Origin: Verrucomicrobiales bacterium
GTDB lineage: Bacteria; Verrucomicrobiota; Verrucomicrobiia; Limisphaerales; J093
Assembly: GCA_037439785.1 (NCBI GenBank)
Contig: JBBIVJ010000015.1
Span: 19,573-83,572 of the forward strand
DNA length: 64,000 bases
Direction: 5' to 3'
In this document: positions 1-64,000 of the stretch, one piece after another
Numbering within the stretch: position 1 is the stretch's first letter
How the letters are laid out: the number at the start of each line of letters is the position of its first letter
Translations under genes and position numbers: made by a program
The notes under the pieces: model-generated
The model's input: only the letters and a program-made list of their open reading frames with translations
Told to the model about the DNA's origin: nothing
Databases searched by the model: none

Positions 1-1644
1 AACGCCCAGCTCACCCTCGACATCCAGCGCAGCCAGACCAACAGCGACATCAGCGCCGCTCTGCTCAAACTCGATCTGGCCAAGCTGGACCTGGACAAGT
101 TCGAGCGCGGCCAGGCCTACGTCTCGCTGCTCCAGGCCAGCAACCGCTTCCTCCAGGCGGAGGCCCAGCTCAAGGTCAGCGAGGAAAACTTCCGCAACTC
201 GACCAACCTCTACGCCAAAGACTACGAGACCAAGCAGAAGGTGGACAGCGACTGGCTGTCCCTGCTCAACGGCTACAACTCCCTCATTGTGGCCAGCAAC
301 GACATCTTCCTGTTGCGCGAATTTGACCTCCGCAAACAGCGCGCCCAGTACGAGGCCGCCGTCGCCGAGGCCCAGAAGGAACTGGACCGCGTCCTGCAGC
401 AAAGCGAGCGGCGCATCGCCCAGTACGAAGCCGACCTGCGCACCCAGATCACCACCCTCGACCTGAACCTGCGCAAACTGGAGCGGGACGAAAAGAACCT
501 CACCGCCTGCAAGATTTTCGCCCCCCAGGACGGCCTGGTGGTGTTCGCCGTGAGCGAAAACCGCTTCAGTGCCGAGTCGCTCATCGAGGAGGGCGCCACC
601 GTGCGCAACCGCCAGGAGTTGATCAAATTGCCCAACACCGCGCGGATGAAGGTCACCGTCAAAATCCACGAGTCCAACATCAACCTCATCCGCGCCGGCC
701 AGCCCGCCCTGGTGGTGCTGGACTCGATGCCCGACCAGTCCTTCCGCGCCGTGGTGGACCGCGTGGCCCTGCTCCCCGACTCCCAGGCCCGCTGGGGCAA
801 CCCCAACCTCAAGGTGTACAACACCGAGGTCGTCGTCACCGACCCCCTGCCCGACGTCAAACCCGGCGTCTCCGCCAAGGCCGAGATCATCATCACCAAC
901 ATCGCCAACGCGCTGTCCATCCCCATCCAGGCCGTGACCACCCTCAAGGGCCGCCAGGTCGCCTATGCCCTGCGTGGGAACCGCGCCGAACCCCGTCCGG
1001 TAGAAGTCGGCCTCTTCAACACCAAGTTCGTCCAGATCCTCTCCGGCCTGGAAGCCGGCGACCGCGTCCTCCTCGCGCCCCCGTTGGATACGGGCGGCCG
1101 CGACCTCGAGGGCAGCCTCCTGGCCGAGGACGAAAAGGCCCGCTCCCTGGCCACCAATCCCCCGCCGGCCCGGGCGGCCAGCGTCGTGCCCGCCGCCACG
1201 GCCGCCGCCCCGGGCAACGGCCCCCGCCTCGCGGCTGCCGACACCGAGGCCGCCCCCGCTCCCGGCGCTGGCGAGCCCGCTTCCCCACCCCGTGCCACCC
1301 CACCGGCCGCGGCAGGACTCGCCAACGGCGGCGGACCGGGCGGACCGGCAGGCCCGGGCGGTTTCGACCGCGAAGCCATGATGAAGGAATTTGACAAGAA
1401 TGGGGACGGCCAGCTCGACGAGGAGGAGCGCACGGCCATGCGTGAGACGATGCGCCAGCGTTTCGGCGGTGCCGGCGGCCCGGGCGGCGCTGGCCGGGGC
1501 GCGGGGTTCAACCGCGAAGAGATGCTCCGTCGCTTCGATCACAACGGCGACGGCGAGCTGGACGATCAGGAGCGGGAGGCCATGCGCGCCGAATTTGGCC
1601 GCAACCGCAGCCGCACCAACGCTCCGCCCCGCTCCGAGCCATGA
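1..1644 (+). CDS. HlyD/MacA-family efflux periplasmic adaptor subunit (5' end outside window) with a C-terminal Pro/Ala/Gly-rich linker and two EF-hand loops
   Basis: Frame 1 is open from nt 1, and track ORF 241..1644 is its in-frame continuation. Long coiled-coil segment followed by barrel-like segments (ACKIFAPQDGLVVF, VKIHESNINLIRAGQPALVVLD). ATGA overlap at 1641 with a MacB-type ATPase. C-terminus carries DKNGDGQLDEEE and DHNGDGELDDQE. Confidence 0.8.
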   Translation, partial: NAQLTLDIQRSQTNSDISAALLKLDLAKLDLDKFERGQAYVSLLQASNRFLQAEAQLKVSEENFRNSTNLYAKDYETKQKVDSDWLSLLNGYNSLIVASNDIFLLREFDLRKQRAQYEAAVAEAQKELDRVLQQSERRIAQYEADLRTQITTLDLNLRKLERDEKNLTACKIFAPQDGLVVFAVSENRFSAESLIEEGATVRNRQELIKLPNTARMKVTVKIHESNINLIRAGQPALVVLDSMPDQSFRAVVDRVALLPDSQARWGNPNLKVYNTEVVVTDPLPDVKPGVSAKAEIIITNIANALSIPIQAVTTLKGRQVAYALRGNRAEPRPVEVGLFNTKFVQILSGLEAGDRVLLAPPLDTGGRDLEGSLLAEDEKARSLATNPPPARAASVVPAATAAAPGNGPRLAAADTEAAPAPGAGEPASPPRATPPAAAGLANGGGPGGPAGPGGFDREAMMKEFDKNGDGQLDEEERTAMRETMRQRFGGAGGPGGAGRGAGFNREEMLRRFDHNGDGELDDQEREAMRAEFGRNRSRTNAPPRSEP

Positions 1645-2432
1645 ACTCGGTTGCGTCCCCCCCCGCGCCGCACCCCCCCCCCGCCGCGCCGCCGCCCGGC
1701 GCGGGCGATGGCCGGCCGATCATCGGATTACAGGCCATCCACAAGATTTACGCCCTGGGAGAGGAGGCTCAGGTGCACGCCCTGCGCGGGGTGGACCTGG
1801 CCATCACCGCCGGCTCCTACCTGGCCATCATGGGCCCCTCCGGCTCCGGCAAATCCACCCTCCTGAACCTGCTGGGCTGCCTGGACCGCCCCACTGCCGG
1901 CCGCTATTTCCTGGGCGGGGAGGATGTGTCCCAGATGAGTGACGACCAGCTCTCCGAGGTCCGCGGCCGCCGCATCGGCTTCATTTTTCAGTCCTACAAT
2001 CTCATCCCCCAGCTCAGCGTGCTGGAGAACATCCAGGTGCCCCTGCTGTACCAGGGTCTGGACCTGCGAGCGTACGAGGACCGGTGCGTCGAGCTGGCCC
2101 GGCTGGTGGGCCTGGGCGACCGCCTGCACCACCGCCCCAACCAGCTCTCCGGCGGCCAGCAACAGCGCGTGGCCATCGCGCGGTCGCTGGTCAACGACCC
2201 GCTGATGATCCTGGCCGACGAACCCACCGGCAACCTGGACTCGAAAACCGGCGCGGAGGTGCTCGACCTCATTGACCGGCTCAACCACCAGGGCAAGACC
2301 ATCGTCCTGGTCACGCACGACGACCGCGTCGCCTCCCGCGCCCACCGCGTCATTCACATGCGCGACGGCCTGATTGACCGGGAGGTCCTCAACCGTCCCG
2401 CCCCCGGCCGCGCCGCCTCCGCCCATGCTTAG
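1641..2432 (+). CDS. MacB/LolD-type ABC transporter ATP-binding protein
   Basis: Walker [11 protein letters not shown]-loop FQSYNL, signature [15 protein letters not shown], Walker [13 protein letters not shown]-loop VTHD. Start overlaps the adaptor stop (ATGA). Confidence 0.9.
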
Positions 2433-3726
2433 TTTCCAGCTTCTCAGCACCGTCCGGCTGGGCATCAAGAGCCTGCTGCTGCACAAGCTGCGCTCGGGGC
2501 TGACCATGCTGGGCATCATCTTCGGCGTCTGCTCGGTCATCGCCATGCTGGCCATCGGCGAGGGCGCCTCCTACGAGGCCCAGGAAGCCATCAAGAAACT
2601 GGGAAGCAACAACATCCTGGTCCGCAGCCTCAAGCCCCCCGAGGCCTCCCGCCAGCAGGGTGGGGGCGGCGGCCCCGGCCCGCGGGGCTTGAGCCTGAAG
2701 TACGGCCTGACCTACGCCGATGCCGCCCGCCTGCAGCAGACCATCCCCGGGGTGAAGTACGTGGTGCCCATGCGCATCATCCGGGAGAACGTCCGCTTCG
2801 GCCGCAACGAGGTCCCCTGCCAGGTCATTGGTACCCTGCCGGTGTACACGGAGGTGACCCAGGTGGACGTGCTCCGCGGCCGCTTCCTCACCGACCTGGA
2901 CGAGCTGTACAAGAACAACGTCTGCGTCATCACCGCCGGGCTGGCGCGGCGGTTGTTCCCGACCGAGGACCCGATGCAGCATTCGGTGAAGATTGACGCC
3001 TTTTACTACCGGGTGGTGGGCATCATCCAGGAAACCGGCAAGGCCGAGCAGCGCACCCAGACCGGGCCCATGGAGGGCCAGCCGCTGGACAACAACGTGT
3101 ACATCCCCCTGTCCACCTCGCGCACCCGCTTCGGGGAAGTACTCATCCGGCGCCTGGCCGGCAGCATCGAGGCCGAGGAGGTGCAGTTGCACCAGGTCAC
3201 CGTACAGATGGAGGACACCGCCGCTGTCCAGACCGCCGACCCGCAGATTCGCACGCTGCTCAAGCACTTCCACGACCAGAACGACTACGAGCTGATCGTG
3301 CCGCTGGAGCTGCTGCGCCAGGCCGAGGCCACCAAGCGGCGCTTCAACATCGTCCTGGGCTCGATCGCCGCCATCTCCCTGCTGGTCGGCGGCATCGGCA
3401 TCATGAACATCATGCTGGCCAACGTCACCGAACGCACCCGGGAGATCGGGGTGCGCCGCGCCCTGGGCGCCAAGCGGCGGGACATCACCCTGCAGTTCCT
3501 GGTGGAAACGGTGGTGCTTTCGGTCGGGGGCGGACTTGTCGGCGTGGCCGTGGGCATGCTCACGCCCGTGGTCGTCTCGGTGGCCACCGACATGAAGACC
3601 ATCGTCACCCTCTGGTCGGTGCTGGTGGCCTTTGGCATCTCCGGCGCGGTGGGCATCATCTTCGGCCTGTACCCGGCGCGGGCGGCGGCGTTGCTCGACC
3701 CCATCGAGGCGTTGCGCCACGAGTGA
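2425..3726 (+). CDS. ABC transporter permease, MacB/FtsX family
   Basis: N-terminal TM (LTMLGIIFGVCSVIAMLAIG), large periplasmic domain, and a C-terminal FtsX-type 3-TM bundle (IAAISLLVGGIGIMNIMLANVTERTREIGVRRALGA). The track ORF starts at 2374. I prefer ATG 2425 (MLSFQLL), which overlaps the ATPase stop by 8 nt. Confidence 0.85.
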   Translation: MLSFQLLSTVRLGIKSLLLHKLRSGLTMLGIIFGVCSVIAMLAIGEGASYEAQEAIKKLGSNNILVRSLKPPEASRQQGGGGGPGPRGLSLKYGLTYADAARLQQTIPGVKYVVPMRIIRENVRFGRNEVPCQVIGTLPVYTEVTQVDVLRGRFLTDLDELYKNNVCVITAGLARRLFPTEDPMQHSVKIDAFYYRVVGIIQETGKAEQRTQTGPMEGQPLDNNVYIPLSTSRTRFGEVLIRRLAGSIEAEEVQLHQVTVQMEDTAAVQTADPQIRTLLKHFHDQNDYELIVPLELLRQAEATKRRFNIVLGSIAAISLLVGGIGIMNIMLANVTERTREIGVRRALGAKRRDITLQFLVETVVLSVGGGLVGVAVGMLTPVVVSVATDMKTIVTLWSVLVAFGISGAVGIIFGLYPARAAALLDPIEALRHE

Positions 3727-3795
3727 GGGAGTGCCCCCGGCGGGCGGTGGTCTTCACGCTTGCGCGGCGGGACCACCCCGCCACCATGCCGGGCC

Positions 3796-5082
3796 ATGCG
3801 CCACCGTCCGATCCCGCGCACGTTGTTCCATGAAAACCGCCGCCGGCTGGCGGCCCTGCTGCCGCCGCGTTCGCTGGCCGTGGTCAACGCCAACGACCTG
3901 CTGCCCACCAACGCCGACGGCCGGCTGCGGATGCAGCCCAACTCGGACCTGTTTTACCTCACCGGCATCGAGCAGGAGGAGACGGTGCTGGTGCTGGCGC
4001 CCGACGCCTTCGACGAGAAGCAGCGGGAGATGCTGTTTCTGCGCCAGCCCAACGAGCACCTCAAGGTCTGGGAGGGGCACAAGCTCAGCCCCGACGAGGC
4101 CGGGGCGATCTCCGGCGTGAAGCAGGTGCGCTGGCTCACCGAGCTGCCGGCCGAGCTGCACAAGCTGATGTGCGAGATGGAGCACGTGTACCTCAACGCC
4201 AACGAACACCCCCGGGCGGTCATCGAGGTCGAGACGCGGGAGGCGCGGTTTGTGCGGGCCTTGCAGCGGCGCTACCCCCTGCACGATTACCGGCGGCTGG
4301 CCCCCCTGTTGTCCCGGCTGCGCGTGGTCAAGTCCGACCCCGAGCTGGCCCTGATCCGGGAGGCGTGTGCGCTGACCGGGCGGGGCCTGGCCCGCGTGTT
4401 GCCCCTGGTGCGCCCCGGCGTCAACGAATGCGAAATCGAGGCCGAACTGGCGCGGGAGTTCATCCGCGGCCGCGGCGCCTTTGCCTACCCCCCCATCATT
4501 GCCTCCGGCCCCAATTCCTGCGTCCTGCACTATACCGCCAACGATCGGACCTGCCGCAAGGGGGAGGTGCTGCTGCTGGACGCGGCGGCCAGCTATGCCA
4601 ACTACAATGCGGACCTGACCCGTACCCTGCCGGTGAGCGGCCGGTTCACGCGCCGGCAGCGCCGGGTGTACGACGCGGTGCTGCGCACCCTGCGGGCGAT
4701 GATCCGCGCGGCCACGCCGGGCAAGCTGCACCGGGACTGGCAGCGCGAGGCCGAGGCGCTGCTCACCGAGGAGTGCCTGCGCCTGGGGTTGCTCACCGCC
4801 CGCGAGGTCCGCCGCCAGTCCCCCGACCGGCCGGCGGTGAAGAAGTACTTCATGCACGGCCTGGGGCACGTCATCGGTCTGGATGTCCACGATGTGGGGA
4901 GCTTGCGGGAACCGATCGCCCCCGGCTGGGGGCTCACCGTGGAGCCGGGGTTGTATCTGCCCGCGGAAGGCTTCGGCGTGCGCCTGGAAAACCTGGTCTG
5001 GATCAGCCCGGAGGGACCGGTGGACCTGATGGCGGACCTGCCGCTGGAGGCGGAGGAGATCGAGGCTGCGATGCGGGGCTGA
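3796..5082 (+). CDS. Xaa-Pro aminopeptidase (peptidase M24B family)
   Basis: N-terminal creatinase-like segment (NSDLFYLTGIEQEE) and M24 metal ligand regions (LLLDAAASYANYNADLTRT, HGLGHVIGLDVHD, TVEPGLY, VRLEN). Internal ATG 3796 chosen over track start 3760. Confidence 0.85.
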   Translation: MRHRPIPRTLFHENRRRLAALLPPRSLAVVNANDLLPTNADGRLRMQPNSDLFYLTGIEQEETVLVLAPDAFDEKQREMLFLRQPNEHLKVWEGHKLSPDEAGAISGVKQVRWLTELPAELHKLMCEMEHVYLNANEHPRAVIEVETREARFVRALQRRYPLHDYRRLAPLLSRLRVVKSDPELALIREACALTGRGLARVLPLVRPGVNECEIEAELAREFIRGRGAFAYPPIIASGPNSCVLHYTANDRTCRKGEVLLLDAAASYANYNADLTRTLPVSGRFTRRQRRVYDAVLRTLRAMIRAATPGKLHRDWQREAEALLTEECLRLGLLTAREVRRQSPDRPAVKKYFMHGLGHVIGLDVHDVGSLREPIAPGWGLTVEPGLYLPAEGFGVRLENLVWISPEGPVDLMADLPLEAEEIEAAMRG

Positions 5083-5105
5083 GCCGCCCGGCCGCGGGCG
5101 CCAGC

Positions 5106-6194
5106 TCAGGTGAGGATGCGGCGGGCCTCGTCCAGGAAGATGCCCTTGAAGTTCATCTCGAGGGCCTGGGGGTTGGTGGCCTTGGCCAGCGCCTCCTTTT
5201 CGGTGACGAGGCCCTGCTTGACCAGGTTGAAGAGCGCCTGGTTGAAGGTCTGCATGCCGTCGTCCACACCCACCTCGATGGCGGCGGCGAGTTTTTCGAG
5301 CCGGTTTTCCTCGATGAGTTTCCGGACGGTGCCGGTGTTGATCATGATCTCCAGGGCCGGGATCATGCCGCCGCCGACCTTGTTGACCAGGCGCTGGCAG
5401 ACCACGGCGCGGAGGGTGGCGGCCAGTTGACGGCGGACCTGGTCGCGTTCATCGGGCTTGAAGAAGTCGAGGATGCGACCGATGGCCTGAGAGGCGTTGG
5501 TGGTGTGCAAGGTGGAGAGGACCAGGTGACCGGTGTCCGCGGCGTTGATGGCGGCCATGAAGCTGGTGGCGTCGCGCATCTCGCCGATCATGATGATGTC
5601 CGGGTCCTGGCGCAGGATGTGTTTGAGGCCCATCTCAAAGGAGAGCGAGTCCAGGCCGATTTCCCGCTGTTCGATGACGCACTGGTTGTCCTCGAAGACG
5701 TACTCGATGGGGTCTTCGAGGGTGATGATGTGTTTTTTGAAGTTGGCGTTGATGTGCTCGATCATGGCTGCCAGCGTGGTGGACTTGCCGCAGCCGGTGG
5801 AGCCGGAGACCAGCACGATGCCGCGGGGCGTTTCGGCCAGGGTCTTGAGCACGGGCAGCAGGCCCAGTTCCTCGAAGCTGGGCACCTTGACCTTGACGTA
5901 GCGCATGGCCAGGCACCACTCCCCCTTTTGCTGGAAGACGTTGGTGCGAAACCGGCCGATGCCCGGGGCGGCGTAGGAAAAGTCCACCTCGCGGTCCTCC
6001 TCCAGCCGCTGGCGGGCGTGGCGGGGGACGATCTGGTCCACGACCTTGTTGATCCATTCGAGGGTGGGGAAGGGGGCCTCGATGGCCACCAACTGCCGGT
6101 TGATGCGGAAGATGACCGGGGCTCCCGCCTTGAGGTGCACGTCCGAGGCTCCGCCTTCCACGGCGGTCTGAAGGATGCGCAGGAACAGGTCCAT
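5106..6194 (-). CDS. pilT: Type IV pilus twitching-motility retraction ATPase PilT
   Basis: MDLFLRILQTAVEGGASDVHL N-terminus, Walker A GSTGCGKST, Walker B/Asp box IIMIGEMRD, His box LSTLHT. Length of 362 aa is typical. Confidence 0.9.
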   Translation of the reverse strand: MDLFLRILQTAVEGGASDVHLKAGAPVIFRINRQLVAIEAPFPTLEWINKVVDQIVPRHARQRLEEDREVDFSYAAPGIGRFRTNVFQQKGEWCLAMRYVKVKVPSFEELGLLPVLKTLAETPRGIVLVSGSTGCGKSTTLAAMIEHINANFKKHIITLEDPIEYVFEDNQCVIEQREIGLDSLSFEMGLKHILRQDPDIIMIGEMRDATSFMAAINAADTGHLVLSTLHTTNASQAIGRILDFFKPDERDQVRRQLAATLRAVVCQRLVNKVGGGMIPALEIMINTGTVRKLIEENRLEKLAAAIEVGVDDGMQTFNQALFNLVKQGLVTEKEALAKATNPQALEMNFKGIFLDEARRILT

Positions 6195-6215
6195 GGGCAG
6201 AAACGGCTCCGGCGT

Positions 6216-6539
6216 TCAGGCAACGGAAAAGCGGGAGAGCGCCACCAGTTGACGGCGGGCGGTGGCCGGCAGGTTCAGCAGCCACAGGGCAATGGCGTAG
6301 CCGGTTCGGCACGTGCCCGAACACTCGACCACCACGCCGCGGCTGTGGACCGGTTCCCCCGCGACCGGGGCGTGCACCGCCACCTGCACCTCTGTCCAGA
6401 GGGCCAGGGGACGGTCGGACAGGAACAGCAGGCCGTTTTCGCGGACCACGAAGCGGGTGTGATCGAGCAGCAGGGGGATGCCGTCCGTCGCGGCGTGGTC
6501 GGGGTGGGGGTCCACCGGCTCCGGCAGGTCGCTGGCCAT
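6216..6539 (-). CDS. Hypothetical small protein, possibly PilZ-like
   Basis: 107-aa ORF immediately upstream of and co-directional with pilT (21-nt gap). The C-terminal half (GVVVECSGTCRTGYAIALWLLNLPATARRQL) resembles the second half of PilZ barrels. No RxxxR / DxSxxG c-di-GMP motif is visible. Confidence 0.4.
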   Translation of the reverse strand: MASDLPEPVDPHPDHAATDGIPLLLDHTRFVVRENGLLFLSDRPLALWTEVQVAVHAPVAGEPVHSRGVVVECSGTCRTGYAIALWLLNLPATARRQLVALSRFSVA

Positions 6540-6596
6540 AAGTGACGCGGGAACCCTAACACAGCGAGGAGGGGCGTCAATGATGACGCCCGGCCC

Positions 6597-7634
6597 TCAC
6601 CATTCGATGATCGCGGCCCCCCACGTGAAGCCGGCGCCAAAGACCAGCAGCAGGATCAGGTCGCCCCGCCGGACGCGCCCCGAGGCGACGGCCTCGTCCA
6701 GGGCAATGGCCACCGAGGCGGCGGAGGTGTTGCCATAGCGGTCCACGTTGACAAACACCTGTTCCAGCCGGGCGCCCAGCCGCTCGGCCACGGCGTCAAT
6801 GATCCGGCGGTTGGCCTGGTGGGGGATGACGCAGGCGATCCGGGAAATGTCCAGGTGACAGCGGCGCAGGGCCTCGCGCGCGGCCGCTTCCATGGCCTGG
6901 ACGGCGTGTTTGAACGTTTCCCGCCCGTCCATGCGGATGAAGTGCTGGCGGGCGGTGATGGTTTCTAGCGAGCTGGGCAGCCGGCTGCCCCCACCGGGGA
7001 CGCACAGGACGTTCCCCTTGCTGCCGTCAGCCCCCAGGCAGGTGGTCAGCAGCCCGTGGGCGCCGGGGCGGTGTTGGAGCACGGCCGCCCCCGCGCCGTC
7101 CCCGAACAGCACGCAGGTGTTGCGGTCGGTCCAGTCCACGATGCTGCTGAGTTTTTCCGCGCCGATGACCAGCACCGTTTCGCAGGTGCGGGTCATCACG
7201 AACTGCTGGCCGATCTCCAGGCCATAGATGAACCCCGAGCAGGCGGCCTCAATGTCGAAGGCGGCGGCGCGGCGGGCGCCGATTTTTTTCTGCACCAGGC
7301 AGGCCGTCGAGGGGAAGGGCATGTCGGGCGTGACGGTGGCGGTGATGATGAGGTCCACCGCTTCGGGGGCCACGCCGGCACTGGCCAGGGCCCGGCGGGC
7401 CGCGTGGGCGGCGAGGTCCGACGTGGCCTCGTCCGGGGCGGCCAGCCGGCGCTCGCGGATGCCGGTGCGGGTGCGTATCCACTCGTCCGAGGTGGCCACC
7501 ATTTTCTCGAGGTCCGCGTTGGTGAGGACGCGGGCGGGGACGTAGGAGCCGACGGCGAGGATCGAACAGCTGCGCCCCTGGAAGCCGTGGCGGGCGCGGG
7601 GGTTGGCAAGCGGGGCGGCCGGGGCGGAGCTCAT
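6597..7634 (-). CDS. fabH: Beta-ketoacyl-ACP synthase III
   Basis: Catalytic Cys in AACSGF, His in IPHQANRRI, Asn in GNTSAASV. Overlaps the plsX stop (ATGA type). Confidence 0.93.
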   Translation of the reverse strand: MSSAPAAPLANPRARHGFQGRSCSILAVGSYVPARVLTNADLEKMVATSDEWIRTRTGIRERRLAAPDEATSDLAAHAARRALASAGVAPEAVDLIITATVTPDMPFPSTACLVQKKIGARRAAAFDIEAACSGFIYGLEIGQQFVMTRTCETVLVIGAEKLSSIVDWTDRNTCVLFGDGAGAAVLQHRPGAHGLLTTCLGADGSKGNVLCVPGGGSRLPSSLETITARQHFIRMDGRETFKHAVQAMEAAAREALRRCHLDISRIACVIPHQANRRIIDAVAERLGARLEQVFVNVDRYGNTSAASVAIALDEAVASGRVRRGDLILLLVFGAGFTWGAAIIEW

Positions 7635-8677
7635 GCGGGCGCAGGGTGGGCGGAGGAGGCGGGGGCGAACACCGACGCCGCGTGGCTCAGTTCCTCGGTG
7701 ATGTGCTGGTTGACGCGCTGCTGGATGGTGCGGACGGCCTGGCCGATGGCGTTCATGATCGCCCGTTCACGGGAGGAGCCGTGGGCGATGATGACGTTGC
7801 CGTTGACGCCCAGTAGCGGGGCGCCGCCGTGCATTTCGGGGTCCACGCGCTGTTTGATGCTGCGGAAGGCCCCCTTGGCCAGGACGGCGCCCAGTTGGCG
7901 CTTGGCGCTGCGGCCCAGCTCCCGCCGCAGCCAGCGAAAAAAGCTGGTGGCGAGGCTTTCGCAGGTCTTGAGCACGATGTTGCCCACAAAGCCGTCGCAG
8001 ACCACCACGTCCACGCCGTTCTCGAACAGGTCGTGCCCTTCAACGTTGCCGATAAAGTTCAGCGGGAGCCGGCGGCAGAGCTTGAACGCTTCCTGGGTCA
8101 GTTCGTTGCCCTTCACATCCTCGGTGCCCACGCTGAGCAACCCCACCCGCGGTCGGGCATAGCCCAGGATGTCGCGCGAGTACACGCTGCCCATGATGGC
8201 GAACTGGGCCAGGTGGTGCGGCCGGCATTCCACATTGGCCCCCGCATCCACCAGGACAAAGTCATTCACCGGCGCCGGGATCACCGCCAGGATCGCCGGC
8301 CGTTCGATCCCCGGCAGGGTCCGCAGCTTGAGGGTGGCGGCGGTGACCACTCCGCCGGTGTTGCCGGGCGAGATGAGCGCCTCGACCTGCCGTTCCTTGA
8401 GCAGCCCCATGGCCCGCACGATCGAGCTGTCCTTCTTGCGCCGGACGGCCAACAGCGGCTTGTCCTCCATGGTGAGCACCTCGGAGGCATGGACAATTTC
8501 CAGGCGGGGGTCCCGCGGGCCGCCAGGATGGGCCTCCCAGGCCGTGCGAATCGCCTGCTGGTCCCCCACCAGGTAGAGCCGCGAGAGGGCGGGGTAATGC
8601 CGCAGCGCCAGCCGGGCTCCTTCGACCACCACCCCGCAGCCGTGGTCGGCCCCCATGACGTCCACCGCAATGCGCAT
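7631..8677 (-). CDS. plsX: Phosphate acyltransferase PlsX
   Basis: MRIAVDVMGADHG N-terminus, SPGNTGG and IIAHGSS motifs. Canonical position between rpmF and fabH. Confidence 0.93.
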   Translation of the reverse strand: MRIAVDVMGADHGCGVVVEGARLALRHYPALSRLYLVGDQQAIRTAWEAHPGGPRDPRLEIVHASEVLTMEDKPLLAVRRKKDSSIVRAMGLLKERQVEALISPGNTGGVVTAATLKLRTLPGIERPAILAVIPAPVNDFVLVDAGANVECRPHHLAQFAIMGSVYSRDILGYARPRVGLLSVGTEDVKGNELTQEAFKLCRRLPLNFIGNVEGHDLFENGVDVVVCDGFVGNIVLKTCESLATSFFRWLRRELGRSAKRQLGAVLAKGAFRSIKQRVDPEMHGGAPLLGVNGNVIIAHGSSRERAIMNAIGQAVRTIQQRVNQHITEELSHAASVFAPASSAHPAPA

Positions 8678-8709
8678 AAAACGACGGCGCGGGAGTCAGA
8701 CTCCCGCGC
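8676..8709 (-). terminator. Hairpin between rpmF and plsX (attenuator/terminator-like)
   Basis: 10-bp perfect GC-rich stem (8687-8696 / 8700-8709, 3-nt loop). On the minus strand it is followed by GTCGTTTTAT. Confidence 0.4.
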
Positions 8710-8733
8710 GCCGCGTTTCCCGCCGGGCCGGCC

Positions 8734-8922
8734 TCAGCCGCCGGCTTCCACGGTGAGCACCTGGCGACCGCGATAATACCCGCAGGCGGGGCAAACCCGG
8801 TGCGGGAGGTAGGGCGCGGCACACTGGGGACAGGTGCTCAGTTGGGGGAGTTTCAGCACGCTGTTGTAGGCGCGCCGTTGCCGTTGGCGGCTGTGCGAGG
8901 GTTTGCGTTTCGGGACACCCAT
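8734..8922 (-). CDS. rpmF: 50S ribosomal protein L32
   Basis: MGVPKRKPSHSRQRQRRA N-terminus plus CPQC...CPAC zinc-ribbon pair. 62 aa. Confidence 0.93.
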   Translation of the reverse strand: MGVPKRKPSHSRQRQRRAYNSVLKLPQLSTCPQCAAPYLPHRVCPACGYYRGRQVLTVEAGG

Positions 8923-8935
8923 AGCTTTTTGCGTC

Positions 8936-9418
8936 TCAAAGTTTGAGCCGATCCAGTGCGGACCAGTCGGTCGTGCGGTCCGCCGCCAGCGGCGTGGAGG
9001 TTTCCGCCGGAAGGACGGGCCCGGCCGCTTCTCCCCCGCAGACCGGTTCGCAGTGGGGATGCTGCGGCAGGGCGAGGACCGTATCTTCCCGCAATCGCTG
9101 CGTCAAGTCCACGAGGTCCCCAAGGACCGGCAGGGCCTCGGGCCCGGCGAGGGGAATCTCCGCCGTCCAGGGGGCCAGTACCAGCGCGCGCCGGAACACG
9201 CGCAGGCACCGGGCGCATTGGCAGCTCAGCTCCACCTGCAACGCGCCGTGCAGGAGCAGGATTTCCCCCTCTTGGTGCGCGTGAAAGGCGTACCGGAGCG
9301 GGCTGGTGAGTGCGACGAGGTCGTCGGGGCCGCCCCAGTCGAGTTCTTCCACCGCCAGTTCGCCCTGGACGTGCAGGGTGGTCTCGGCCAGTTGTCGCAA
9401 GTTCAACAGGACAGGCAT
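8936..9418 (-). CDS. yceD: YceD/DUF177 family protein (large-subunit rRNA accumulation protein)
   Basis: 160-aa acidic protein directly upstream of rpmF. CxxC...HPHCEPVC C-terminal cysteines are typical of DUF177. Confidence 0.78.
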   Translation of the reverse strand: MPVLLNLRQLAETTLHVQGELAVEELDWGGPDDLVALTSPLRYAFHAHQEGEILLLHGALQVELSCQCARCLRVFRRALVLAPWTAEIPLAGPEALPVLGDLVDLTQRLREDTVLALPQHPHCEPVCGGEAAGPVLPAETSTPLAADRTTDWSALDRLKL

Positions 9419-9433
9419 GGGGGCAGCACGGGG

Positions 9434-10003
9434 TTAACGGTCAGACCGGCCCGGCCGCCGCCCGGCCGGGCGGCCGAATTTGCGCAGCAGGGCCCGCAGG
9501 ACCGGGCGGGGCACAAAGGCGCTGACATCCCCCCCCAGCCGGCAGATTTCCTTGACGATGCGGGAGCTCAGGAAAGTGTAGGTCTCCCGTGGCATCAGGA
9601 AGATGGTTTCGACCTCCTCGTTCAGCCGGCGGTTGATCAGGGCCAGTTGGAACTCGAACTCGAAGTCCGACACCGCCCGCAGACCGCGAATGACCGCATG
9701 GGCTCCGCGGGTCCGCGCGTAGTCAATGAGCAGGCCGTCGAAGCTGTCGGTTTCCACGCGGGGGATGCCCCGGACCGATTGCTCGACCAGCCGGCGACGT
9801 TCTTCGAGGGTGAACAACGGCTGTTTGCTGTCGTTGTTGGCCACCGCCACGATCACCCGGTCGAACAGCCGCGCCGCCCGCCGGACCACGTCCAGATGGC
9901 CGTTGGTGACGGGATCAAAGCTGCCGGGATAAATCACCGTGGTTCGGGTTGTAGCCCGGTGAGGGACGGTGTCAGCGGCTGCCCGGGGGTGAGGGGGAGA
10001 CAT
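9434..10003 (-). CDS. coaD: Phosphopantetheine adenylyltransferase
   Basis: YPGSFDPVTNGHLD (T/HxGH motif), later IRGLRAVSDFEFE and ISSRIVKE-like motifs. The only ATG gives a ~22-aa N-terminal extension, so the true start may be an internal GTG near 9940. Confidence 0.88.
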   Translation of the reverse strand: MSPPHPRAAADTVPHRATTRTTVIYPGSFDPVTNGHLDVVRRAARLFDRVIVAVANNDSKQPLFTLEERRRLVEQSVRGIPRVETDSFDGLLIDYARTRGAHAVIRGLRAVSDFEFEFQLALINRRLNEEVETIFLMPRETYTFLSSRIVKEICRLGGDVSAFVPRPVLRALLRKFGRPAGRRPGRSDR

Positions 10004-10025
10004 GGAAAGCGGTGCTTTTACAAGG

Positions 10026-10060
10026 GCGAACCCGGAGCGGTCTGGCCGCTCCGGGTTCGC
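10026..10060. terminator. Perfect 15-bp stem hairpin between the FecR-like gene and coaD
   Basis: GCGAACCCGGAGCGG / loop TCTGG / CCGCTCCGGGTTCGC. Lies 27 nt downstream of the 10087 stop. TTTAAACCTTT follows on the plus strand, but no clear U-run on the minus strand. Confidence 0.45.
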
Positions 10061-10086
10061 TTTAAACCTTTCGGGCGTTCGAGGCT

Positions 10087-10908
10087 TTACTTCGCGTCGG
10101 CCGGGGTCACGGGGGTGGTGGGGTTAAACACCGGTGGGAGCACGAACGGCTTGAACAAAGTCCCTTGGCCCGGCGCGGTAAACGGCCGCTCTTCAATGGC
10201 CCACGTCGGCCAGGGCGCATAACCGGTCGCGCTCACGCCGGCCATCTCAACCCCCGGCGCCGCACCCAGTTGACCGGCCGCCAGGGTGATTTCCTCGTTG
10301 ATGCTCGGCAATGACTCGATCAGGCCGCCCTTGTTGTTGTTGAGGGTCGGCTCGAAGGTGTAGCCGGTGCGCACCTGAAACTCGGTCGGTGCGGTCGCTC
10401 CAGGGGCGTTGTAGCGGACGTACCCGCTGCCATCGAGCACCGAGAACTCTCCCCGCGCGGAAACCTGATACTTGGTGCCGCGGATGCCCACCACACCGAC
10501 CGGTGTGACCACCTCGTAGCGGGAGGCGGCGGACATCTTGCGCACCACCCCTTGAATCTTGCCCGCCCGCAGGCCCAGCTCGGTGGTGACGATCGTCTCG
10601 CCGGCCCCCTTGTCCACATTCAACGTGGTGAGCACCAGCGTGGTGTCTGGTGTCACCCGGAGAAACGGACCGTTCCGCCCCAGATACAGGTCCACCACGC
10701 CGAGGGTGTCGGTCTTGATGGTCGCTCCCGGGCCCAGCACGACGCCCTTCTTGACCTCGTTCCAGGTCACCCCGTCCGTGCTGTAGTGGGCGGCGCCGGC
10801 CCGCACAGCATCCACGCGCGCCGAGCCCACGTCCGCCACGGCCAGATTTGCCAGCGCCAACGCGCCCAAAGCCACCACACCAGGGAAAAGTCGCTTGAGG
10901 TTGTTCAT
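10087..10908 (-). CDS. Secreted FecR-domain protein
   Basis: Signal peptide MNNLKRLFPGVVALGALALANLAVA. FecR-type segment VVTPVGVVGIRGTKYQVSARGEFSVLDG. Internal ATG 10908 verified in frame. The track ORF runs to 11247, but that upstream part is Arg/Pro-rich junk. Confidence 0.6.
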   Translation of the reverse strand: MNNLKRLFPGVVALGALALANLAVADVGSARVDAVRAGAAHYSTDGVTWNEVKKGVVLGPGATIKTDTLGVVDLYLGRNGPFLRVTPDTTLVLTTLNVDKGAGETIVTTELGLRAGKIQGVVRKMSAASRYEVVTPVGVVGIRGTKYQVSARGEFSVLDGSGYVRYNAPGATAPTEFQVRTGYTFEPTLNNNKGGLIESLPSINEEITLAAGQLGAAPGVEMAGVSATGYAPWPTWAIEERPFTAPGQGTLFKPFVLPPVFNPTTPVTPADAK

Positions 10909-11135
10909 AGTTGTCTCCGGACTCGATTGGTTTTCTGTGCCCAACTGCTGTGGACGCAGTCTATTGAACCAACGCGGCTTGTCAACCACCCTTTCGGATT
11001 TTTTTTCGCCGGCGACTTTCGGAAAATGCGGAGGAGGGTTAGGTGCCGTGTACGACGGACGTGTCGTCCCGGCCGGGGTAAAACCGGGGGAAATGCTCGT
11101 CCCCTGGCCGGGTGCGGCGTAGGCTGGCCGGGCCC

Positions 11136-12458
11136 ATGAAGAAGATGTGGAAACGCCGTCATTTTCTGACCACCACCGCCACGGCGCTGAGCGCCCCCCT
11201 CTGGGGCGGCTGGGTCCTGCCCGCCGTGGCGCGCGCCGCCGCCCCATCCGCCCGGCTGCGCGTGGGATTGATCGGTTGCGGCGGCATGGGACAGGGGGAC
11301 CTGTCGGTCTTCCTTCAGAATCCCGAGGTGGATTGCCCCGTGGTCTGTGACCCGGATGACGCGCAGTCGGCCGCTGCCGCCCGGTTGGTGGAAGAAAAAC
11401 GGGGGCACCGGCCGGATCGCGTGCGGGATTTCCGCCGGCTGCTCGAGCGGAGGGACGTGGACGCTGTGATCGTGGCCACGCCCGACCACTGGCACGCCCT
11501 GCCCACCGTCCTGGCGTGCCAGGCCGACAAGGACGTGTACGTGGAAAAGCCGCTGGCCCTGACGATTGCCGAGGGCCGGGCGATGATCGAGGCAGCCCGC
11601 CGCCACCGTCGCATCGCCCAGATGGGGGCCCAGCGCCTGAGCAGTCCGATGTACCGGGAAGCCACCGACTTTGTGCGGGCCGGCCATCTCGGCAAGGTCG
11701 GCCTGGTCCGCGCCTGGGCGTACCTGGACTGGATTCAACCCATCGGCAAGCCGCCCGATTCCGCCCCTCCCCCCACGGTGGATTACGACCTCTGGCTGGG
11801 GCCGGCGCCCAAGCGGCCGTTCAACCCCAACCGCTTCCACTTCAACTTCCGCTGGTTCTGGGATTACGCCGGCGGCCTCATGACCGACTGGGGCGTGCAC
11901 CTGATCCAGGTCCTGCTCTGGGGCATGGGGAATGCCCCGCCCCGCGCGGTCGTCTCCAGCGGCGGCAAGTACGTCCTCGACGACAACTCGGAAACGCCCG
12001 ACACCCAGTTCACCGTGTACGAATTCCCCACCTACACGCTGGTCTGGGAGCACAAGGTCGGCATCGGCCTGGGGCTGTACAACCGCCCCTGGGGCATGGC
12101 CTTTGTCGGTACCGAAGGCACCCTCGTCCTCAACGACAGCGGCTGGGAAATCCTCCGCGAGCCCCGCAAGGACACGCTCGAGCCCCGGAAGTTCCGCGGT
12201 GGCCCGGACCCGCGCCCGGCCCACATCCGCAACTTCCTGGACTGCGTCCGCTCCCGGCAGACGCCGGTCGAGCCCCTCGAAGTAGGGCATCAGGTCTCGA
12301 CCGTGGCGCATTTGGGGAACCTCGCCTTGCGGACCGGCCGACGGCTGCTGTGGGATGCGGCCCGCGAACAACTGTTCCACGACCGGGCCGCCACCCGCCT
12401 TGCCGCACCCCGTTACCGACCGCCGTGGAAACTGCCCTACCTCCCGCGCCCGGCCTGA
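11136..12458 (+). CDS. Gfo/Idh/MocA family oxidoreductase with Tat signal
   Basis: Twin-arginine KRRHFLTTTA, Rossmann GLIGCGGMG, and VYVEKPLA (EKP motif). Confidence 0.85.
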   Translation: MKKMWKRRHFLTTTATALSAPLWGGWVLPAVARAAAPSARLRVGLIGCGGMGQGDLSVFLQNPEVDCPVVCDPDDAQSAAAARLVEEKRGHRPDRVRDFRRLLERRDVDAVIVATPDHWHALPTVLACQADKDVYVEKPLALTIAEGRAMIEAARRHRRIAQMGAQRLSSPMYREATDFVRAGHLGKVGLVRAWAYLDWIQPIGKPPDSAPPPTVDYDLWLGPAPKRPFNPNRFHFNFRWFWDYAGGLMTDWGVHLIQVLLWGMGNAPPRAVVSSGGKYVLDDNSETPDTQFTVYEFPTYTLVWEHKVGIGLGLYNRPWGMAFVGTEGTLVLNDSGWEILREPRKDTLEPRKFRGGPDPRPAHIRNFLDCVRSRQTPVEPLEVGHQVSTVAHLGNLALRTGRRLLWDAAREQLFHDRAATRLAAPRYRPPWKLPYLPRPA

Positions 12459-12521
12459 ACCGCCCCCCGGAGCCGCGCCGGCACGGTTGCAACGCCGCCG
12501 GCGGCTGCCTACGTTCGGCCT

Positions 12522-13550
12522 GTGACAACGCTCCTGGATAAACCGGAGACGTCGGCCAAGCCCCTGCCCCAACCGCGCCCCCCGCTGGACGCGGGCCGGC
12601 GTCAGGCGCTCACCCTCGAAATCCTCGAACTGCGCCGCCGCCTCAACGCCGTCATCCTCGCCCACAACTACCAGGTGCCCGAAATCCAGGACGTCGCCGA
12701 CTACGTGGGCGACTCCCTCGGCCTGGCCCAGCAGGCGGCCCGCACCGCGGCCGACGTCATCGTCTTTTGCGGCGTCCACTTCATGGCCGAGACGGCCAAG
12801 ATTCTGAACCCCGACAAGCTGGTGCTCCTGCCCGACCGGGACGCTGGCTGCTCGCTCGAGGAAAGCTGCCCTCCCGACCCACTGGCCGCCCTCCAGGCCA
12901 CCAACCCCAACTTCTACACCATCGCCTACATCAACTGCTCCGCCGCGGTAAAGGCGCTCAGTGACATCATCTGCACCAGCGGCAACGCCGAGCTCATTGT
13001 CCGCGCCGCCCCGCCGGACCGCGACCTGCTCTTCGTGCCGGACGAGAACCTCGGCCAGTGGGTCGTGGAGCGCACCGGCCGGCCCATGACCCTCTGGCGG
13101 GGCAGCTGCTACGCCCACGTCGAGTTCCGGCGCGACGCCATCCTGCGCCTGCGCCAGCGCTTCCCGGATGCCCCGGTGGTCGTGCACCCCGAAAGCCTGC
13201 GCGAGGTTCGCGAACTGGCCGACGCGGTCTGCTCGACCGAGAAAATGGTCCAGTTCTGCAAGACCCACCCCGCCCCGCGCTTCATCGTGGTGACCGAGTC
13301 GGGCATCATTCACCGGATGCGCAAGGAATGCCCCGGCAAGGAATTCATCTGCACCCCGGTCTATGACGTGATGCGGATGCCGACCGACCAGTGCCGCTGC
13401 AGCGAGTGCCGGTACATGAAGCTGAACACCCTGGAAAAACTCCGCGACTGCATGGTGCGCCGGGCCCCGCGCGTCGAGCTGCCGCCGGAGCTGCTGGAAC
13501 GCGCCCGGCGCCCCATCCTGCGGATGTTGGAAGTCTCCGCCCGCTCCTGA
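12522..13550 (+). CDS. nadA: Quinolinate synthase NadA
   Basis: [29 protein letters not shown] motifs and a C-terminal Cys pair. GTG start. Confidence 0.9.
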
Positions 13551-13900
13551 ACCCCGGCCGCACCGGCCACGCGCGGCGTTCCCGCCCTTCCCCCCGACTC
13601 CGGGCTGCCCCGGCTCAACAAACGGATCGAACGCTTCGGCTACCTCCCGCGGCCGCCCGGCGCACCGGGCCACGAACCGCGGGTCAAACGAGTGCCCTTC
13701 CTCCGGGCCGGGCCCAGGGACTCGTCGGATCAAAGGCTACTGTCGCTTACATTCTCTGGCTGGCCCCTCGAGTCGAATCCCCGGGCCCGCAGCCAGATTC
13801 CTCAATTTTTCAGGCTGCCCAAGCCTTCCCTGGCGGGGAACACCCTGCCCGCCGGCGCTTGCTGGAACGCGGGGCGGCTGGTAGCAACGGGCCGGTGGGG

Positions 13901-14647
13901 ATGACCCTCATGGCGCAGCAGACAACTCCACCCCGGCCGGCGCGCGACCAGGTCTTTCGTGTCCGCGGCCTGACCAAGGTGTACGGCTCGGGGGCGGCAG
14001 AGGTCCACGCCCTGGCGGGGGTGGACCTGGACCTGTACGCCGGGGAACTGGTGGTGCTGCTGGGCCCCTCGGGCAGCGGCAAGACCACCCTGCTCAACAA
14101 CCTCGGCGGCCTGGACGTGCCGACCGGCGGCGAACTGTGGTTTCGCGACCTGGACCTGACCGCGGCCGATGAGGAGACCCTGACCCGGTACCGGCGCGAC
14201 GCCGTGGGCTTCATCTTCCAGTTCTACAACCTCATCCCCAGCCTCACCGCCCGGGAAAACGTGGCCCTGATTACCGAGATCGCCCGCGACCCGATGGACC
14301 CGGAGGAGACGCTGCACCTGGTGGGCCTGGGCGCGCGGCTGGACCATTTCCCGGCCCAGCTCTCCGGTGGCGAGCAACAGCGGGTGGCCATCGCCCGCGC
14401 CATCGCCAAGCGCCCGGAGGTGCTGCTGTGCGATGAACCGACCGGCGCCCTGGACCTCAAGACCGGCGTGGTGGTGCTCGAGGCCATCGAGCGGGTCAAC
14501 CGCGAGCTGGGCACCCTCACCGTCATCATCACCCACAACGCCGTGCTGGCCGACATGGCCGACCGCGTGATCCACCTCAAGGACGGCCGCGTGGCGCAAC
14601 TCCACGCCAACCCGCAACGCGCCCCCGCCGCGAGCCTGCACTGGTGA
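13901..14647 (+). CDS. ABC transporter ATP-binding protein (MacB/DevA-like)
   Basis: Walker [10 protein letters not shown], signature [15 protein letters not shown], Walker [13 protein letters not shown]-loop ITHN. ATG 13901 verified in frame; the track ORF starts at 13391. Confidence 0.9.
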
Positions 14648-17013
14648 AGCTCCCCCCCCTGGACCGCAAACTGGTGCGCGACATGGGCCGCATGAAGGGC
14701 CAGACCGTGGCGGTGGCCCTGGTCATGGCCTGCGGGCTGGCCATGATGATCATGGCCCGCAGCCTCATCCATTCGCTGGACAGTGCCCGCGCCGATTACT
14801 ACCGGACCCATCGCTTTGCCGAGGTCTTCGCCACCCTCAAACGCGCCCCGCGGGCCGTGGCCGAGCGCCTGCGCGCCCTGCCCGGAGTGGCCGAGGTCGA
14901 GACCGGCATCGCCATGCAGGTCACGCTGGACCTGGTCGGCCTGGACGAACCGGCCAGCGGGCTGGTCCGGTCACTGCCGGACACGGGTGAACCGCGGTTG
15001 AACCGGCTCTTTCTCCGGCGGGGGCGCGGGTTGAGCCCGGACGGGCGGGGCGAGGTGCTGGTGGGGGAGGCCTTCGCCGAGGCCAACGCCCTGCAGCCGG
15101 GCGACACGGTGACCCTGCTGTTGAACGGCCGGCGGCGGACGCTGCGGGTGGCGGGCATTGTCCTCTCCCCCGAGTACATCTTCGAATCGCGCCCCGGCGC
15201 GGCCCTGCCGGACAACCGCACCTACGGCATCTTCTGGATGCCCTACCGCGAGCTGGCGGCGGCGTTTGATCTGGAGGACGCCTTCAACCATGTCGCCCTC
15301 ACCCTGGTCCCGGGCGCGGCCGAACCGGCGGTCATTGCCGCGGTGGACCGGCTGCTGGAACCCTACGGCGGCCGCGGGGCCCACGGCCGGGCCGACCACC
15401 CCTCGAACATCCGGGTCTCGGACGAAATCCGCGTGCTGCGGACGCTCTCGGTGGGGTTCCCGGTGGTGTTTCTGAGCGTGGCGGCGTTCATGACCAACGC
15501 CATCCTGTCGCGCCTGCTGAACCTGCAGCGGGAGCAGATCGCCATTCTCAAGGCCTTTGGTTTCAGCAACCGGGCGGTGGCCTGGCACTACCTGAAGTTC
15601 GCGCTGGTGATGGTGCTGCTGGGCACGGTGCTGGGGGCGGCCGGCGGTAGCGGGTTGGGGCACCGGCTGGTGCGGCTCTACACCAACTTTTTCCGCTTCC
15701 CCGAACTCGAGTTCCGGCTCGACCATGCGGCGCTGGGACTGGCCCTGGGGGTCTGCGCGCTGGCCGCCCTGCTGGGCGTGGCGGGGGCGGTGCGCCGGGC
15801 CGCGCGCCTGCCCCCGGCGCAGGCGATGCGTCCGGAACCCCCGGCGCATTACCGGCCGTCGTGGGTGGAGCGGTCCGGGCTGGCGCACTGGCTGTCGCAC
15901 ACCTTTCGCATCGCGGTGCGCAACCTCGAGCGCCGCCCCATGCAGGCGCTCTTCACCGTGACGGGGCTGGCCCTGGCCACGGGCATTTTGCTCGTCCCGA
16001 ATGCATTTCGGGACGCCGTGGCCCATGTGCTCGATCACCAGTGGGACATCCTCCAGCGCCAGGACCTGAGCGTGGGTCTGGTCGAGCCGACGCACGTGGC
16101 GGTGCTGCCCGAGCTGCGCCGGCTGCCGGGGGTGCTCACGATGGAGCCATTCCGGGCGGCCTTCGTGCGGCTGCGCCACGGCCATCGCCAGCGGCAACTG
16201 CCCCTGCAGGGCCAGTTGCCCGAGGCGTTGCACAACCGGGTGATCGGCACCGACGAGCGCCGCATCGTGCTCCCGCTCTGGGGGGTGGTGCTCTCGGAAA
16301 AACTGGCCGAACTGCTCGAGGCCCGGCCGGGCGACCCCCTGGTCATCGAGGTGCTGGAAGGCCACCGCCCCACGGTGGTGGCGCCGCTGGTGGGCACGGC
16401 GGAGGACCTGGCCGGCGTGGCCGCCTACATGCATCTGGACGCCCTGAACCGCCTGCTGGGCGAGGGCGACCGCGTCTCCGGCGCCAGCTTCCGGGTGGAC
16501 GCCCTGCAGCGGGCGGAGTTCCTGCGGGCGTTGAAGGGCATCCCGCGCGTGAGCTGGGTGGCCATCAAGGATTCGCTGCGGGAAAATTTCCGCCGGACCA
16601 CGGCGGCGAGCATCGGCCTGTTCCAGAAAGTGTACCTGGTGCTGGCGGTCATTGTCTCGTTCGGGGTGGTGTACAACAACGCCCGCATTTCCCTGGCCGA
16701 GCGGGCCCGCGAGCTGGCCACGCTGCGGGTTATTGGCTTTTCCCGGCGGGAGGTGGGCGGGGTGCTGCTCACCGAGCTGAGCCTCCTGGCGGCCCTGGCC
16801 CTGCCGCTGGGGCTGCTGCTGGGCACGGGCTTCGCCACGGCCATTGTCAGCGCCGTGAACACCGAAACGGTCCGCATCCCCGTGATCCTCACCCCGGCCA
16901 ACTACGCCTTTGCCACGCTGGCGGTGCTGGTGGCCTCGACCGCCTCCGCCCTGGTGGTGCTCCGTCGCCTCCACCGCCTGGACCTGGTCAGCGCCCTCAA
17001 GGCCCCGGAATAA
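14644..17013 (+). CDS. ABC transporter permease with two FtsX-type modules
   Basis: 789 aa. Two copies of the FtsX 3-TM signature ([14 protein letters not shown] and [15 protein letters not shown]), each preceded by an extracytoplasmic domain. ATGA-type overlap with the ATPase. Confidence 0.85.
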
Positions 17014-17016
17014 CCC

Positions 17017-18237
17017 ATGAGCCCCGCCCCTGCCTCCGCCCCCGCCGCCTCCCGCCGGCCCCGTTCCCTGCAACACCACACCCGGCGGTGGCTGCCCGCC
17101 CTGGTCCTGGCGGTGCTGTTGGGCCTGATCGGCTACGGCTTCTGGCCGCGGCCGGTCCCGGTCGAAACCGCCCTCGTCACCCGCGGCCCCCTGCGCGTGG
17201 TCCTGACCGAGGAAGGTCGCACCCGCATCCGCCACCGCTACCAGGTCGCCGCGCCGGTCAGTGGCCAGCTCCACCGCATCAGTCTCGACCCCGGTGACCC
17301 CGTGCGGGCGGGTGAGACGGTGCTGGCGGTGATCGAGCCGCTGCCGCCGGCTTTGCTGGATGCCCGCAGCCGCGAGCTGGCCGGGGCCCGCCGCGCCGCC
17401 GCCGCCGAACAGGTCGAGCGCGCCCGCGCCGCCCTGCGCTTTGCCACCAACGAACTGCGCCGCTTCCGAACCCTTTTTGCCGAGGGGACCGTCTCCATCC
17501 AGGAACTGGAAATCATGCAGTGGCGCGCCGAGGCCGCTGCGCGGGAGCTGGGCGTGGCCGAGGGCACCCTGCGCGAGGCCGAGGCGGCCCTGGCCGAATT
17601 TGCCGGGGACAACCCGGCCGCCGCCCGGGGGGACCGGCTCGTCGAGGTCCGCGCCCCGGCCGACGGCTGCGTGCTGCGGCTGTTCGAGCGCAGCGCCCGG
17701 CCGGTCACCGCCGGCACGCCGCTGATGGAACTCGGCAACCCCGCCGACCTCGAGGTGGTCATCGAAATGCTTTCCCGCGACGGCGCCGCGCTGGCCCCCG
17801 GTACGCCGGTCGAGCTGGACCAGTGGGGCGGCCCGCAACGTCTCCAGGCCCGGGTGCGTCGCGTCGAACCCGCGGCCTTTACCAAGATTTCCGCCCTCGG
17901 CGTTGAGGAGCAGCGGGTCAATGTGATCGCCGACCTGGTCAGCCCCCCGGACCAACGCCCCGGCCTGGGCGACGGCTTCCGCGTCGAGGCCCACGTGGTG
18001 GTCTGGGAGGCGGACGACGTGGTCCGGGTGCCGAGCGGCGCCCTAGCCCGGCGCGGGGAGCATTGGATCGCGTGGGTGGTCGAGGAGGGCCGTGCCCGAC
18101 CGCGCACGGTGAAGGCCGGCCGGTCCGGCAACGGCGATGTGCAGGTGATCGAGGGCCTGCAACCGGGCGAGGTGGTCATCCTCCATCCCGGCAGCCAGGT
18201 GCGGGACGGCACGCGGGTGCGCGTCGTCACCCGGTGA
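17017..18237 (+). CDS. HlyD-family efflux periplasmic adaptor subunit
   Basis: N-terminal TM, lipoyl-like VAAPVSGQLHRISLDPGDPVRAGETV, coiled-coil hairpin, and C-terminal barrel (VIEGLQPGEVVILHP). Starts 3 nt after the permease. Confidence 0.8.
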   Translation: MSPAPASAPAASRRPRSLQHHTRRWLPALVLAVLLGLIGYGFWPRPVPVETALVTRGPLRVVLTEEGRTRIRHRYQVAAPVSGQLHRISLDPGDPVRAGETVLAVIEPLPPALLDARSRELAGARRAAAAEQVERARAALRFATNELRRFRTLFAEGTVSIQELEIMQWRAEAAARELGVAEGTLREAEAALAEFAGDNPAAARGDRLVEVRAPADGCVLRLFERSARPVTAGTPLMELGNPADLEVVIEMLSRDGAALAPGTPVELDQWGGPQRLQARVRRVEPAAFTKISALGVEEQRVNVIADLVSPPDQRPGLGDGFRVEAHVVVWEADDVVRVPSGALARRGEHWIAWVVEEGRARPRTVKAGRSGNGDVQVIEGLQPGEVVILHPGSQVRDGTRVRVVTR

Positions 18238-18472
18238 GCTTGCCTGTCGAGAAAGCCGCAGAAGGCTGCCGCACTCCGGGACGCTGGCGCGTGGAAAGGC
18301 CGCCCCGGCAGGTGCGCCAGATTGTGGCGTGCGCCAGTCTTCTGACGTAGGGGGCGGTGCCGATGGCTTCAGGGTCTGGATTTCGGACTTCGGACTTCGG
18401 GTTTGCCCGCTCGGTCCCGGCGTGGCGGGCAGGCTATTCGCCCCGGCCATCCCGGTGAACGCGAGCCAGGGG

Positions 18473-19960
18473 TCACACCTTGTCGGGGACGACAAAGGGC
18501 TTGCGGTAGGCGCGGGTGAGCAGGTGGTTGGCGAGGCGGTGGTGGGTGAACCGCTCGGTCCTGGGGTCCATCAGGAGCACCGGCCCCAGGGTGGCGGGAG
18601 TAGCGTGCAGGTCCATCTCGTTGGCCAGGAGGTGTTCGTAGGCCCGCTCGCAGGCCTCGAGCGCGCCGGGCTCGGCGGCGATCTGGTCGCGGATGGCCTC
18701 GGGCGGCAACGGGCGGCCGAGCCGGTAGGAGATGTTGCCGGTGTGGCAGAGGGCGCTGGAGAGGTGGCCCTCGAGGATGTCCGCGTGCAGGTCGGCCACT
18801 TTGCGGCTGCGGACGGCCTTGATGAAGTTGCCGTGGTGGCTTTCGGAGCCGGACCACTTGCGGATTTCCTGGCCGTTCCAATCGTGGGCGGTGGCGCTGT
18901 GGTAATCGGGCACGGCCACGTAACCGCCTTCGCATTCGATGACAATGCCGATCTGGACGCCGCGGTAGCGGTCCATGTCCCTGGCCCCTTTGGCGGTGGG
19001 CAGGCCGCGCACCTCGAAGATCAGCGGCGCGCCGGGGTAGTCGTGGTAAATGACCAGGGTGTTGGGCGTGGTGCCGTCGTCCACGTAGCCGAGCCGGCCG
19101 CCCACGGCCAGCACGCGCGGGGAAAGCTCCATTACGCCCAGGAACCAGCGGGCCACGTCCATTTCGTGGATGCCCTGGTTGCCGAGGTCGCCGTTGCCGG
19201 TGGGCCAGACCCAGTGCCAGTCGTAGTGGAGGCGTTTGCGCAGCAGCGGGTCCTTGGGCGCGGGGCCACACCAGAGGTCGTAATCCACCTCGGGGGGGAT
19301 GGGCTGGGGGCCCTCCACCTTGCCGATCGAGTCGCGGCGTTTGTAGCAGATGCCGCGGGCGACGCGGATTTTGCCCAGGTGGCCTTCGCGCACCCATTGG
19401 ACGGCGGCGGCGATGCCCTGGCGGCTGGAGCGGCTCTGGGTGCCGGTCTGGACGATGCGGTTGTACTTGCGGGCGGCCTCGACCATTTTGCGGCCTTCCC
19501 AGACGTTGTGGGAACCGGGTTTTTCGACGTACACGTCCTTGCCGACCTGGCAGGCCCAGATGGTGGCCAGGGCGTGCCAGTGGTTGGGCGTGGCGATCGA
19601 AAGGGCGTCCACCGCCGGGTCGTTGAGCAGCTCGCGCAGGTCGCGGTACCCCTTGACCGGCTGGCCGCGGTCGGCGAACTGCTTAACCCCGCGGGCGAGT
19701 ACTTCGGCGTCCACATCGCAGAGCGCGACGATGCGTACCTTTTCCCCGCGCTCGCGCAGGCGGGTGAGGCTGTTGATGTGGCTGCCGCCCTGGCCGCGGA
19801 AGCCGACCACGGCGCAGCCGATTTCGTCGTTGGGTCCCAGGGCGCGACCGCGGCGGCCGGCGGCGAAAAGGGAAGGCGCCGCGCCCAGTCCGGCGGCAGC
19901 CAGAGCGGTGGAGCGGAGGAAATCACGACGGGTCAATGGAGCGGGATTCGGGTTTTGCAT
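18473..19960 (-). CDS. Gfo/Idh/MocA family oxidoreductase with Tat signal
   Basis: TRRDFLRSTALAAAGLGA twin-arginine signal, VYVEKPGS motif, Rossmann GCAVVGFRGQGG. ATG 19960 verified. Confidence 0.85.
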   Translation of the reverse strand: MQNPNPAPLTRRDFLRSTALAAAGLGAAPSLFAAGRRGRALGPNDEIGCAVVGFRGQGGSHINSLTRLRERGEKVRIVALCDVDAEVLARGVKQFADRGQPVKGYRDLRELLNDPAVDALSIATPNHWHALATIWACQVGKDVYVEKPGSHNVWEGRKMVEAARKYNRIVQTGTQSRSSRQGIAAAVQWVREGHLGKIRVARGICYKRRDSIGKVEGPQPIPPEVDYDLWCGPAPKDPLLRKRLHYDWHWVWPTGNGDLGNQGIHEMDVARWFLGVMELSPRVLAVGGRLGYVDDGTTPNTLVIYHDYPGAPLIFEVRGLPTAKGARDMDRYRGVQIGIVIECEGGYVAVPDYHSATAHDWNGQEIRKWSGSESHHGNFIKAVRSRKVADLHADILEGHLSSALCHTGNISYRLGRPLPPEAIRDQIAAEPGALEACERAYEHLLANEMDLHATPATLGPVLLMDPRTERFTHHRLANHLLTRAYRKPFVVPDKV

Positions 19961-20001
19961 GCGGGATTGGATGGGCGGTGGTGAGGAACTACCACGGGCG
20001 G

Positions 20002-20988
20002 TCACGGTTTTTCCGCCTGGAAGGCCGCGTAGCGCTCGGCCACGCGGCCGGCGGCGGCGTCGCCGTGGTGGAACAGAAACCGGTAACGGAAGGTCAGGCC
20101 CTGGTGGGCGGGGATGGTCAGGTCGCCCGTGCCGGCGGGCTTGCGCTCAAAGTCGTGCACGCCGAACGGATTGGCGGCAAACAGGCCGTAGTCGCGCACA
20201 TGCCACCAGGTGGGGTGGCGCGGGTTGGCGGGGTGATCGAAGATGGCCACGCCCATCACGCGGTTTTCGACCGGGCCGTGGTAGTCCACCCAGGCGGCGC
20301 GTTTGCCCCAGGTCTCGCCGTCGCGCAGGCCGGTGCTGGTGAGGATGTGGCCGGTGGGCTGGCCGGCGTGTTCCCTGTTGGGCTTGAGGCGCATCGTCTC
20401 GGCCAGGCGGAGGGCCATGGTGCCTTCCTTGGTGTCGCCGAGCTTGAGTTCGCCCTCGCTGGCCAGGAGGGTGGTTTCCCAGTCCAGCCAGCGGGCGTCG
20501 GGGTCGCCGCGGTGGAAGGTGATCTTGAACTCGACCCGGCCCACGGTGCGGCCGTCCGGGGCGACCAGCCGGTTGCGCGTGTGCAACATGGCGCGGTCCG
20601 GGCCGGAGGCGCGCTCGAGAAATTCCTCGTGCACGGTGCGGCCGGCGCGGGCGCTTTCGGACCAGAAGTCCACGCCGTTGATGTCGCCGTGGGCCCACCA
20701 GAGCGAGCGGTGATGCGGGTGATCGCGCGCCTCGCCGGGGGCTTCTTTCATGGGCCAGTTCCGCGTCAACGGCACACCGCCGGGGCCGAGCACGGGGTAC
20801 AGGAAGGGCCGCGAGACATTTTGGAAGTGGTATTCGGTGAAAAGCTGACCCTGGATTTCCACACGCACCCGGCCGCCCACCTCGCGCAAGGTCACGCCTT
20901 CCTCGGCCCCGTGCCCCAGACCGCAGACCAGCCCGGCCAGCAGCACGCCACGCAGAAGCCGCGTCGGGGAGGAAGGAGAGTTGTGCAT
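20002..20988 (-). CDS. PmoA-like / DUF6807 family protein (secreted)
   Basis: Signal peptide, then FTEYHFQNVSRPFLYPVLGPGG and DHPHHRSLWWAHGDINGVDFW. I recognise these as the DUF6807 signature. Usual partner of Gfo/Idh/MocA genes in PVC genomes. Confidence 0.65.
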   Translation of the reverse strand: MHNSPSSPTRLLRGVLLAGLVCGLGHGAEEGVTLREVGGRVRVEIQGQLFTEYHFQNVSRPFLYPVLGPGGVPLTRNWPMKEAPGEARDHPHHRSLWWAHGDINGVDFWSESARAGRTVHEEFLERASGPDRAMLHTRNRLVAPDGRTVGRVEFKITFHRGDPDARWLDWETTLLASEGELKLGDTKEGTMALRLAETMRLKPNREHAGQPTGHILTSTGLRDGETWGKRAAWVDYHGPVENRVMGVAIFDHPANPRHPTWWHVRDYGLFAANPFGVHDFERKPAGTGDLTIPAHQGLTFRYRFLFHHGDAAAGRVAERYAAFQAEKP

Positions 20989-21079
20989 GGCGTCAGCCTA
21001 AGAGCCCGCCCGCGCTGGTTCAACCCCAACGTGCACCCGGCACGGTTTACGCCCCGTTTCCGGGCAGGGGCTGCCGCGC

Positions 21080-21976
21080 TCAGGCCTTTACCTCCGCGGT
21101 CTGGTAGGCCAGCCAGAGGGCGCGGAAGTAGCGCATCACCCGCAACGGGTCGGTGCTTTCGGGGATTTCCGCCAGGCAGAAGCTGGCGTAGCCGATCTGG
21201 TTCAGGCGGGTCAGCAGCCGCCGCCAGGGGTAATCCTCGAGGTACAGGTCGCGCAGATGCACCTCGACGATCTTGTCGCGGACCAGGTCGAAGTTGGCGT
21301 CAAAGCCGTCCCCGGCCAGGTCGGTGGGGTTGGAGTTCCAGCAGACGCCCACGTTGGGGTGGTCGGCGACGTCCATGATGGTCTTGATGCGGGGCAGCAG
21401 GGCGGTGCCCGGGCCGTGGACCTCGAGGCGGATTTGCTGGCCGTAGCCTTCGCCAAACTCCCCCAGCTCCCGCAGCGCGCGGCCGATTTGTTCGAGGGTC
21501 TTCTCGACCGGCACCTCCCGCGGCAGGGCATTGGGCCGCACCTTCACCCCGCTGGCGCCGACGTCGTGGGCCAGGACGATGTAGGCCCTGGTCGCCTCGA
21601 GGTCGCGGCGCAGTTGGGCCGGGTCGGGGGTGTGGTAATCAAAGGCGCTGCCCAGGCCGAAGAGGGTGACCCGCGAGTCCGCGAAGCGCCGGCGCACCTC
21701 GGCCCGTTCGGCCGCGCTGAGGGTGACCTCGACGCCGTGCCGGTGGGTGGTGCGCAGCTCGACCCCCTCGAAGCCGGTGGCCTCGCAGTTCTTGATCAGC
21801 GTCGGCAGGTCCCAGTCCCGGGCCAGGTTGTAGGTGACCAACCCCAGGCGCATCCGCCCCGGCGGCCCGGACCGCGCCGGCGCCTCCCCGGCGGCGGCGA
21901 GGGCGCCCGGCCACGCACCGGCCAGCAGGGCGGTGGATTGGAGGAAACGGCGGCGACTGGTAGCGGGGGTGTGCAT
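21080..21976 (-). CDS. Sugar phosphate isomerase/epimerase (xylose isomerase-like TIM barrel) with Tat signal
   Basis: [14 protein letters not shown] signal. TIM-barrel pattern with [15 protein letters not shown] and CWNSNP metal-ligand-type segments. Confidence 0.8.
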
Positions 21977-22148
21977 GGCAGGAGCAAAAAACGGCCCGCC
22001 CCAAAAGACAAGCGCGGGCGCGGCCCGGCGCTCCCCGCCCGGGCGTGGGGGAGCGATGCCCGGCGCAAATCCTCCAAAGAAAGGCGCAAGACCGCCTTGC
22101 CGGACGGACGGGCCGGACGTACTTAGTCAGGCAGAACAGCCTGTTGCC

Positions 22149-22967
22149 ATGAAGACCGTGCACCCTTCCGAACGTGTCCGCGGCGCGTTCACCCTGATCG
22201 AATTGCTGGTGGTCATCGCCATCATTGCCATCCTGGCCGGCATGTTGCTGCCTGCCCTGGGCCGGGCCAAGGGCAAGGCCAAGCAGACGGCCTGCCTCAA
22301 CAACATGCGGCAGTTGGGCATCGCCACCGTCATGTACGTCAACGAGTACGGCAAGTACCCCGGCTGCCTCTTTGCCCAGGGCGGCTTCCGCTACGTCTGG
22401 CCCCTGCGCCTGTTCACCCAGATGGGCACCAACCGCGCCGTCTTCTGGTGCCCCGCCGCCCGCCGCGACAGCAGTTGGGACACCAACGTGAACCGGACCT
22501 TGGGCGCCCCCTACATGACCGGCCCCGGCCGCGACCCGTGGGGCGTGAGCGAGACCGCGCTCTTTTCCATCGGCTACAACGACTGGGGCGCCTTCCCCGC
22601 CTTTTCCGACAAGGGCCTGGGCGGCGACGTGGACAACCCCCAGTACGAGGTCAAGGAATCCGCCGTCGTGGCCCCCAGCGACATGATCATGCTGGCCGAC
22701 AGCAAGCCCGGCGACGGCAGCGCCGCCCGGCCCACCCGCGGCTGGTTCGACGCCAACGTTGATCCCACCACCCCCGCCGAGTGGCCCTCCAACCGCCACA
22801 GCCGCCGTACCGTGGTGATGTTCTGCGACGGCCACGCCGAGGCCGCCCTCCGCAACGAGGTCATTGATCCCCGCAACGACAAGTGGCATCGCCGCTGGAA
22901 CAACGACAACTCCCTGGCCGGTTCCTGGACCGTCAACCCCACCGAGGCCAACAAGGCCGACCCCTGA
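22149..22967 (+). CDS. Prepilin-type N-terminal cleavage/methylation domain protein, H-X9-DG family
   Basis: [27 protein letters not shown]-terminus. C-terminal [12 protein letters not shown] matches H-X9-DG exactly. ATG 22149 verified in frame. Confidence 0.85.
22206..22241. repeat. 36-nt arm of a perfect inverted repeat (partner at 24967-25002)
   Basis: CTGGTGGTCATCGCCATCATTGCCATCCTGGCCGGC here. Its exact reverse complement is at 24967-25002. Both encode the pseudopilin TM helix. Confidence 0.85.
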
Positions 22968-23000
22968 GCCCCGCCCCGCCGGAGCGGGGCCGTCTCCGCC

Positions 23001-24215
23001 TCAGCCCTCCGGTTCGCTCTCGAAACAGCGGAAACGCCGCCGGTACCGGGCCGGTGTCTGGCCGGTGCGCGCCTTGAACACAGCCCCCAGGTATTCCTGG
23101 TGCCGGAACCCGCACCGCTCGGCCACCTCGGCCAGCGTCAGGTCCGTCTCGGCCAGCAGCAGCCGGGCCCGCTTGACGCGGGTGGCGATGATCTCGTCCT
23201 GGATCGAGCGACCCAGCTCCCGGCGGAAACGGCGTTGGAGCACACTGCGGGAAACCGGCACGGCCGCCACCACCTCCGCGGCGCCGATGCCCTGACAGGC
23301 GTGCTCGCGGATGAACCGCAGGGCCGCCGCCACCTGCCGGTCCGCCGTGGCCAGGACGTCGGTGGACTGCCGCGTCACCACCCCCGCCGGCGGCACCAGG
23401 CGCGGCCCGTCCGGCGGGGATTGGCCCTGCAACCACCGATGGAGCAGCGCCGCCGCTTCGTACCCCACCGCCGCGTGGCCGGCGTTGACCGAGGACAGGG
23501 GCGGGTGACAGACCTCGCACAGGGGCTCGTCATTGTCCACCCCCACCACCGCGGCATCCTCCGGCACCGCCACCCCCGCGCGCCGGCACGCCTCCAGGAG
23601 CCGTTGCCCCATCTGATCGCTGCAAACCATGATGCCCACCGGCCGGGGCAGGTCCCGCACCCAGGCCGCCAGGGCCTCGGCCTGGGACTCCCAGCCCGTC
23701 CGGTCCATGCTGTGGCGGGGCAGTTCGAGCACCGCGACCGCTCCGCCACCGCCCGCCGCGGCGCAAAAGGCCTCGCGCCGGCGCTCGGACCAGTTCTCGC
23801 CCCGGATGCCGAAGAAGGCAAAGTGGTGAAAGCCCCGTTCCCGCAGGTGCTCGGCCGCCATCGCGGCCACCTGCCGATCATCCACGTGCACCAGCGGCAG
23901 GCCGGCATCCGTCACCACCCCCAGCACGTCCACCGCCGGCAGGCCGGTGGCACACACGCCCGCCGCGATGGCCCGCGATTGCACGCGCACGATGAGCCCG
24001 TCCCCCTCCCAGTCCGCCAGCCACCGCGGGAGGCCGGCCTCCAGGCTGCGCGGCTCGTGATACAGCGACCAGGGTCCGTGCTCGCGCACGTAGCGGGCGA
24101 TGCCGCGGAGAATGTCGCGCCCCGACGCCAGGGAAGTTTCCACCAGCAGCGCCACGCGCGGCGGCTGGCGGGCCGCCCGCACCACCGGGCCGCGGGTTGG
24201 ACGGGGACGGGGCAT
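23001..24215 (-). CDS. XylR-like transcriptional regulator (periplasmic-binding-protein-like sensor + AraC HTH)
   Basis: N-terminal LacI/PBP-like domain (VALLVETSLASGRDILRGIARY). C-terminal AraC-type HTH (LTLAEVAERCGFRHQEYLGAVFKARTGQTPARYRR). Confidence 0.85.
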   Translation of the reverse strand: MPRPRPTRGPVVRAARQPPRVALLVETSLASGRDILRGIARYVREHGPWSLYHEPRSLEAGLPRWLADWEGDGLIVRVQSRAIAAGVCATGLPAVDVLGVVTDAGLPLVHVDDRQVAAMAAEHLRERGFHHFAFFGIRGENWSERRREAFCAAAGGGGAVAVLELPRHSMDRTGWESQAEALAAWVRDLPRPVGIMVCSDQMGQRLLEACRRAGVAVPEDAAVVGVDNDEPLCEVCHPPLSSVNAGHAAVGYEAAALLHRWLQGQSPPDGPRLVPPAGVVTRQSTDVLATADRQVAAALRFIREHACQGIGAAEVVAAVPVSRSVLQRRFRRELGRSIQDEIIATRVKRARLLLAETDLTLAEVAERCGFRHQEYLGAVFKARTGQTPARYRRRFRCFESEPEG

Positions 24216-24303
24216 GTCGAGCGGGGAGCGTGGGCAAAGGCAGGGGACCGGGCAAGCCGTCTCGGCGCGGCCGCGGGTCCGCTCGGGGGTAGGGCTTCCC
24301 CGT

Positions 24304-25092
24304 TCACCACATGCCGTAGGTGTCGTACTTCTGCGAGGCGCGGTAGATTTTCATCTGGTGGATGTCCCGCCAGGTGACGCTGCCGTCCACGCGCGCCACG
24401 TTGCCGCCCCGGGCGCCAATTTCGACGCAGGTTTCGTCGGGCGCGCGGTCGTTGCTTTCGTAGTACGCCTCTTCCTTGACCACCGGCCCGGCCGCGGCGT
24501 GGGGGACGACCATGCGCAGGTAGGGGTGGCAAAACACATTCAGGTCCGCGGCCAGGACCAGGGTGGGGTCCTCGGCGGTGCGCTGAGGGGAGAGCCAGGG
24601 GGCGTTGGCCGGGGCGGTGACCTGCCAGGGGGTGTTCGAGTGGCCGCCCAGGTAATGGTAGCCGATGGCCAGGCCGAAGCCCTCGTGCACGCGCCAGTCG
24701 CGTTTGGTGCGGAAAAACGGCGCCAGGTTTGGGCAGTCCAGGACCTCCTGCCCGCCGCTGTACTGGAGGATCAACACGCGGCTGTTGGTGGAAAGGATGG
24801 GGGTGTGGGTGTCGTCCGGGTCCAGGGCATCGGTGAGGCCGCTGGGGAGGCGGTCGCCGAAATCGCCCGCGTAGATGTGGGTGGCGAGCACGAACTGGCG
24901 CAGGTTGCTCTGGCAGGCGCTGCGGCGGGCGCGTTCCTTGGCCGAGGCCAGCGCCGGCAGCAGCAGGCCGGCCAGGATGGCAATGATGGCGATGACCACC
25001 AGCAGCTCAATCAGGGTGAAGGCGGCGCGCCCACGCCACCGCCGGACACGGTTTGCCTCCCCCCGCGGGGACTTCATGACAGTCGGCGCCAT
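24304..25092 (-). CDS. Prepilin-type N-terminal cleavage/methylation domain protein
   Basis: [27 protein letters not shown]-terminus. The C-terminus ends [11 protein letters not shown] (DG kept, His of H-X9-DG not evident). Start is ATG 25092 or 25077. The track ORF 24304..26538 is a false 5' extension antisense to purM. Confidence 0.8.
24967..25002. repeat. 36-nt arm of a perfect inverted repeat (partner at 22206-22241)
   Basis: Exact reverse complement of 22206-22241. Confidence 0.85.
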
Positions 25093-25215
25093 GCAGCAAC
25101 AAAAGCACCCTTTCGCTGCCGGGGCAACCACGCCCGGCGCTGGCCGGCGGCGCAAACGCCCTCGACGCCCACCGGGGGACCCGCGATAGTCCGGCCGCGC
25201 CGCACGCGCCCTGCC

Positions 25216-26283
25216 ATGAAGACCAAAGCCTACGCCGCCGCGGGGGTGGACATTGACCTGGGCAACCGGGTCAAGGCCACCCTGCCCGCCCTGCTGGCCG
25301 CCGCCCGCCGCCGGGAAGTGCTGGGGCAGGTGGGCGGCTTCGGGGGGCTCTTTGCCCTGGACACCCGCCGCTACCGCCGGCCGGTGCTGGTGAGCAGCGT
25401 GGACGGGGTGGGTACCAAGTTGAAGGTGGCCTTCGCGATGGACCGCCACGACACCATTGGCCAGGACCTGGTCAACCACTGCGTGAATGACATCGCGGTG
25501 CTGGGGGCCGAGCCGCTGTTCTTCCTGGATTACCTGGGCACCGGTCGGCTGGAGCCGCGCATCTTCAACGCCCTGCTCCGCGGCCTGGCCCGCGCCTGCG
25601 CGGAGAACCGCTGCGCGCTCATCGGCGGGGAGACCGCGCAGATGCCCGGCTTCTACGCCCCCGGCGAGTACGACCTGTGCGGCGCCATCGTGGGGGTGGT
25701 CGAGCGCGACCGCCTCCTCAACGGCCCGCGCGCCGTCCGCCCCGGCGACGCCCTGGTGGGGCTGGCCTCCAGCGGCCTGCACACCAACGGCTATTCCCTG
25801 GCCCGCCGCATCCTGTTCGACCAACTCAAACTCAAACCCACCACCCGCGTGCCCGAGCTGGGCGCCCGCGTGGGGGAGGAACTGCTCAAGGTCCACCTCA
25901 GCTACGGGCCGTTGATCGGCCAACTGCTCCGGCACTTCCACCGCGACGGGGAACGCGGCGGGGCTGCGCGGCCCATTCACGCCCTGGCGCACATCACCGG
26001 CGGCGGTTTCGTGGACAACCTGCCCCGCGTGTTGCCCGCGCACTGTGATGCGGTCATCCGCAAGGGCACCTGGGAGGTGCTGCCCATCTTCCGGTACCTG
26101 GCCGAACGGGGCGGCGTGGCGGAGGCGGAGATGTACCAGGTGTTCAACATGGGGATCGGCCTGGTGGCCATCGTGGCCCCGGACCACGCCGAGGCCGTGC
26201 TGCGGTACGTGCGCCGGGCCGGGCACGCGGCGTGGATCATCGGCGAGGTCACCCGCGGCCGGGGCCGCGTGAAACTGGTCTGA
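25216..26283 (+). CDS. purM: Phosphoribosylformylglycinamidine cyclo-ligase
   Basis: [47 protein letters not shown] 25216 verified in frame. Confidence 0.93.
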
Positions 26284-26338
26284 GTCCGCCCGCGCCGGCG
26301 CGCGCCGGGGCCACCCGCCGGCGGGGGGCGGTCGTGGC

Positions 26339-27334
26339 TCAGGGTTTGAGCACGATCTTGCCCGCCAGGGCGCCGGATTTGCCGAGGGTGTTTTCCTCCT
26401 GGAGCCGGTGGGCGGTCGCGGCCTCGGCCAGGGGGAGGATGCGGTCAATGCGCGGCCGGAGTTTGCCCGTCGCCAGCCATTCGTTGATGTCCTCGGCCGC
26501 CTCGCGCTGTTCGTCCGGGTGGGCGGCGAACATGACAAAGCCGTGGATGCTGCCGCCCTTGACGTAGAAGGGGCCCACGGGGAAGGGCGGGCGGGCGTCG
26601 CGCCCGGCCATGAGGATCACCCGGCCGCGGGCGGCCAGGGCGGCGATGATGCGGTCGAAATCCGGCTCGCGGGTGGTTTCCCACCAGACATGGACGCCGC
26701 CGGGGGTGATCTTGCGCAGGGCCAGTTGGGGCTCGACGTCGCGGTACACAATGGCGTAGTCGGCGCCGAGCTTGAGGATGGCCTCGGCCTTTTGCGGGGA
26801 GCCGACGGTGGCGATGACGCGGGCGCCGGCCAGCCTGGCCATTTGGACGACGGTAGAGCCGACCCCGCCGCTGGCGCCGTTGACCAGGAGGGTTTCGCCC
26901 CGCTGCAATTGCGCGTGCCGGAACAGTCCCAGGTGGGCGGTGATGCCCACCAGCGCCACCGCCGCGGCGGCCTCGTCACTCACGTTGTCCGGGATGGGAT
27001 AGGCCCAGCATTCATCCACGGTGATGAGTTCGGCAAAGGTGCCCTGGCGGCCCAGCAGGCCCTGATTGCTGCCCCAGACCCGCTGCCCCGGTTCGAACTG
27101 GGTGACCTCGGGGCCGACGGCCTCGACCACGCCGGCGAAGTCGCACCCCGGAATGAACGGCCGGGGCAGGTCCATCTTGACCAGCCCGGCGCGGAGGTAG
27201 GTGTCAATGGGGTTGACCGAGACGGCCCGGACGCGGACCCGGAGGCGCGAACCGGTGGGGGGGGGCGGATCGGGCAGCTCGCCGTAAACCAGATTCTCGG
27301 GCGGGCCCGGTTCGTGGAGGAAGACCGCTTTCAT
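26339..27334 (-). CDS. NADPH:quinone oxidoreductase / zinc-type MDR family protein
   Basis: GroES-like N-terminus ([28 protein letters not shown]) and cofactor loop [12 protein letters not shown] 27334 verified. Confidence 0.85.
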
Positions 27335-27357
27335 GCGAGGGCGCGCCAGCTTGCGGC

Positions 27358-28677
27358 TCAGGGCGCGGCCACGCAATACAGTTTGCGGTTGGTCCGGATG
27401 AACAGTTCGCGGTCCACGGCCACCACGGTCGAGCGGGTGCGGTCGGCCCCCTCTTCGCCCAGCATCGTTTGGTGGACCACCCGGCCGTCGGCGGCGTCCA
27501 CCACCACCACTTCACCGCGGAAGTTGAGCAGGTACACGCGGCCGTCGGCCCCGGTGGGCGAGGCTTCGTACTTGGCGTTGCCGGGGGTGGGGATGAGCCA
27601 CTTGACCTTGCCGGTCCGGGGTTCGACGCGGGCCAGGGATTTGCGCAGGTCGCTGAGCACAAAGAAATCGCCCTGGTAAAACAGCGGGGTGGGCACGTCG
27701 CTGGTGACCTCGCGCACCTGGTCGGATTTCCAGAGTACGGCCGCATCGGGCAGGGTGCCCACGCCGCCGGCGGCCACGGCATAGACCGGGTCCTGCTTGG
27801 GCGCGCAAGCCAGGATCACGCCGTCTCCCCCCACGGGCGAGGGCACCAGTCGCCAGTGCGGGATTTTGCGGGGATTCCATGTGCCCCAGCGCCACAGCTC
27901 CCGGCCCGTGGCCGGGTCGTGACCGGTCAGGCAGTCCCCGCCGGCGACGAGGATTTCCGTGCGGCCGGCGTGGGTGAACGGTACGGGAGAGGCATAGGAC
28001 TCGCGGGATTCCTCGACCGCGTCGCAGGGGCGCACGTGGCGCCAGAGTTCGCGGCCGGTGGCGGGGTCCAGGGCCAGCAGGTAGGACTCGATGGAGCCGT
28101 CGGGTCCGGGTCGGCCGCGTCCCTGCACGGGTTTGTCGCGCTGGAGCACCTGCACGTAGAGCCTGCCGTCATGGAGCAGCGGGCTGGCGCCGTAGGTCCA
28201 GAGGAAGGCGAACTCGCCGTAATCCCGGGCCAGGGAGCGCGTCCACAATTCGCGCCCTTCCAGATCGAACGCCGCCAACGTCCCCTGTCCGTAGAGGTAA
28301 ATCACCCGCTGGCCGTCGGTCACCGGCGAGGGGGAGGCGTAGTTGCTGAGGCGGTCACGGGCCATGCCTTCGGCGACCGGATGGCGCCACAATTCCCGAC
28401 CGGTGCGCCGGTCCAACGCCAGGGCCACCAACCGCCCGGCCTCGGCATCGGTTGAAGAGACAAAGACGCGGTTGCCCCACACCACCGGCGTGGAGGCGGC
28501 CGGGCCGGGGAGGTCGGCCGCCCAGCGGACGTTTTCGGTGGGGCTGAAGCGGGCAGGCAGGTTGGTGGCGGTGCTGGCGCCGGTGTAATCCGGCCCGCGC
28601 CAGTGCGGCCAGTTCGCGGCCGCCAACGGCAGGGACAGGGCCACGGCGATCCCGGGGAGCAGCGGTGCGGCGTGCAT
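27358..28677 (-). CDS. PQQ-like beta-propeller repeat protein (secreted)
   Basis: Signal peptide then NWPHWRGPDYTGAS. Repeated G.V..LD..TG.ELW blades (TGRELWRH occurs three times). ATG 28677 verified. Confidence 0.75.
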   Translation of the reverse strand: MHAAPLLPGIAVALSLPLAAANWPHWRGPDYTGASTATNLPARFSPTENVRWAADLPGPAASTPVVWGNRVFVSSTDAEAGRLVALALDRRTGRELWRHPVAEGMARDRLSNYASPSPVTDGQRVIYLYGQGTLAAFDLEGRELWTRSLARDYGEFAFLWTYGASPLLHDGRLYVQVLQRDKPVQGRGRPGPDGSIESYLLALDPATGRELWRHVRPCDAVEESRESYASPVPFTHAGRTEILVAGGDCLTGHDPATGRELWRWGTWNPRKIPHWRLVPSPVGGDGVILACAPKQDPVYAVAAGGVGTLPDAAVLWKSDQVREVTSDVPTPLFYQGDFFVLSDLRKSLARVEPRTGKVKWLIPTPGNAKYEASPTGADGRVYLLNFRGEVVVVDAADGRVVHQTMLGEEGADRTRSTVVAVDRELFIRTNRKLYCVAAP

Positions 28678-28825
28678 GGCGTCCAGAGTAAAGCCGTACG
28701 CCGGGGACGCAACCCCACACGTGGGCGGGGCTGATTTTTTCACGCGACCCCCACGCGGCCGCAGGGTCGCGCGCCGCCTCCGCCGGCTTGTCGGCCGGGG
28801 GCGGGCGGTACAAGCTGGCCCCGCC

Positions 28826-29977
28826 ATGCGCAGCCTCTCTTCCCTCCGGGCCGGCATCATCGGCTCCGGTTTCATTGGCCCCGTCCACGTTGAGGCCCTC
28901 CGCCGGTTGGGGGTGCCGGTGGTGGCCCTGTGCGACCTGCCCGGGCGCGTGCAGGACCAGGCCGCGCGCCTCGGCATTCCGCGGGCCCATGCGGATTATC
29001 GCGAGCTGCTCCGGTCGCCGGAGGTGGACGTGGTGCACATCTGCGCGCCCAACCGGCTCCACGGTCCCCTCGCCCTGGCGGCCCTGGCGGCCGGCAAGCA
29101 CGTGGTCTGCGAGAAGCCGCTGGCCCTGACCACGCGGGAAACCACCGTCATTGTGCGCGCGGCGCGCCAGGCCCCCACGGTCTTCGCCGTCAACTACAAC
29201 GTCCGCTTCTATCCGGCCGTGCTGGAGCTGCGCCATCGCGTGGCCGCCGGCGAGCTGGGGGAGATCATTCATGTGCACGGCTCCTACTTCCAGGACTGGT
29301 TGTTCAAGGACACCGATTACAACTGGCGTCTGTTGCCAGGGGAAGGCGGCCGGCTGCGGGCGGTGGCGGACATCGGCACGCACTGGCTGGACACGGTGGG
29401 GTTCGTGCTGGACGCGCCGCTGCGGCGCGTGTGTGCCGACCTCGGCATCTGGCATCGGACCCGCCGGCGCCCCTTGGGGGAGGTGCAGACCTTTGCCCGC
29501 GCCGGGGCGCGGCAGCGTTTCCAGAGCTACCCGGTGCGCACGGAGGACTTCGCCCATCTCCTGATGGAGTTTGCCAACGGCACGCGCGGCTGCCTGGCGG
29601 TCTCCCAGGTCGCTGCCGGCCGCAAGAACTGCATCCGGCTCGAACTTTACGGCTCGAAAAGCTCGGCCGCCTGGTGCTCCGAAGACCCGGAAGTGTTGCA
29701 TTTCGGCCACCGCGACCTCGCCAACCAGACCGCGGTGCGGGCAACGCCGGCCTTTGGTGACGGCGCCGCGGGGTACATGGACTACCCGCCAGGGCACGTG
29801 GAAGGGTTCCCGGACACGTTCAAGATGCTTTTCCGCGCGGTCTATGGCGCCATAGCCTCCGGCCGGCGCCGTCCGGGGCTTTTTGCCACCGCCGAGGACG
29901 GCCATGCCGAGGTGGCCGTGTGCGAGGCGGTGCTGGCCAGCCACCGCTGCCGCGGCTGGGTGCGGGTCACGGCCTGA
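28826..29977 (+). CDS. Gfo/Idh/MocA family oxidoreductase (cytoplasmic type)
   Basis: Rossmann GIIGSGFIGPVH and EKP motif VVCEKPLA. ATG 28826 verified in frame. Confidence 0.85.
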   Translation: MRSLSSLRAGIIGSGFIGPVHVEALRRLGVPVVALCDLPGRVQDQAARLGIPRAHADYRELLRSPEVDVVHICAPNRLHGPLALAALAAGKHVVCEKPLALTTRETTVIVRAARQAPTVFAVNYNVRFYPAVLELRHRVAAGELGEIIHVHGSYFQDWLFKDTDYNWRLLPGEGGRLRAVADIGTHWLDTVGFVLDAPLRRVCADLGIWHRTRRRPLGEVQTFARAGARQRFQSYPVRTEDFAHLLMEFANGTRGCLAVSQVAAGRKNCIRLELYGSKSSAAWCSEDPEVLHFGHRDLANQTAVRATPAFGDGAAGYMDYPPGHVEGFPDTFKMLFRAVYGAIASGRRRPGLFATAEDGHAEVAVCEAVLASHRCRGWVRVTA

Positions 29978-30058
29978 GACCGCGCCGCGCGCCGGCCCTG
30001 CGGGCGGGCAAGTCAATTTCCTCCCCAAGTCCCGCCCGGACTGCTAGCGTGACCGGCA

Positions 30059-30613
30059 ATGCTGGCCGCGCTTCGGTACCTGGCTTTGTTCAACGCCGCC
30101 GTCTGGCTGGGGGCCACGGTGTTTTTCACCTTCGCCGCGGGGCCCACTTTTTTTGGACCGGAAGTTTCGGCCTTTCTGCCGGCCCCCTACCGGGCCCGCG
30201 TGGCGGAGCTGGTGATTGCCCGGCTGTTCACCCTGCAACAGGTCTGCGGCGGCGTGGCGGTGACGTTGCTGGTGCTGGAGTGCGTGCGGGCAGGGCGCTG
30301 GGTACGGCGCTGGCATCTGGGGCTGGCGGGGGCGCTGCTGGGCCTGAGCCTGCTGGCCGGCAACGCCCTGGCCCCCCACATGCATCGGTTGCAGCAGGTC
30401 CGCTACGCGCCCGAGTCCTCCGAAGCCGACCGTGCAGCGGCAACCGCGGCGTTCCGGCGCTGGCACGGCTTTTCACAAGCGATGAACCTGCTGGTGCTGG
30501 CCGGCCTGGCAGTGCACCTGTGGGCGGTGAGCCGTCCCCCGGAAACATCCCGCCTGGGGAGCCTGTTCCGCCCGAATCCGCCCGCCGACGGCTCCGTGCC
30601 GCGAATGCTTTGA
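30059..30613 (+). CDS. DUF4149-like integral membrane protein
   Basis: 184 aa with about four TM helices. N-terminus LALFNAAVWLGATVFFTFAAGP resembles DUF4149/TMEM205-type proteins. Confidence 0.55.
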   Translation: MLAALRYLALFNAAVWLGATVFFTFAAGPTFFGPEVSAFLPAPYRARVAELVIARLFTLQQVCGGVAVTLLVLECVRAGRWVRRWHLGLAGALLGLSLLAGNALAPHMHRLQQVRYAPESSEADRAAATAAFRRWHGFSQAMNLLVLAGLAVHLWAVSRPPETSRLGSLFRPNPPADGSVPRML

Positions 30614-30938
30614 ACCGGCCGGCCGTCACAGATGGGCAACCCGCTGCCCCCTGCTCGGCTGGGTGGCATGAGCCGCAGCAAAATGCGGCGAGCCCGCCTC
30701 CCGATTGATTGCGGAGGACGTCGCGGAGGTTTCCAACCTGCCCTACCGCCGATTTCCCCATCGGCGGCGCCCGGCGACCGTGGCGGGTCTTCGGGTTGGG
30801 AAACCCGCCAGACGGCGGACCGGGATATCTACGCCACGGCCAACCGGGCAACGGCACAAAACGGAGAGGCGCCCGCTCCGCGACCGGTTCAAAATAACGA
30901 CTTGACCTCTAGGCCAATCCGTGAACATTCTCGCCTCA

Positions 30939-31589
30939 ATGAAAACCGGGTGCTTTTGGGGTTATGCCGCCCTGGCCGCGGCCGCAGGGTTCTGCCCGGC
31001 TGCTGCGTGGGGGGCGGGTGGGGTCATTTTTGAATTTAGCGACGCCGTCGGCGATGTCTTCGGCGGTCCCAACGAGGCGCAGGTCGTCCGGGGGGGCAGT
31101 TTCTCGATGGAAGCCTGGCTGCACGCCGGCGGGACCGACGTGGTCGGAGTCAACTTCAAGGCCCGCTTCGATCAATACCCGGGGGTCTCACCCTGGAAGC
31201 TGACGCTGGTCAGCGTGAGCCACGCGGGCTCGGATTTCAGCTTTGTCACCAACCCGAGCATCGGGATCGAACCGCTGGTCCCGAGCAACAGCAGCGACCT
31301 CGGCGCGTTTGTGGACCCGCTCGATCCGGTGGGCTCGCGCAACGGGTCCGAGTTCCTGGCCCTGCTGACCTTGTCGGTGGACGGCGGTCTCCCCAAAGGC
31401 ATCTACACGGTCAGTCCCGAGCCGCTGTTCACCACCTGGGTGGACCCCGTGGAAGGCGGGGAATGGTCCTTCGACGGCCTGACCGGTTACACCATCCATG
31501 TGGTGCCCGAACCAAAGGATTGGGCCGGCGCCGCAGCCCTCGCGCTGCTGGGCTTTGCCACCTACCGCCGCTTCCGGGCGCGTGGCTGA
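30939..31589 (+). CDS. PEP-CTERM sorting-domain protein
   Basis: Signal peptide. C-terminus VPEP-KDWAGAAALALLGFATY-RRFRARG matches PEP motif + TM + basic tail. The start could be GTG 30921. Confidence 0.75.
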   Translation: MKTGCFWGYAALAAAAGFCPAAAWGAGGVIFEFSDAVGDVFGGPNEAQVVRGGSFSMEAWLHAGGTDVVGVNFKARFDQYPGVSPWKLTLVSVSHAGSDFSFVTNPSIGIEPLVPSNSSDLGAFVDPLDPVGSRNGSEFLALLTLSVDGGLPKGIYTVSPEPLFTTWVDPVEGGEWSFDGLTGYTIHVVPEPKDWAGAAALALLGFATYRRFRARG

Positions 31590-31609
31590 AGGCCAGCCCT
31601 TCTCTCCTG

Positions 31610-31636
31610 ACCGGCGAACCCTCGCCGGTTTTTTTG
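31610..31636 (+). terminator. Rho-independent terminator after the PEP-CTERM gene
   Basis: ACCGGCGA / ACCC / TCGCCGGT followed by TTTTTTTG, about 20 nt after the stop. Confidence 0.7.
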
Positions 31637-31742
31637 TCACCCCACCGCGGGCTAGCGCGTCCCCTGAGCCGTGCTCCTCGCGTGCGGGCCGCATTCCGGA
31701 ATTGAACGCCGCCGGAGCAGTGGCACTTTGGCGGGCATTGTG

Positions 31743-34382
31743 ATGTCCCGGAAGCCGCTGCCCTGGGTGCCGTCGTGCGTGGCGGAGGCCACGTCCCCGC
31801 GGCGACGCCGCACACGAGCCGGCCGCGCGTGGGGCGGGAGCGTGGTTGGCCTGGCCCTGGCCGGCCTGCTCCAGGCCGCGGAGAGCCCCCGTGAAGCCCG
31901 CACCTGGCTGCTGTCGGGCCGTTACGTCGAGGCCGTGGCCGCCGCCAGCAACCACCTCGAGGCCGGCCAGGCGGACGAGGAATGGTCGCTGATCCTGGGC
32001 GAAGGGCTCCTGACCCTGGGCCGCTATGCCGAGGCCGGGCGCGTCCTCACCAACGCCCTGACCCATTACCCCCGCAGCATCCGCCTGCGCGGGCTGGCGC
32101 GCGAAGTCCTTCCCTATCTCGGCCGGGCGGAGGCCGCCCGCGGCCTGACCCGGGAAATCATTGAACTGGTGGCCGCCCGCCCCTTCGCCTACCGTGATCC
32201 GGCCGACCTGGTGACCTTTGGTCGGGCGGCCCTCGACCGCGGTGCCGACCCCAAACAGGTCCTGGAGCGGGTCTTCAGCGCCGCCCAGCGGGCCGAGCCG
32301 CCGCTGCGCGAGGCCGGGCTGGCCGCGGGGGAACTGGCCCTGGCCAAAAGGGACTTCGCCCTGGCCGCGCGGCAGTTCCAGCAGGCGCTCCAGCGCTTCC
32401 CCAACGACCCCGACGCCCATTGGGGCCTGGCCCGCGCGTATGCCCCCGACGACCCACCCCGGATGCTGGAGGCGATCGCGGCCGCGCTGCGGCACAACTC
32501 CAACCACGTGGGCGCGCTGCTGCTGCTGGCCGAGCACCACCTGGACGGCGAGAACTACGCCGCGGCCGAAGCCCACCTCGAACGGGTCCTCCGCCTCAAC
32601 CCCTGGCAGCCCCTGGCCTGGGCCGGCCGTGCCCTCATTGCCCACCTCCAAAACCTGCCCGCCCGCGAGCAGGCCGCCCGGGACATGGCCCTGCGGCACT
32701 GGACGAACAATCCGCACGTGGACCATTTCATCGGCCGCAAACTCTCGGGAAAGTACCGCTTTGCCGAAGGCGCCGCCTGCCAGCGCCGCGCCCTGACCCT
32801 GGACCCGGACTTTTTGCCCGCCCGCGCCCAACTGGCCCTGGACCTGTTGCGCCGCGGCGAGGACGCGGAGGGCTGGCGGCTGATGCGCGAGGTCGAACAG
32901 CGCGATCCCTACGACGTGACCGCCCACAACTTCATGACCCTGCGCGACACCCTCGAGCGCTTCGCCACGCTGACCAACGCCCACTTCCTCCTCCGCCTGC
33001 CCCCCCGCGACGCCGCCCTGTACGGCGGGCGGGTCCTGGACCTGCTTGCCCGCGCCCATGCCGCACTGACCGCCCGCTACGGCGCGACCCTGGACCAGCC
33101 CACCCGCGTCGAGATGTTCGATGACCAGCGCGACTTCGCCGTGCGCACCTTTGGCATGCCCGAAAACCACGGCTTCCTCGGCGTCTGCTTCGGCCCGGTC
33201 ATCACCGCCAACAGCCCCGCCGCCCGGCCCGGCCGGCACTTCAACTGGGAATCCATGCTCTGGCACGAGTTCGCCCACGTGGTCACCCTGCACCTGACCC
33301 GCAACCGGATGCCCCGCTGGCTCAGCGAAGGCATCTCGGTCTTCGAAGAACGCCGCGCCCACCCGGCCTGGGGCGAACGCCTGACCCCCGCCTACCGCGA
33401 CATGATCCTGGGCGGCGAACTGACCCCCGTGGCCAACCTCAGCGCCGCGTTCCTCGCCCCGCCCACGCCCCGCCATCTCCAGTTCGCCTACTTCCAGTCC
33501 TCCCTGGTGGTCGAGTTCATCGTCCACCGCTTCGGCCCCGACACCCTCACCGCCCTCCTCCACACGCTGGCCGACGGTACCCCGATCAACGAGGCCCTCG
33601 CCCGCCACACCCTGCCGCTGGCAGAGTTCGAAACCGCCTTCGCCGCCTACGCCCGCCAGCAGGCCGAAGCCCTCGCCCCCGACCTGGACTGGGAACCCCC
33701 GCCCTGGCGCGCCTCCCCGCTGGACCCTCCCGCCCTCACCACCGGCGCCGCCGTCGCCACCAACAATTTCTGGACCCTCACCCGGCGCGTGGCCGACCTG
33801 ATGGAAAGCCGGGAGTGGACCGCCGCTCACGCCCTCCTCGAATACCTTACCCGCGCCTTCCCCGAACACACCGGCCCGGAAAGCGCCTGGCGGCAACTGG
33901 CCCGTGTCTGCCGTGAATTGGGCGACCCCGCCGGCGAACGCGCCGCCTGGTCCGCCCTGGCCGAACGGGACGACGAGGCCGTGGACGCCTACCTGCGCCT
34001 GTGCGAACTGGCCGCCGCGGACGGTGACTGGCCCGCCGTCCGCCTCAACGCCGAACGCTACCTGGCCGTGGACCCCTTGGTGCCCGCCCCCTGGCGCTTC
34101 CTGGCCCGCGCCGGCGAGGCGCTCCCGAACGCCCCCACCGCGGCTGCCGCCTGGCGGGCGTTGCTCGAACTGGAGCCGGCCAATCCCGCCGAGGCCCACT
34201 TCGGACTGGCCCGCGCCCTGCATCAACTCGGCGACCCCGCCGCCCGGCGCCATGTGCTGCTGGCGCTCGAACAGGCTCCGCGGCACCGCGAAGCCCTGCG
34301 TCTGTTGCGGACCCTCCACGCGGCGGCTCGGCCGGTCCCGCCCACCGCCGGGGCCGCGCCCTCATCTGCCGCTGCGCCATGA
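31743..34382 (+). CDS. TPR-repeat protein with peptidase-MA-like HExxH domain
   Basis: N-terminal signal/anchor. Multiple TPR-like helices before and after a central region with MLWHEFAHVVTL (HExxH) and a downstream EGISVFEE Glu. ATG 31743 chosen. Stop overlaps the next gene (ATGA). Confidence 0.7.
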   Translation: MSRKPLPWVPSCVAEATSPRRRRTRAGRAWGGSVVGLALAGLLQAAESPREARTWLLSGRYVEAVAAASNHLEAGQADEEWSLILGEGLLTLGRYAEAGRVLTNALTHYPRSIRLRGLAREVLPYLGRAEAARGLTREIIELVAARPFAYRDPADLVTFGRAALDRGADPKQVLERVFSAAQRAEPPLREAGLAAGELALAKRDFALAARQFQQALQRFPNDPDAHWGLARAYAPDDPPRMLEAIAAALRHNSNHVGALLLLAEHHLDGENYAAAEAHLERVLRLNPWQPLAWAGRALIAHLQNLPAREQAARDMALRHWTNNPHVDHFIGRKLSGKYRFAEGAACQRRALTLDPDFLPARAQLALDLLRRGEDAEGWRLMREVEQRDPYDVTAHNFMTLRDTLERFATLTNAHFLLRLPPRDAALYGGRVLDLLARAHAALTARYGATLDQPTRVEMFDDQRDFAVRTFGMPENHGFLGVCFGPVITANSPAARPGRHFNWESMLWHEFAHVVTLHLTRNRMPRWLSEGISVFEERRAHPAWGERLTPAYRDMILGGELTPVANLSAAFLAPPTPRHLQFAYFQSSLVVEFIVHRFGPDTLTALLHTLADGTPINEALARHTLPLAEFETAFAAYARQQAEALAPDLDWEPPPWRASPLDPPALTTGAAVATNNFWTLTRRVADLMESREWTAAHALLEYLTRAFPEHTGPESAWRQLARVCRELGDPAGERAAWSALAERDDEAVDAYLRLCELAAADGDWPAVRLNAERYLAVDPLVPAPWRFLARAGEALPNAPTAAAAWRALLELEPANPAEAHFGLARALHQLGDPAARRHVLLALEQAPRHREALRLLRTLHAAARPVPPTAGAAPSSAAAP

Positions 34383-35224
34383 AACCCCCGCTTGCCGCCT
34401 TCCTGCTGCTGGCCGTGGCCGCCGCCACGGGAGTGCTGGCCCAGCGCCGCTGGGGCTGGCGCGGCGGCGAGGGGTGGGAGATTCGCACCGCCCGCGAGGT
34501 CCCCTCCGGCAGCACCGGCACGCCGATGTGGACCAATGCCCCCGGCTTTGAAAGGGACGCCTTCACCTTCGCCCGCATCCGCTACGCCAGCAACGGCGGC
34601 GGCCGCGGCGGCTGGACCACCGACCTGCCGGACAGCGACCTCAACCTCTCCTGGCGCCTGCAGCAAATGACCTCGATGAAGGTGGACCCCGAAGGCCGGG
34701 TGCTCCGCCTTGCCGACCCCGACCTGCACGAGTACCCCTTCATTTACATCGTCGAACCCGGCGGGCTGTGGCTCAGCGAGCCGGAAGTGGCCGCCCTGCG
34801 CCGCTACCTCCTCAACGGCGGCTTCCTCTGGCTGGACGACTTCTGGGGCGAACGCGAGTGGGCCAACTGCGAGCAGGTCCTCCGCCGCGTCTTCCCCGAA
34901 CGCGACTTCGTCGAACTGGAGCTGGACCACCCCCTTTACCGGACCGTGTTCACCATCCGCGAGAAGGGCCAGGTCCCCAACATCGCCCTGGGCCACGAGA
35001 GCCAGTGGCACGGCGTGACCTGGGAACGGCCCGACGCCCGCGAAGTCCACCACCGCGTCATCTACGACGACCGCGGCCGCATCATGGTCCTGGCCACCCA
35101 CAACACCGACAACGGCGACGGCTGGGAACGCGAGGGCGAAAGCGCCTACTACTTCGAGCACTTCTCCGAAAAAACCGCCTACCCGCTCGGCATCAACGTG
35201 CTGGTGTACATCATGACCCACTGA
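34379..35224 (+). CDS. DUF4159 domain protein (secreted)
   Basis: Signal peptide; FTFARIRY, WTTDLPDSDLNLSWRL, YPFIYIVEPG, GGFLWLDDFWG. I recognise this as the DUF4159 pattern, often found next to MoxR/DUF58. Confidence 0.7.
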   Translation: MKPPLAAFLLLAVAAATGVLAQRRWGWRGGEGWEIRTAREVPSGSTGTPMWTNAPGFERDAFTFARIRYASNGGGRGGWTTDLPDSDLNLSWRLQQMTSMKVDPEGRVLRLADPDLHEYPFIYIVEPGGLWLSEPEVAALRRYLLNGGFLWLDDFWGEREWANCEQVLRRVFPERDFVELELDHPLYRTVFTIREKGQVPNIALGHESQWHGVTWERPDAREVHHRVIYDDRGRIMVLATHNTDNGDGWEREGESAYYFEHFSEKTAYPLGINVLVYIMTH

Positions 35225-35227
35225 CCC

Positions 35228-36259
35228 ATGAGCTTCCCCGCCCACGCCGCCGCTCCCCACGCCCTGACGCCCGATGCCGAGCGCGCGGCCGTCGAACGCC
35301 TCAACGCCGGCCGCGCCCGGATCGAGGCCGAGCTGGCCCGTGTCATCGTCGGCCAGCGCCCCATCATCGAGCAAATCCTCATTGCCCTCTTCGCCGGCGG
35401 CCATTGCCTCATCACCGGCGCCCCGGGCCTGGCCAAGACGCTCCTGGTCAAATCGCTGGCCGGCATCTTTGACCTGCGGTTCCAGCGCATCCAGTTCACG
35501 CCCGACCTCATGCCGGCGGACATCACCGGCACCGAAATCCTCCAGGAACAGGACGGCCGGCGCGACATGGTCTTCGTGCCCGGACCGGTCTTTGCCCATC
35601 TGATTCTGGCCGACGAAATCAACCGCACCCCGCCCAAGACCCAGGCCGCCCTGCTCGAGGCCATGCAGGAACACCAGGTCACCGTGTCCGGCCGCCGGCA
35701 TCCCCTGCCCGAGCCGTTCTTCGTGCTCGCCACGCAGAACCCCATCGAAATGGAGGGGACCTACCCCCTGCCCGAGGCCCAGTTGGACCGCTTCATGTTC
35801 AATGTGGTCATGGACTACCTGCCCGAGGAGGAGGAGACCGAGGTCATCCGCCGCACCACCGTGGAACCCCCGGCCCCCCCCCGGCCGCTGTTCGATGCTG
35901 GCGACGTCCTGCGCTTCCACGCCCTGGTCCGCCGCGTACCCATCGCCGAGGAATTCATCCGCTATGCCGTCCGCCTGGCCGCCGCCTCCCGCCCCCACCA
36001 GCCCGGTGCCCCGGACTTCGTCAACCAGTGGGTCAACTGGGGAGCCGGCACCCGCGCCGCCCAGTTCCTGGTGCTCGGCGCCAAGGCCCGCGCCCTGTTC
36101 CAGGGCCGCGCCCATGTCACCCTTGACGACCTCCGCGCCCTGGCCGCCCCCGTCCTGCGCCACCGCATCCTCCTCAACTACCGTGCCGAGGCCGAAGGCG
36201 TCCGCGTGGACCAGATCACCGAGCGGCTCCTGGCCGCCGTGCCCGCCCCCCTGCCATGA
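35228..36259 (+). CDS. MoxR-family AAA+ ATPase
   Basis: Walker A GAPGLAKT, Walker B LILADEINRTPPKTQAALLEAMQE, VLATQNPIEMEGTYPLPEAQLDRF. Confidence 0.92.
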   Translation: MSFPAHAAAPHALTPDAERAAVERLNAGRARIEAELARVIVGQRPIIEQILIALFAGGHCLITGAPGLAKTLLVKSLAGIFDLRFQRIQFTPDLMPADITGTEILQEQDGRRDMVFVPGPVFAHLILADEINRTPPKTQAALLEAMQEHQVTVSGRRHPLPEPFFVLATQNPIEMEGTYPLPEAQLDRFMFNVVMDYLPEEEETEVIRRTTVEPPAPPRPLFDAGDVLRFHALVRRVPIAEEFIRYAVRLAAASRPHQPGAPDFVNQWVNWGAGTRAAQFLVLGAKARALFQGRAHVTLDDLRALAAPVLRHRILLNYRAEAEGVRVDQITERLLAAVPAPLP

Positions 36260-37233
36260 GCACCGCCCCCGCCCCCGCCGCGGCGCCGACGCCCCCCAGC
36301 CGGTTGATTGACCCGGTGATCCTGATGGGCATCCGGCATCTGGAACTGCGCGCCCGCGCGGTGGTCGAGGGCTTCTGGAGCGGCCTGCACCGCAGCCCCT
36401 GCCACGGCTTCTCGGTCGAATTCACCGAATACCGCCCCTACACCCCCGGCGACGACCTCCGCTACCTGGACTGGCGCGTGCTGGCCCGCAGCGACCGCCA
36501 TTTCGTCAAGCGCTTCGAGGACGAGACCAACCTCCGCTGCCACCTGCTGGTGGACCAGAGCCGCTCGATGGCCTTCGGCTCCCTGCCCTTCCCCAAGGCC
36601 GACTATGCCGCCACCCTCGCCGCCTCGCTGGCCTGGTTCCTCTACCTCCAGGGCGACGCCGTCGGCCTGCTCACCTTCCACGAAACGGTCGGCGACTACC
36701 TCCCGCCCCGCCACCGCCCCGGCCACCTTCGCCGCCTGCTGTTCCTGCTCGACCGCCCCGCCGCCGGCCGCGGCACCGACCTCACCGCCCCGCTGGCCCG
36801 CGCCGCCGAGCTGCTCCGCAAACGCGGCCTGGTCATCGTGCTCTCGGACTTCCTCGCCCCCCTCGACCGCCTGGACCGCGCCCTGCTCGAACTGGCCGCC
36901 CGCGGCCATGAGGTCGTCCTGTTCCAAATCCTCGACCCGGCCGAAACCGACTTTGCTTTCGCCCGGCCCGCGGTCTTCGAGGACCTCGAATCCGGCCGCA
37001 CCCTCCAACTGGACCCCGCCCCCGCCCGGGCCGACTACCAGCGCCGGCTGGCCGCCCACACCGCGGCGCTGCGGGAAAGCTGCCGCCGCCTGGGCATTGG
37101 CTTCACCCGCCTCGAAACCCGCCAGCCCCTGGAACTGGCCCTGCTGGAGTTCCTCCGCCGCCGCACCGAACGCGGCCGCCGGCCGTTCCGCGTCGCCCGC
37201 GCCGCCGGACCCGGCGCGGCCCTTGCCTCATGA
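36256..37233 (+). CDS. DUF58 domain protein (vWA-like)
   Basis: GFSVEFTEYRPYTPGDDLRYLDWR signature. MIDAS-like LLVDQSRSM. ATGA overlaps at both ends. Confidence 0.85.
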   Translation: MSTAPAPAAAPTPPSRLIDPVILMGIRHLELRARAVVEGFWSGLHRSPCHGFSVEFTEYRPYTPGDDLRYLDWRVLARSDRHFVKRFEDETNLRCHLLVDQSRSMAFGSLPFPKADYAATLAASLAWFLYLQGDAVGLLTFHETVGDYLPPRHRPGHLRRLLFLLDRPAAGRGTDLTAPLARAAELLRKRGLVIVLSDFLAPLDRLDRALLELAARGHEVVLFQILDPAETDFAFARPAVFEDLESGRTLQLDPAPARADYQRRLAAHTAALRESCRRLGIGFTRLETRQPLELALLEFLRRRTERGRRPFRVARAAGPGAALAS

Positions 37234-39344
37234 GCTTCCTGGCCCCCTGGTTCCTGCTGGGCGCGCTGGCCGTGGCCGGGCCGCTGCTCTTCCACCTCAT
37301 CCGGCGCACCACCCGCCAGCGGGTGCCCTTCAGCTCCCTGTTGCTCCTCCGCCCCGCTCCGCCGCGGCTGACCCGCCGCAACCGCCTCGAAGACCTCCTG
37401 CTCCTGGCCCTGCGTGCCCTGGTCGTCATCCTGTTGGCTGCCGGCTTCGCCCGCCCGTACTGGCAGCAGGCGTTCCCCCCCGCTGCCGCCGACGGCCCCG
37501 CCCGCCGCACCGTCCTGCTCCTGGACACCAGCGCCAGCATGCGCCGCGGTGATCTCTGGGCCCAGGCCCTGGCCCGGGCCGAGGCCCGGCTGCGCCGCGC
37601 CGCGCCCGCTGACCAGGTGGCGGTGCTGACCTTCGATCGCGACGTGGTCGTGCGGCTCGGGTTCGAGGAATGGTCCGCCACGCCCGTCGCCGAGCGTGTC
37701 GCCCGCGCCCGCGCCCGCCTCGCCCCCCTCCAACCCGGCTGGGCCACCACACATCTGGACACCGCCCTGATCCGTGCCGCCGAGCTGGCCGCCGAACCCG
37801 CCGAAGGCCCGACCGAACCGGCCCGCGAAGTGGTGGTGCTCAGCGACCTGCAGACCGGCAGCCGCACGACCGCCCTCCAGGGCCACGAGTGGCCGCGCGG
37901 AGTAACCGTGAGCTTCGAGCCGCTCCGCACCCCCGCCGCCGCCAACGCCTCCCTCCACTGGGTGCCCGAGCCGGACGAGGCCGCCCCGCCGGCGGCCGAC
38001 GCCGCCCTGCGCCTGCGCGTGGTCAACGCCCCCGACTCCACCCGCGAGCAATTTCAACTCCGCTGGGCCGGTGCCGCCGCCACCAACGCTCCGCCGCCGC
38101 TCGAGGTTTATGTGCCGCCCGGCCGCTCCCAAACGGTCACCCTCACCCCACACCTGCCCGCCCCGGCCGCCGGCGCGGTACGGCTGGAAGGCGACGAAGA
38201 ACCCTTCGACAATCTCGTCCACGTGGCGCCCCCGCAGGTCCGGCCCCTGACGGTGGTTTACTTCGGGGCCGACGCCGCCGGCGACCCGCGCAGTCCGCGC
38301 TTTTTCCTGGAGCGCGCCTTCCCGCCCACCCTGCGCCGCACCGTGGAGGTGGTGGCGCTGGACCCCGCCGGACCGATCCCCCCCGCCACGCTCGACGCCG
38401 CCGCCCTGGCGGTGGTGCATGGTCCCCTTTCGTCCACCCTGGGCGCAGCCCTGCGCCCGTGGCTGGCCCGTGGGCGCACGGTCTGGTGGACGCCACCCGC
38501 CGCCGCCGCGGCGACCGGCCTCGCGGAGTTGGTACGGGGCGCCCACCTCTCTGCGGAAGACCATCAACCCGCCAACTACGCCCTGCTGGTTGAACTCGAT
38601 TACCGGCATCCCTGGCTGGCGCCCTTCGCCGACCCGCGTTTCGGCGATTTCTCCAAAATCCGCTTCTGGCGCTACCGCCGCCTGGACCTTGCCGGGGGTC
38701 CGGAAGTCCGCGTGCTGGCGCGGTTTGATTCCGGCGATCCGGCCTGGGTGGAAGTGCCGGTCGGCCGGGGTCGCCTCCACCTCTGGGCGGCGGGGTGGGC
38801 GCCTGCCGACAGCCAGTTGGCGCTGTCCACCAAGTTTGTCCCGCTGCTCCACGGCCTGCTCGACCTCAGCGCCGGCCCCCCCATCGGCTCCGGCCAGTGG
38901 ACCGTGGGCGACCCTCTGCCCCTGCCGGAAGCGGCCAACGCCACCGCCGGCGCGGTGATGCGTCGGCCCGACGGCGGGACCGAACCCCTTGCTGCCGGCG
39001 CCACCCACTACGCCGCCACCTCGCGGCCCGGCCTCTACGAACTGAGCACCGGCGGGCAGGTGCATCGCTGGGCGGTGAACCTCGACACGGCGGAAAGCCG
39101 GCTGACGCCCCTGCCGGTGGAAGATTTCGAGCGGCTGGGCGTGCCCCTGAGCCGGCCGGCACTGCCGCACGCGCAGGCGGTCGCCCGCCAGCAGCGGTTG
39201 TGGGCGGCCGAAATCGAGGGCCGGCAAAAATTCTGGCGCTGGGTCCTGGTCGCCGCCCTGGCCCTGCTGGGGACCGAAACCCTCCTGGCCGGGCGGGCGG
39301 CGCGGCGCCGTGCTACGTCTACGTTTTCGGAGGTGACCGCATGA
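37230..39344 (+). CDS. BatA-like membrane protein (N-terminal double-TM aerotolerance-regulator domain + vWA-like domain)
   Basis: MSFLAPWFLLGALAVAGPLLFHLIRRTTRQR N-terminus, MIDAS-like LLLDTSASM, and a C-terminal TM (WRWVLVAALALLG). Confidence 0.75.
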   Translation: MSFLAPWFLLGALAVAGPLLFHLIRRTTRQRVPFSSLLLLRPAPPRLTRRNRLEDLLLLALRALVVILLAAGFARPYWQQAFPPAAADGPARRTVLLLDTSASMRRGDLWAQALARAEARLRRAAPADQVAVLTFDRDVVVRLGFEEWSATPVAERVARARARLAPLQPGWATTHLDTALIRAAELAAEPAEGPTEPAREVVVLSDLQTGSRTTALQGHEWPRGVTVSFEPLRTPAAANASLHWVPEPDEAAPPAADAALRLRVVNAPDSTREQFQLRWAGAAATNAPPPLEVYVPPGRSQTVTLTPHLPAPAAGAVRLEGDEEPFDNLVHVAPPQVRPLTVVYFGADAAGDPRSPRFFLERAFPPTLRRTVEVVALDPAGPIPPATLDAAALAVVHGPLSSTLGAALRPWLARGRTVWWTPPAAAAATGLAELVRGAHLSAEDHQPANYALLVELDYRHPWLAPFADPRFGDFSKIRFWRYRRLDLAGGPEVRVLARFDSGDPAWVEVPVGRGRLHLWAAGWAPADSQLALSTKFVPLLHGLLDLSAGPPIGSGQWTVGDPLPLPEAANATAGAVMRRPDGGTEPLAAGATHYAATSRPGLYELSTGGQVHRWAVNLDTAESRLTPLPVEDFERLGVPLSRPALPHAQAVARQQRLWAAEIEGRQKFWRWVLVAALALLGTETLLAGRAARRRATSTFSEVTA

Positions 39345-42300
39345 TGCATCCGATCTTGCAAGCCCACCTGCGCCCGCTGGCGCGGCGCCTGGCCTGGCGC
39401 ACCGCCGGCGTGCGCCTGGCCGGGGCCTGGTTGCTCGCTGCCGCGGCGGCCTGGGGGCTCTGGGCCGCCCAACGACTGACCGGCGGCGGCTCGTCACTCT
39501 CCTGGCTGGTGCCGGGAATCCTGGGCCTGGCGCTCGCCGCCCGCGCCCTGGGGCGGACCCGCCGCGAAACCTTCGCCCCCGGGCCGCTGGCAACGCGACT
39601 CGAGACGGCCTTCCCCGAACTGGAGGGTCGGCTGTTGACCGCCGTGGAAATCCAGGCCACGCCCGCCCGCGGCGCCTCCTTCCTCGAACAACGCGTCATC
39701 TTCGAGGCCTGCGACCACGCCCGGCAGCGGGACTGGCGCCGCGTGGTGTCGCGGCGGAGCGTGGCCCTGGCCCACCTCGGCCAAGTGGCCGCCCTGGCCG
39801 CCCTGGCCGCCTCGATGCTCGCCCTGCGCTCGGGCGCGCCGCACACGCTGCTCGCCCTCGCTCCCCCCGCCGCACGCGGCCTCTCCGTCACGCCCGGCGA
39901 CATCACCCTCGAACGCGGCCAGAACCTGGTCGTGCTCGCCCGCTTCGGCGGCGAGGCCCCGGCCACTGCCGAGCTGATCTGGACCGGCCCGGGGGGCGAG
40001 GAGCGCCGGCTGGCCATGGTCCGCAGTCTCAGCGACCCGCTCTTCGGCGCCACCCTCCCCGAGGTCCAACACGACCTGACCTACCGCGTGGAATCCGCCG
40101 CCGGCCACTCGCCCGATTACCGCGTGAAGGTCTTCGAGTACCCCCGCCTGGAAGGGACGGACGCCGATCTTGAATTTCCCTCCTACACCGGCCAGCCGCC
40201 GCGGCACATCCCCGACACCCGCCGCGTCTCCGCCGTCGAGGGCACGCGCCTGTCGCTCGCCCTGCGCCTGAACAAACCGGTCGCCTCCGCCACGCTCGTG
40301 CCGCGCGGCGCCGCGGAAGCCGGGCCGATTCCGTTGACGACTGACCCCGCCGCCCCCGCCGCTGCGCTGCCTCCCTTCGCCCTGCGCGCCACCCGCACCT
40401 ATGACCTCCAACTGGTGGACGCCGAGGGCCGCACCAACAAGGAACCGGCCTCGTTTGTCTTCCAAGCCCTGCCCAACCGCCGCCCGGAACTGCAATTCAC
40501 CGCCCCGCGCGGCGACCTCCGGCCCTCCCCCCTCGAGGAAGTTTCCTTCGCCGGCACGGTCTGGGATGACTTCGGCGTGCTCCGCTACGGCGTGGCCTGG
40601 CTCCGCCCCGGTCAGGAACCGGCATGGATCGAACTGGGCCGCGCCATCCCCGCCCGCGAGAAGCGCGCTTACGAGCATCGCCTGGCTCTCGAAGACCTGG
40701 CCCTCGCCGCCGGCGACCTGCTCTCCTGGTTTGTCTGGGCCGAGGACCTCGGGCCCGACGGCGAACCGCGCCGCACCACCAGCGACCTGTACTTCGCGGA
40801 GGTGCGGCCCTTCGACGAGGTCTTCCGCGACGCCAGCGGCGAGGCCGGCAGCCAGGCCTCCTCGGAGGGCGAAGGCCAGGCCGGCGGCGAGGGCGAGAAT
40901 CCGAGCGCCCAACTGGTCGAACTGCAGAAGCAAATCCTCACCGCCACCTGGAAACTGCTGCGCGACCTCCCCGCTGCCCCACCAGCCGCGCCCCCCACCA
41001 CCTCGCGGCGGGTCCCGCTCCACCCCACAGGGCAGATCGCCGCGCCCGCCGCCCCTCCCCGGACCTCCCGCCGCGCCGCCTTCCTGGCCCAACCGGCGCC
41101 GGAGGGCGCGCCGCGCCGGGCGTCCCGGCCGGCCCTCCCCACCCCGCGGGAACGGGGTGCCGGCGCGACCTCCCTGCGCGAGGACCTCGAGGTCATCCGT
41201 GAAGCCCAGGCCCGCGTCCTCGAGCAGGCCCGCGCGGCGGGAGCTGAAGCGAGGGACCCGCGCCAGGCCGCGGCGTGGGAAGCCGCCCTCCAAGCGATGC
41301 AGACCGCCCTGGAAAAACTCGAGGCGGCGGGCCACTCCCCCGAGGCGCTGCGCGAGGCCTTCGCGGCCGAGCAGGCCGCTTACCAGGCCCTGCTGCGGCT
41401 GCAGGAACGGGAGTTCGGCGTCACCCGCAACCGCGGCAACCGTTCCGGCCAGCAGGGCGGCAACTCCCGCCAACAGGCCATGCAGCGCCAGCTCGACCAG
41501 CTCGAACTGACCCGCGAGGAAAACCGCTACGAAACCGAATCCCGCGCCGCGCCGCCGGACAGCCCCGAGCGACGCGAGCAGTTGCAAATCCTCAACCGGC
41601 TCCGGGAACTCGCTCGCCGCCAGGAGGACTTGAACGAGCGCCTGCGCGAACTCCAGGCCGCCCTCGAGGCCGCCCGCACCCCCGAAGAGCGCGACCGGCT
41701 CCGCCGCGAGCTGCGTCGCCTCCAGGAACAGCAGCAGGAAACCCTCGCCGGCCTCGACGAGCTCCAACAACGCCTCGACCAGACCGAAAACCTCTCCCGC
41801 CTGGCCGAGACCCGCCAGCAGCTCGAACAAACCCGCCAGGAACTCCAGCGCGCCAACCAGGCCCTCCGCGAAGAAGCCGCCTCCCGCGCCCTGGCTGCCG
41901 GCACCCGCGCCCGGGAACAACTGGAACAGGCCGGCGAAGACCTCCGCCGCGCCAGCGCCGGCGAATTTGACGCCGACCTCCGCGACCTCCGCGCCGGCGC
42001 CCGCCAGCTCACCCGCGAGCAGGAGGCCCTGGCCCGCGACCTCGAGACCCTGGCCCAACCCGACCGCCGGAGCCTCAGCGACGCCACCCCACGCCAGGAA
42101 CTCATGGACCGCCTTGCCCGCCAGCGCCAACAGCTCACCAACCTGCTCGAACGCGCCACCGAACTCTCCCGCCAGACCGAGGAACCCGAACCCCTGGTCT
42201 CCCGCCAGCTTTACGACACCCTCCGCCGCTTCAGCCAGGACGACGGCAGCCGCATGCGCCAGATGCGCCAGAGCCTCCTCGAACGCGGCCAGCTCACCTA

Positions 42301-43075
42301 CCAACTGGACGACCGCCTCGAACAGGGCGCCAACCGCCCCGCCCAGGGCGTGGAACTGACCGCCGAACTGCTCCGCCACCACCTCCCCGGTCCCGCCCGC
42401 GAGGCTGCCGAGCGTGCCCAAGCCGACCTGGACCAGCTCCGCCGCGGCATCGAACAGGCCGCCGAGCGGCTGCTGGGCGATGACGCCGAGGACCTGCGCC
42501 GCGCCCGCAGCGAGCTGGAGGCCCTGGCCGACCAGGTGCAGCGCGAAACCCCCCAAAGCCCACGGCCCACCGCGGAGGCAGGGGGGGCAGCCGAGGATCC
42601 GTCTGATCCGTCAGGTCGGTCTGATCTGTCTGATCGTACCTTCCCCGGCGGCGCCGAGCGCTTTTCCCTGAACCTGGACGACCTGCTTGACGCCCCGGCG
42701 CGCACGCCGCGCGATGACCTTGCCCTCGAGGGCCCCATCACCGGCGCGGACTTCGGCCGCTGGGCCGACCGCCTGCGCGAGGTCGAGGAGCTGGTCGAGT
42801 TCCCCGACCTGCGCACCCGCCTGGCACGCGCCCGCGAGCGCGCCCGCCAGTTGCGCCAGGAGTTCCGCCGGGACCTCCGGAAACCGGATTGGGCCGTGCT
42901 GAACCTCGAGGTGCTCCGCCCCCTGGTCGAGGTCCGCGACCAGATCGCCGAGGAACTGGCCCGCCGCGACCCCGGCGACGCGCTCGTGCCCGTGGACCGC
43001 GACCCCGTCCCGGCCCGTTTCTCCGAACTGGTGCGCCGCTACTACGAGGAACTGGGGCGGGCGCCGCGACCGTGA
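39341..43075 (+). CDS. Large membrane-anchored coiled-coil protein (1244 aa), family not recognised
   Basis: ATG 39341 overlaps the upstream stop (ATGA). Two N-terminal TM helices, a beta-rich middle, a Pro/Ala-rich linker (~40960-41170), then ~450 aa of charged heptad-like sequence rich in R/E/L/Q. Codon usage matches its neighbours. Confidence 0.7.
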   Translation: MMHPILQAHLRPLARRLAWRTAGVRLAGAWLLAAAAAWGLWAAQRLTGGGSSLSWLVPGILGLALAARALGRTRRETFAPGPLATRLETAFPELEGRLLTAVEIQATPARGASFLEQRVIFEACDHARQRDWRRVVSRRSVALAHLGQVAALAALAASMLALRSGAPHTLLALAPPAARGLSVTPGDITLERGQNLVVLARFGGEAPATAELIWTGPGGEERRLAMVRSLSDPLFGATLPEVQHDLTYRVESAAGHSPDYRVKVFEYPRLEGTDADLEFPSYTGQPPRHIPDTRRVSAVEGTRLSLALRLNKPVASATLVPRGAAEAGPIPLTTDPAAPAAALPPFALRATRTYDLQLVDAEGRTNKEPASFVFQALPNRRPELQFTAPRGDLRPSPLEEVSFAGTVWDDFGVLRYGVAWLRPGQEPAWIELGRAIPAREKRAYEHRLALEDLALAAGDLLSWFVWAEDLGPDGEPRRTTSDLYFAEVRPFDEVFRDASGEAGSQASSEGEGQAGGEGENPSAQLVELQKQILTATWKLLRDLPAAPPAAPPTTSRRVPLHPTGQIAAPAAPPRTSRRAAFLAQPAPEGAPRRASRPALPTPRERGAGATSLREDLEVIREAQARVLEQARAAGAEARDPRQAAAWEAALQAMQTALEKLEAAGHSPEALREAFAAEQAAYQALLRLQEREFGVTRNRGNRSGQQGGNSRQQAMQRQLDQLELTREENRYETESRAAPPDSPERREQLQILNRLRELARRQEDLNERLRELQAALEAARTPEERDRLRRELRRLQEQQQETLAGLDELQQRLDQTENLSRLAETRQQLEQTRQELQRANQALREEAASRALAAGTRAREQLEQAGEDLRRASAGEFDADLRDLRAGARQLTREQEALARDLETLAQPDRRSLSDATPRQELMDRLARQRQQLTNLLERATELSRQTEEPEPLVSRQLYDTLRRFSQDDGSRMRQMRQSLLERGQLTYQLDDRLEQGANRPAQGVELTAELLRHHLPGPAREAAERAQADLDQLRRGIEQAAERLLGDDAEDLRRARSELEALADQVQRETPQSPRPTAEAGGAAEDPSDPSGRSDLSDRTFPGGAERFSLNLDDLLDAPARTPRDDLALEGPITGADFGRWADRLREVEELVEFPDLRTRLARARERARQLRQEFRRDLRKPDWAVLNLEVLRPLVEVRDQIAEELARRDPGDALVPVDRDPVPARFSELVRRYYEELGRAPRP

Positions 43076-43080
43076 CCGTG

Positions 43081-45435
43081 ATGAGCCCGGCCCTGAGCAC
43101 CCTGATCCTGGGCGCGCCGCAATGGCAGGGACCCGCCCTGGCCCTGTTTGCCCTGCTGGCCGCCGCGGCGCTCTGGAGCTACGCCCGCGCCCCCCGTGGA
43201 CGGTGGCGCGGCCTTTGCGCCGCCCTCAAGCTCCTGGGTGCCGCCGCCCTGGCCGCCTGCTTGGTCGAGCCGCTGTGGTCCGGCCAGCGCGCCCGCCCCG
43301 GCGCCAACCTCCTGGCCGTGGTGGCGGACAACAGCCAGGGCCTCCAGGTCCGCGACCGCGGCGCCGACCGCACCCGGGCCGAGCAGTTGCGCAACTGGCT
43401 GGACCCGCGGCAAACCCGCGCCTGGGCCACGCTCGAGGACACCTTCGAGCTGCGCCGCTTCCGCTTTGACACCCGCCTGCAACCGGTTCGCGACTTCGGG
43501 GAACTGACCTTCGACGGCCGCGCCACCGCCCTGGGCGGCGCCCTGGCGGCCCTGCGCGAACGCTTCGCCCGCCGACCGCTGGCGGGGGTGGTGTTCTTCA
43601 CCGATGGCATCGCCACCGATCTCCGCGACGCCCTGCCGCCGCTGGACGGCCTGCCGCCGGTCTATCCGGTGGTGGTGGGCCGGGCCGGGGCGGTGCGCGA
43701 CCTGGCGGTGGAGCAGGTGCAGGTCACCCAGACCGCCTTCGAGGATGCGCCGGTCACGTTGCAGGTGGGCGTGCGGGCCGTGGGCCTGTCGGGCGAAACG
43801 GTCGAGACGACGGTGCTCGGCCCCGACGGCAGCCCGGTGGGGACGCAGGAAAGCCGCGTGCGGCGGGAGGACGAGACGCTGGGCTTCCGGTTCCAGTGGC
43901 GGCCGCCGCAGGCGGGGCTGACCTTTTACACGGTGCAGGTCCGGCCCACCGGGGCCGCCCCGGCGCCGGAAGCCACGCCGTTGAACAATACGCGCGTGCT
44001 GCCGGTGGACCGCGGCGGCGGTCCCTACCGCGTGCTCTATGTGAGCGGGCGCCCCAACTGGGAGTACAAGTTCCTCCAACGCGCCCTGGCCGAGGACCCC
44101 GAGGTGCAACTGGTGGCCCTGCTGCGCGTGGCCCGGCGCGAGCCCAGGTTCGAGTTCCGCGGCCGCGCCGGCGAGACCAGCAACCCCCTGTTCCGCGGCT
44201 TCGGCAACCAGGCCCCCGAGGAGGTCGAACGCTACGACCAGCCCGTGCTCATCCGCCTCAACACCCGCGATGAACTGGAACTGCGCGAAGGCTTCCCCCG
44301 CACCGTCGCCGACCTGTTCGCCTACGCGGGCCTGATCCTGGACGACGTCGAGGCGGAGTTTTTCAGCCCGGACCAGCAGGGGCTCATGGCCCGCTTTGTC
44401 TCCGAACGCGGCGGCGGCCTGCTCATGCTCGGCGGGGCGGAGTCCTTCCGTCAGGGCGGTTACGCCCGCACGCCGATCGGCGACGCCCTGCCCGTGTACC
44501 TGGACCGGGCCCCCGAACCGGTCCCCGGCGCCACGTGGCGCTTCCAACTGGCCCGCGAGGGCTGGGTGGAGGCCTGGACGCGGTTGCATCCCACCGAGGC
44601 GGCCGAAAAGGCCCGGCTCGAGGCCATGCCGGCGTTTGCCGTGCTCAATCCGGTGGGCGATCCCAAGCCCGGTGCCCAGGTGCTGGCCACCGTGACCGAC
44701 GAGCACGGCCGCACCCTGCCCGCCCTGGTCTCCCAGCGGTTCGGCCACGGCCGCACCGCCGCGCTCACCGTGGGCGACTTCTGGCGCTGGGGCATGTTGA
44801 GCCCGGAGGCCCGTGGCGAGATGGAAAAGGCCTGGCGCCAGTTGGCCCGCTGGCTGGTGGCCGACTCGCCCCGACGGGTGGAAGTGGCGGTCGAGCCCGC
44901 CCCGGAACATGCCCCCGGCGCGGTGCGTGTGGAGGTGCGCGCCCGGGACGCAGAATACCAGCCGCTGGAGGAGGCGCGCGTGCAGGTCGAAGTCGCCTCC
45001 GTCCTCACCGGGACCTCTGCCCCCGCGCCCGCCCTGCGCCTGAACGCCGAGCCTTCCCCGCGCGAGCCGGGGTTGTACGAGGTCTTGTACGTGGGGCGGG
45101 AAACGGGCGGTTACCGCGCCGCCATCACGGTCACCAACGCCGCGGGCGAAGCGGGGGGCCGCGCGGAGGCGGGCTGGAGTGTGGACCTGGCCGCGGAGGA
45201 GTTTCGCACCCTCGAACCCAACCGGGCCCTGCTCGAGGAACTGGCGCGGCGCACCGGCGGGGAGGTGATTGAGCCGGCGCGGCTGGCCGAGTTCGCCCGC
45301 CGACTGCCCGGCCGCCCGGCGCCGGTCATGGAGGCGTGGACGCACCCGCTCTGGCATCAGCCGGGCTGGTTCGCGCTGGCCCTGGGCTGCTTCCTGGCCG
45401 AATGGGGGGTGCGCCGCTGGAAAGGTCAGCCATGA
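43081..45435 (+). CDS. Membrane protein with class-I glutamine-amidotransferase-like domain (Bat-operon type)
   Basis: Two N-terminal TMs and a C-terminal TM. RVLYVSGRPNWEYKFLQRAL and GGGLLMLGGAESF segments are typical of the GATase1-like domain seen in these operons. The start could instead be GTG 43072, overlapping the upstream TGA. Confidence 0.6.
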   Translation: MSPALSTLILGAPQWQGPALALFALLAAAALWSYARAPRGRWRGLCAALKLLGAAALAACLVEPLWSGQRARPGANLLAVVADNSQGLQVRDRGADRTRAEQLRNWLDPRQTRAWATLEDTFELRRFRFDTRLQPVRDFGELTFDGRATALGGALAALRERFARRPLAGVVFFTDGIATDLRDALPPLDGLPPVYPVVVGRAGAVRDLAVEQVQVTQTAFEDAPVTLQVGVRAVGLSGETVETTVLGPDGSPVGTQESRVRREDETLGFRFQWRPPQAGLTFYTVQVRPTGAAPAPEATPLNNTRVLPVDRGGGPYRVLYVSGRPNWEYKFLQRALAEDPEVQLVALLRVARREPRFEFRGRAGETSNPLFRGFGNQAPEEVERYDQPVLIRLNTRDELELREGFPRTVADLFAYAGLILDDVEAEFFSPDQQGLMARFVSERGGGLLMLGGAESFRQGGYARTPIGDALPVYLDRAPEPVPGATWRFQLAREGWVEAWTRLHPTEAAEKARLEAMPAFAVLNPVGDPKPGAQVLATVTDEHGRTLPALVSQRFGHGRTAALTVGDFWRWGMLSPEARGEMEKAWRQLARWLVADSPRRVEVAVEPAPEHAPGAVRVEVRARDAEYQPLEEARVQVEVASVLTGTSAPAPALRLNAEPSPREPGLYEVLYVGRETGGYRAAITVTNAAGEAGGRAEAGWSVDLAAEEFRTLEPNRALLEELARRTGGEVIEPARLAEFARRLPGRPAPVMEAWTHPLWHQPGWFALALGCFLAEWGVRRWKGQP

Positions 45436-46415
45436 AACGCCGTTGGGGAGTCCTGCTGGCCCTGCTCGGAACCGCCGCTGCGGGCGCGCGCGCCGGCGAG
45501 GCAACGCCGCCCGCCTCCCGCCCCACGGTGATCTTTGTGGCGGGCGCGCCGGGGGAGGAGCTTTACGCCAGCAACCTGCTCCGGCAGGCCACGCTCTGGA
45601 GCAACGTCTGCGCGGAGGCGGGGGCGGCATTTGTGGCGGTGGGCCTGGCGCCCGCAGCGGCAGCGGCCGACCGGACGGTCCTGGCAGACACGCTCGCCGC
45701 GCAACCCCGCCAGGGCCCCGACCCCCTGTGGCTGGTGCTGGCCGGCCACGGCACCTTCGACGGCCGCGAGGCGCGTTTCAACCTGCGCGGGCCGGACGTG
45801 ACCCCCGTCGAGCTGGCGGCGTGGTTGGCGCTCTTCGAGCGACCGCTGGTGATCCTCCAGTGCGCCTCGGCCAGCGCCCCCTTCCTGCCGGCATTGACCG
45901 GCACCAACCGCGTGGTGGTGACCGCCACCCGCAGCGGCCACGAAGTGAACTACGCCCGCTTCGGCGATTTCCTCGCCGCCGGGTGGTCGGACCCGGCGGC
46001 GGACCTGGACCACGACGGCCAGACCTCGCTGCTGGAGGCCTGCCTCACCGCGGCCGCCCGCGTCGCCGAGTTTTACCGGACCGAAGGGCGCCTGGCGACC
46101 GAGCACGCGCTGATCGAGGACAACGGCGACGGCCGGGGCACACCGGCGGAATGGTTCCGCGGGGTGCGGCCGGTGAAAGCGTCGGCCGACGGCGCGCCGG
46201 TGGACGGCCTGCGCGCCCACCAGCTCCACTTGCGGCCCAGCGCGGCCGAGCGGGCCCTGCCGCCGGAGGTGCGCGCCCGCCGCGACGTCATCGAACGGGA
46301 AATCTTCCGGTTGCGCGAAAGCCGCCACCGCCTGCCGGAAGCCGACTACCTCGAGCAACTCGAGCGCCTGCTCCTGGAGCTGGCCGATCTGCTCCTGGGC
46401 GAGCCGGGCACCTGA
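45432..46415 (+). CDS. Secreted peptidase C13 (legumain)-like protein
   Basis: Signal peptide. Ordered blocks VIFVAGAP / LVLAGHGTFDG / LVILQCASASAPF / VVVTATRSGHEVNYA / FGDFLAAGW align by eye with the legumain His-Gly and Cys catalytic blocks. ATGA overlap with the upstream gene. Confidence 0.5.
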   Translation: MKRRWGVLLALLGTAAAGARAGEATPPASRPTVIFVAGAPGEELYASNLLRQATLWSNVCAEAGAAFVAVGLAPAAAAADRTVLADTLAAQPRQGPDPLWLVLAGHGTFDGREARFNLRGPDVTPVELAAWLALFERPLVILQCASASAPFLPALTGTNRVVVTATRSGHEVNYARFGDFLAAGWSDPAADLDHDGQTSLLEACLTAAARVAEFYRTEGRLATEHALIEDNGDGRGTPAEWFRGVRPVKASADGAPVDGLRAHQLHLRPSAAERALPPEVRARRDVIEREIFRLRESRHRLPEADYLEQLERLLLELADLLLGEPGT

Positions 46416-46599
46416 AATGCGGCCGGCCCGGGGACAGCGACCGGTGCCCCGGCTGCGGCGGCGTGACGGTCTTCACTTTTTCCCTCCGGACTTGAAGCTG
46501 GGTGTAACCCTGCCTGTCGGGCGGCCGTCCTTTGCCTTCAACCCTGACCCACCCCTGGTGAGCCGGGGCAGAAACCATAACCCACATATCACCCGATCC

Positions 46600-47325
46600 A
46601 TGAAACACGCAGTGCTGTGGAGCGCGCTGGCGCTCGTAACCGCGTCCGCCCTGGCGGCTGAATCCGGGCCCAAGGCGACGGTCCTGGCTGCCGCCAAGAA
46701 ACTGGCCGACCAACCCAACTACAGTTGGCGGACCACGGTCGAAAGTCCCGGCGGCGGCGGGCGCTTCCGCATCGGCCCCACCGAAGGCAAGGCCGAAAAA
46801 GGCGGCTACATCTGCCTGGCCATGACCCGTGGCGACAACACCTTCGAGGCGGTGCTCAAGGGCGAGAAGGCCGCCCTCAAGACCGACGAAGGCTGGCAGA
46901 GCCTGGATGAACTGGGCGCTGGAGGCGGGGGCGGCGGCCAGCCCAACCCGGCCCGCTTCATGAGCCGCACCCTCCGCAACTACCGCGCCCCGGCCGCCGA
47001 ACTGGAGGACCTGCTGGGCAAGGTCACCGACCTCAAGCTGGTGGACGGCGCCTACACCGGCGAGCTCACCGAAGAGGGGGTGCGGAGCCAGATGATCTTC
47101 GGGCGTCGTCCGGGCGGCGAGGGCCCGGCGGTGAGCAACCCCAAGGGCTCGGTCAAGGTCTGGCTTCAGGACGGTCTCCCGATCAACTACCAGGTGCATG
47201 TGCAGGGCACCGTCAGCTTCAACAACAACGAAATGGCGGTGGACCGCACCACCACCACCGAGGTCAAGGAGGTGGGCAAGACCAAGGTCGAAGTGCCCGC
47301 CGAAGCCAAACAGAAAGTGAGTTGA
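46600..47325 (+). CDS. Secreted hypothetical protein
   Basis: Signal peptide MKHAVLWSALALVTASALAAE; 241 aa, beta-rich, with an internal Gly run. ATG 46600 verified in frame. No family recognised. Confidence 0.6.
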   Translation: MKHAVLWSALALVTASALAAESGPKATVLAAAKKLADQPNYSWRTTVESPGGGGRFRIGPTEGKAEKGGYICLAMTRGDNTFEAVLKGEKAALKTDEGWQSLDELGAGGGGGGQPNPARFMSRTLRNYRAPAAELEDLLGKVTDLKLVDGAYTGELTEEGVRSQMIFGRRPGGEGPAVSNPKGSVKVWLQDGLPINYQVHVQGTVSFNNNEMAVDRTTTTEVKEVGKTKVEVPAEAKQKVS

Positions 47326-47458
47326 CCGGGCAGGCGCGCGGCGGCCGGGAAAAAACGCCCTGCCGCGTGCGCCCCAACCGCGGCACGCTATAGTTGCAGG
47401 CACCCCGCGTCCGCCGGGCGTTTTTCGGAGTCGGCGGGCAGGGGTGTCTGTTGCATCC

Positions 47459-48271
47459 ATGCACTCCATGAAATGCGCACTCCTGCTGTGGGCGGCCGCT
47501 GTCGCCCTGCCCCCTCTCATCGCCACCGCCCAGGACTGGGCCCGGACCCGCCTGGAACAATCCCCCCGCCACCTCGAATGGGTGAAGGTTCAAAGTGGCT
47601 CCCGCCAAGTGAACTGCTTCCTCGCCTACCCCGAGGTTAAGGACAAGGCCACCGCCGTGGTGGTCATCCACGAAATCTTCGGCCTCACCGACTGGGTCCG
47701 CGGCGTGGCCGATCAACTGGCCGCCGCCGGCTTTATCGCCATCGCCCCCGACCTGCTCTCCGGGGCGGCGCCCGGTGGCGGAGGCGCGGCCGAGCTGGGC
47801 AGTGGCGACGCCGTCCGCAAGGCCATTGCCGCCCTGCCGCCCGACCAGATCACCGCGGACCTGCGCGCGGTGGTGAAGTACGTGGCCGGCCTGCCCGCCG
47901 CCAACGGCAAGGTGGCGGTGGGCGGCTTCTGTTGGGGCGGCAGCCAGACGTTTCGCTTCGCGACCCACGCCGCCGAGCCGAAGGCCTTTTTCGTGTTTTA
48001 CGGATCGGGCCCCGAGGTCGAGGCCGATCTGACGCGCATTCAGGGGCCGGTGTACGGCTTCTACGGCGGCAACGACGCCCGAGTCAACGCCACCCTGCCG
48101 GCCACCGGCGAGGCCATGAAGAAGCTGGGCAAGCGGTTCGAGCCGGTGATCTACGAGGGCGCCGGCCACGGCTTCATGCGCGCCGGCGAGGCGCCCGATG
48201 CCTCCGAAGCCAACCGCAAGGCCCGCGCCGAGGCCTGGCAACGCTGGCTTGCCCTGCTCCAACAACTCTGA
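47459..48271 (+). CDS. Dienelactone hydrolase family protein (secreted)
   Basis: VVVIHEIFGL, nucleophile block GGFCWGG, YEGAGHGF. Alternative starts at 47444 (GTG) and 47468. Confidence 0.85.
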   Translation: MHSMKCALLLWAAAVALPPLIATAQDWARTRLEQSPRHLEWVKVQSGSRQVNCFLAYPEVKDKATAVVVIHEIFGLTDWVRGVADQLAAAGFIAIAPDLLSGAAPGGGGAAELGSGDAVRKAIAALPPDQITADLRAVVKYVAGLPAANGKVAVGGFCWGGSQTFRFATHAAEPKAFFVFYGSGPEVEADLTRIQGPVYGFYGGNDARVNATLPATGEAMKKLGKRFEPVIYEGAGHGFMRAGEAPDASEANRKARAEAWQRWLALLQQL

Positions 48272-48296
48272 CCCCGCATCCCCACTCCCCAAAGCC

Positions 48297-49676
48297 ATGA
48301 CCCAGTCTGTTACGTTGACCCTGACGGCACTGGCCGTCGCCCTGTTCCTGCCTGTCGCCGGCCGGGCGCACAACCCGGCCGCCCTGCGCCACTGGCCCCA
48401 GTGGCGTGGCCCCCTCGCCAACGGCGTTGCCCCCGAGGCCACCCCGCCGGTGAGCTGGAGCGAGACCAACCACGTGAAGTGGAAGTTCGCCGTGCCCGGC
48501 TTCGGCACTTCCACCCCCATCATCTGGGAGGATCGGGTCTTCCTCCTCACGGCTGTTCCCGTCGAGACCAACGCCCCCGCGGCCACCCCCGCCGCGGAGC
48601 CTGCGACGCCGGAAGACCCCCGCCCGCGTCGCGGGGGTGGCGGGATGCGGCCGGAGCAGCCCACGCAAACCTACGCGTTCACGGTCATTGCCGTGGACCG
48701 TCAGACGGGGCGTCCCCGTTGGGAACGCGTCGTCCGCCGCGCGGTGCCGCACGAGGGGCACCATCGTGATCACGGCTACGCCTCGTTCTCGCCGGTCACC
48801 GATGGCGAAGGGCTGTATGTCTCGTTCGGCTCCCACGGCCTGTACGCGCTGGACCTGGCGGGGAACCTGAAATGGGAAACCGACCTGGGCTACCAGCGCA
48901 CGCGCAACAGCTTCGGCGAGGGCAGTTCGCCCGCCCTCCACGGCGAGTACCTGGTCGTGCAGTGGGACCATGAGGGGGAGGACTTCATCGTGGCGCTGGA
49001 CAAGCGAACCGGCCGCGAGCGCTGGCGTCGCCAGCGTGACGAGCCCACCACGTGGAGCACGCCGCTGATCGTGGTCCACGGCGGGCGCACCCAGGTGGTG
49101 GCCAACGCCACCCAGCGCATCCGCAGCTACGACCTCCACACCGGTGACCTGCTCTGGGAATGCGGCGGCATGACTCAAAACGTGATCCCCAGCCCGGTGA
49201 CCGACGGCGAGCGGCTCTACGCGCTGAGCGGTTTCCGCGGCGCCGCCCTCCTGGCCATCCGCCTCGGCCACACCGGCGACCTGACCACCGCCGCCGAAGC
49301 CATCGCCTGGCGGCACGGCCGCAACACGCCCTACGTCCCCTCCCCGCTGCTGTACGAGGACCGCCTTTACTTCCACTCCGGCAACAACGCCATGCTCTCC
49401 TGTTTCGAGGCCTCGACCGGCCGGCCGCTGATCGAGGCCGAACGGCTCCCGGCCCTGAGCGGCATCTACGCCTCCCCCCTCGGCGCGGCCGGCCGGGTTT
49501 ATGTGGTGGGGCGTGACGGCCAGACGGCGGTGCTGCGGGCCGGGGCCCCCTTGGAAGTCCTGGCCGTCAACCGGTTGGAGGACCGTTTCGATGCCTCGGC
49601 CGCCGCGGTGGGACGTGAACTGTTCCTGCGCGGCCACCGGCATCTCTACTGCCTGGCCGAGCCCGAAGGTGGCTGA
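48297..49676 (+). CDS. PQQ-like beta-propeller repeat protein (secreted)
   Basis: Signal peptide then HWPQWRGPLANG. Repeated blade motifs (DRQTGRPRWE, DKRTGRERWR, DLHTGDLLWE, EASTGRPL). ATG 48297 verified. Confidence 0.75.
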   Translation: MTQSVTLTLTALAVALFLPVAGRAHNPAALRHWPQWRGPLANGVAPEATPPVSWSETNHVKWKFAVPGFGTSTPIIWEDRVFLLTAVPVETNAPAATPAAEPATPEDPRPRRGGGGMRPEQPTQTYAFTVIAVDRQTGRPRWERVVRRAVPHEGHHRDHGYASFSPVTDGEGLYVSFGSHGLYALDLAGNLKWETDLGYQRTRNSFGEGSSPALHGEYLVVQWDHEGEDFIVALDKRTGRERWRRQRDEPTTWSTPLIVVHGGRTQVVANATQRIRSYDLHTGDLLWECGGMTQNVIPSPVTDGERLYALSGFRGAALLAIRLGHTGDLTTAAEAIAWRHGRNTPYVPSPLLYEDRLYFHSGNNAMLSCFEASTGRPLIEAERLPALSGIYASPLGAAGRVYVVGRDGQTAVLRAGAPLEVLAVNRLEDRFDASAAAVGRELFLRGHRHLYCLAEPEGG

Positions 49677-49748
49677 GCGGCCATGCCGCCGCTTTACCGG
49701 CCTCACCCGGGGGGAACGGCGTCACGGCGACATCGTGGCGGAAAACGC

Positions 49749-49799
49749 ACCGCGCGGGCGGGGCTTCTCGAGCTGCCGGCCGCGCGGTTTTTTTAAAAA
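49749..49799. terminator. Bidirectional terminator between convergent genes
   Basis: 9-bp stem ACCGCGCGG ... CCGCGCGGT followed by TTTTTTAAAAA. Lies between the 49676 stop (+) and the 49823 stop (-). Confidence 0.6.
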
Positions 49800-49822
49800 G
49801 TGGGAAACGACGTTTGCGGGGG

Positions 49823-50872
<1,050 letters not shown>

Positions 50873-51116
50873 GATGGTGTCGTCTCGGACGTGCCCGCCG
50901 GCCGGCCCCACAAGGGGAGGGGGCCGCGGCCGGGCGCCGCTCTAGTGGATTCGCGCGACAGGCTACCAAGGCCGCCGGCTGCCGCAACCGCAAAGTCGCC
51001 CCCCGCCCCATTCCCGGCCGGACCGCGCCGGGGCCGCGGCGCACCGGAGAGACTGGACGGTGTCGCGGCCACTTTGCACTTGGCGCGTCCGCGGCCCTGC
51101 TCGTTAATTCGCCGCC

Positions 51117-52355
51117 ATGAAAATCGTGCTCGCCTACTCGGGCGGTTTGGACACCTCGGTATTGCTGGCCTGGCTCAAGGAAACCTACCAGGCCGAACTG
51201 ATCGCTTTCTGCGCCAACATTGGCCAGGCGGAGGAACTCAAGGGCCTCGAGCAGAAGGCCCGCCGCACCGGCGCCAGCCAGGTGTACATTGACGATCTCC
51301 AGGAGGAGTTCGCCCGCGACTTCATCTTCCCCATGATCCGGGCCGGGGCCATCTACGAGGGCCAGTACTACCTCGGTACCAGCATCGCCCGGCCGCTCAT
51401 CGCCAGGCGCATGATCGAAATCGCCCGGGCGGAAAAGGCCGACGCCATCGCCCACGGCGCCACCGGCAAGGGTAACGACCAGGTGCGCTTCGAGCTGACC
51501 GCCGCCGCGCTGGCGCCCGAGCTGGAGGTCATCGCCCCCTGGCGCGACGAACGCTTCCGTGCCCAGTTCCCCGGTCGGGCCGAGATGATCGCCTACTGCG
51601 AGGCCAAGGGCATCCCGGTCCAGGCCAGCGCGAAAAAGCCGTTTTCGATGGACCGCAACCTCCTGCACATCTCCTACGAGGCGGGCATCCTCGAAGACCC
51701 GTGGTTCGACGCTCACGCCCCGAAAAACCGCGAGTACTTCACCACCCTCTCGGTCTTCCCCGAGGACGCGCCGGACCGGCCGGAGTTTGTGACCCTCGAC
51801 TTCGAGCGGGGCGACTGCGTGGCCGTCAACGGCAAGCGCCTGACCCCGCTCCAGGTCATGAAGACCCTCAACAAACTGGGCGGCAAACACGGCGTGGGCC
51901 GCGTGGACATGGTCGAAAACCGCTACGTGGGCATGAAAAGCCGCGGCGTGTACGAAACCCCCGGCGGCGCCATCCTCCATTTCACTCACCGGCAGATGGA
52001 AAGCCTGACCATGGACCGGGAGGTCATGCACCTGCGCGACGCCCTCATCCCCCGCTACGCCGAGCTGGTGTACTACGGCTACTGGTTCAGTCCGGAGCGG
52101 CTGGCCCTGCAGGCCTTCGTCGAGGAAAGCCAGAAAAACGTCTCCGGCACCGTGCGGGTCAAGCTCTACAAGGGCAACCTCATGGTGGCCGGCCGCAAGA
52201 GCCCGGTCAGCCTCTACAACCCCCACCTGGCCACCATGGAGGCCGACCCCACCCGGGCCTACAACCAGAGCGACGCCTCCGGCTTCATCCGTCTCAACGC
52301 CCTCCGCCTCAAAGTGGCGGCCCAAGTGCAACACCGCGACCGCCCGCCGGCCTAA
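51117..52355 (+). CDS. argG: Argininosuccinate synthase
   Basis: [16 protein letters not shown]-loop, [44 protein letters not shown]. Confidence 0.95.
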
Positions 52356-52457
52356 CCGTCGCCGCCTCGCTCTCATCGGAACACCAGCGCGGCAGACCGG
52401 GAATTCACCGCGCCAATGTTTTGACTTCCGCAAAAAAACCTGAACTATTCGACCCAT

Positions 52458-53732
52458 ATGGACCCATTTTACCGTACCACCTCCCTGATCCTCCTGACTG
52501 CCGGATGTGTCGGGGACTTTGCCTCCGCCCTCGGTGCCGACTGGCCCCAGTGGCGCGGCCCACGGCGCAACGGCGCTACCGCCGAGACCGGCCTCCTCCA
52601 GCAATGGCCCGCGGACGGCCCGCCCCTGCGCTGGCAACGCACCGACCTCGGCTCCGGCTACGGCTCCCCCGCCGTGGTCGGCTCGCACCTCTACCTGCTC
52701 GACAATCAGGGCCTTGAAGACGAGGGCGTCGTCGCCCTGCACGCCGCCGACGGCCGCACCCTCTGGCGCACCCGCCTCGGCCCGGTGGGCAACCCCAAAC
52801 AAAACCCCAACTACCCCGCCGCCCGCTCGACCCCCACCGTGGACGGCGCGGTGCTCTACGCCCTGGGCTCCGACGGCGACCTCGCCTGCCTCGAAACCGC
52901 CACCGGCCAGGTGCGCTGGCGCAAAAACCTGCGCACCGACTTCGCCGGCAAGCATGGCGAGTGGGCCTACGCCGAGTCCCCGCTGGTGGACGGCGAGGCG
53001 CTGATCTGCACCCCCGGCGGCACGGAGGCCACGGTCCTGGCCCTGAACAAAACCACCGGCGCCGTGCTCTGGAAAGCCGCCCTGCCCGAGGCCGACGAAG
53101 CCGCCTACGCCTCCCCCATTGCCGTGGAGCTGGGCGGCGTGCGCCAGTACGTGCAACTGCTGCAAAAAGGCCTGGTGGGACTCGAGGCCCAAACCGGCCG
53201 GCTGCTCTGGCGCTTCACCAAGCCGGTCAGCCGCTTCAACGCCAACATCCCCACCCCCGTGGCCGGGGCCGACCTGATCTATGCCGCCTCCGCCGGCACC
53301 GGCGGCGGCACCGTGCGCCTCAGGCCTGCCGCCACCGGCGTCACCTTCGAGGAACTGTACTTCGAGTCCAAGCTCCCCACCGCCATCGGCGGCTGCGTGC
53401 TGGTGGGTCCCCACCTTTACGGCACCACCGCCCAGGCGCTGCTGTGCATCGAGTTCGCCACCGGCCGGGTGGTGTGGGAAGAACGCGCCATCGGTGCCGC
53501 CGCTCTCTGTCTGGCTGACAACCGCCTCTACCTCCACGGGGAAAACGGCCAGGTCGCGCTGGTCGAACCCTCGCCCGAAGGCTACCGGGAACGCGGCCGC
53601 TTCAGCCCACCCGGCCGCCCCGCGCGCCGCAACCCGATGGAAAAATCCTGGGCCCACCCCGTCGTGGCCGGCGGTCACCTCTACCTGCGCGACCACGGCA
53701 GCTTGTGGTGCTACGACGTCCGGGCACGCTGA
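52458..53732 (+). CDS. PQQ-like beta-propeller repeat protein (secreted)
   Basis: Signal peptide then DWPQWRGPRRNG. Blade motifs (AADGRTLWR, TATGQVRWR, KTTGAVLWK, AQTGRLLWR, FATGRVVWE). Confidence 0.75.
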   Translation: MDPFYRTTSLILLTAGCVGDFASALGADWPQWRGPRRNGATAETGLLQQWPADGPPLRWQRTDLGSGYGSPAVVGSHLYLLDNQGLEDEGVVALHAADGRTLWRTRLGPVGNPKQNPNYPAARSTPTVDGAVLYALGSDGDLACLETATGQVRWRKNLRTDFAGKHGEWAYAESPLVDGEALICTPGGTEATVLALNKTTGAVLWKAALPEADEAAYASPIAVELGGVRQYVQLLQKGLVGLEAQTGRLLWRFTKPVSRFNANIPTPVAGADLIYAASAGTGGGTVRLRPAATGVTFEELYFESKLPTAIGGCVLVGPHLYGTTAQALLCIEFATGRVVWEERAIGAAALCLADNRLYLHGENGQVALVEPSPEGYRERGRFSPPGRPARRNPMEKSWAHPVVAGGHLYLRDHGSLWCYDVRAR

Positions 53733-53745
53733 TGGCCCCCCCTTT

Positions 53746-53782
53746 GCGCCCCGCCGCGGTGCCGCGCCGGGGCGCCTTTTCC
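53746..53782 (+). terminator. GC-rich hairpin after the PQQ-like gene
   Basis: 14-bp stem with one mismatch (GCGCCCCGCCGCGG / TG / CCGCGCCGGGGCGC) followed by CTTTTCC. The U-run is short. Confidence 0.4.
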
Positions 53783-53847
53783 TCGCCGGCTGACGCCGGC
53801 GGCTACCAACGCCGGCGGCTACCCCTCCACGCATCGGAAGAGTCTGC

Positions 53848-56514
53848 CTAGGGCACCGAGCGGGCGCGGTAGAATCGCCGCGCCGCCCCGCCCGCCGTCG
53901 GGTCGGTGAAGTCAACCACCCCGTCGGGATTGTCCACGGTCCCCAGCACTTCCCAGCTCGAGAGGTCCGCGCTGGATTCCAGTCGCACCCGTCCGCCGGG
54001 GCTGGCTGCCACGCGTAGTCGGAAGCCGGTGGTTGCCGCCCAGCCGAGCGCCTGGAGCGTGACCTGGTCATCGTCCACCACGGTCACGGTGGCGCGCAGG
54101 CGCTCGCCGGGCAGGCCGTTGACCAGGCCGCTCAGTTGCACCTCGATCGTCTCGGGCGGCTCGGCCAGTGCGTCGTTCAAGAGCGTGAGGACCACCGGAC
54201 GGCTGGTCTGGCCGGGGGCAAACACCAGCGTGCCCGCCGCGGCCACGTAATCCTTTCCCGGCGTGGCCGAGCCCCCCGCGGTGGCGTAATCCACGTAGAG
54301 GGTCTGGGCCGCGGGCTTGCTGAGGGTAACCGTGAGGGTGAGGCTGCCGGTGCCCTCGGAGACGGTGTGGGCCGCGGTGCCGAAGTTCACCGTGGGCGGG
54401 TCGTTGTCCAGAATCTCGAACACCGCCCCGGCCGGCGCCACCAGCACGGCGTTGGTGGGGTTGAAGAGCCGGACCTCGACGGTCTCGGTCCCTTCGTCCA
54501 GCCCGTCCTCCAGCACGGGGATGAGCAGGTCCTTCCGGGTCTGACCCGGGGCAAACTCGAGCTGGCCGGTCAGGGCCACGTAATCCAGCCCCGCGGTGGC
54601 CGTGCCGTTGGTGGCGGCCCAGGCCACGGTCACCGCCCGGCCGGTGGCGGCGCTGAGCAGCACGCCCAACCGCGCCTGGCCGGCACCTTCGTCCACTGCG
54701 GACCGCTCGGTTGCGAAGCGCACAGTGGGCAGGTCGTTGTCCAGGAGGGTCACGGTCAGCGGCGGGCCGGGCACGGTGTCCACCCCGTTGGTGAGCACCA
54801 CCTGGAACTGCTCGTCCAGCTCGACCTGCGTGTCGTCCAGCACGCGGAGGGTCACGGCGTGATTGGTGGAGCCGGGGGGGAAGATCAGCGTGCCCGCGGC
54901 CGGCTCGAAATCCGGGCCCGCGCCCGCGGTGAGGGCATGGGTGAAAAAGTCCACCCGCACCTCGCGGAGCATGGGGTAGGCGAGGTGGACCGGCACGGTC
55001 AGATTCGCGGTGCGTTCGGTCAGGTTGGTCTCGGTCACCGCCAACCGCACCGGCGGCGGCGGGGTGGTGTCCACAAAGATCGAGTCGCTGACGGCGGGGG
55101 AGACGTTGCCAAAGGGGTCTTCGAACTGCACGCGCACCGTCCGCGTGGTCACGCCCGCCGGCAGTTCCCAGACCTTGACCGGCGCAAACGCTTCCCACGC
55201 CGACCAGGTGGTGCCGTCATGGCTGAAGCGCATCCGCGCCACCGTGCCGCTGTTGTCGGCCGCGGCCAGCGAGAGCGTGACCAGGCGGTTGGTGGTAATG
55301 GCCGCGCCGTCGTTGATCGCCACGCTGCCCGCCGGCGGGTCCAGGTCGGTGAGGATGTTGGTCGTGGTGCTGACCACCGTGCCGTCCGGCCCGGTGACCG
55401 TCTGCGTGACGGTGAACCGGCCCACCGCGCGGAAGACATGCACCGGGCTGCGCGCGGCGCTGCCCGCGCCGTCGCCGAAAGTCCAGCTCCAGGCCGTCCC
55501 GGCCACGGACAGGTCGGTGAAATACACGGTGAGCGGGGCGCGCCCGGCGGCGGTGGACACGGCCAGGCCGGCCAGCGGCCGCGTGGGCAGGGCGTGCCAG
55601 GACGCGACGGCAAAGTTGTAGCCGAGCCGGCTGACGTTGAAACCGTCCGACCACGTGACGGTAGCATTGGTCAGTCCCATCAACAGGGCCGTGCCGGAGG
55701 CCGGCGCCACGGCGGTGCCCACCCATTGCCCGGTGAGGGGGTGGAACAGCCGGGCGCGCAGTTGGGGGCCGTTGCTCCAGGCCACCAGGCCGGCATCGGT
55801 GAGCAGGCTCAGGGCGCCGGCCGTGGGGGTGTCCTCGCGGGCCCAGCGCTGCCGCAGGGGGTCATAGACGCGCAGGTGCACCGCGCCGCCGGCGCTCCAG
55901 GCCACCACGCCGTTGGTGCTGCCCAGGTCAAAGGTGGGGCCGAAGGCGTTGTCATCAGCCTGCCAGCGGCCGGCTGCGGGGTCGTAGGTGCGCAGAAACA
56001 CCGCATTGCCGCTGGACCAGCTCACCACCCCGTCCACACAGCGCAGATCGAAGGTCGAGCCGTTGACCTTGTCCAACACCCATGTCCCGCGGGCGTGATC
56101 GTACCCCACCCAGCCGACCTGGGCCACCGCGCTCCAGGCCACCACGCCGCGGTGCTGGCGCACCTCCTGGACCTGGGGGACGGCCCAGTTGAACTCGACC
56201 CAGTTGGTCCGGGCGGGATCGTACGTGCGCACGTGCACGGCGTCGCCGCTGGACCAGCTCACCACGCCGCCCTGGTTGTGGAAGGCAAAAAGCACCGGCG
56301 CCGCCGCGACGTGGGTGTACTCACGACCCTGGGCCGGGTCCCACACCCGACAGGTCACGCGCGCCCCATCATACGTGGCCGACACCTCGCCCAGCGGGGC
56401 GGACAGGTCGAACAGCGCGGCCCGGCTCGCGGGCGCAACGACCAGAGCGGCCCCCAGCCCCAACATTAGACCGGGCGCTGCGGCGCGCCCGGGGCCGATG
56501 CGCCGTCGGGCCAT
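53848..56514 (-). CDS. Large secreted protein: 40-aa repeat propeller-like region + PKD domain + several Calx-beta domains
   Basis: Signal peptide, then six to seven repeats of GVV(A/S)WS.G..V.(L/V)R.YDP....W. PKD-like WSWTFGDGAGSAARSPVHVFRAVGRFTVTQTV. Calx-beta signatures (TATAGLDYVALTGQLEFAPGQT...DEGTETVEV, and GSATPGKDYVAAAGTLVFAPGQT). ATG 56514 chosen. Confidence 0.8.
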   Translation of the reverse strand: MARRRIGPGRAAAPGLMLGLGAALVVAPASRAALFDLSAPLGEVSATYDGARVTCRVWDPAQGREYTHVAAAPVLFAFHNQGGVVSWSSGDAVHVRTYDPARTNWVEFNWAVPQVQEVRQHRGVVAWSAVAQVGWVGYDHARGTWVLDKVNGSTFDLRCVDGVVSWSSGNAVFLRTYDPAAGRWQADDNAFGPTFDLGSTNGVVAWSAGGAVHLRVYDPLRQRWAREDTPTAGALSLLTDAGLVAWSNGPQLRARLFHPLTGQWVGTAVAPASGTALLMGLTNATVTWSDGFNVSRLGYNFAVASWHALPTRPLAGLAVSTAAGRAPLTVYFTDLSVAGTAWSWTFGDGAGSAARSPVHVFRAVGRFTVTQTVTGPDGTVVSTTTNILTDLDPPAGSVAINDGAAITTNRLVTLSLAAADNSGTVARMRFSHDGTTWSAWEAFAPVKVWELPAGVTTRTVRVQFEDPFGNVSPAVSDSIFVDTTPPPPVRLAVTETNLTERTANLTVPVHLAYPMLREVRVDFFTHALTAGAGPDFEPAAGTLIFPPGSTNHAVTLRVLDDTQVELDEQFQVVLTNGVDTVPGPPLTVTLLDNDLPTVRFATERSAVDEGAGQARLGVLLSAATGRAVTVAWAATNGTATAGLDYVALTGQLEFAPGQTRKDLLIPVLEDGLDEGTETVEVRLFNPTNAVLVAPAGAVFEILDNDPPTVNFGTAAHTVSEGTGSLTLTVTLSKPAAQTLYVDYATAGGSATPGKDYVAAAGTLVFAPGQTSRPVVLTLLNDALAEPPETIEVQLSGLVNGLPGERLRATVTVVDDDQVTLQALGWAATTGFRLRVAASPGGRVRLESSADLSSWEVLGTVDNPDGVVDFTDPTAGGAARRFYRARSVP

Positions 56515-56753
56515 GCTGAATCGTCCACCGCGGATAGTAGAAACCCTGGCCAACATGGCCGGACAGCCTAGCAAGTCACTTGCCAGAGGCAACGCGGCTG
56601 CCACCCCCGCCCAGGACAGGCAGCGTGCGCTTTACCATCCCCGAGGGTCCGGACAGTCCCCGTCCGCCGCGGAGCTGGACCGGTGAGCCGGCTTCCCCGG
56701 AAGCGGCTGCTTGTCGGCACCGGGGCTCCTTGGCAACCTCCGGCCGCACCACC

Positions 56754-56975
56754 ATGCCCGGACACCGCCCCAGCCCACTGGAGGACATCATCCGCATCCG
56801 CCAGGACCTGCGCGACCGCTACCAGGACGGCTTCCCCATTCTGAAGGAACTGCTCCAAAACACCGACGACGCGGGGGCGGCCAGCGGGAGAACCTGCCGG
56901 CTCCAGCCTGCTCCGTCTCAACAACCTGCTCCGCCCAAACGCACCTCCGCTCCATCCTGCCTCCCCCGCCGTTGA
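56754..56975 (+). pseudogene. N-terminal fragment (~42 aa) of a sacsin-like / GHKL HATPase defence-type protein
   Basis: MPGHRPSPLEDIIRIRQDLRDRYQDGFPILKELLQNTDDAGA matches the N-terminus and the (E)L(L/I)QNADDA motif of bacterial sacsin-like HATPase proteins, which are normally over 1000 aa. After nt ~56879 the frame turns into Pro/Ser/Ala-rich sequence and stops at 56975. Confidence 0.5.
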
Positions 56976-57042
56976 GGACCAGCCAAACCGGCGCGGCTTT
57001 TTCTCCAAGCGCTTCTCCTCAAAGCACCCTTGAGCTGCTAGG

Positions 57043-57297
57043 GTGCGTCCGATGCAACCGCTCGAACGCTTCCAAGGCCTGCTGCGCGAACTGTTCCAGT
57101 TCGACTGCCAGGACCTCGATTTCGGCATCTACCGGGTGCTCAACTACAAGCGAAAGCAGATCGAGGAGTTCATCACCACCCGCCTGCCGCAGCACGTGGA
57201 TGAGGCTTTCATTCTGTGCAGCTTCTCGACCAGCCAGACCCCTTTTCCCAGCGAACTTTGCGATTACGGTCCGCAGCTGATCAATTTGAAACCATGA
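57043..57297 (+). pseudogene. N-terminal fragment (~55 aa) of a large RM-type enzyme (methyltransferase/helicase class)
   Basis: MQPLERFQGLLRELFQFDCQDLDFGIYRVLNYKRKQIEEFITTRLPQHVDEAF (ATG 57052). I recall the LFQFD..DLDFGIYR(I/V)(M/L)N motif from the N-termini of large RM-associated enzymes. The protein-like sequence and high GC end near 57210. Confidence 0.45.
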
Positions 57298-58871
57298 GAA
57301 CAGTCTATCGCACAGGCTTTCCTTTCGAGTCGAACGCTGGCGAAGACCCGTTGAAGGAGGGAGCGGCGCTTTGCTTGAATTGGGCGCTAACGCGACCTGG
57401 GGTCAACAACGGATCTCGCGCCTTGGCAAGCCAACACAGCCAATCCTTCGGGCCGGTTTCCATCGGAGCGGGTTGTTGGCTCGAGGCCCGTTTGCTTGAA
57501 GGTGGGGATCGTCGTGGTTGGGCGATGAGGCTCAGGCACCCACACCGGGACGGTCAGAGAACAGACGAACAAATTACCTGGCAGACCGAAGTTGGGATTG
57601 CTGAAAAGAGCGGCTCCTTCACGTTCACGTGCTCGGTTGCGGTCGGGCGCACCGACAGTGCCATCGCGCCAGTGCGCTTTGGTCCTACACGCCCACGGCT
57701 GGTGCTCGAAATGCTCAAGAAGTTCAGGTGCGGCGGCGCGATTCACCTTTCGGACAAGCCCTACGTGCTTACGAATAAAGCAGACGACGCCAAGCTGTTC
57801 CGCAAACTGTTGGAAAGCCCCTTGCGGCAACTGCCCGTCGTATTTGTCACCCCACGTGTCTCCGGCGACTACGTTGCCGACGCGGCAGTTATCGCCAACC
57901 AACTTGCAGGATTGGCCTACGGGGTCGTGGCGAGTTGTCCGGCGGCCACTCGCTTCTTGAGCCAAGAACTCCCTCCTCAGTTAAACTGCTACGACGGCGG
58001 CGTCCGGGTTTACTGGCCCGGCTTCGCTGTTTCAGATTCTCCTTATGCCCATCCTTTGTGGCTATGGTGGAGAATCTGCTGCTTCAACCAACCTGACGCG
58101 TTTGCAAGGCATTTGCTGGAGAAAATTACTTCGGTCGCTATTTTGAGCCTTCACCCGGACTGGTTAACGTGGGCCACGGTTGAATCCCAAGACCGCGCGA
58201 AAGCAATCGAGCGGGCAAAATCGGCAGGCGACACCGAGCAAAGATTGAAGCTTTTTGAAGAGGAGAACCAGTTGCTCCTAGCGGAGATCGATCAGCTCAA
58301 AGCTGAACTTGACTCCAAGTCAACCGAGTTGAGGGACGCTCGACTAAAGATACACACCTACCTACAGGCGTTCGAAGCGCGTAAGCGGTTAGGGGCAGAC
58401 CAACGGGAGGAGGAAACCATGATTCCTCCCGCGAACGTGGAAGAGGCTCTCGAAAGAGCACAGCAGTTGTTTGCCGGACGTTTGGTCTTCAGCCTAAACG
58501 CCAAGTCAGAAGTACGGCGAAACCCATTCGAGCAGCCCGAGCAGTTGCTGGAAGCTTTGTCTTGGCTGGCCAATCAATATTTCGACTCGAAAAGCGGCGC
58601 GAAGCCGGGCACCCGTCTGCGCGACAGCATCAGGGAAATTCTCCGAGACTGGTTCTACTCTGGCGGCCAGAGTGATCAGACAATGGGGCAATTCAGGGAA
58701 TGGTATCGCTGCCACTTCGAGGACCGAAATTGGGAACTCGGAGAGCACATTGGTACAGGAACGAGCAAGGATTCGCGGCACTCGATTCGCGTAGCATTCA
58801 CCTGGGACAAGCAAGGAAAACGGGTCATTGTTGGATTCATTGGCCAGCACCAACGCAGTCGGAAGACATGA
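57210..58871 (+). other. Low-GC (~50%) foreign segment carrying a single ORF
   Basis: Hand counts: 41/80 (57210-57290), 29/60 (58081-58140) and 30/60 (58261-58320) G+C inside. Outside: 43/60 (56221-56280) and 41/60 (59041-59100). Confidence 0.6.
57294..58871 (+). CDS. Hypothetical 525-aa protein, no family recognised (N-terminal domain + coiled coil + C-terminal domain with a RelE/HigB/Gp49-like terminal motif)
   Basis: Longest ORF in the low-GC segment. ATG 57294 is in frame with track ORF 57216..58871. Balanced amino-acid composition, unlike the Arg/Pro/Gly-rich shadow ORFs. Coiled coil RLKLFEEENQLLLAEIDQLKAELDSKSTELRDARLKIH. C-terminus HSIRVAFTWDKQGKRVIVGFIGQHQRSRKT. Confidence 0.65.
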   Translation: MRTVYRTGFPFESNAGEDPLKEGAALCLNWALTRPGVNNGSRALASQHSQSFGPVSIGAGCWLEARLLEGGDRRGWAMRLRHPHRDGQRTDEQITWQTEVGIAEKSGSFTFTCSVAVGRTDSAIAPVRFGPTRPRLVLEMLKKFRCGGAIHLSDKPYVLTNKADDAKLFRKLLESPLRQLPVVFVTPRVSGDYVADAAVIANQLAGLAYGVVASCPAATRFLSQELPPQLNCYDGGVRVYWPGFAVSDSPYAHPLWLWWRICCFNQPDAFARHLLEKITSVAILSLHPDWLTWATVESQDRAKAIERAKSAGDTEQRLKLFEEENQLLLAEIDQLKAELDSKSTELRDARLKIHTYLQAFEARKRLGADQREEETMIPPANVEEALERAQQLFAGRLVFSLNAKSEVRRNPFEQPEQLLEALSWLANQYFDSKSGAKPGTRLRDSIREILRDWFYSGGQSDQTMGQFREWYRCHFEDRNWELGEHIGTGTSKDSRHSIRVAFTWDKQGKRVIVGFIGQHQRSRKT

Positions 58872-59356
58872 ACCTTGAAGGTGGACTTTGAGACGGTCGG
58901 CGACCCCTCGTTGCTGGCCGTGGACTGGCTGCGCCATCCCTTCGGCCCCGGCTCAAGGTCCAGGAGGGTGACGAAATCGTCGAACCCCCCGTGGACTTGG
59001 TCGAGACGTTCAACTACCTGCTCGGCCTGCACATGAAGAAGTTGCGGGAGTTCCGTGACCGAAAGCGTCCCCACCGCGTCGTGCTCGGCAAGGACCGGCA
59101 GGGCAGGTCGGTCGTGGTCGTCTGTCGCGACACCGATGGGTTGGAGGACAACCCGCGGGAACTCCAGGCGGACCGGCAGTTCATCGAGCAGACCATTCTG
59201 CCCGCGTTGCTGGAGAACGACGCCAAGCCCGACCGGCCTGCCTGTGCCGTGTCCGGCACATCAGACAGGCTCTTGGTCAACCAGCCTTGCACGGTGGCGG
59301 AGGCCGAGGCCATCGAGCCGGAGTTCAAACACCTGATGTTCGCACCTTGGAGCTGA
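58872..59356 (+). pseudogene. C-terminal fragment of an RM-type enzyme, with an internal frameshift
   Basis: One frame reads TLKVDFETVGDPSLLAVDWLRHPFGPG (58872-~58950). Another continues LKVQEGDEIVEPPVDLVETFNYLLGLHMKKLREFRD...VVVVCRDTDGLEDNPRELQADRQFIEQTILPAL to the stop at 59354-59356. The switch lies near the GGCCCCGGC run at ~58944-58952. I recall the ETFNYLLGL-type block from C-terminal regions of RM methyltransferases. Confidence 0.45.
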
Positions 59357-59399
59357 ACGGGCCGGCCAATGCGGCATCCCGGCCCGGCGCGACGGCGAA

Positions 59400-59594
59400 T
59401 CGGCGGGCGGGCTGTTGGGCGCGGAGCAGCCGGTGACGGTCATCGAGATCACCAAGCTCACCGACTACAAACGCGGCGGCGGATTGAGCGTGGTCGTCGA
59501 GGCCTTCGGGCCGAGCAACCTGCTGTTCGTGGACGAAGGACATCGCGGCGCGAGCGGCGAGCCGTGGCGGGCGTTGCGGGGGCGAGCGGCCTGA
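59400..59594 (+). pseudogene. Internal fragment of an SF2 (type III Res-like) helicase including motif II
   Basis: Frame 3 (not listed in the ORF track) reads GLLGAEQPVTVIEITKLTDYKRGGGLSVVVEAFGPSNLLFVDEGHRGASGEPWRALRG then a stop at 59592-59594. LLFVDEGHRG is a DExH Walker B/motif II. No motif I precedes it, and an upstream in-frame stop lies at 59334. Confidence 0.45.
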
Positions 59595-60070
59595 GCGATC
59601 CGAAGATCCAGTTGCACCGCCGGCTGGCTGAGCTGCTGCCCGAGTTGCAACGGACCTGCCGCAATTGTCAGGTGCGGCTGACCTCCTTCATTGTATCGCC
59701 GACGCCTTATGACCAGGCACGGCGGAGTTCGTGGGGGGCGGACCACAGCCGCGAGGCGCTGGCCGCCGAGCACGTGCGGTTTCAGGAGGGCGACTATATC
59801 GCGCAGCCCTGGAGCGCGCTTGTGGAGGATTTGGCTTCCACAACCTCCGCCGGGACATCTGCCGGCGTGGTCGGCAGCAGCGTTCTGACGCACGCAGTTG
59901 CTCGTGCCGCACTACGGAAACGGGTCGAACGTTCCCCGGGCCTCACCACTGGTGTCCCCGCCTGCTCCCTGCTCGGGCTGGGGCGGGTGGTACCCTGAGC
60001 CACGCCGCTCCGGCCGATTTCCCGACCGGACCACCCCGGTGCCGCCCGAGCCGGGCTGCCCACCGGAGCC

Positions 60071-61840
60071 TTACTCAGCCTGCAACCAAAAAATCCGCAG
60101 CGGCTCGGGCAGCACGGGCAGCGTGACGCTGCTCCAACCGTCGCCCCCGGCCACGGAAGCCGCCAGCCGTTCGGCAGGCCCGGCCAGGCCCGGACGGCTG
60201 AGGAGCTTGACGGTGGCCGCCGTCTCCGGCCAGCGGACCTGCACGCCTTCCGGGACACGTGCCGCCGTCAGCCGCAACGGCGCCGCGTTGGAGAAACTCA
60301 GCCGGGCAAACTGCGCGTTGCATTGAAAGGCGCGCAGACCGATCTGGCCGCGGGGGTAATTGGTATCCGCGATGGTCAGCCGGGGGGTGTGCGGGTCGTT
60401 CACGAAGACGCGGATTCGGCTGCCTTCCAGGACGACGCGCAGCCGGTACCAGGTGTTGGTGGTCACGGGCAGCGCGCGGTTGGTCAGGAGGCTCCAGGCG
60501 TTGTGCATGCGCCCCAGGAGCACGAGGCCGGCGGTATCCAGGCCGGCATAGTAACCGAAGGCGTGGTCGGGCCCCTCGTAATCGGGGTTGGTGGTGCGGA
60601 ACATCACGCCGGCGTTTCCCGGAGTGGTCAGCATCAGGTCGGTTTCGAGGATGCCGTCGGTCCAAAACCCGTCTCCGGTCAGCGCCAGACCGTAGGTCCC
60701 GGCGTTGTCGAGCCGAGCGCGTCCGCCTTCGACGACGAAGTTCCCGCCGTAGCGGGTCCAGTCCGCCGCCTTGCTGTCCTGGAAGTCTGCGGTCCACGGA
60801 TTGGGCCAGACGGGCCGGGGCAGCACGGTGCCGAACCGGAGGCGGGCATCGGGATGCACCACCATCACAGCCACCTCATTGGAGCGGGTTTGATAAAGGG
60901 CCGGCCAGGAGTGGGCGTAGCCGAGCGGCCAGGCGGGCGGGTCCAGTTTTTGCCAGGTGCGCCCGTAATCCTCGCTGAGCGACACGACGTTTTCGCAGGA
61001 GGTGAGCAACACCAGACCGTTGCTGAGCGCGGTCACAAATGGCCCGCAATGCTGGCAGGGCACGCGCATTCCCAGGCCGTCGGGCCAGGTGATGCCGTCC
61101 GGGGAAAACTTGCAGTGCACGTCCGCCCGACCGACGCCGACGACCTCGTAAACCAGGAGGTACTCGCCATTGGCCATGCGGGTCATTTGCGACATGCCGG
61201 GACGGAGGCTGCCGCCGCCGGGTTCCACCACCACCCGGCGCTCCGGTCCCCAGGTAAACCCGGAATCGGCCGACACGCGCAAGGAGATCACCTGGCTGTA
61301 GCCGGGATGCTTTTCGTTCGAGTAGGTCACCACCAGCCGGCCGTCCTCGAGGACGAAAAAGTCCGGTTCCCACAGACCCCTGCCCTGCTGTGCGGTTGTC
61401 CCTTCGCTCGCGTCAATGTTGCTCCGATAGGTCCAGGTCAGCCCGCCGTTGTCGCTGGCGTAAACGGGCAGCCGATAGGACTGGTTGGCGATGAGGGAAC
61501 GCATTGTGAGCAGGAGGGTGCCGGCCGCGAGCCGCACCAACTCCCCGTTGTCGAGCGTGCGTCCCGGCTCGCGCACCTCGGCCAGCGGTGTCCACGTGCG
61601 CGCGTGGTCGGTGCTGCGGGCGATCCGCAGATAACTGGGGGTGCCGGCCGGGTACTGGGTGCTGACCGCCAGCCAGTGTCCCTCGGACAACGCCACCATC
61701 CGGCCCCAGCCGCCGCCCAGGACGGCCGTTTCGTTCCAGTTCACGCGCCCGGCCAGGCCGGAGACCTGGGCAATGCAAGCCAGCGCCGCCCAACCCCAGC
61801 CGGGCAGCACCCGTCCGCGCGGGCACAAACGGAAAAACAT
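60071..61840 (-). CDS. BNR/Asp-box sialidase-like glycoside hydrolase fused to a DUF1080 (LamG-like) domain
   Basis: Asp-box motifs STDHARTW, SDNGGLTW, SADSGFTW, SEDYGRTW. The C-terminal ~200 aa (WTRYGGNFVVEGG...FRTTNPDYEG...WYRLRVVLEGSRIRVFVND) matches DUF1080. Start is taken as Met-27 of the track ORF. My hand count of the plus-strand position was off by one, so I rely on the track frame. Confidence 0.75.
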   Translation of the reverse strand: MFFRLCPRGRVLPGWGWAALACIAQVSGLAGRVNWNETAVLGGGWGRMVALSEGHWLAVSTQYPAGTPSYLRIARSTDHARTWTPLAEVREPGRTLDNGELVRLAAGTLLLTMRSLIANQSYRLPVYASDNGGLTWTYRSNIDASEGTTAQQGRGLWEPDFFVLEDGRLVVTYSNEKHPGYSQVISLRVSADSGFTWGPERRVVVEPGGGSLRPGMSQMTRMANGEYLLVYEVVGVGRADVHCKFSPDGITWPDGLGMRVPCQHCGPFVTALSNGLVLLTSCENVVSLSEDYGRTWQKLDPPAWPLGYAHSWPALYQTRSNEVAVMVVHPDARLRFGTVLPRPVWPNPWTADFQDSKAADWTRYGGNFVVEGGRARLDNAGTYGLALTGDGFWTDGILETDLMLTTPGNAGVMFRTTNPDYEGPDHAFGYYAGLDTAGLVLLGRMHNAWSLLTNRALPVTTNTWYRLRVVLEGSRIRVFVNDPHTPRLTIADTNYPRGQIGLRAFQCNAQFARLSFSNAAPLRLTAARVPEGVQVRWPETAATVKLLSRPGLAGPAERLAASVAGGDGWSSVTLPVLPEPLRIFWLQAE

Positions 61841-62316
61841 GTCAGACGATTGGGATACCGGACCGGCGCTACTGTCAAGCGGGCGGATCGCCCCCGAAGA
61901 CGGCGCAACGATCCCCAACCTGGCGACCGGCGTGTTCCAGTTCTCTAATGCCCATGCCAGTAGCCGACACGAGGTCGGATCGAGTTAGGGAGCGTTTACC
62001 CTGCCGGCCGGTAGCGTCCCGCCGCTCCACCCGGTGGCGCGGCCGTGGCTGGTACCCGCCCCACGCACGCCGCCCAAGACAGGCAGCGGCTGACCGGGAT
62101 CGCCAGGGCTTGTCCCTGCCGGCGCCGCTCACCCGGCGGAGCCGTGACCGGGCCTGGGCCAGGGCAGCGTCGGCAGCGGTCGGGGAAGTGGATGAATCTT
62201 GCGGGGTGGGCGTTGCCGGGCCGAACGCAGACGTGCAGGTACAGTAAATGGCCGCCTTTCAGTCCGGCAGGGGGCGAGGTGCTGTTGCGAGAGCCAAGGG
62301 TCCTCCAGCGGCGACA

Positions 62317-62349
62317 AAGAAAAAAGCCGCCCCGGAAACCGGAGCGGCC
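62317..62349 (-). terminator. Rho-independent terminator of ppdK
   Basis: Minus strand reads GCCGCTCCGG-TTTC-CGGGGCGGC followed by TTTTTTC, about 60 nt after the ppdK stop. Confidence 0.7.
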
Positions 62350-62410
62350 AGGTTCGTTCGTGGAGAGGCGGCGCGGCGCGGAGTCGGGCAGGGCTGCGCG
62401 GGCGGTGCCT

Positions 62411-64000
62411 TTACTTCTTCTTTGCCTGCTTTGCAGGTTTGGCCGCGGCGCGGGCGGCTTCCTCTTCCAGCGCGGCCTGGGCGGCGGCCAGCCGGGCCAC
62501 GGGCACGCGGAAGGGTGAGCAGCTCACGTAGGTCAGGCCCAACCGGTGGCAGAACTTGACCGAGTCGGGGTCGCCGCCGTGCTCGCCACAGATGCCCAGT
62601 TTGAGGTCCGGGCGCGCGCTGCGGCCCTTCTCCGCCGCCAGCTTCATGAGCTGGCCCACGCCGGTCTGGTCAATGGTGGCGAAGGGGTTCTTCTTCACGA
62701 TCTCCAGTTCGGTGTAGGCGGGGATGAACGAGCCGGAGTCGTCGCGGCTCATGCCCAGGCAGGTCTGGGTCAGGTCGTTGGTGCCGAAGCTGAAGAACTG
62801 CGCCGTCTGCGCGATCTCGTCGGCGGTCAGGGCGCCGCGGGGCACCTCGATCATGGTGCCGACCAGGTAGGTGAGCTTCACCTTCTTTTCGGCCATAACC
62901 TCGCGGGCGACGCGGTGGACCAGCTCGGCCTGGAGGTCGAGTTCCTTCTTGAAGCCGACCAGCGGGATCATGACTTCGGGCCGCACCTTGAGGCCCTGTT
63001 TCTGGACCTCGGCGGCGGCCTCAAAGATGGCGCGGGCCTGCATCTCGGAGATTTCGGGATAGATGATGCCGAGGCGGCAGCCGCGGAAGCCGAGCATGGG
63101 GTTGAACTCGTGCAGTTCCTTGACCCGCTGGCGGATTTTCTCGACCGGCACGCCCATCTTGGCGGCCAGGTCTTTTTGCGCGGTTTCCTCGTGGGGGAGG
63201 AACTCGTGCAGCGGCGGGTCCAGCAGGCGGATGGTGGCAGGATGGCCGTTGAGGGCCTTGAAGATGCCCGCGAAGTCGCCCCTCTGGTAGGGCAGGAGCT
63301 TGGCCAGCGCCTTTTTCCGGTCCTCGACGTTGTCGGCGAGGATCATTTCGCGCATCGCGTCAATGCGATCGCCCTCGAAGAACATGTGTTCGGTGCGGCA
63401 GAGGCCGATGCCGGTGGCGCCGAAGGCCAGGGCGTTGGCGGTCTGCTCGGGGGTGTCGGCGTTGGTGCGAACCTGCAGGCGGGTGACCTTGTTGCACCAG
63501 TCCATGAGGGTTTTGAACATCTGGTAGGTTTTGGCCTGCTTCGGGTCGAGGGTCTTCTCGATGAGGACCTGCACGATTTCGGACGCGGCGGTTTTGATTT
63601 CCCCCGCATAGACGTGCCCGGCCGTGCCGTTGATGGACAACCAGTCGCCTTCGTTCCAGGTCTTGCCGTTGACCGTCAGGGTGCGTTTCTCATAGTTGAG
63701 CTGCAATGCGCCCGCGCCGCACACGCAGACCTTGCCCATCTGGCGGGCCACCAGGGCGGCATGCGAGCTGACGCCGCCCTTGGCGGTGAGAATGCCCTCG
63801 GCGGCAATCATGCCGCGCAGGTCCTCGGGCGTGGTTTCATTGCGCACCAGCAACACCTTCTCGCCCTTTTCGGCGGCGGCCACGGCGCCCTCCCAGCTCA
63901 GATACATCTTGCCGCACGCGGCGCCGGGGCCGGCCGGCAGGCCGGTGGCGATCAAAGGGGCGGCTTTCTCGGCCTTTTGGTCGAAGAGGGGCGCCAGCAA
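62411..64000 (-). CDS. ppdK: Pyruvate, phosphate dikinase (C-terminal ~529 aa; 5' end outside window)
   Basis: Phosphohistidine loop [18 protein letters not shown]-utilising TIM barrel ([29 protein letters not shown]). The ORF is open to the window edge. Confidence 0.93.

Follow-up and report, generated by a model that had tools for sequence, protein, structure and literature searches.

The HEC-07 locus

The stretch of DNA analysed here (64,000 nucleotides, referred to as the window) contains a 3.5-kb patch of defence-gene remnants in which a single gene is intact. That gene occupies 57294..58871 on the plus strand, encodes a protein of 525 aa and is assigned to the HEC-07 family from its PADLOC match, its homologues, an AlphaFold 2 (AF2) model and its invariant residues. 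The patch around it is a small type III restriction-modification (RM) remnant plus one ATPase fragment, lying between ordinary chromosomal genes. A Calx-beta gene (53848-56604) stands on one side of it and a BNR gene (60071-61918) on the other. The remnants and the intact gene are all on the plus strand.

The leftmost piece (56754..56882) is a 43-aa N-terminal remnant (...ILKELLQNTDDAGA) of a large sacsin/TmtA-like GHKL-type ATPase, recognized through weak matches to Pfam SACS and PADLOC TmtA. The rest of the gene is missing. Over its 43 aa this remnant shares 86% identity with a fragment of 108 aa at a related locus (L003), which matches the TmtA models with E=9e-9. Next, at 57052..57210, is what remains of the 5' end of a type III-like mod methylase gene. 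It encodes residues 1-~53 of ~1000-1057 and corresponds to positions 11-52 of 1057 in the PADLOC MTase_III model PDLC03646. Its amino acid identity to the N-termini of P0067, P0070 and the Mod of L015 is 82-86%, its DNA identity to L015 754-906 is 83%, and its GC3 of 0.85 is host-like.

On the far side of HEC-07 is the 3' remnant of the same mod gene (58881..59356), a pseudogene covering the last ~145 residues (MTase_III positions 942-1054 of 1057; 74% DNA identity to L015 3475-3903). It is damaged by a frameshift at ~58946-58949, seen when tblastn of P0017, P0023, P0029 and P0045 aligns in frame 3 and then in frame 2, and by a 27-nt insertion from ~59237 that adds PACAVSGTS. Measured against a near-intact homologue, the two mod remnants correspond to residues 1-50 and ~855-997 of ~1003. 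The preliminary description had proposed that the middle of a defence or RM-type gene was replaced here, and it was right: the flanks match the two ends of one MTase_III family, with strand and order preserved.

Two fragments of the partner gene, res, follow. One is internal (59364..59597, residues ~188-267 of 1042) and includes the DEGH helicase motif. It matches PADLOC REase_III positions 253-292 of 1154, is 87% identical in DNA to L015 5028-5261 and is also found by tblastn with the Res proteins of L015 and L018. The other is the 3' end of the same gene in another frame (59570..59821, residues ~955-1038 of 1042), where 84 aa align at 63% identity in a tblastn search with L015 Res and blastn matches L015 7304-7520. 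Residues 268-954 have been deleted. The flanks and the downstream fragments are colinear with the mod-res genes of L015 and L018, with 72-87% DNA identity to L015. The locus resembles a long-Mod type III RM system (PADLOC MTase_III PDLC03646 plus REase_III PDLC03654, as in L018) in its colinear mod-res arrangement, but differs in that most of both genes is missing. About 80% of mod and ~85% of res are gone and neither catalytic core is left. The window has no Mod with a PF01555 core and no complete Res, so it holds a remnant rather than a system. Because res has also been cut to two fragments, the RM system is dead and HEC-07 would be the one gene in the patch that still works. It had been suggested that this gene landed in a defence hot spot and outlived its neighbours. 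The second half of that suggestion fits, since HEC-07 is the sole intact gene, but one RM remnant and one ATPase fragment argue little for a hot spot.

Composition and boundaries of the inserted segment

In composition, no stretch of the window deviates more than the segment 57211-58880 (GC 56.3% vs 69.9%). Its tetranucleotide distance is the largest in the window (z=+5.6), and at 1.66 kb it is the window's GC minimum for that length, about 4.4 sd under the mean. In 100-nt windows across the segment GC ranges from 46 to 68% with a median of 56%, and 13% of them are at or below 51%. Thus the GC anomaly noticed at the outset is real, but the 48-51% first reported for it is too low. The 68-72% given for the flanks does not hold for the adjoining DNA, which has 58% (57000-57209) and 64% (58872-59356) GC; 70% is reached further out. 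GC3 of the HEC-07 ORF is 0.635, compared with 0.85-0.90 in the flanks and neighbouring genes.

The composition shift ends where the junctions of Mod homology fall. On the left, protein comparison places the junction at nt 57210, where Mod homology stops at ...HVDEAF. On the right, homology resumes in both DNA and protein at 58881, so that 9 nt separate the HEC-07 stop codon from mod (58872..58880, plus strand, as shown by aligning the DNA with that of L015 and L016). The original placing of the right junction at the stop codon itself was therefore true to within 9 nt. Likewise, the leader that had been put at about 80 nt measures 83 nt (57211..57293, plus strand, 52% GC, sequence read directly). 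Diverged mod sequence was considered as an origin for this leader and rejected, as tblastn of P0061, P0062 and P0069 past 57210 adds almost no identities. A search for terminal repeats at the junctions, direct or inverted, found none, there is no tRNA gene within the window and no transposase or integrase is among the ORFs examined around the segment.

Coding integrity and expression

The segment contains one intact ORF, from ATG 57294 to TGA 58869-58871, exactly as first described. The N-termini of homologues (MRTIYRTGFP...) favour this ATG over a GTG upstream at 57216. A chimeric ORF of 84 aa begins in mod and runs through the leader, and its TGA (57295-57297) overlaps the HEC-07 start as ATGA. 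A promoter scan found no sigma-70-like promoter. Purifying selection among the homologues (dN/dS 0.05-0.22) speaks for a functional-looking gene. Between the window gene and these homologues dN/dS is not computable because synonymous sites are saturated (pS 0.77-0.82).

A divergent member of HEC-07

HEC-07 stands for Hma-embedded candidate 07, represented by PADLOC models PDLC04158-04161 (Payne, Hughes, Fineran & Jackson 2024, bioRxiv 10.1101/2024.01.29.577857). One representative of the family reduced phage plaquing in E. coli (Payne et al. 2024). Model PDLC04161 matches the window protein with E=2.4e-62, aligning residues 2-523 with model positions 22-551 of 553, and PDLC04159, 04160 and 04158 match at E=1.9e-28, 5e-25 and 1.3e-14. 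Judged by its sequence, the ORF is an intact member of this single-gene anti-phage defence family described in 2024. Scans against Pfam, NCBIfam and PHROGs returned coiled-coil noise only.

The preliminary description had taken the gene for an orphan of an undescribed family. Neither term can be kept. The HEC-07 models match from end to end, a family profile search returned 4869 clusters, and PADLOC-DB already includes the family, which Payne et al. (2024) describe, with one representative tested experimentally. What does survive is the proposal of a single-protein defence gene, because HEC-07 is a single-protein anti-phage family. The gene is nonetheless a divergent member, probably from Verrucomicrobiota. 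Full-length colinear homologues are 34-62% identical to it, and the nearest relative among the sequences retrieved reaches 62% identity at most.

Like other family members, the window copy is a single gene in the size range of ~520-550 aa whose product matches the HMM over its full length (E=2e-62). The order of domains is shared too: an N-domain comes first, the thioredoxin-like domain that follows lacks CxxC, and the C-terminal domain has a conserved histidine at its end. Homologues likewise occur as lone genes. Embedding in other defence systems is also a shared trait. One homologue (L001) directly follows HmaA and adjoins CBASS-like genes, and those of L005-L012 lie directly upstream of type II RM genes. 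The window copy differs in that it occupies the interior of a type III mod gene and not a gap between the genes of an Hma system; in having as host a high-GC genome, probably of Verrucomicrobiota, with its ≤62% identity to any sequence retrieved; and in that the system around it is dead. No Hma system (HmaA helicase, HmaB methylase, HmaC ATPase), the usual setting of HEC genes, surrounds the gene; the models that the window fragments hit are those of MTase_III, REase_III and TmtA, not of Hma. Since the surrounding system is dead, any HEC-07 activity here must be autonomous.

In every locus examined but L001 the GC of the HEC-07 homologue is lower than that of the host DNA. Scans of genomes and metagenomes with family peptide patterns yielded 4 extra loci only, too few for defence-association statistics. 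The gene can decay, as a close relative in L003 shows by being frameshifted. A mod C-fragment in L019 has next to it an ORF of 524 aa that was considered as a further HEC-07 and rejected; this ORF is the N-terminal half of Mod.

Protein architecture and the C-terminal domain

The AF2 model of the protein, built from an 85-sequence alignment, has a pLDDT of 93.5. It replaced an earlier model from 12 sequences in which the C-terminal domain had a pLDDT of 35-55. Four regions can be distinguished: a beta-rich N-domain (1-120), an alpha/beta, thioredoxin-like domain (135-290), a long helix (293-368) and a C-terminal putative RNase domain (382-525) with a beta-alpha-alpha-beta-sheet fold. This agrees with the layout first read from the translation, which was an N-terminal region of about 290 aa, a coiled coil and a C-terminal domain. 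The translated sequence contains no CxxC motif. H485 (58746-58748), G489 and H519 (58848-58850) are invariant in 85 relatives at 21-62% identity, and every invariant and near-invariant residue of the family is kept in the window copy. H519 lies six residues from the C-terminus, within GQHQ, and by its position probably equals H543 of the tested HEC-07 protein.

According to Payne et al. (2024), HEC-07 domains resemble an AdoMetDC-like protein (3C6K), thioredoxin (3VFI) and the RelE-family toxin HP0892 (4LTT), and the C-terminal part is a RelE-like RNase domain with the conserved histidine H543. The link to RelE in that work consists of structural superposition and the conserved histidine only. 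Our whole-chain Foldseek searches against the PDB (both models) and BFVD had no match under E=1e-3, and among the best 50 PDB matches listed there was no RelE-family and no AdoMetDC-like entry. The N-domain matched START/helix-grip folds weakly (best 6cay, E=4.5e-3). Thioredoxin matches were also weak, at E~0.04-0.05 and probability 0.75-0.9 (3p2a, E 0.04; 5ayl, probability 0.90).

The C-terminal domain was compared more widely. Its profile matched neither PDB sequences nor Pfam, and 40 C-terminal domains were also without a Pfam match. Aligned by hhalign with four toxin sequences (RelE, YoeB, YafQ and HigB, validated with Pfam), the profile scored a probability below 1%. One local alignment, GKRVIVGFIGQHQ / DEKVVVFVISVGK, mirrors the likeness to the ending of RelE/HigB-type toxins that had been noticed by eye, but it is not significant. 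Pfam and hhalign returned no RelE/ParE/YoeB/YafQ/HigB family match for the protein. The fold of RelE, YoeB and YafQ runs from a strand through two helices to an antiparallel sheet. In the AF2 model, the order of secondary structure in residues 397-517 is compatible with this type of fold. The by-eye resemblance agrees with the RelE-like domain of Payne et al. (2024), although our sequence and fold searches find no link to RelE. HEC-07 would share with the RelE/ParE toxins (RelE, YoeB, YafQ, HigB, HP0892), per Payne et al., the C-terminal fold and a catalytic-type histidine. It differs in lacking detectable sequence or profile similarity and any such entry among the best 50 Foldseek matches listed, in the fusion of its C-domain to ~380 residues of other domains, and in having no antitoxin gene. 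Across the window and L001-L014 no small partner gene is conserved as a cognate antitoxin, and the neighbours vary by locus.

Interpretation

The reading that we favour, and consider probable, is that this is a functional-looking HEC-07 member, horizontally acquired, that replaced mod codons ~54 to ~854 and acts as outlined here. Horizontal transfer of single-gene cargo was already part of the preliminary description, and it accords with a compositionally foreign segment holding one intact ORF. HEC-07 would have arrived with its 83-nt leader in the resident type III-like mod. We infer N-terminal sensing and autoinhibition, an RNA substrate and expression from the mod promoter. The AdoMetDC-like and thioredoxin-like N-terminal domains, together with the coiled-coil helix, may hold the protein inactive, probably as an oligomer, and sense infection. 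Infection would then release the C-terminal RelE-like domain, which might cut RNA, most likely mRNA on the ribosome, through His485 and His519. Translation would stop and the infection would abort. Expression is probably from the old mod promoter, with the 84-aa chimeric ORF translationally coupled to HEC-07 via the ATGA overlap.

What if the protein is a HEC-07 defence protein but its effector is not a RelE-type ribosome-dependent mRNase? Other chemistry (such as that of a nuclease or RNase that needs no ribosome, or one that is not nucleolytic) or action mainly by the N-terminal part could account for the failure of sequence and fold searches to connect residues 382-525 with the RelE/ParE superfamily. 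It would also suit a published RelE case built on superposition and a conserved histidine, and the invariance of H485, G489 and H519, a pattern that fits many acid-base catalysts. However, the predicted topology (strand, two helices, antiparallel sheet, C-terminal histidine) resembles the RelE fold as it is generally known, and the superposition on 4LTT points the same way, so we regard this alternative as unlikely, if the least unlikely of those considered. The invariant histidines are obvious targets for mutagenesis.

Somewhat less likely again is that the ORF is a recently stranded passenger, now silent or decaying, and intact only for lack of time. All of the neighbouring defence genes are fragments, the promoter scan found no promoter-like site, the L003 copy is frameshifted and the unameliorated GC3 hints at recent arrival. 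Against this, 525 codons have stayed open with all conserved family residues kept while the flanks gained a frameshift, an insertion and large deletions. Moreover, the start codon matches the family N-terminus, and the upstream ORF, which overlaps it by ATGA, is oriented like the old mod promoter. Far more improbable is an assembly artefact, a chimeric contig with a mid-GC fragment in a high-GC genome. Such a chimera would explain why GC and k-mer composition change sharply at both junctions, and the source genome is probably metagenome-derived, its relatives being uncultured Verrucomicrobiota MAGs. However, both flanks belong to the same gene, in the same strand and order and colinear with mod-res in L015 and L018; L015 and L016, which are independent assemblies, show a like replacement of mod with other cargo; and a GC below that of the host DNA is the rule for HEC-07 homologues, L001 excepted.

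Possible cargo swapping at mod, and embedded defence genes

At this locus, one defence gene clearly lies within another instead of in the space between genes; the host system was destroyed and the cargo survived. Payne et al. (2024) raised the question of how defence systems come to be embedded, and why, and the locus is relevant to it. Surveys that demand intact flanking genes would miss embedding of this kind. PrrC in EcoprrI, as summarized by Payne et al., offers a comparison in that it too is an RNA-targeting suicide effector in an RM locus. However, PrrC lies between intact hsd genes and is kept inactive by the RM proteins, whereas the RM system in the window was wrecked by the insertion. 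The two proteins belong to unrelated families.

The replacement of mod has parallels in two other genomes. In L015 and L016 the same gene is hollowed out and carries a type II RM pair, a different one in each, instead of HEC-07. Among the window, L015 and L016, three loci with different cargo, the left junctions are placed at residues ~56, ~80 and ~185 of Mod. On the right, all three junctions cluster in a span of ~150 nt, with 9 nt separating two of them. One speculative and rather doubtful reading is that the conserved 5' and 3' ends of this long type III mod family act as a reusable docking site, where self-contained defence cassettes might be swapped into the interior of the gene, and later from genome to genome, by recombination within the mod ends that are kept; the mod promoter and start would drive the cargo. 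If so, this would offer a specific path for the origin and spread of embedded defence genes, and gene-internal embedding would be invisible to surveys requiring intact host genes. Cargo-free, in-frame fusions of the N- and C-terminal parts of mod also occur (P0061, P0062 and P0064), and L019 holds another hollowed copy.

Identity and predicted structure of the protein

The HEC-07 ORF is intact and runs for 525 codons from an ATG at 57294 to a TGA at 58869-58871, exactly as first described. Position 57294 is taken as the start because all homologues begin with MR/KT(I/V)YRT(G/S)F, and a longer reading from a GTG at 57216 was rejected on the same grounds. Scans of the 525-aa protein against Pfam, NCBIfam and PHROGs gave no useful match. 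The PADLOC model PDLC04161 for HEC-07, a single-gene anti-phage defence family, matches residues 2-523 over model positions 22-551 of 553 (E=2.4e-62), and the three remaining PADLOC HEC-07 models likewise match. HEC-07 belongs to a set of nine 'Hma-embedded candidates' (Payne et al., 2024, bioRxiv 10.1101/2024.01.29.577857). The preliminary description had proposed an orphan of an undescribed family. This has to be given up: HEC-07 is already known, one representative has been tested experimentally, and searching with a profile of the window protein plus 11 homologues yields 4869 clusters of 50% identity when the cut-off is E<=1e-3, or 644 when it is E<=1e-30. The window gene is a divergent HEC-07 member, and the nearest sequence retrieved is 62% identical to its product.

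An AlphaFold model made with 85 diverse relatives (pLDDT 93.5, pTM 0.69) has a beta-rich domain (residues 1-120), an alpha/beta domain (135-290), a long helix (293-368) that corresponds to the heptad-rich coiled coil noticed earlier, a flexible linker and a C-terminal domain (382-525) in which one strand and two helices are followed by an antiparallel sheet ending GQH519Q. Only H485, G489 and H519 are invariant in the 85 sequences (21-62% identity). Because all three fall within the C-terminal domain, conservation marks it as the putative catalytic part.

The published description gives HEC-07 an AdoMetDC-like N-domain and a thioredoxin-like domain lacking CxxC, and likens the C-terminal domain, with its conserved histidine H543, to the RelE-family toxin HP0892; it contains no mutagenesis or biochemistry (Payne et al., 2024). 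A literature search found no later mechanistic paper on the family. The RelE/HigB likeness seen by eye in the window protein therefore agrees with the published account. The comparisons made here, of the whole chain by fold and of the C-domain by sequence profile, neither confirmed nor refuted the RelE assignment. Whole-chain Foldseek against PDB returned nothing below E=1e-3; it gave only weak matches of thioredoxin and START-like type, and the 50 best that were shown include no RelE-family structure. A C-domain profile had zero matches to PDB sequences and Pfam, and hhalign of the C-domain against RelE, YoeB, YafQ and HigB was negative.

A foreign gene among decayed defence genes

The compositional anomaly of the segment is genuine. 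Positions 57210-58871 are the G+C minimum of the window at the 1.66-kb scale (56.3% versus 69.9%, about 4.4 sd under the mean), and the tetranucleotide distance from the window profile is maximal there (z=+5.6). However, the effect is smaller than the hand-counted values had implied: 100-nt windows inside the segment have a median of 56% G+C, and values of 51% or less occur in only 13% of them. The ORF has a third-position GC of 0.635, whereas the flanking remnants and the genes nearby have 0.85-0.90.

These remnants belong to a type III-like restriction-modification (RM) system, for which the near-intact locus L018 (mod 328+675 aa, res 1058 aa) served as reference. Upstream, the first part of an 84-aa ORF is the N-terminus of a long Mod methylase: PADLOC MTase_III PDLC03646 is matched over positions 11-52 of its 1057, and the N-termini of two related proteins (P0067, P0070) and of the gene at locus L015 are 82-86% identical. 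Mod homology ends with HVDEAF at nt 57210 and restarts at 58881, 9 nt past the HEC-07 stop codon. The 3' remnant (58881-59356) is frameshifted once, near 58946-58949, and carries 27 inserted nucleotides. Measured against L018, Mod residues 1-50 and ~855-997 are left. Downstream lie two res fragments, one at 59364-59597 (residues ~188-267, with a DEGH motif) and one at 59570-59821 (residues ~955-1038); at 59570-59597 they abut or overlap by ~18-28 nt in different frames. A short repeat may have been the site of the ~2-kb internal res deletion, as GCG..GGCC..AG.GATCC is similar at both breakpoints in L015. At 56754-56882, upstream of the mod remnant, a sacsin/TmtA-like GHKL ATPase is represented by its N-terminal 43 residues.

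Ordinary chromosomal genes surround the patch, which is ~3.5 kb long in all; they encode a Calx-beta/PKD protein, a BNR/3-keto-disaccharide-hydrolase protein, argininosuccinate synthase and a PEP-utilising enzyme. A search for terminal repeats at the segment junctions was negative, the window contains no tRNA gene, and no mobility gene was seen among the ORFs examined around the segment.

The relatives occur in varied settings. A homologue with 34% identity (L001) directly follows an HmaA helicase (PADLOC E=0) and precedes CBASS-like genes. Those of L005-L012 (60-62% identity) lie directly upstream of a PF01555 methylase and one further gene, which is Bpu10I-like in L005 and L006, where the arrangement includes a 4-nt overlap, and without a Pfam match in the other loci. 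The L004 homologue stands alone amid housekeeping genes. In all loci but L001 the HEC-07 GC is below that of the host DNA, e.g., 0.53 versus 0.69 and 0.51 versus 0.68. These settings and values fit a mobile, self-sufficient defence gene.

Comparison of the window gene with its relatives is saturated at synonymous sites; when the relatives are compared with one another, dN/dS is 0.05-0.22. No invariant or near-invariant family residue has been lost from the window copy, whereas over the same period the genes around it became frameshifted, took up an insertion and lost kilobases to deletion. The evidence supports reading the gene as single-gene defence cargo of toxin type and foreign origin that has survived the death of the RM system around it, and the observation behind this reading was essentially right apart from the G+C values.

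One feature bears on expression. The 84-aa chimera of mod and leader has its stop codon in the same ATGA (57294-57297) as the HEC-07 start codon. This overlap could have come about by chance, but it suggests that transcripts from the old mod promoter read through and that translation of the two ORFs is coupled. A scan for sigma-70-like promoters, which carries little weight for this phylum, was negative.

A frameshift near nt 1070-1100 interrupts the homologue in an uncultured Verrucomicrobiota MAG (L003:323-1898, 56-58% identity). Behind this homologue lies the C-terminal part of a HerA/mad8-like ATPase, in another small patch of decayed defence genes. The homologue also adjoins an ATPase stub (L003:2350-2676, minus strand) that is 86% identical to that of the window, on the opposite side and strand relative to HEC-07.

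Hollowed mod genes at other loci

The gene-internal embedding of this HEC-07 member is worth noting, and it has parallels. In the window, mod residues 1-~53 and the last ~145 enclose HEC-07, and res is in two fragments. In L015 (746-7560), ~80 left residues and a retained right end enclose a type II methylase (E=1e-132) and a type II endonuclease (E=1e-59), and res is intact. In L016 (6001-8679), ~185 left residues and a retained right end enclose a D12-class type II methylase (E=1e-64) and an endonuclease (E=7e-54); res is not seen before the contig ends. Both cargoes, which come from two other assemblies, are complete type II RM pairs, and they differ from each other in methylase and endonuclease.

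Our reading of the hollowed copies is that mod is dispensable and has been inactivated repeatedly, acting as a 'genomic sink'. The left junctions of the three loci lie at three different positions; on the right, only 9 nt separate the junction of the window from that of L016, and the L015 junction lies ~142 nt upstream. A minority hypothesis is that cassettes would be exchanged via the conserved mod ends. Such a route is plausible because type III mod alleles exchange central recognition domains through recombination in conserved flanks. Besides these loci, in-frame fusions of the Mod N- and C-termini occur without cargo or catalytic core (P0061, 203 aa; P0062, 246 aa; P0064, 371 aa, at L017:1674-2789). 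They may have arisen by decay, or they may be an N+C module that has been kept.

Another core-deleted mod copy lies on a 333-kb metagenome contig (L019:14257-18702); the larger island around it also encodes an HmaA-like SNF2/NOV_C helicase and a Piwi-domain protein (prokaryotic Argonaute). Between mod and res in L015, two small genes (3919-4376; 79 aa, and 73 aa with DUF2283) are candidates for a small toxin-antitoxin-like pair lodged within the type III system.
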